Source: a virus
Taxonomy: Duplodnaviria > Heunggongvirae > Uroviricota > Caudoviricetes
Length of the DNA: 5,715 bases
Reading direction: 5' to 3' (one strand)
Virus record (IMG/VR): IMGVR_UViG_2534681759_000003
A model generated the notes under the pieces. That model was not told where the DNA came from. It saw only the letters and a program-made list of their open reading frames with translations, and made no database searches. Below, piece after piece: positions 1 through 5,715 of the stretch. How positions within the stretch are numbered: position 1 is the stretch's first letter; each line of letters starts with the position of its first letter. The translations under genes were made by a program, and so were the position numbers.

Positions 1-2521
1 CAAGCTGACCGTTATCAATCTGCGTCCACAGCTCCTGAGCCAGATGGGTTTTCCCTATCTCGCCTTTGAAAAAATCCAGATAGCCTGATGCATCATCACT
101 CGGCTGACCGACAGCCTCCACGAATGCCGATTTGCCAACGGTGTTCACACTGCGAACATAAAAATAATAATCATGGCCCGGTTTGATATTGATACTGGCG
201 GCTATCCAGTACAGCGCCGTACCAAGATAACGCGCGCTGGTTTCAACCTGCCTGATATCCGCAATCCGCTTTTCCGAGAACCAGAACTCAAACTGTACCG
301 TCGGATCATAAACCGCAAGATGCGGCGTGGCGGTTATCTGAAAATAGCCCGGTGTCAGCTCAATCCGCGACGGCGCTGCCGGGGCGGCAATCCGGAACGA
401 TACCGACGCCGGATCGCCCTGCTGCCCCCACGCATTTACTGCCCGGACTGTCAGCCTGTAGTTCCCCAGAGCCAGTTGTGTGAAGCGGTAAGTGGTTTCC
501 GTCGTCCGGGCCGTGCTGACCAGCCGCTCACGGCCGTCATCCGCTGCCACGGTCAGGCGAAGCAGGAAGCTCACGCCCTTCACCACCTTCGGCGTGTCCC
601 AGCGCGCCAGCACCTGGTATTCCCCGCTGTCTGCGGTGACTTCTGCGGTCAGGTGCTGCACCGCTGGCGGCGTGACACCATTTACCGTGCCGCTCTGGTC
701 GCCGTCAAAGTGCGCCCCGTTATCCACGATGGCCTCTTTCTCCGGCACATGCTGCACGGCGGTGATGGCATACGTGCCGTCGTCGTTCTCACGGATACTC
801 ACGCAGCGGAACAGGCGCTGGCGCAACGTCGGCAGCTTCAGCCCCCATACGCTGTATTCAGCAACGCCGTCAGGAACACGGCTCACTTTCACCTTCACGC
901 CGTCGGTGACGGACTGAACCTCCACGCTGACCGGACTCCCCTGCCCGTCAACCAGGCTTATCAGCGTGGTGCCGGAAGATGGCAGCGTGATTTCACGGTC
1001 GAGCGTCAGCGTCCGGGTCTGGCTGTTCACCGCCAGCACGCGCCCGCCGATGCTGATACCGGCATAGTCATCATCGCAAATTTCAATGACATCGCCCGGT
1101 ACATGGCGAAGCCCTTCGGCACCCACGCTGAAGTCCACGGTCTGCGTTTCCAGCAGTTCCGTTTTAATCAGCCACAGCCCGGCGCGGTGTGCCTGCCCCC
1201 GACTGGTACAACCAAAGGCATCCATCTTCGTGACATTACGACCGTAACGGGCAATGGCCTGCGTATCTTCAACAAGCTCTGTCGCCGTCTCCCAGCCGTT
1301 GTTCGGGTCAATCCAGTTCACCTCAACGGCATTATGGCGGTCCTTCAGGGCGCTGAAACTGTAGCGGAACGGCGCGCCATCATCCGGCATCACCACATTA
1401 CTGCGGTTATAGATCCACACCTTATCCGACGGTCGGTCCTGCACGAACGTCAGCGTCTGCCCGTTCCATACCGGCATACAGCGCATCGCAGAGCAGAAAT
1501 CACTGAGCACATCCCACGCCTTGCGCTGTGTGGTCAGGTACGCATTACAGGTGATGCGCGGCTCCGTGCCGCCAAAGCCGTCCGGCACTGACTGGTCGCA
1601 GTACTGGCCGATGACATACAGCGCCCATTTGTCCACATCCGCCGCACCAAGACGTTTCCCCATGCCGTAGCGCGGATGGGTCAGCATATCCCACAGACAC
1701 CAGGCCATGTTGTTGCTGTATGCTGGCTTAAACGTTCCGTCCCAGATACCGCTGTATTGCCGCGTCTGCGGGTTATAGTTCGACGGCACCTGCAGAATGC
1801 GCCCGCGCAGATGATAATTACGGCTCACCTGCTGGCTGCCGAACTGCTCCGAGTCCACCTGCACGCCGACCAGTGCCGTGTTCGGGTAGCACTGTTTCAC
1901 ATCGATAATTTCGGTGTATGACGACCAGAGCGTTTTGTTCTGCAGCTGGTCTGTGGTGCTGTCCGGCGTCATCCTGCGCATCCGTATATTGAACGGGCGC
2001 GGCGGCAGGTTATCCACCACCACCGAGGCCAGATACTGTGAAGTGGTTTTACCCTTAATGGTGATGTCTTTTTCCGTCACCCAGCCACCGTTACGTTGTA
2101 TCTGAACCAGCAGGCGGACTTCCGATGGATTCCTGTCCCCCTTTGAGGTGGTTTCCACCAGTGCCTGCACGCCGAAAGTAAAACGCAGACGGTCAATGTT
2201 TGCCGACGTGATGGTCCGGGTGATCGGCGTGTCATATTTCACTTCTGTACCGAGCACCGTCTCGGAGCCGGAGGATTCAAATCCCTCCGGCGGTGTCTGC
2301 TCCTGCTCACCGGCCCGGAACACCACCGTGACGCCGGATATATTGGTATTCCCCTCAGTGTCCAGCACCGGCGTACTGTTCAGCAGCACGCTTTTTAATC
2401 CATCCACCGGACCTTCAACCGGCCCTTCGCTGATGGCATCGATCACACTCAGCAGCTGCGTGGACTTCAGGTTGTCCTTCGCTTCGCGCGGGGTATGCCC
2501 CTTACTGCTGCCTTTACCCAT
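1..2521 (-). CDS. J: Tail tip host-specificity protein J (central tail fibre), N-terminal ~840 codons; 3' end lies beyond the window start
   Basis: ATG at 2521..2519 (plus-strand cat) preceded by GGAG (2530..2533) with an 8-nt spacer. Hand translation of the minus strand gives [58 protein letters not shown]..., which I recognise as lambda gpJ. The ORF track reports no stop-terminated minus-strand ORF in 1..2521, consistent with one frame open to the window edge. Position directly downstream of I matches lambda gene order. Confidence 0.92.
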
Positions 2522-2530
2522 TCGTCATGC

Positions 2531-2563
2531 TCCATAAACGATAAAACCGCCCGGAGGCGGTTT
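2531..2563 (-). terminator. Terminator-like stem-loop in the I-J intergenic spacer (8-bp stem, 4-nt loop, followed by a U-rich tract on the minus-strand transcript)
   Basis: Plus strand 2544..2563 aaaccgcc-cgga-ggcggttt is a perfect inverted repeat. On the minus-strand RNA it reads AAACCGCC-UCCG-GGCGGUUU followed by UAUCGUUUAU, then the J SD and ATG. Function not established; in lambda the late operon is read through under Q antitermination. Confidence 0.3.
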
Positions 2564-2581
2564 CACATAAAACATTTTGCA

Positions 2582-3253
2582 TCAGCGACCAATCACCACA
2601 ACCTGACCACCATCCCCTTCGTCTGCCGTGCTGATCTCCTGAGAAACCACGCGTGACCCCACGCGCATTTCACCGTACAGAACCGGCAGAACATTACCCT
2701 GGGCAACCATGTTATCCAGGGAGGAGAAATAGGTGTTCTGTTTGCCGTTATCCGTTGTCTGTGTACGGGGAGTTCTGGCTTTCGGTGCCAGCATCTGCGC
2801 CACACCACCGAGCACCATACTGGCACCGAGAGAAAACAGGATGCCGGTCATACCACCGGTCCCAATGGCTGCCCCCCATGCTGCAAGGGTGGCTCCGGCG
2901 GTAAAGAATGATCCGGCAATGGCGGCAGCCCCCAGGACAATCTGGAATACGCCACCTGACTTGGCCCCGGCGACTCTGGGAACAATATGAATCACAGCGC
3001 CATCAGGCAGAGTCTCATGTAACTGCGCCGTTAACCCGGACGTGCTGACGTCCCGCCCGGCAATCCGTACCTGATACCAGCCGTCGCTCAGTTTCTGACG
3101 AAACGCCGGGAGCTGTGTGGCCAGTGCCCGGATGGCTTCAGCCCCCGTTTTCACACGAAGGTCGATGCGGCGACCAAATCGTTGTAAATCCCCGTAAAGG
3201 CAGATGCGCGCCATGCCCGGTGACGCCAGAGGGAGTGTGTGCGTCGCTGCCAT
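2582..3253 (-). CDS. I: Tail assembly protein I (N-terminal ubiquitin-like beta-grasp domain, C-terminal Gly/Ala-rich hydrophobic region)
   Basis: 223-aa ORF in the track (MAATHTLPLASPGMARICLYGDLQRF...QVVVIGR), recognised as lambda gpI. Putative SD GAGAGG about 11 nt upstream (complement of 3265..3270). Start lies 103 nt inside the 3' end of K, as in lambda. Stop TGA at 2584..2582. Confidence 0.93.
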   Translation of the reverse strand: MAATHTLPLASPGMARICLYGDLQRFGRRIDLRVKTGAEAIRALATQLPAFRQKLSDGWYQVRIAGRDVSTSGLTAQLHETLPDGAVIHIVPRVAGAKSGGVFQIVLGAAAIAGSFFTAGATLAAWGAAIGTGGMTGILFSLGASMVLGGVAQMLAPKARTPRTQTTDNGKQNTYFSSLDNMVAQGNVLPVLYGEMRVGSRVVSQEISTADEGDGGQVVVIGR

Positions 3254-3894
3254 TTGTCGGTGTACCTCTCTCGTTTGCTCAGTTGTTCAGGAATATGGTG
3301 CAGCAGCTCGCCGTCGCCGCAGTAAATTGCGGCGTGATTCGGCACTGATGAACCAAAACAGCACAGCAGCACATCGCCCGGCTGTGCCGCTGACAACGGC
3401 ACCTGATACAGCCCCGTCGCCTCCAGATTATCCAGATAGAGATTCTGGCCGTTACGCCACCAGTCATCCTCACGATAAAAGTCCGGCATCTCAATCCCCG
3501 CCAGATGATAAGCATCCCGGAACAGTGTGTAACAGTCCGTCACACCGTGCTCAAAGCGCCGCCCGGTGAGATGCGGCACACAGCGGAACTTATGAATCGT
3601 CCCCCGGCAGACCAGCCACCACGGCAAATCACTCTGCACCTGCAGCCGCCGGTCGGTCTCACTCAGCCAGGGCAGACCACCGGGGTGGCTGTGGACCAGC
3701 GCCACAATCTCACCCTGCATCTCTGCCCGCAGCCAGTCCTCCGGCGACATCCGGAAATACTCCTCCGGCTCACCGGAGATATTCACGCAGGGAAAATATC
3801 TTTCCCCCTCCGGCGTGCTTACCACGAAGCCGCACGACTCCGCTGGCGCACATCGCCGGGCGTGCGCCAGAATCGCTGATTCTGTCTGTGTCAT
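3151..3894 (-). CDS. K: Tail tip assembly protein K: N-terminal JAB/MPN (JAMM) metallopeptidase-like domain plus C-terminal NlpC/P60 cysteine peptidase-like domain (long 247-aa form; alternative internal start at 3750 gives the classical 199-aa form)
   Basis: 247-aa ORF in the track. JAMM signature H68-S-H70-x7-S78-x2-D81 (HSHPGGLPWLSETD) with a candidate upstream Glu in AESCGFVV (E19). NlpC/P60-like Cys in GVTDCYTLF and His residues in NHAAIYCG / LLHHIP. ATG at 3894 lies 5 nt after the L stop. Internal Met49 (3750..3748) is preceded by GGAGGAG (complement of 3760..3766) with a 9-nt spacer. Confidence 0.88.
   Translation of the reverse strand: MTQTESAILAHARRCAPAESCGFVVSTPEGERYFPCVNISGEPEEYFRMSPEDWLRAEMQGEIVALVHSHPGGLPWLSETDRRLQVQSDLPWWLVCRGTIHKFRCVPHLTGRRFEHGVTDCYTLFRDAYHLAGIEMPDFYREDDWWRNGQNLYLDNLEATGLYQVPLSAAQPGDVLLCCFGSSVPNHAAIYCGDGELLHHIPEQLSKRERYTDKWQRRTHSLWRHRAWRASAFTGIYNDLVAASTFV
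3760..3766 (-). promoter_or_regulatory. K: Shine-Dalgarno sequence (GGAGGAG) serving the internal K start codon at 3750..3748
   Basis: Complement of plus-strand ctcctcc at 3760..3766, 9 nt upstream of the in-frame ATG that corresponds to the classical 199-aa K start. Confidence 0.5.
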
Positions 3895-3899
3895 GGGAT

Positions 3900-4598
3900 T
3901 TACTGCGAAAGTTTGTTAATGGAAAGGAAGCCGCCAAAGTTGCCGACGTTATTGCGGAACTTACAGCCACTCAGGCATTTGCTGCATTTATCCTTCGTGA
4001 TATCGGACGTCGGCTGGTCATATTCATCCGCGACCGCCGGACCGCTATAACCGCACTCATCGCCGCGATAGGTCCAGGTGCAGGTGTTGGCCAGCATGAT
4101 ACGTCCCGGAAAAACAGCGCCATCCGTTTCAGTCGGCGTGGACAGTACAAAAGAGGCACTCACCGCGCTCAGTTCGCTGCACTGCTCGATGCGCCAGCGG
4201 CTGATCACCTCCTGCTCCGGATCGGCTTCGCTGTTTCCGTTGACGAAGTTCACCGCATCCAGAAAGCGGGCGTAAACCTTACGCCGGACCACCGTTCCGC
4301 CGACCAGACTCTGCAGATCTTCCGCCATCCCGGTGATCATGCCGTGCAGGTTAGAGACCGTCAGTGTCGGACGGGCAGCACTGCCCTTGCCGTTCATCTC
4401 AAATCCACTCCCCTGAATGGGATAGGCCTGATACTGCCGACTCTGCCAGGTGACAGACTCACCTTTTTCGTTCTGCTCATTACAGAAAAAGTAGCGATCT
4501 CCACCGACCTCTGTCAGGTCGATTTCCCAGAGCACCACGCTGGCCGACTGCTCCGCACGGGTGCATTCATTCAGTGTTTCCTGCCGGATATCCTGCAT
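3900..4598 (-). CDS. L: Tail tip protein L (Cys-rich C-terminus; lambda gpL is reported to bind an iron-sulfur cluster)
   Basis: 232-aa ORF in the track (MQDIRQETLNECTRAEQSASVVLWEIDLTEVGGDRYFFCNEQ...FLSINKLSQ), recognised as lambda gpL. Its ATG overlaps the M stop by one base (minus-strand TGATG, 4600..4596). C-terminal region has five Cys (..NTCTW..DECGY..DKCSKCLSGCKF..). Confidence 0.93.
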   Translation of the reverse strand: MQDIRQETLNECTRAEQSASVVLWEIDLTEVGGDRYFFCNEQNEKGESVTWQSRQYQAYPIQGSGFEMNGKGSAARPTLTVSNLHGMITGMAEDLQSLVGGTVVRRKVYARFLDAVNFVNGNSEADPEQEVISRWRIEQCSELSAVSASFVLSTPTETDGAVFPGRIMLANTCTWTYRGDECGYSGPAVADEYDQPTSDITKDKCSKCLSGCKFRNNVGNFGGFLSINKLSQ

Positions 4599-4927
4599 CA
4601 GTTCACCACCTGTTCAAACTCTGCGCTGAACTCAACACGCAGCATACTGACCCGCGACGACCATTTTGCGCAGGTCACCTTTATCTGCCGCCACTCATAA
4701 GGCGGCGTCCACAGAAAGGCTTTCCAGCCCCCGTGCTCTTCCAGAAACGACTCCAGTACCGTGGCCTCCTCACGGGGGACAGAAAGCGTCACGCTGTACG
4801 TTTTCAGGTTGGCATTCAGCCCGGCAGGCGCTCGCTGGGAATAGCCATCACCAAAGCGCACCTTTCTTACAGAAGGGGCCGAAGCCACATCCATACCGGG
4901 TTTCACTTTCCAGCGGAAGGTTTTCAT
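4598..4927 (-). CDS. M: Tail tip protein M
   Basis: 109-aa ORF in the track (MKTFRWKVKPGMDVASAPSVRKVRFGDGYSQRAPAG...EFEQVVN), recognised as lambda gpM. Strong SD GGAGGTGG (complement of 4931..4938) 3 nt before the ATG at 4927..4925. The start sits in an ATGA context that in lambda also supplies the H stop codon. Confidence 0.92.
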   Translation of the reverse strand: MKTFRWKVKPGMDVASAPSVRKVRFGDGYSQRAPAGLNANLKTYSVTLSVPREEATVLESFLEEHGGWKAFLWTPPYEWRQIKVTCAKWSSRVSMLRVEFSAEFEQVVN

Positions 4928-5055
4928 CGTCCACCTCCGGAGAACAGGCCACCATCACGCATCTGTGTCTGAATTTCATCACGGGCACCCTTGCGGGCCA
5001 TGTCATACACTGCCTTCAGAGCTGTGGACCTATCTGACCGTTCGTGCCGTCGTTG
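4924..5055 (-). other. H: Out-of-frame 3' remnant of H: 43 open codons ending at the TGA that overlaps the M start (ATGA); not joined to the main H frame in this sequence
   Basis: Hand translation of the minus strand in the frame ending with stop 4926..4924 gives QRRHERSRDSTALKAVYDMARKGARDEIQTQMRDGGLFSGGGR*, bounded upstream by TAA at 5058..5056. The ALKAVYDM...GGLFSGGGR part looks like genuine coding sequence, and I believe it matches the lambda gpH C-terminus (from memory). It is offset by one nucleotide from the main H frame. Confidence 0.5.
4931..4938 (-). promoter_or_regulatory. M: Shine-Dalgarno sequence (GGAGGTGG) for M
   Basis: Complement of plus-strand ccacctcc at 4931..4938, 3 nt upstream of the M ATG at 4927..4925. 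Confidence 0.55.
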
Positions 5056-5715
5056 TTAATCACCACATGGTTATTCTGCTTAAAAGTCATGCCTGCGGCC
5101 CGCCGCATCTGCGCCGGGCTGCCCGGTGTACCGACATAACCGCCGGTGGCATAGCCGCGCATCAGCCGGTAAAGATTCCCCACGCCAATCCGGCTGGTTG
5201 CCTCCTTCGTGAAGACAAATTCACCACGGTGAACAATCCCCGCTGGCTCATATTTGCCGCCGGTTCCCGTAAATCCTCCGGTTGCAAAATGGAATTTCGC
5301 CGCAGCGGCCTGAATGGCTGTACCGCCTGACGCGGATGCGCCGCCACCAACAGCCCCGCCAATGGCGCTGCCGATACTCCCGACAATCCCCACCATTGCC
5401 TGCTTAAGCAGAATTTCTGTCATCATGGACAGCACGGAACGGGTGAAGCTGCGCCAGTTCTGCTCACTGCCGGTCAGCATCGCCGCCATATTCTGTGCAA
5501 TACCATCAAAGGTCTGCGTGGCTGCACTTTTTACCTGCGACATACTGTCCGTGGCGCTCTCTTCCCACTCACTCCAGCCGGACTTCAGGCCTGCCATCCA
5601 GCTCCCGCGAAGCTGGTCTTCAGCCGCCCAGGTCTTTTTCTGCTCTGACATGACGTTATTCAGCGCCAGCGGATTATCGCCATACTGTTCCTTCAGGCGC
5701 TGTTCCGTGGCTTCC
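5016..5715 (-). CDS. H: Tail length tape-measure protein H, C-terminal portion (5' end beyond the window); frame ends at TGA 5018..5016, earlier than expected from lambda
   Basis: The minus-strand frame reported as 5016..5651 (211 aa from an internal Met) presumably continues upstream to the window edge (not verified codon by codon). Contains a Gly/Ala/Ser-rich hydrophobic segment (VGIVGSIGSAIGGAVGGGASASGGTAIQAAAAKF) and ends ...NNHVVINNDGTNGQIGPQL. Position immediately upstream of M matches lambda gene H. Confidence 0.85.
   Translation of the reverse strand, partial: EATEQRLKEQYGDNPLALNNVMSEQKKTWAAEDQLRGSWMAGLKSGWSEWEESATDSMSQVKSAATQTFDGIAQNMAAMLTGSEQNWRSFTRSVLSMMTEILLKQAMVGIVGSIGSAIGGAVGGGASASGGTAIQAAAAKFHFATGGFTGTGGKYEPAGIVHRGEFVFTKEATSRIGVGNLYRLMRGYATGGYVGTPGSPAQMRRAAGMTFKQNNHVVINNDGTNGQIGPQL

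Follow-up and report, generated by a model that had tools for sequence, protein, structure and literature searches.

A predicted intrinsic terminator directly upstream of gene J in a lambda-like tail region and the hairpins found at the same junction in related phages

The lambda-like tail region studied here carries, within the late operon and directly upstream of the ribosome-binding site of J, a G+C-rich hairpin followed by a U-rich tail, which we take with moderate confidence to be a Rho-independent (intrinsic) terminator. It would stop RNA polymerase lacking Q before J and would be read through in lytic growth. Hairpin and U-tail occur together only once in the window, by which we mean the whole stretch of 5,715 nucleotides that was analysed; they are conserved, and they recur at the same junction in related phages. 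We infer that transcription would actually end here, with some efficiency, and that polymerase modified by Q would pass.

During synthesis of the minus-strand RNA, the CCGCC-UCCG-GGCGG hairpin should form in the RNA exit channel while the active site holds a weak rU:dA hybrid formed by the UUUUAUCGUUU tract, and unmodified RNA polymerase would then release the transcript. In lytic growth, the Q antiterminator loaded at pR′ would allow the polymerase to read through and J to be expressed normally. The terminator would act on Q-independent transcription, whether spurious, due to read-through or initiated at the promoters of prophage cargo genes, which would thereby be kept out of J and the genes beyond. 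In relatives that carry forward cargo in the I-J gap, the orthologous hairpin would be the terminator of the cargo gene. Lambda Q makes the polymerase resist hairpin-dependent terminators across the whole late operon, and the expectation of the earlier note that Q-modified polymerase would read through agrees with this; neither Q nor pR′ is part of the window. That the hairpin described here is passed in the same way is suggested by analogy, namely by the 96-97.5% identity to lambda-type phages combined with the established knowledge of lambda Q.

Layout, folding and scoring of the I-J spacer

The window holds lambda-like tail genes, encoded by the minus strand, and is matched over its whole length by lambda-like phages with 96-97.5% identity; in these phages H, M, L, K, I and J are annotated on the minus strand. 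Pfam places Lambda_tail_I at 2582..3253 (E = 1e-28; gene I) and FNIII-A_GpJ in the open reading frame starting at 2521 (E = 2e-42; gene J). An earlier note on this DNA had called the spacer between the two genes the only real intergenic gap, and this is correct provided that K is taken as the long open reading frame 3151..3894, as in the curated phage 434 record. The same spacer length of 60 nt is found in 102 related loci.

On the mRNA the spacer reads UGCAAAAUGUUUUAUGUG-AAACCGCC-UCCG-GGCGGUUU-UAUCGUUUAU-GGAG-CAUGACGA-AUG (Table 1). A repeat search returned the same arms and spacing as the perfect 8-bp stem with a 4-nt loop at 2544..2563 that the earlier note had described, and the U-rich run followed by the Shine-Dalgarno sequence and ATG of J can be read on the minus strand as UAUCGUUUAU, GGAG and ATG. 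The U-tract consists of four U, AUCG and UUU with a longest contiguous run of 4 U, and its first three U are able to pair with the upstream AAA. The spacer contains neither an open reading frame nor a promoter-like site; it thus holds no moron (cargo) and the slot is empty. A 472-aa open reading frame antisense to J (173-1591, plus strand) probably reflects no more than the composition of J and would not be a gene.

Table 1. Positions of the elements of the I-J junction in the window, listed in the order of the mRNA
Feature	Positions	Strand	Remarks
Stop codon TGA of tail assembly gene I	2582..2584	-	mRNA 5′ boundary of the spacer
I-J intergenic spacer, 60 nt	2522..2581	-	
Weak G-U-rich lower helix, upstream strand	2567..2575	-	pairs with 2527..2535, GGAG included; predicted in lambda-type spacers only
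Extended 11-pair stem-loop GUGAAACCGCC-UCCG-GGCGGUUUUAU	2541..2566	-	-16.9 kcal/mol
Hairpin 5′ arm AAACCGCC	2556..2563	-	G+C core CCGCC at 2556..2560
Tetraloop UCCG (DNA TCCG)	2552..2555	-	
Hairpin 3′ arm GGCGGUUU (DNA GGCGGTTT)	2544..2551	-	G+C core GGCGG at 2547..2551
U-rich tract past the G+C core, UUUUAUCGUUUAU, 9 U of 13	2534..2546	-	
Tail past the 8-bp stem, DNA TATCGTTTAT	2534..2543	-	
J ribosome-binding site GGAG, 8 nt before ATG	2530..2533	-	phage 434 record: ribosome-binding site at the equivalent place
J start codon ATG	2519..2521	-	

The calculation of folding energy that had been proposed in the earlier note gave -23.2 kcal/mol for the spacer (z = -4.08), a value as low as which was obtained with none of the shuffled sequences (0/200). 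The 5-bp all-G-C core of the stem accounts for -9.7 kcal/mol and the 8 pairs for -13.2 kcal/mol, and the 11 pairs, G-U included, reach the value given in Table 1. The stem is that of an intrinsic terminator (G+C-rich, ~5-14 pairs, with a loop of 3-8 nt, on the transcribed strand), and so is the orientation, the element being non-coding and in sense direction, with no positive site on the opposite strand of the window. The inverted repeat alone is not significant because a perfect 8-bp hairpin with a 3-8 nt loop turns up in 43% of the sequences obtained by dinucleotide shuffling of the window (mean 0.66), and several coding stretches of the window fold more stably than the hairpin. No local fold of the window is more stable than the one inside gene H at 5088-5134, on both strands (-23 to -24 kcal/mol per 40 nt); it is coding and has no T-tract.

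We used a combined score d, which requires a perfect-stem hairpin and is composed of a T-weighted tail and the stem energy per nucleotide; it was calibrated internally, with coefficients that reportedly go back to the 1990 work of d'Aubenton-Carafa and co-workers. With d = +19.3 the I-J hairpin is the sole positive site on both strands of the window, which agrees with its earlier description as terminator-like. Shuffled sequences yield 0.07 positive sites per 11.4 kb, and 19.3 was reached in 0 of 100. Applied to the whole lambda genome (J02459.1), the score returned 17 sites, with a strong one directly after lom; some of them we take, from their positions, to be t_oop, tR2, t_imm and tL3. tR′ escapes the score, which requires perfect stems. 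A simple consensus terminator scan of the window (at least 5 T in 8 bases) did not list the I-J hairpin because the T-run is interrupted, and the same scan does flag the orthologous hairpin in one cargo-bearing locus (L072) and the hairpin of a second stem family in another (family B, L180). Since the U-tract is interrupted, the predicted efficiency of termination is moderate and may be low. A search of the window and ten related loci against Rfam 15 gave sub-threshold chance matches only; the one overlap, with SAM-SAH, scored 17 bits where the gathering score is 40 (E = 2.9) and was rejected as such a match.

Conservation of the hairpin and its recurrence in other lineages

The set of related junctions was obtained with the N-terminus of J from the window and from four diverged relatives as queries, and both gene boundaries could be defined in 242 loci with 110 distinct spacers. 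A sense-strand hairpin with a T-tract precedes J at 219 of these 242 junctions (90%). This conservation, and a d of +19.3 that went unmatched in 100 shuffles, speak against a fortuitous structure, an option that the earlier note had kept. The hairpins belong to three stem families. Family A (143 loci, 4 of them with a UCGCC wobble 5′ arm) is defined by CCGCC-N4-GGCGG followed by TTTTGTCGTTT, lies 20-26 nt from the J start and comprises the lambda-type phages, Gifsy-1 and a Citrobacter-type clade whose J is only 66% identical. Family B, with CAGGCAYCC-TCCG-GGRTGCCTG followed by TTGTTTTT at 41-52 nt from the J start, is found in 54 loci from Stx/O157-type phages. Family C (22 loci, spacers of ~340 nt) has the stem-loop CCCCGGTATC-TGCT-GATACCGGGG followed by TTTCTCTTT, ~103 nt from the J start. 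Among the loci collected, many short low-coverage contigs from non-enteric assemblies (L008-L019, L021, L025-L027, L029, L031, L035-L053) carry a J that is 97-100% identical to that of lambda; we suspect that those contigs, e.g. from Kitasatospora, Bradyrhizobium, Paenibacillus, Shewanella and Chromatium, represent lambda DNA that contaminated the assemblies.

The block TTTTGTCGTTT hardly varies within family A. Forty-nine distinct spacers of this family were aligned, and 95.7% of the helix cells are paired; the five core pairs are essentially invariant and do not covary. The outer pairs vary yet stay paired, with one of them present as A-U (27), G-U (11) or G-C (7), and an A-U pair is changed to G-C in a cargo-bearing variant. 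A clean swap from C-G to U-A, with wobble intermediates present, has occurred in family B. The loop of family A varies freely, UCCG (79) and UGCG (57) being the most frequent, then UUCG, UCUG, UUAG, UCCA and UUUUG; loops UCCG, UGCG and UUCG fit the stable UNCG class. From the same 49 spacers RNAalifold predicted the hairpin only, with 10 of the 11 pairs of the extended stem, the pair of columns 15-30 being omitted. Family A shows modest covariation, for most measures of which shuffling gave no decisive control, and support comes from the outer pairs and family B; the case for conserved pairing rests on the whole pattern and not on covariation alone. Judged by the paired helix cells, the variable loops on constant stems and the compensatory changes, the pairing is under selection. 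The conservation check suggested in the earlier note thus turned out in favour of the element, with 95.7% of helix cells paired, loops that vary, outer pairs that are A-U, G-U or G-C, and unrelated stems in other lineages (see below). As for an intrinsic terminator, pairing and U-tract are both kept at homologous positions.

Twelve Citrobacter-type loci have a T-to-C change that lengthens the stem and weakens the T-tract (GGCGGTTCTG), and their score falls below zero. This counts against a terminator, in that the stem may be more important than the tail. Variants that strengthen the stem at the tail's expense would suit a post-transcriptional RNA element, i.e. a barrier to 3′ exonucleases after an endonucleolytic cut in the U-rich tract, which would stabilise the upstream head-tail segment or set the 5′ end of a processed J mRNA without any termination. 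Such a role would also be in keeping with the strong conservation of the hairpin although Q-modified polymerase should ignore a terminator in lytic growth, and with similar lambda hairpins after the highly expressed genes D and E, where stabilising would be sensible and of which the D-E one is annotated in phage 434. However, a T-tract follows every hairpin family and a pure stability hairpin needs none, and gene I, just upstream, is needed in small amounts. We consider a purely post-transcriptional element unlikely. 

In more distant lineages, with J homologues 31-38% identical, different stems, which form stronger predicted terminators, occupy the same I-J junction. A site was present in 76/80 loci of HK022-like phages, in 78/80 loci of N15/phiKO2-like phages and in 17/18 loci of T1-like lytic phages, with scores between 17 and 44 in these samples. 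Examples are GCCCC-TATCCT-GGGGC with T7 in Serratia phage Bonzee, GCCACC-TTGC-GGTGGC with T7 in phiKO2, a stem related to the latter with one mismatch in HK544, and CCCGC-CTTGC-GCGGG with T8, then a TATAAT-like hexamer, in a lytic T1-like phage. Phages of Mannheimia, Morganella and Burkholderia have no I-J gap at all. To judge from these junctions, a terminator-shaped element before J is widespread and not universal.

The T1-like group, which has an I-J terminator without lysogeny, followed by the TATAAT-like hexamer, might point to an old operon boundary and to a partial terminator in lytic growth, which the earlier note had named first, as a possible means of setting the J:I transcript ratio, and at which a fraction of Q-modified polymerases stops and the J and distal transcripts are lowered relative to those of the upstream tail genes. 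J and the distal genes are needed in few copies, which would suit such attenuation. On the other hand, lambda Q confers resistance to hairpin-dependent terminators, the predicted strength of the site is only moderate, and translation initiation is what Sampson and colleagues, in classical work of 1988, reportedly held mainly responsible for the relative expression of the lambda late genes. Attenuation during lytic growth is very unlikely in our opinion.

Across the lineages the hairpin lies 17-106 nt from the J start, and a T-tract follows it throughout. Both observations bear on the idea that the element controls translation of J, either through the lower helix, which would hide GGAG, or through hairpin and U-rich tract together, which would form a ribosome standby site or an S1-binding enhancer. 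The minimum-energy fold of the window and of lambda indeed pairs GGAG with a run of U, the ribosome-binding region having an unpaired probability of 0.16-0.18, and in family A and the HK022- and N15-like groups the end of the hairpin is nearly fixed at 17-26 nt from the start codon. However, the lower helix is not conserved, with 73.6% of cells paired, many breaks and no place in the RNAalifold structure. Gifsy-1, the cargo variant and the Citrobacter type have an open binding site (0.72, 0.61 and 0.51, respectively), and the hairpin is 41-106 nt away in families B and C and in the T1-like group. Occlusion of the ribosome-binding site by the lower helix as a conserved feature was rejected, the pairing being confined to the lambda-type spacer, and translational control of J in any of these forms appears highly improbable. 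Since a T-tract is present in all hairpin families and the distance to the start covers 17-106 nt, termination fits better than a role in translation.

The stem-loop is not peculiar to this junction. At least 120 IMG/VR contigs contain the 18-mer CCGCCTCCGGGCGGTTTT, and 92 of 121 matches lie elsewhere than upstream of a lambda-like J. We read 45 of the matches; most have longer T-runs, and in many a ribosome-binding site and a start codon come next. The stem-loop CCGCCTCCGGGCGGTTTT is by these contexts a generic phage terminator. A sequence-specific protein or DNA site need not be invoked behind the invariant core, the 18-mer being a generic terminator in 92 unrelated contexts.

Cargo genes at the I-J junction

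The spacers fall into length classes of 60, 71-72, ~240, ~340, 477-491 and 714-851 nt. Long ones hold a reverse-oriented gene for a Cu/Zn superoxide dismutase, sodC (Pfam Sod_Cu, E = 9e-35), and other long spacers a forward gene for a 116-aa lipoprotein, a reverse gene for a 100-aa lipoprotein or a forward 208-aa gene. The periplasmic sodC in reverse orientation between I and J was seen in L038 (834-1364), L141, L030, L033, L268-L271, L304 and L332, from Citrobacter, E. albertii and O157-type prophages; the lipoprotein genes are in L072 and L157, and the 208-aa gene, without Pfam match, is in L172.

Where the gap exceeds 400 nt, 10 of 16 loci have kept the family A hairpin 25-26 nt from J, with the cargo between I and the hairpin. 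The remaining 6 represent an 848-851-nt sodC cassette and have no hairpin before J, which argues against the terminator. Also against it, no Q-independent sense transcription that would need a stop is evident in a phage without cargo. In L072 and L106 the hairpin is 23 nt past the stop codon of the forward lipoprotein cargo gene, and in L172 it is ~50 nt past that of the forward cargo gene. With reverse cargo (sodC, 100-aa lipoprotein) the hairpin is upstream of the cargo promoter, and therefore part of the J side of the junction and not of the cargo.

Many of the longer spacers also have a terminator on the antisense strand just after I. The terminator before J may form one side of a conserved and insulated cargo bay, in which transcription from within (sodC, lipoprotein and small-RNA units) would be confined and which would accept cargo bearing its own promoter without J being switched on in the lysogen; a resident terminator would explain an insertion hot spot. 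We put this forward tentatively, as a possible but on balance doubtful extension of the terminator proposed here.

In the I-J gap of L183 (ON470626.1, 750-885), which stands for the longer Stx/O157-type spacers, we noticed a promoter-like TTCACA-16-TATAAT on the reverse strand (11/12 matches) and, ~80 nt downstream of it, the reverse-strand terminator TCCGCGATCACTGCGGG followed by T7. The pair resembles a putative small RNA gene of ~90 nt antisense to the late operon. The hairpin at the left end of this spacer is also present in L180 (754-770), L181, L182, L030 and L033. A small RNA, PasB, is located within a phage structural operon and is present in NC_049945, the source of L180 (2026 preprint). 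The putative small RNA of the Stx-type spacers may be PasB.

The turnover of cargo at the junction, with gap classes that hold sodC, lipoprotein or other genes or their remnants, could mean that in a phage without cargo the hairpin is an inert relic or a mosaic joint, a residue of earlier cargo cassettes or of an ancestral operon boundary, re-imported time and again by I-J recombinants without any present function. That the hairpin is the sole conserved block between otherwise unalignable spacers would be compatible with this. Its conservation is too good for a relic, however: when clades are compared, J is only 41-58% identical at its third codon positions and no alignment of the remaining spacer is possible, whereas the hairpin block is identical over 20-31 nt, and the stems are constant while the loops are variable. 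Hairpin or tail are moreover degraded in two prophages with a broken J (L045 and L046). We judge it quite unlikely that the hairpin is functionless. These two are decaying prophages in E. coli / Shigella chromosomes, with I and J frame-shifted or diverged and the spacer kept; the hairpin is weakened (GGGTGG) or the T-tract lost (GGCGGCTGTGCG), which fits relaxed selection once J is dead.

Taken with all of this, an intrinsic terminator remains the most economical reading of the element, because sense-strand T-tracts are kept, the hairpin has no fixed spacing from the start codon, annotators have called terminators at this junction with other software, and forward cargo would be ended by the orthologous hairpin.

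Prior annotation and known terminators

A terminator at the I-J junction is already known as a prediction, from the annotations of phages 434 and phiKO2, and it is of the type most often met among terminators of bacteria and phages; the census across lineages and the view of the junction as a cargo bay are modest additions. We found no literature on mapped 3′ ends, read-through or other experiments at the lambda I-J junction, and the classical lambda record J02459 has no feature annotated at the I-J hairpin. For the window itself the element is of little import, an ordinary module of the standard intrinsic-terminator type. Its value lies in phage annotation and engineering, as lambda-, HK022-, N15- and T1-like phages retain a terminator directly before J, the host-range gene, and the I-J gap of lambda-like relatives repeatedly bears cargo expressed in the lysogen, such as sodC. 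In swaps of the J module or insertions of a payload at I-J, the hairpin is predicted to block transcription that is not antiterminated.

Scoring of the lambda late operon (J02459.1) placed sense-strand sites at 6101-6114, 7164-7179, 18920-18935 and 19613-19632, i.e. in the D-E, E-FI and J-lom gaps and after lom, as well as in the I-J gap and once within gene C. Nearly every sizeable intergenic gap of the lambda late operon holds such a hairpin with a T-tract. The curated record of phage 434 lists terminators at D-E, I-J, J-lom, after lom and after tfa.

Morons have been described as bearing their own promoter and terminator (PMC3594210). Moron terminators of lambdoid late operons, e.g. that of HK97 gene 15, are like the I-J hairpin in L072, L106 and L172, where the orthologous hairpin follows forward cargo in the I-J gap. 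The window differs from these in its 60-nt spacer without cargo gene or promoter.

Lambda tR′ and the terminators flanking lom resemble the I-J site in being built like intrinsic terminators and in lying within the pR′ transcription unit or at its edge, and Q-modified polymerase should ignore all of them. For tR′, termination and read-through by Q have been experimentally demonstrated. Our score finds the lambda sites before and after lom, both of which are annotated in the phage 434 record. The I-J site, a predicted terminator, ends no cargo gene in the window.

The closest counterpart is the I-J terminator predicted in phage 434 (OL657226.1, 15466-15485), which has the same stem-loop CCGCC-TCCG-GGCGG at the same position, with the same spacer length, ribosome-binding site and J start. 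The tail reads TTTTGTCGTTT in phage 434 and TTTTATCGTTT in the window, and the annotation of the former is itself a computational prediction. In phiKO2 (AY374448.1, 15298-15320) a 'putative terminator' is annotated between the I-like gene 20 and the J-like gene 21, and the architecture of hairpin, T-tract, ribosome-binding site and J start is shared with the window. The hairpins of phiKO2 and of HK022-like phages differ from that of the window by the stem GCCACC-N4-GGTGGC, an unbroken T7, a d of ~34-44 compared with 19, and an end that is 17-19 nt from the start codon.

What the first reader, a model, noticed from the sequence alone, without database searches (positions are those of the whole stretch)
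2783..3894. Ubiquitin-like I paired with the JAB-peptidase K: a phage-encoded Ub-like/deubiquitinase-like pair
gpI has an N-terminal domain proposed in the literature to be a ubiquitin-like beta-grasp fold (about residues 1-95), ending in AGAKSGG (GG at residues 100-101, 2951..2956). This is followed directly by a roughly 55-residue Gly/Ala-rich hydrophobic segment (VFQIVLGAAAIAGSFFTAGATLAAWGAAIGTGGMTGILFSLGASMVLGGVAQMLAP, about 2783..2950). The gene immediately upstream, K, encodes a JAMM metallopeptidase motif plus an NlpC/P60-like domain. This arrangement suggests K may cleave I after the GG, or that the pair acts on a host or tail substrate. The mechanism remains poorly characterised experimentally.
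Basis: partly seen in the sequence, partly recalled or inferred. Interest (0 to 1): 0.45.

Follow-up and report, generated by a model that had tools for sequence, protein, structure and literature searches.

The report
Lambda tail genes K and I

Summary
On the minus strand the window carries a lambdoid tail-tip module (H', M, L, K, I, J'), 96-97.5% identical to lambda and phiSTEC1575-Stx2k. Every quoted coordinate and residue is correct.

- **Conservation:** the catalytic residues, the K-then-I gene order and the boundary motif G-[SA]-K-x-[GAS]-G | hydrophobic-F-Q persist from Enterobacteria to Pseudomonas, Burkholderiales and Pasteurellaceae.

The interpretation that K cuts I after the terminal Gly is supported but already known.

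- Iyer, Burroughs and Aravind predicted it in 2006.
- Cryo-EM shows only gpI residues about 101/134-223 in virions, forming the tail plug.
- gpK is absent from virions.
- An F-pyocin preprint shows by mass spectrometry that the homologue's N-terminus is removed.

My attempt to model K-I docking was inconclusive. Novelty: already known. Interest is low. A side observation: this window's H gene carries a private frameshift that removes the helix which binds gpI.

The parts
3151..3894 (-). Gene K, long form (247 aa): tail-tip assembly protein with a JAB/JAMM domain followed by a NlpC/P60 domain. Its ATG lies 5 nt after the L stop codon.
   Evidence: ORF list. Pfam gives PF14464 plus PF00877. The 247-aa form is the dominant database annotation and is the one annotated in phiSTEC1575-Stx2k. 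Homologues down to 51% identity start within 3 residues of this ATG.
3751..3894 (-). K residues 1-48, which are missing from the classical 199-aa lambda annotation (that form starts at M49). They contain the JAMM glutamate E19 (3838..3840).
   Evidence: The lambda imm21 record annotates the short form. Residues 1-40 are modelled at pLDDT 86-94 as helix 3-15 and strands 20-27 and 30-36 of the JAB fold. I8, L9, A12, P17, E19, C21, G22, V24 and V25 are invariant.
3583..3888 (-). JAB/MPN+ (JAMM) metalloprotease domain of K, residues 3-104. The zinc-site motif H68-S-H70-x7-S78-x-x-D81 lies at 3652..3693.
3223..3564 (-). NlpC/P60 (C40) papain-like peptidase domain of K, residues 111-224. The triad is C121 (3532..3534), H187 (3334..3336) and H199 (3298..3300). 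Its substrate is unknown.
   Evidence: Pfam PF00877, E 1e-12. The triad residues are invariant in homologues at 51-80% identity. The AF2 model of this domain has only moderate confidence, pLDDT about 60-65.
3151..3253 (-). K/I overlap of 103 nt; I is read 2 nt downstream of the K frame. The K tail motif FTGIYNDL (3175..3198) and the gpI motif LYGDLQRF (3176..3199) are read from the same nucleotides.
   Evidence: Two-frame translation. The same dual coding occurs in Pasteurellaceae locus L083 and Sodalis locus L098. In L085 a roughly 450-nt insert separates the genes, yet K keeps FNGIFNDL.
2582..3253 (-). Gene I (223 aa from M1). An alternative start at M14 (3212..3214) would give 210 aa.
   Evidence: ORF list. 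99% identical to PDB chains named 'Tail tip assembly protein I' in 8iyk, 8iyl, 8k35 and 8xcg. Identical to the phiSTEC1575-Stx2k protein. A 5268-member cluster and the distant homologues start at the M14 equivalent.
2975..3217 (-). Ubiquitin-like beta-grasp domain of gpI (residues 13-93), of the ThiS/MoaD/SAMP/Urm1 type.
2951..2974 (-). Flexible C-terminal tail of the ubiquitin-like domain (residues 94-101, VAGAKSGG). The proposed scissile bond follows G101 (2951..2953).
   Evidence: Residues 96-104 have pLDDT below 50. G96 is kept in 57 of 61 diverse homologues, G101 in 46 of 61, G100 in 35 of 61. Boundary consensus in 13 genome loci. Lambda gpI is resolved from residue 101 onward in the closed tail (PMC11101478).
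2783..2950 (-). Gly/Ala-rich hydrophobic hairpin (residues 102-157; helices H1 and H2 in the structural literature). It sits in the tail-tip lumen and is proposed to insert into the outer membrane at infection.
   Evidence: Composition and hydropathy. G108, G143 and G150 are invariant. H1, H2 and the membrane-insertion proposal are described in PMC11101478; PMC10721106 likewise notes the hydrophobic residues 137-152.
2585..2782 (-). gpI C-terminal structural part (residues 158-223). It holds the plug (159-175, 2729..2779) and the beta-strands that extend gpJ sheets. The trimer closes the tail tube and holds the gpH C-terminal helices.
   Evidence: PDB chains 9e7m (133-222) and 8iyk. PMC10721106, PMC11101478 and PMC12617516. 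F176, N181, G186, P190, G194 and G199 are conserved.

Best explanation
The window encodes the lambda-type tail-tip assembly pair gpK and gpI.

**The precursor.** gpI is made as a precursor with four parts:
- an N-terminal SAMP/MoaD-like ubiquitin-like domain (residues 13-93);
- a floppy tail ending ...G-A-K-S-G-G101;
- a hydrophobic helical hairpin (102-157);
- a C-terminal plug region (158-223).

**The proposed steps.**
1. The precursor joins gpJ and gpL in the tail-tip initiator.
2. gpK in its 247-aa form, which alone carries a complete JAMM site (E19, H68, H70, S78, D81), recognises the ubiquitin-like domain.
3. gpK threads the domain's C-terminal tail into its zinc site and hydrolyses the ordinary peptide bond after the terminal Gly. 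This is the same chemistry that deubiquitinases use on linear ubiquitin fusions and that archaeal desampylases use on SAMP fusions.
4. The ubiquitin-like domain and gpK leave.
5. The fragment of about 12.4 kDa (about 102-223) stays as the trimeric plug. It closes the tube, grips the C-terminal helices of the tape measure gpH, and can later insert its hairpin into the outer membrane.
6. Cleavage therefore works as an assembly checkpoint. It is not a conjugation or signalling system.

**Shown here:** the folds, the catalytic motifs, their conservation, the gene order and the boundary motif.

**Shown by others:** only the C-terminal part of gpI is in virions; gpK is absent from virions; the N-terminus is removed in the F-pyocin homologue; and a conference report states that gpK cleaves gpI only after gpI has joined the tip complex.

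**Inferred:** the exact scissile bond, that the JAB domain rather than NlpC/P60 is the catalyst, and what the NlpC/P60 domain does.
For: **Identity**
- 96-97.5% nucleotide identity to lambda and phiSTEC1575-Stx2k over the whole window.
- gpI is 99% identical to the PDB 'Tail tip assembly protein I' chains.

**Substrate side**
- Pfam Lambda_tail_I.
- AF2 beta-grasp with a disordered C-terminal tail.
- P92, G96, G101 and G108 are conserved in 61 diverse homologues.
- The boundary motif G-[SA]-K-x-[GAS]-G | [LVIT]-F-Q recurs in 13 genome loci from several orders.

**Enzyme side**
- Prok-JAB and NLPC_P60 score above the Pfam cut-offs.
- JAMM and C40 catalytic residues are invariant at 51-80% identity.
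- The JAB fold is confidently modelled, including residues 1-48.
- The best NCBIfam resemblance is to the desampylase family.

**Linkage**
- A JAB+NlpC gene lies directly upstream of the gpI homologue in L083 and L085.
- The same holds in 9 of 13 further loci, including the F-pyocin locus L087.

**Literature**
- Prediction of exactly this cleavage (PMC1779556).
- gpI resolved only from residue 101, 134 or 135 onward.
- gpK absent from virions by mass spectrometry.
- The PA0640 N-terminus is present in stalled tips but absent from mature F-pyocin, and the K homologue PA0639 is essential.
Against: - I found no peer-reviewed paper with primary data on the cleavage in the searchable library. The direct claim rests on a conference summary.
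- My single-chain K-I fusion model did not dock the gpI tail into K. The tail stayed below pLDDT 50 and pTM was 0.37. That test is inconclusive, because the alignment rows were unpaired and no coordinates were available to inspect.
- The penultimate Gly is not conserved (35 of 61). The F-pyocin homologue has S-G.
- The F-pyocin preprint reports that the N-terminus is also lost when PA0640 is expressed alone in E. coli. Non-specific proteolysis can therefore produce a similar product.
- Some gpI homologues have no K gene directly upstream (4 of 13 loci). Iyer et al. also list phages whose K homologue has only the NlpC/P60 domain.
Confidence: 0.82

Rival explanations
1. The NlpC/P60 cysteine-peptidase domain of gpK, not the JAB domain, cuts gpI. 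On this view the JAB domain only binds the ubiquitin-like domain, or has another substrate.
For: The C121/H187/H199 triad is intact and invariant. [quoted passage not shown] The conference summary does not state which active site was mutated.
Against: All five JAMM catalytic residues are invariant, which would not be expected for a mere binding module. JAMM enzymes are the known proteases for SAMP/MoaD/ThiS-type ubiquitin-like proteins, and both partners here match that pairing. All eight upstream K genes scanned with Pfam keep the JAB domain, and a ninth (L091) carries the JAMM motif. The summary calls the relevant part of gpK its 'deubiquitinating domain'.
Confidence: 0.08
2. There is no dedicated cleavage. 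The ubiquitin-like domain either stays attached but is disordered and invisible in cryo-EM, or it is trimmed non-specifically by host proteases. gpK would then act only as an assembly chaperone.
For: Ge and Wang 2024 treat the N-terminal domain as 'unresolved' rather than absent, and speculate that it might be the missing cell-wall enzyme. PA0640 expressed alone in E. coli loses its N-terminus to unknown host proteases. Lambda virion mass spectrometry found only one gpI peptide, which is not informative.
Against: The N-terminus of PA0640 is detectable in stalled precursors but not in mature particles. The plenary reports gpK-dependent cleavage. The domain folds as a beta-grasp carrier, not as a hydrolase. 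An intact, conserved JAMM site next to a conserved terminal Gly is hard to explain otherwise.
Confidence: 0.06
3. After release, the ubiquitin-like domain acts as a true modifier or sulphur carrier. Its exposed C-terminal Gly would be activated by a host E1-like enzyme (MoeB or ThiF) and either conjugated to a target or thiocarboxylated, for example in connection with the gpL iron-sulphur cluster. K would serve as both the maturing and the deconjugating enzyme.
For: The fold is closest to SAMP1, MoaD, ThiS and CysO, which are sulphur carriers or modifiers with C-terminal Gly-Gly. Iyer et al. raised thiolation as a possibility. gpL carries a [4Fe-4S] cluster.
Against: The window has no E1- or E2-like gene; it holds only H', M, L, K, I and J'. 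The diglycine is not conserved (G100 in 35 of 61; S-G or A-G in many), whereas the known carriers of this type end in Gly-Gly. No conjugate has been reported in virion mass spectrometry.
Confidence: 0.02
4. The pair acts on a host substrate, for instance with K as a cell-wall hydrolase for DNA entry or lysis.
For: NlpC/P60 enzymes are commonly peptidoglycan endopeptidases. NCBIfam gives a weak match to 'putative phage cell wall peptidase'.
Against: gpK is absent from virions by mass spectrometry and from all cryo-EM maps, so it cannot act at entry. The TIGR02219 score of 26.5 is far below its cut-off of 81.9. K mutants are tail-assembly defective, and the F-pyocin K-homologue deletion gives tubes without tips.
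Confidence: 0.02

Closest known systems
Bacteriophage lambda gpK (TAPK) and gpI (TAPI; also called the insertion, plug or tail-hub internal protein)
   Same: This is the same pair. gpI differs from lambda at 2 residues (T132A, T164I) and is identical to phiSTEC1575-Stx2k. gpK differs at 3-4 residues. Gene order, the 103-nt overlap and all motifs are the same.
   Different: K carries E45, R56 and T80 where relatives have A, Q and A; T80 sits next to the zinc ligand D81. The neighbouring H gene has a private frameshift.
F-type pyocin PA0639/PA0640 (PyoF8/PyoF9) of Pseudomonas
   Same: A JAB+NlpC/P60 gene lies directly upstream of a gpI homologue with the same layout: ubiquitin-like domain, G-S-K-x-x-G boundary, hydrophobic hairpin and plug. 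Only the C-terminal part is seen in particles, the N-terminus is removed on maturation, and the K homologue is essential.
   Different: About 40% identity. The boundary reads S-G, not G-G. The genes do not overlap (55-nt gap in L087). The particle is a bacteriocin, not a phage.
Archaeal SAMP1/SAMP2 with the desampylases HvJAMM1 and PfJAMM1
   Different: The pair is not a member of that family: 31 bits against a 130-bit cut-off. There is no E1 (UbaA) partner and no conjugation cycle. Here the ubiquitin-like domain is a cis-fused, single-use handle on a structural protein.
CysO-Mec+ (Mycobacterium) and QbsE-QbsD (Pseudomonas): bacterial JAMM peptidases that trim ThiS/MoaD-type carriers
   Different: Those systems serve sulphur transfer in biosynthesis and include an E1-like adenylase. 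The phage pair has neither.
Eukaryotic JAMM deubiquitinases (Rpn11, CSN5, BRCC36, AMSH) and the bacterial defence enzymes Cap3 and BilC
   Different: Those enzymes remove isopeptide-linked modifiers within conjugation systems (E1, E2, E3, or Cap2/BilB-D). K is fused to a second peptidase domain and acts on a linear precursor during virion assembly.
Phage T5 pb3 plug domain
   Same: It is the functional counterpart of the gpI C-terminal fragment: a trimeric plug that closes the tube and is proposed to meet the outer membrane (PMC10721106).
   Different: In T5 the plug is an insertion within the hub protein itself. Nothing I read describes a ubiquitin-like handle or a dedicated protease for it.

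Membership tests
Lambda_tail_I (Pfam PF06805) / phage tail assembly protein I | Match to the family profile above the curated gathering score | tested here: met
   99.9 bits against a cut-off of 23.8, residues 14-97. PHROG 32 'tail assembly protein', E 1e-83. 99% identity to lambda gpI chains in the PDB.
ThiS/MoaD/SAMP/Urm1-type ubiquitin-like beta-grasp | Beta-grasp fold (mixed sheet gripping one helix) | tested here: met
ThiS/MoaD/SAMP/Urm1-type ubiquitin-like beta-grasp | Flexible C-terminal tail ending in Gly-Gly | tested here: inconclusive
   The window has G100-G101 on a tail with pLDDT below 50. Across the family only the last Gly is well kept (46 of 61, and nearly all of 13 loci). The penultimate position is G, A or S (35 of 61 are G).
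ThiS/MoaD/SAMP/Urm1-type ubiquitin-like beta-grasp | Partner E1-like adenylating enzyme that activates the C-terminal carboxylate | tested here: not met
   The window has no such gene; its ORFs are H', M, L, K, I and J'. Use of a host enzyme cannot be excluded with these tools.
JAMM/MPN+ metalloprotease (Pfam Prok-JAB, PF14464) | Motif E-x(n)-H-x-H-x(7)-S-x-x-D | tested here: met
   E19, H68, H70, S78 and D81 are present and invariant in homologues at 51-80% identity. The motif is also present in 9 of 13 distant loci.
JAMM/MPN+ metalloprotease (Pfam Prok-JAB, PF14464) | Profile match above the gathering score, and the MPN fold | tested here: met
JAMM/MPN+ metalloprotease (Pfam Prok-JAB, PF14464) | Zinc-dependent hydrolysis after the ubiquitin-like domain's C-terminal Gly | not testable with these tools
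   This needs biochemistry. It is reported only in a conference summary (PMC12908700).
Desampylase (NCBIfam NF041370, equivalog) | Score at or above the curated cut-off | tested here: not met
   31.3 bits against a cut-off of 130. The domain works like a desampylase but is not a member of that family.
NlpC/P60 (C40) papain-like peptidase (Pfam PF00877) | Profile match above the gathering score, and a Cys-His-polar catalytic triad | tested here: met
   48.3 bits against 23. D120-C121, H187 and H199 are invariant. The narrower TIGR02219 phage_NlpC_fam is not met (26.5 against 81.9).
Ubiquitin-like conjugation system (eukaryotic Ub, archaeal sampylation, bacterial Bil/Bub, CBASS Cap2-Cap3) | E1 (and E2) enzymes, with isopeptide conjugation of the ubiquitin-like protein to targets | tested here: not met
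   No E1 or E2 domain appears in any ORF of the window or in the neighbouring genes of the related loci examined. The ubiquitin-like domain is fused in cis to its 'target'.

The most novel reading that the evidence does not exclude
gpK may have a second substrate. The protease that converts the tape measure gpH into gpH* plus a C-terminal piece of about 14 kDa is unknown (PMC12617516).

- Lambda gpH, and this window at 5322..5339, carries GGASASGG(721)|TAIQ.
- Cutting there would leave a 132-residue, 13.8-kDa fragment.
- The site resembles the gpI boundary AGAKSGG(101)|VFQI.
- The role of the conserved NlpC/P60 domain of K is unexplained.

K could therefore be the long-sought gpH-processing enzyme, through either of its active sites. 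The evidence is thin. That region holds several GG pairs, so the mass match is weak. The tape-measure C-termini of the Pseudomonas and Oxalobacter loci show no motif resembling their own gpI boundary.
Probability: 0.07. Interest if true: 0.5.

Novelty: already known. Interest (0 to 1): 0.15.

Why it matters
The pair is a tidy example of ubiquitin-type biochemistry used for virion assembly rather than for signalling. A beta-grasp handle is recognised by a JAMM protease, which cuts after the terminal Gly. This links phage tail morphogenesis to the prokaryotic roots of the ubiquitin system.

For this scan the value is confirmatory.

Two practical points follow:
- The classical 199-aa annotation of lambda K cuts off part of the protease fold, including the catalytic glutamate. 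The 247-aa form should be used.
- The conserved cleavage signature is G-[SA]-K-x-[small]-G followed by hydrophobic-F-Q, not strictly GG.

Neither point changes understanding of the system.

Tried and rejected
1. **Programmed K-to-I frameshift fusion.** Databases hold many NlpC/P60+gpI or JAB+NlpC+gpI fusion proteins. Nearly all are one- or two-sequence clusters, and their junctions all differ (RRT|LPLASPG, RRTH|PLASPG, RHQ|GMARI, CNDF|SRRIDL). By my own reading, the overlap has no canonical slippery heptamer (sequence). I take them as sporadic frameshifts or deletions, some near a CACACAC run at about 3233. Rejected.
2. **P0288.** This 2783-aa protein has 23 gpI-like stretches. It is a translated tandem DNA repeat with a weak chance resemblance. 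Rejected as an artefact.
3. **K-I complex modelling.** The first alignment for the natural fusion P0151 (A6) misplaced the K rows onto the gpI part and was discarded. A corrected alignment (A7, checked) gave good domains but no ordering of the gpI tail, with pTM 0.37. Inconclusive.
4. **Diverse loci from viral contigs.** The alignment query failed. A narrower one returned only loci 98-100% identical to the window. A distant single query returned one fragment. Diversity came instead from encoding-contig look-ups and the genome scan.
5. **Third protein search.** Run with a diverse profile, it still returned mostly Enterobacteria.
6. **gpH processing by K.** No boundary-like motif appears in the tape measures of distant loci. 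The idea is kept only as a low-probability speculation.
7. **Search for a full paper on gpK cleaving gpI.** Nothing was found beyond the conference summary.
Full report
**What the window is.** All long, family-matching ORFs lie on the minus strand.

| Gene | Coordinates |
|---|---|
| H (C-terminal part) | frame ends at 5016 |
| M | 4598..4927 |
| L | 3900..4598 |
| K | 3151..3894 |
| I | 2582..3253 |
| J (start only) | below about 2520 |

The whole 5715 bases match lambdoid phages end to end. Identity is 97.5% to phiSTEC1575-Stx2k and about 96.3% to lambda itself. Those records annotate H, M, L, K, I and J in this order.

**Check of the observation.** A script confirmed every coordinate and residue number in the finding.
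- AGAKSGG is gpI residues 95-101, with GG at 2951..2956.
- The 56-residue hydrophobic stretch is residues 102-157, at 2783..2950.
- K residues E19, H68, H70, S78, D81 and C121 are as stated.
- The hydrophobic stretch is 43% Gly+Ala and lies in a 59-residue run with no charged residue or His. It has two hydropathy peaks, at 102-120 and 138-156.
- Pfam places Lambda_tail_I at gpI 14-97, Prok-JAB at K 3-104 and NLPC_P60 at K 111-224. All score above the curated cut-offs.

**The ubiquitin-like domain.**
- I modelled gpI residues 1-104 with AlphaFold2 and a 68-sequence alignment spanning 27-91% identity. The core (residues 13-93) is confident, at pLDDT 82-91, with the order beta-beta-alpha-beta-(alpha)-beta.
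- The first 12 residues are poorly ordered, and the tail from residue 96 through the GG is below pLDDT 50.
- Ubiquitin, SUMO and UBX domains scored about 5.

The domain is therefore a beta-grasp of the ThiS/MoaD/SAMP branch, as Iyer et al. inferred from sequence.

**The boundary.**
- In 61 diverse full-length homologues (below 60% identity, drawn from a search with 3200 hits), the conserved positions are P92 (59 of 61), G96 (57 of 61), G101 (46 of 61) and G108 (60 of 61). G100 is kept in only 35 of 61.
- In 13 genome loci from Pseudomonas, Serratia, Paraburkholderia, Achromobacter, Comamonas, Sodalis and others, the boundary reads P-x3-G-[SA]-K-x-[GAS]-G followed by [LVIT]-F-Q-x-[VI]-[LIV]-G.
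- The two solved Pseudomonas homologues read GSKTGG|LFQ and GSKQSG|LFQ.
- The signature is thus a terminal Gly after a small residue, not a strict diglycine.

**The protease.**
- The JAMM residues E19, H68, H70, S78 and D81, and the C40 triad C121, H187 and H199, are invariant in homologues at 51-80% identity. These include a Pasteurellaceae prophage and a metagenomic contig.
- All those homologues begin within three residues of the long-form ATG, which lies 5 nt after the L stop.
- In a model of the natural fusion protein P0151, residues 1-40 are the best-modelled part of K, at pLDDT 86-94. They form a helix and two strands of the JAB fold.
- The classical lambda annotation starts at M49 (199 aa). 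It lacks E19 and an integral part of the fold.
- Current databases mostly hold the 247-aa form.
- NCBIfam's best resemblance, far below its cut-off, is to the haloarchaeal desampylase.
- Substrate and enzyme thus each resemble one half of the archaeal SAMP/desampylase pair, without belonging to those families.

**Linkage of the two genes.** A JAB+NlpC/P60 gene lies directly upstream of the gpI homologue in several settings:
- the Pasteurellaceae and metagenomic loci;
- 9 of 13 genome loci, of which eight were confirmed by Pfam;
- among those, the F-pyocin locus L087, whose gpI homologue is 100% identical to the solved chain 25vf_9 over the 191 residues compared.

The exceptions are a tandem duplicate of the gpI homologue (L088), a small unrelated ORF (L092), a tape measure directly upstream (L097) and a fragmentary contig (L099).

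**What the literature already holds.**
- Iyer, Burroughs and Aravind 2006 (PMC1779556) identified the ubiquitin-like domain in 'TAPI' and the JAB and NlpC/P60 domains in 'TAPK', along with their conserved neighbourhood. [quoted passage not shown]
- They believed gpI was not in the tail. Cryo-EM has since shown three copies in the tail-tip lumen. They were resolved from residue 135 (PMC10721106), residue 134 (PMC12617516) or, in the closed tail 8IYK/8IYL, 'from position 101 onward' (PMC11101478).
- The N-terminal domain has never been seen.
- gpK was not found in virions by mass spectrometry.
- For the F-pyocin homologue PA0640, N-terminal peptides are present in stalled tip precursors but absent from mature particles. 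The K homologue PA0639 is required for tip formation (preprint 10.64898/2026.02.24.707460).
- I found no full paper with those data in the library.

**Mechanism and its status.** The best-supported account is that gpI is a precursor whose ubiquitin-like domain is a removable handle.
- After gpI is installed with gpJ and gpL, the JAB domain of long-form gpK cuts the peptide bond after G101.
- The ubiquitin-like domain and gpK depart.
- The fragment 102-223 (12.4 kDa) remains as the plug that holds the gpH C-terminal helices.
- Folds, motifs, conservation and synteny are shown here.
- The virion content of gpI, the absence of gpK and the N-terminal removal are shown by others.
- The exact bond, the responsible active site and the role of the NlpC/P60 domain are inferred.

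My attempt to test docking used the natural single-chain fusion P0151 (K 1-218 joined to gpI 7-223). It gave no ordering of the tail and a pTM of 0.37. The rows were unpaired and I could not inspect coordinates, so this neither supports nor refutes the model.

Ge and Wang's suggestion that the gpI N-terminus might be the missing cell-wall enzyme does not fit its beta-grasp fold.

**Rivals.** The report sections weigh four alternatives:
- cleavage by the NlpC/P60 domain;
- no specific cleavage;
- a true modifier or sulphur-carrier role after release;
- action on a host substrate.

None is excluded outright, but each runs against several observations. Together I give them under 0.2.

**Side observations.**
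- K and I overlap by 103 nt. The K tail motif FTGIYNDL and gpI's most conserved motif LYGDLQRF are read from the same bases. This is conserved in the Pasteurellaceae and Sodalis loci. Where an insertion separates the genes, the K tail is still kept.
- More distant loci have no long overlap.
- Distant homologues and a 5268-member cluster start gpI at the M14 equivalent.
- The window's H gene has a 1-nt deletion relative to all 34 relatives checked. The deletion ends the frame at 5016 and puts the last 33 or so codons out of frame. Those codons encode the helix that binds the gpI trimer.

**Verdict.** The finding is already known, and interest is low.

Noticed in passing
window 5013..5030 (minus strand), H gene: A 1-nt deletion relative to lambda, phiSTEC1575-Stx2k and all 34 close relatives checked (GGTCC-ACAGCTCTGA against GGTCCGGCTGCTCTGA). 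It ends the H frame at 5016..5018 (...NGQIGPQL*). The last 33 or so codons (ALKAVYDMARKGARDEIQTQMRDGGLFSGGGR) fall out of frame. Those codons encode the gpH helix (818-849) that binds the gpI trimer in virions. The cause could be a defective prophage or a sequencing error.
   Followed up: partly
window 5079..5117 (minus strand), H gene: A 39-nt patch that differs sharply from every relative checked. It encodes GSPAQMRRAAGMTFKQ where lambda has GSMADSRSQASGTFEQ. The length is the same, and pairwise alignment shows it as compensating 4-nt indels, in a window that is otherwise about 96% identical to lambda.
   Followed up: partly
window 3151..3253 (minus strand): Dual coding in the K/I overlap. 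The K C-terminal motif FTGIYNDL (3175..3198) and the most conserved gpI motif LYGDLQRF (3176..3199) share the same nucleotides, offset by one base. This is conserved in Pasteurellaceae locus L083 and Sodalis locus L098. The K tail motif persists (FNGIFNDL) in L085, where the genes no longer overlap, so the tail appears to be selected in its own right. Its function is unknown.
   Followed up: partly
window 3212..3214 versus 3251..3253 (minus strand): The start codon of I is ambiguous. Lambda annotates M1 (223 aa), but a 5268-member database cluster and essentially all distant homologues begin at the M14 equivalent (MARICLYG...). Residues 1-12 are disordered in the model. Starting at M14 would shorten the overlap with K to 64 nt, as in Sodalis locus L098.
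   Followed up: partly
window 3751..3894 (minus strand): The classical lambda annotation of K (199 aa, from M49, preceded by a GGAGG about 11 nt upstream) omits 48 conserved residues, including the JAMM glutamate E19. Whether a short form is also made from the internal start is not known.
   Followed up: partly
window 3652..3762 (minus strand), K residues 45, 56 and 80: This window's K has E45, R56 and T80 where lambda and phiSTEC1575-Stx2k have A, Q and A. T80 sits directly before the zinc ligand D81 (SETD against SEAD).
   Followed up: no
window about 3233..3243 (CGCACACACTC); proteins P0008, P0017, P0151, P0204, P0233 and others: Public databases hold many K-I fusion proteins, and PHROGs has whole families of them (phrog_28576, phrog_35166). 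Nearly all are one- or two-sequence clusters whose junctions differ, so they look like sporadic frameshifts or deletions in the overlap rather than a programmed event.
   Followed up: yes
L085:797-1245: In one metagenomic relative, a roughly 450-nt insertion separates K from I. It carries a 48-aa ORF that looks hydrophobic on reading its sequence (MLELMDKSKIAKRYVWAISILIIMCVMMWLAPDFLKALADFILTLRKS). This looks like an inserted accessory ('moron') gene.
   Followed up: no
L088:1834-2442 and L088:2474-3082: Pseudomonas sp. RIT-PI-AD has two gpI homologues in tandem, both with the Lambda_tail_I domain and the G-S-K-R-A-G boundary.
   Followed up: no
L095:1567-2496: In a Symbiopectobacterium genome assembled from a metagenome, one ORF joins an N-terminal piece of gene L, a truncated JAB domain and a NlpC/P60 domain. 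This is probably prophage decay in a symbiont.
   Followed up: no
P0288 (hit of the representative search): A 2783-aa 'protein' with 23 stretches matching gpI residues 10-63. It is a translated tandem DNA repeat, so the match is an artefact.
   Followed up: yes
window 5322..5339 (minus strand), H gene: The Gly-rich region of gpH contains GGASASGG|TAIQ (lambda residues 714-725). Cleavage after G721 would leave a 13.8-kDa C-terminal piece, which matches the reported loss of about 14 kDa in gpH*. The site resembles the gpI boundary AGAKSGG|VFQI. No comparable motif was found in the tape measures of two distant loci.
   Followed up: partly

Follow-up and report, generated by a model that had tools for sequence, protein, structure and literature searches.

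The window, a 5,715-bp stretch of viral DNA, carries tail genes on its minus strand in the order M-L-K-I-J. Gene K, at 3151..3894 on that strand, very probably belongs to a lambda-like E. coli prophage and encodes tail-assembly protein K in its full length of 247 residues, starting at ATG 3894. In the ORF list of the window, the K frame comprises 247 aa and a stop codon (744 nt), and the segment 3652..3894 corresponds exactly to K codons 1–81. The neighboring genes are closely packed, with a one-base overlap between M and L and a 103-nt overlap between gene I and the 3' end of K. The features to which we refer below are as follows, with the evidence for each in brackets.

4598-4927, minus strand: gene M (Pfam PF05939)
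3900..4598, minus strand: gene L, encoding minor tail protein L, directly upstream of K (Pfam PF05100, E = 1.5e-98)
3895..3902, minus strand: L stop TAA (3902..3900) and 5-nt spacer ATCCC, followed by the K ATG at 3894..3892; proposed translational coupling site (sequence; no SD)
3151..3894, minus strand: gene K, full length (ORF list; PF14464 and PF00877; identity to WP_024190628.1; same 744-nt CDS called by PGAP in complete genomes)
3751..3894, minus strand: K codons 1–48, which the classical 199-aa lambda K does not have; they encode helix 1 and the first JAB strands (pN/pS, homologue alignments, AF2)
3583..3888, minus strand: JAB/MPN (JAMM) metallopeptidase domain, residues 3–104 (Pfam Prok-JAB, E = 2.6e-14; 2KKS alignment; Foldseek)
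3838..3840, minus strand: codon GAG of Glu19, predicted JAMM general acid-base residue (conservation; equivalent to AfJAMM E22)
3652..3693, minus strand: H68-S-H70-x7-S78-x2-D81, predicted JAMM zinc-binding core (translation; conservation)
3748..3766, minus strand: internal SD-like GGAGGAG (3766..3760), 9-nt spacer, and Met49 ATG (3750..3748), the classical lambda K start (sequence; alignment to J02459)
3720..3800, minus strand: predicted local RNA fold with the internal SD paired and the AUG in a 3-nt bulge (MFE -34.6 kcal/mol, z = -2.7; prediction only)
3223..3564, minus strand: NlpC/P60 (C40) cysteine peptidase domain, residues 111–224, with C121/H187/H199 (PF00877; Foldseek)
2582..3253, minus strand: gene I, ubiquitin-like tail assembly protein I (Pfam PF06805 at residues 14–97)
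2521, minus strand: start of gene J; the end of gene H also lies in the window (tail-tip genes)

Near-identity and position both place the gene among the TAPK proteins. The DNA is 98.8–98.9% identical to lambda over 901 nt, and K lies between L and I, with flanking genes recognized as L (PF05100), M (PF05939), and I (PF06805). Its product is identical to WP_024190628.1, a 247-aa protein named 'C40 family peptidase', and differs from the 247-aa lambda K at four residues (A45E, Q56R, A80T, and H139Y). In RefSeq, the 247-aa lambda form is labelled 'MULTISPECIES' and occurs on at least 1000 contigs. The segment 3652-3905 of the window, which spans the L stop, the spacer, and K codons 1–81, is matched in 4326 of 5426 complete E. 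coli genomes; all 12 matches listed carry the annotation 'C40 family peptidase' together with 'phage minor tail protein L'. In the one complete genome inspected, PGAP places a 744-nt K CDS starting 5 nt past L. The window K is an ordinary member of a very common prophage protein family that is already correctly annotated, and its combination of JAB and NlpC/P60 domains was published in 2006. The added value of the present analysis concerns the canonical lambda K entries, which are N-terminally truncated through a one-base discrepancy.

K is predicted to combine two peptidases, with a JAB/MPN zinc metallopeptidase in its N-terminal part and an NlpC/P60 cysteine peptidase in its C-terminal part. 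Residues 3–104 match Prok-JAB (PF14464) over profile positions 3–112 of 114, i.e., over the whole domain, with a score of 53.5 bits against a cut-off of 25 (E = 2.6e-14). The alignment starts at residue 3, not downstream of residue 49, and takes in Glu19. The initial annotation of this DNA had proposed that a Glu within the 48-codon N-terminal extension completes a JAMM signature, and this is borne out by the motif E-x(n)-H-S/T-H-x7-S-x2-D, which is found in K with canonical spacing as E19, H68-S69-H70, S78, and D81. All five residues are invariant in 21 close homologues. Among 107 distant homologues (<60% identity), the predicted general acid-base residue E19 is retained in 103, the predicted zinc ligands H68, H70, and D81 in 105, 104, and 104, respectively, and the JAMM serine S78 in 96, with threonine in 8 others. 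The corresponding residues of AfJAMM from A. fulgidus (1OI0) are E22, H67, H69, S77, and D80, at nearly the same spacing, and its Glu, located on strand 2, is the general acid-base residue (PMC300881).

The solved JAB protein 2KKS aligns to K from within residues 3–7, with its PNEACG opposite PAESCG of K, and the NCBIfam desampylase model aligns to residues 3–103, scoring 31 bits against a cut-off of 130. An AF2 model of K, which was built on a 21-sequence alignment and is moderate overall (mean pLDDT 77.5, pTM 0.55), has a helix at residues 3–15 and strands at 19–27, 30–35, and 62–70, with a pLDDT of about 90 for residues 1–30. Foldseek searches of the PDB with the N-terminal half returned PfJAMM1, both alone and with the ubiquitin-like SAMP2, as well as CSN5, Rpn11, AMSH, 2KKS, and AfJAMM. 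A sequence search for a solved gpK structure gave none, with only distant matches to 2KKS. The 199-aa form that starts at Met49 aligns only to profile positions 63–112 and scores 24.6 bits, under the PF14464 cut-off of 25. The loss of profile positions 3–62 supports the earlier expectation that such a protein would likely lack an intact metallopeptidase site; K translated from Met49 would be left without the predicted catalytic Glu and about half of the JAB fold.

In the C-terminal domain, PF00877 aligns over its full length (positions 1–105 of 105) with 48.3 bits against a cut-off of 23 (E = 1.1e-12), and the Cys-His-His triad of the NlpC/P60 family is present. C121, H187, and H199 are invariant in the 21 close homologues and are retained in 102, 103, and 104 of the 107 distant ones, respectively. 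With the C-terminal half as query, Foldseek found MepS, Acd33800, and other NlpC/P60 enzymes in the PDB.

On comparative evidence, K residues 1–48 are real coding sequence. An open run of 48 codons alone is weak evidence of coding, with a probability of about 0.16 of arising by chance at the base composition of the window. The substitution pattern is more telling. Compared with Stx2a_WGPS2 K, a protein with 86% identity to the window K, codons 1–48 carry 15 synonymous and 4 non-synonymous changes (binomial P = 1e-6 under neutrality), and pN/pS is 0.09 in this part versus 0.19 in codons 49–247. A tblastn search with the 247-aa K matched 1760 phage records, 1720 of which cover at least 80% of the query, and an exhaustive phmmer search yielded 1748 representatives at E ≤ 1e-10. 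In both types of search, alignments of homologues with 27–50% identity begin at K residues 1–10; these distant homologues come from phages of Klebsiella, Ralstonia, Mannheimia, Vibrio, Pseudomonas, and Rhizobium and from T1-like phages. A start near residue 49 was found in just one of 107 aligned representatives with <60% identity. The profile matches, the substitution pattern, and the distant homologues form three independent lines of evidence by which we consider codons 1–48 to be translated.

The 199 residues given for lambda K in the classical annotation are an artefact that goes back to a missing G. The distance from the L stop to the classical K ATG is 148 nt in J02459/NC_001416 and 149 nt in the window. 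J02459 lacks one G, which corresponds to window position 3760 and lies 10 nt before the classical ATG (GGAGGC-TATTTCC vs GGAGGCGTATTTCC). Both distances, and an upstream ATG out of frame in the reference, had been given in the initial annotation, and alignment to J02459/NC_001416 confirms them. In these two records, the upstream ATG opens an ORF of only 76 aa, and K is annotated at 14276-14875 with 199 aa. Since the missing G puts the upstream ATG out of frame, Met49 with its SD-like GGAGG was left as the only plausible start for annotators. The G and an open 247-codon K are present in every independently sequenced lambda or derivative that was read. Sequences in this state are OM418625 (lambda imm21), PV340536, LC730321 (Lambda_AGU, 48,503 bp), KT232076, DE3 of BL21(DE3), PhiR49_2, Chlobot, a Logan prophage contig, and the window. 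Among the sequences compared, the 148-nt state is confined to J02459, NC_001416, and two derivative-looking records. One of the latter is OR474059 (strain lambdaS3243, 48,892 bp), which is marked 'UNVERIFIED', is unannotated, and appears to be a reference-based derivative; the other, in which the reference coordinates are unchanged, is described as a lambda 'isolate' from chicken swabs. PhiR49_2 and Chlobot, which were found as 900-nt megablast matches, were considered as frameshifted copies and rejected, as their missing base is from the L-K spacer (4 instead of 5 nt) and their K has 247 aa. A programmed frameshift behind the frame break of the reference was likewise rejected, as all other sequences are simply in frame.

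Mapping of laboratory lambdas to NC_001416 routinely yields '+G at 14,266, intergenic L/K'. Genome-wide, LC730321 differs from J02459 at 15 positions, which include del-138 and +G after 14266. In MutaMouse, both of these changes, as 137 AG>A and 14266 C>CG, have been tabulated without comment for the lambda-gt10 transgene (PMC6760142, Table 5). Our literature search for an explicit published statement that lambda K has 247 aa returned only this variant table (PMC6760142) and domain-architecture papers. Most economically, the missing G reflects an error in the 1982 sequence, or a private mutation at most.

Two other explanations have to be weighed against this reading. If the classical annotation were right, K would have 199 aa from Met49, and 3751..3894 would be an untranslated or incidentally open spacer between L and K. 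The annotation is long-standing (J02459, NC_001416, and TIPK_LAMBD), a strong SD precedes Met49 and none precedes ATG 3894, and an open run of this length could arise by chance (P ~ 0.16). It is nevertheless extremely unlikely to hold. Purifying selection is stronger on codons 1–48 than on the remainder of K (pN/pS 0.09, P = 1e-6), the residues encoded by them align with the first half of the JAB profile, predicted catalytic Glu included, and their protein sequence is conserved in phages of Klebsiella, Ralstonia, Mannheimia, Vibrio, and Pseudomonas. Among the sequences compared, only J02459 and records copying it have the 148-nt gap. Alternatively, the difference could be a real polymorphism, in which case reference lambda would live with a split K and the JAB domain would be dispensable for plaques. 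Both later records with the 148-nt state would speak for a polymorphism, but they look reference-derived. The source of J02459 was a viable phage, and the frameshifted copy still has Met49 with its SD; against this, the G occurs in all other laboratory lambdas and derivatives (DE3, gt10, imm21/imm434 hybrids, Lambda_AGU, PV340536, and KT232076), and the G-bearing lines have del-138 relative to J02459 in common, a pattern typical of reference errors. We consider a real polymorphism very improbable.

The error in the reference, as we read it, is carried by the canonical database entries. UniProt TIPK_LAMBD (P03729), AAA96551, and NP_040598 all hold the 199-aa protein, and the 247-aa lambda form is available as XSB40720.1 in PV340536. 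On in-frame DNA, a 199-aa K is a choice of the gene caller or annotator: among entries with intact frames, K was given 247 aa in PV340536, PhiR49_2, Chlobot, and Stx2a_WGPS2, 211 aa in KT232076, and 199 aa in DE3 and imm21. Clusters of 199-aa proteins with thousands of metagenome-derived members were considered as a real short gene and rejected; the one contig inspected is in frame, and the caller had picked Met49. The K of J02459, NC_001416, and TIPK_LAMBD is without its first 48 residues and consequently without the predicted catalytic Glu and half of the JAB fold. K clones made from reference coordinates, structure models derived from P03729, the designation of '+G at 14266' as intergenic, and proteomic searches for gpK peptides are possibly affected, and work on gpK and gpI in tail-tip assembly needs the 247-residue form.

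ATG 3894 would be the start actually used. The initial annotation had described a frame open for 247 codons from an ATG 5 nt past the L stop with no obvious SD, and an internal ATG for Met49 at 3750..3748 preceded by GGAGGAG at 9-nt spacing. Every element of this description is confirmed by the sequence, in which the 5-nt spacer reads ATCCC. The two starts also differ in predicted anti-SD pairing, which is +0.7 kcal/mol before ATG 3894 and -9.5 kcal/mol before ATG 3750. The starts of the neighboring genes M, L, and I have predicted pairing energies of -10.8, -7.2, and -9.3 kcal/mol, respectively. The K start region is A-rich and predicted to be unstructured (P(unpaired) 0.79), and the gap between L and K is 1–10 nt in relatives. 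Translationally coupled late operons are typically packed as tightly as M-L-K. In view of this packing, the 5-nt gap, and the unstructured A-rich start, ribosomes finishing L would most likely re-initiate at the SD-less ATG 3894 to translate K. The internal GGAGGAG arises from the Pro-Glu-Glu codons CCG GAG GAG, and RNA folding gives it a P(unpaired) of 0.18 in the window K and 0.15 in lambda. Elongating ribosomes would melt the predicted structure around Met49.

In lambda-type phages, the internal start could still yield a second product. Two functional isoforms would then coexist, an L-coupled full-length K and a Met49 form in which the NlpC/P60 domain would be intact and the JAB domain disabled, and their ratio would matter for the tail tip. 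The internal SD, at -9.5 kcal/mol, is comparable to those of true starts in the operon, gene callers often pick Met49, and natural NlpC/P60-only versions of TAPK exist (Iyer et al., PMC1779556). On the other hand, Met49 is poorly conserved: residue 49 is Ile (ATT) in Stx2a_WGPS2 K at 86% protein identity, varies among Met, Ile, and Val in the 21 close homologues, and in the 107 distant representatives is mostly Ile (66), with Met in 14, Leu in 14, and Val in 6. GGAGG itself is a by-product of conserved Pro-Glu codons (CCG GAG G..), and folding predictions place the SD, mostly paired (P(unpaired) 0.15–0.18), within a stable local structure. Taken together, the sequence evidence leans against a conserved short form of K, and we regard the two isoforms as unlikely. 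A regulated variant of this scheme is also conceivable, although rather improbable, in which Met49 would be a true second initiation site whose SD is hidden in the hairpin except in some mRNA states, so that a 28-kDa K with a competent JAB domain and a 23-kDa K that is JAB-dead and has NlpC/P60 only would take separate roles in the tail tip. Were Met49 such a second start, decades of work with the 199-aa reference K clone would have covered the truncated enzyme only.

Iyer, Burroughs, and Aravind (2006, PMC1779556) described TAPK as a JAB domain joined to an NlpC/P60 domain. In their proposal, TAPI (gpI) is the substrate of TAPK, and its ubiquitin-like N-terminal domain would be cut at the C-terminal glycine. 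Their TAPK proteins have the same two-peptidase architecture and lie beside TAPI (gene I) and TAPJ, and the window K is a typical member with no substantive difference. It is also the same gene as lambda gpK, in the same M-L-K-I-J context, with the distinction that the reference entries of the latter miss residues 1–48, Glu19 among them. Lambda K is needed for tail assembly and is not in the virion, according to the literature on lambda only. In the cryo-EM study of the lambda virion, gpK was not detected, and gpI was resolved at residues 135–223 only (PMC10721106). The absence of gpK and the partial gpI in the virion are consistent with removal of the ubiquitin-like part. From these reports, K would act in tail-tip assembly without being retained in the virion, and its JAB domain probably cuts the ubiquitin-like N-terminal domain off gpI.

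Known enzymes offer parallels for both halves of K. PfJAMM1, the desampylase of P. furiosus (5LD9/5LDA), AfJAMM, and DSY2949 (2KKS) share the motif and the predicted fold of K at about 20–25% identity, and the cleavage of ubiquitin-like SAMP conjugates by PfJAMM1 parallels the proposed processing of gpI by K. Unlike these stand-alone JAMM peptidases, K is fused to a C40 peptidase and has a role in virion assembly. Rpn11, CSN5, and AMSH have the MPN+ fold and the JAMM zinc site that are predicted for K, at 14–23% identity, and they work within large complexes. The C-terminal domain of K has the papain-like fold and the Cys-His-His triad in common with E. coli MepS (8XUP) and C. difficile Acd33800 (9UBF). 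In contrast to these two enzymes, K has no signal peptide and is not in the virion, and it probably acts on a tail protein instead of the cell wall.

In PHROGs, the single K protein encoded at window 3151..3894 on the minus strand is divided among several families. One of these, phrog_7305, is a 76-position family of "unknown function" that matches K residues 1-76, and another, phrog_30, spans 544 positions and is an apparent merger of L and K. This division seems to go back to fusions and to start calls that differ between annotations. Fusions of K have been noted before (Iyer et al., PMC1779556), and some database proteins (P0014, P0016, P0020, P0031 and P0034; 310-430 aa) join K in a single ORF with L (PF05100) or I (PF06805). 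These K-L and K-I proteins may be real fusions, or else frameshift or assembly artefacts in prophages.

At the internal Met49 start of K, the RNA is unusually stable by prediction (-34.6 kcal/mol, z = -2.7):

3720..3800, minus strand, predicted RNA structure around the internal Met49 start (fold prediction)

Four CCGG-containing repeats (TCTCCGGTGA, CCGGAG, TTCCGG and TCGCCGGAGG) are the building blocks of this predicted fold, in which the internal Shine-Dalgarno sequence is paired and the AUG lies within a 3-nt bulge. Lambda is predicted to share this fold (-30.0), but the Stx phage is not (-22.8).

The annotation problem of gene I, whose start region covers window 3154..3253 on the minus strand, is the opposite of that of K. 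PGAP and several phage records choose GTG 3154, which overlaps the K stop (GTGTGA) and yields a product of 190 aa; classical I begins at ATG 3253, with a Shine-Dalgarno dG of -9.3, and has 223 aa. In the classical protein, however, the match to the Pfam profile Lambda_tail_I (ubiquitin-like) runs over residues 14-97; GTG 3154 is residue 34 of that protein, and a start there would cost about 20 residues of the domain.

Downstream, between the I stop (2584..2582) and the J start (2521), lies a further element:

2544..2563, minus strand, perfect 8-bp GC-rich hairpin (found by eye)

The hairpin reads AAACCGCC-TCCG-GGCGGTTT and is followed by TATCGTTTA; the combination looks terminator-like, within the late operon. 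A consensus terminator scan did not include this hairpin among its results.

Across the whole genome, the 1982 lambda reference J02459 and the re-sequenced laboratory lambda LC730321 differ at only 15 positions. Relative to J02459, LC730321 carries del-138, +G after 14266, and +C at 20833, which falls in orf-401/stf; the other differences are substitutions, located at 542, 17183, 18835, 20661, 21704-5, 21714, 22444, 25662, 31016, 34934 and 45618. Some of these differences may be further reference errors with an effect on annotation.

Follow-up and report, generated by a model that had tools for sequence, protein, structure and literature searches.

A single missing base in the tape-measure gene H of a lambdoid prophage contig, at the end of a patchwork of two natural alleles

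The window analysed here, the complete 5,715-nt stretch IMGVR_UViG_2534681759_000003, carries on its minus strand the 3' end of a lambdoid tail tape-measure gene H in which one base is absent at 5022..5026 with respect to all relatives, and the H frame stops 92 nt before the normal H stop. The most likely reading, to which we give about an even chance, is an error of consensus or assembly in which two prophage copies were blended. The gap, the patchwork of alleles in front of it, the uniqueness of this patch, the origin of the sequence in a draft contig and the multi-copy nature of the region were all observed directly, and the blending would be the work of the assembler, not an event in the cell.

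The window and the interrupted H frame

The reverse complement of the window matches exactly the entire contig AQFA01000012.1 (5,715 bp) of the draft assembly GCA_000355255.2 of Escherichia coli Jurua 20/10, and the window therefore covers one whole short contig; the strain is a CS7 enterotoxigenic (ETEC) E. coli and has sister CS7 ETEC strains (PMC6301781). Gene calls compared with the lambda annotation revealed lambdoid prophage tail genes only, all on the minus strand and in the lambda order H-M-L-K-I-J. The 3' 700 nt of H (5016..5715), cut at the contig end at 5715, encode 232 aa and are followed by M (4598..4927, 109 aa), L (3900..4598, 232 aa), K (3151..3894, 247 aa, with Prok-JAB and NlpC/P60 domains) and I (2582..3253, an ORF of 223 aa, for which the source contig has a 190-aa call), all of them intact, and by the 5' part of J (1..2521), an open frame of 840 aa that is cut at the other contig end. 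Across the collection index, 24,489 blocks contain the exact M protein. Opposite gene J, on the plus strand (173..1591), runs a 472-aa antisense ORF, and nothing points to a gene there.

The H fragment corresponds to the GenBank protein EMX59772.1, named 'phage tail tape measure protein, lambda family, partial', and the Pfam family PF09718 (Tape_meas_lam_C) is recorded on this 232-aa product. Since the contig stops within H, the N-terminal 620 residues with the TMP_2 domain lie outside the window. On homology and synteny it is a member of the lambda-family tail tape-measure proteins (gpH; PF06791 and PF09718): it is placed upstream of M-L-K-I-J as expected for gpH of this family, and the window and lambda agree in ~95% of the DNA across the 3' end of H and gene M. 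The expected feature that fails is the in-frame C-terminal helix (lambda residues 818-849), as the frame ends at P820 followed by QL.

Direct reading and translation showed that the H frame is open from 5714 to a TGA at 5018..5016 and ends in ...NNDGTNGQIGPQL (...NGQIGPQL). The frame one base upstream is closed by a TAA at 5058..5056 and then reads QRRHERSDRST-ALKAVYDMARKGARDEIQTQMRDGGLFSGGGR*, with its TGA (4926..4924) overlapping the ATG of M (4927..4925) in an ATGA at 4927..4924; in lambda, too, the coding regions of H and M have these four bases in common. The out-of-frame C-terminal remnant of H thus occupies 4924..5022 and consists of the 32 codons of ALKAVYDMARKGARDEIQTQMRDGGLFSGGGR and the TGA, and its peptide is identical (100%) to lambda gpH residues 822-853. 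In lambda numbering the H product is kept through P820, and the 33 residues 821-853 are replaced by QL. The original prediction, which had described the two frames, their three bounding signals, an interruption 92 nt early and the exchange of the last ~33 residues for QL, proved accurate on each of these points. The premature stop with respect to intact orthologues is what is found in a frameshift pseudogene; further decay is not seen, the remnant being equal to an intact allele and M, L, K, I and the 5' part of J being intact.

The prediction had also attributed the interruption to the loss of one base, by deletion or sequencing error, and had proposed to align the H/M junction to lambda. Such an alignment, with lambda and an O145 prophage, gave one gap, which lies in the window between positions 5026 and 5022 (GGTCC-ACAGCTCTG in the window vs GGTCCGGCTGCTCTG), and the comparisons agree on a single missing base with respect to all the relatives listed. 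By megablast, 501 bases of the window match 502 in each of the 30 phage records and 40 E. coli genomes listed, and among the matches listed the same base is missing in maps of 84 to 85 and of 5715 to 5716 bases. The extra base, and with it a single frame, is found in lambda, in the 29/29 panel loci covering the site and in the matches listed among 127 phage records and 3,077 E. coli genomes. In a three-way alignment, the whole window set against lambda and prophage WP2 showed no further net indels of its own; of all columns, only that of the frameshift has the window gapped relative to 29 of the 31 panel loci, and the gap is shared by none of the 31. The loss is not, however, a simple deletion from the lambda sequence, as three substitutions fall within 12 nt of the gap. 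The bases at the site read CC-ACA-GCT in the window, CCG GCT GCT in lambda, CCA CAG ATG in a second natural allele and CCA CAG GCG in a third. The short CAG-CAG-like repeat that had been suspected here does not exist: the actual sequence, CCACAGCTCTGA, has no run longer than two bases, no repeat and no homopolymer.

This sequence bears on the idea that the interruption is bypassed somewhere from 5055 to 5019, either by a -1 shift of the ribosome or by slippage during transcription, which would restore a full-length gpH. A -1 shift anywhere from the TAA at 5058..5056 to the TGA at 5018..5016 would give back the lambda C-terminus, and the neighbouring G/T genes of the lambda family use programmed -1 frameshifting (review PMC5009743). 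A regular-expression scan of 5062..5012 in any register found no X XXY YYZ slippery heptamer and no homopolymer run, and the two-frame arrangement is not conserved among relatives (lambda, the 29 panel loci and the matches listed). Programmed frameshifting and transcriptional slippage were rejected on these grounds, and we consider a bypass of this kind extremely improbable.

The allele patchwork in front of the gap

The 40 codons preceding the gap diverge strongly from lambda (PGSPAQMRRAAGMTFKQ vs PGSMADSRSQASGTFEQ). A protein search and the prophage loci retrieved through exact matches to the M, L and I proteins uncovered two further common natural H alleles besides the lambda type. Allele 2, revealed by the protein search with the H C-terminal fragment, reads ...GSPAQMRRAEGINFNQNNHVVIQNDGTNG(LP/QA)GPQ(M/L)MKAVYDM... 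and is the 'SPAQMRRAEGINFNQ...PQMMK' allele; allele 3 reads ...GQIGPQALKAVYDV... (CCA CAG GCG CTG AAG). The codons of allele 3 qualify the repair offered by the original prediction, since its CCA-GCA-GCT (PAALK) is possible but CCA-CAG-GCT (PQALK) has this natural match at the protein level.

According to a haplotype table and a copying model over 31 loci, the window alternates from 5117 to 5019 between the lambda type and allele 2 with at least eight switches, in segments of 20, 3, 7, 2, 5, 49, 9 and 5 nt. Upstream of this patch, 598 nt are identical to one finished prophage (L007), and downstream of it 519 nt (5018 to 4500) are identical to another, intact prophage (L015). Within the patch the window has just two private features, one substitution and the missing base, and nearly all other bases occur in one or other of the two alleles; because of this, the patch is a mixture of two alleles and not a third diverged lineage. 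At the frameshift itself the window reads allele 2 (TCCACA), skips the column in which lambda has T and allele 2 has G, and then continues with the lambda GCTCTGAAGG, and the gap is thus the last junction of the allele patchwork. The two common H alleles diverge strongly only within the last ~110 nt of H.

As a control, copies of this 5.7-kb block from finished genomes were described by the copying model with the same panel as source, with leave-out. The five finished-genome copies examined had 0-1 switches in the H patch compared with eight in the window, whereas over the whole block the control copies comprised 9-58 segments with up to 6 switches per 100 nt elsewhere, and the window as a whole comprised 41 segments with up to 8 switches per 100 nt. 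The contig is overall an ordinary mosaic and only the H patch is anomalous. A collapse of the whole contig as a random blend of paralogues was considered and dropped, the contig being no more mosaic than the finished-genome copies and only the H patch standing out.

Natural variation is concentrated in the same zone. In the last ~45 codons of H (5135..5005; loci L003-L035) at least three natural alleles of the PAALK, PQMMK/PQLMK and PQALK types were seen, together with natural recombinants among them, and the flanking H body and M are almost invariant. Judged from these loci, the 3' end of H is a local hotspot of diversity just before the gpI-binding helix.

The searches for the patch covered several collections. 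In complete E. coli genomes the best match to the patch reached at most 83.6% over 61 nt (7,480 matching places in 3,501 genomes) and the best match to its 41-nt core reached 85.4%, and none of the matches listed at the frameshift site in E. coli genomes is without the extra base. The GTDB species representatives, IMG/VR and the JGI metagenomes contain neither the exact pattern of the patch nor that of the site, whether one base is added or not; thirteen JGI metagenome matches to a 20-mer were discarded as chance, with no further homology. The 232-aa H product is recorded on contig AQFA01000012.1 only. With the H C-terminal fragment as query, the protein search gave cluster representatives of up to 180 aa only, inside whose clusters the exact patch could sit, so absence from that search is weak evidence. 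A search for a finished genome close enough to show both parental prophages gave none, the best identity being 98.0-98.5% over 2.3-2.7 kb.

Other base-level peculiarities of the window lie outside H. The exact K protein is also recorded on contig AQFA01000012.1 only; it was considered as a sign of chimerism and set aside as uninformative, K being naturally very polymorphic. Codon 45 of K (3762..3760) is GAG (Glu) compared with GCG (Ala) and GAT (Asp) in the common haplotypes, its second base matching one haplotype and its third base the other, and Glu is found at residue 45 in none of 13 cluster members; it would be either a point mutation or another base-level blend. With respect to the 31-locus panel, substitutions private to the window were found at 2696, 1358, 1211, 1202, 1079, 740 and 383, and at five of these seven the coding (minus) strand of I and J has T in place of C; the panel is small and they may be unsampled polymorphisms.

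Origin of the missing base

The genomic setting of the contig favours an error of assembly or consensus. A 5.7-kb contig of repeated prophage DNA alone is a typical product of short-read assemblers, and the present contig is short and built wholly of sequence that is multi-copy in E. coli generally: counted per E. coli genome having any, the whole window occupies a median of 3 places (14 at most) and the block from the end of H to I a median of 2 (13 at most), with 13-15 as the highest numbers across counts, these numbers referring to other E. coli genomes and not to Jurua 20/10 itself. The origin of the sequence in a repeat contig of a draft assembly raises the weight of this reading. Lambdoid tail genes are usually present in at least two near-identical prophage copies per E. 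coli genome; reads or paths from two such copies could have been merged, the consensus would then blend both H alleles, and at the most divergent spot the column with T in one allele and G in the other would have been dropped, giving CCACA-GCTCTG and the frameshift. The features of the patch agree with an artefact, as it is a local blend of two haplotypes with few private bases that is not reproduced in other assemblies. A base-by-base blend where the alleles align worst, with a dropped column and in a single draft contig, is what a mixed-read consensus gives. Two points weigh on the other side: pure de Bruijn assemblers choose one path through a bubble and never blend alleles base by base, and the control weakens the argument from mosaicism, the finished copies also showing up to 6 switches per 100 nt.

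The lesion may on the other hand be real. A recent loss of one base in a resident lambdoid prophage would truncate gpH after P820 and make H a young pseudogene, possibly through ectopic recombination or gene conversion between H alleles of co-resident prophages; we regard this as a serious competitor, with a chance somewhat short of even. The lesion is present in the deposited sequence, H and J genes are disrupted in other assemblies as well, so that a frameshifted H would be unremarkable, and natural H alleles recombine in the same zone, as in P0008, where an allele-2 patch is joined to a lambda-type GQIGPAA end. The remnant is undecayed (its protein equals lambda 822-853 and its DNA equals that of the intact prophage L015) and M, L, K, I and the 5' part of J are intact, which fits a very recent event; the lesion, if real, is very young for this reason. 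Against a real loss, the allele is a singleton across every collection searched, the sequence stems from a short contig of repeated DNA in a draft assembly, and a patchwork of 2-20-nt segments, sitting where the two alleles align worst, is hard to obtain via homologous recombination. The minimal processing segment for RecA recombination in E. coli is ~25-30 nt, and the 2-5-nt segments of the patch are shorter than normal crossovers.

It is unlikely, though conceivable, that both the patch and the missing base arose by ectopic gene conversion between two co-resident lambdoid prophages. A heteroduplex across ~35% divergent DNA, followed by very short-patch repair, would then have yielded the blend of alleles and the frameshift at its junction. 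If this were true, it would be a natural case of inter-prophage recombination destroying, and not diversifying, a tail gene.

Consensus or assembly error remains the reading that we prefer. Whether the cause is an assembly error in repeated prophage DNA or a young frameshift pseudogene, either of these likely readings is commonplace and carries little biological weight.

Consequence for the tail and comparison with known tail genes

The original prediction had left open whether the lost residues fall in the part of gpH that is removed during assembly. In lambda, gpH is cleaved near residue 690-710, releasing a C-terminal piece of ~14 kDa and leaving H* (~1-710); this C-terminal fragment, gpHC, remains in the virion (PMC12617516, PMC10721106), where a coiled coil of three helices, made by residues 818-842/849, rests on the gpI tripod within the tail tip (PMC12617516, PMC10721106, PMC11101478). 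The peptide encoded by the remnant matches exactly the gpH chains modelled in PDB 8IYK, 8IYL, 8K35 and 9E7M. What is lost thus belongs to the structure of the tail tip and is not discarded by H* processing, nor are these residues dispensable, since the C-terminal fragment is kept in the virion, and truncation after P820 would remove almost all of the gpI-docking helix. In phage TP901-1, infectivity requires the last 60 residues of the tape measure (PMC5099701). If the lesion is real, the tail is probably defective: gpH without the helix would not be anchored in the tail-tip initiator complex, assembly or function would fail, and the Jurua 20/10 prophage should be unable to make infectious tails. 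These structures (PMC10721106, PMC12617516, PMC11101478; PDB 8IYK, 9E7M) and the TP901-1 analogy (PMC5099701) support the consequence ascribed to a real frameshift.

The same structural data bear on the suggestion that the window holds an intact, unsampled natural allele whose shorter gpH, ending in GPQL, is functional. PQ is native at this position in other alleles (PQLMK, PQMMK, PQALK), but the panel H genes with a called 3' end all reach the M start (853-1077 aa), the lost codons persist unchanged in the next frame, and the helix that is lost is built into the tail tip (PMC10721106). We consider such an allele very improbable, and EMX59772.1 is no evidence for a naturally shorter gpH.

The loss of the overlap between the H stop and the M start need not silence M, judging from the sequence upstream of it: M has its own Shine-Dalgarno motif, GGAGG (4934..4938), 6 nt before its ATG, and its translation would for this reason not have to depend on coupling to H termination.

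The system found in the window is of an ordinary type, with no new mechanism. Its closest counterpart is lambda gpH (NP_040595, 853 aa), with which it shares ~95% DNA identity at the 3' end of H and in M, the H-M-L-K-I-J order, PF09718 and the protein sequence of the last 32 codons. It differs from lambda in being one base short at 5026..5022, with a stop 92 nt early and QL in place of 821-853, and in that its 40 codons before the stop blend the lambda allele with a second natural allele. With this allele 2 (for example WP_023149684.1 of CREC-629 and loci L015-L024: ...GSPAQMRRAEGINFNQNNHVVIQNDGTNGLPGPQMMKAVYDM...) the window shares the CCGGCGCAGATGCGGCGGGC block, TTTTAA, TCCACA and GCAGTG; allele 2 is itself in frame to the M start, whereas the window reverts to the lambda type several times within 100 nt.

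Interrupted tail genes were also seen elsewhere. H is split into 106 and 770 aa in UGBD01000002.1 (L010), no H gene is called in CP165057.1 (L012), and at a further locus (L028) J is split into four ORFs and K is shortened. The H loci of UGBD01000002.1 and CP165057.1 resemble the window in having an interrupted H among intact neighbouring tail genes; they differ in that none of the 31 panel loci has the gap of the window.

A single missing base is also known from lambda itself. At ~14,240 of the 1982 reference NC_001416 (~3760 in the window) the reference is without one base (GGAGGC-TATTTCC) that is found in the window and in 30 prophage copies, as well as in the resequenced lambda stocks and derivatives listed (for example LC730321, KT232076 and DE3, in which 121 bases of the window match 121). 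With this base, K is a 247-aa protein (Prok-JAB and NlpC/P60) that starts 6 nt after L, and NC_001416 annotates only a 199-aa K. The lambda K case is therefore alike in that one missing base alters the annotated protein, from 247 to 199 aa, and opposite in direction, since there the reference is the outlier while the window, the prophage copies and the resequenced lambda stocks carry the base.
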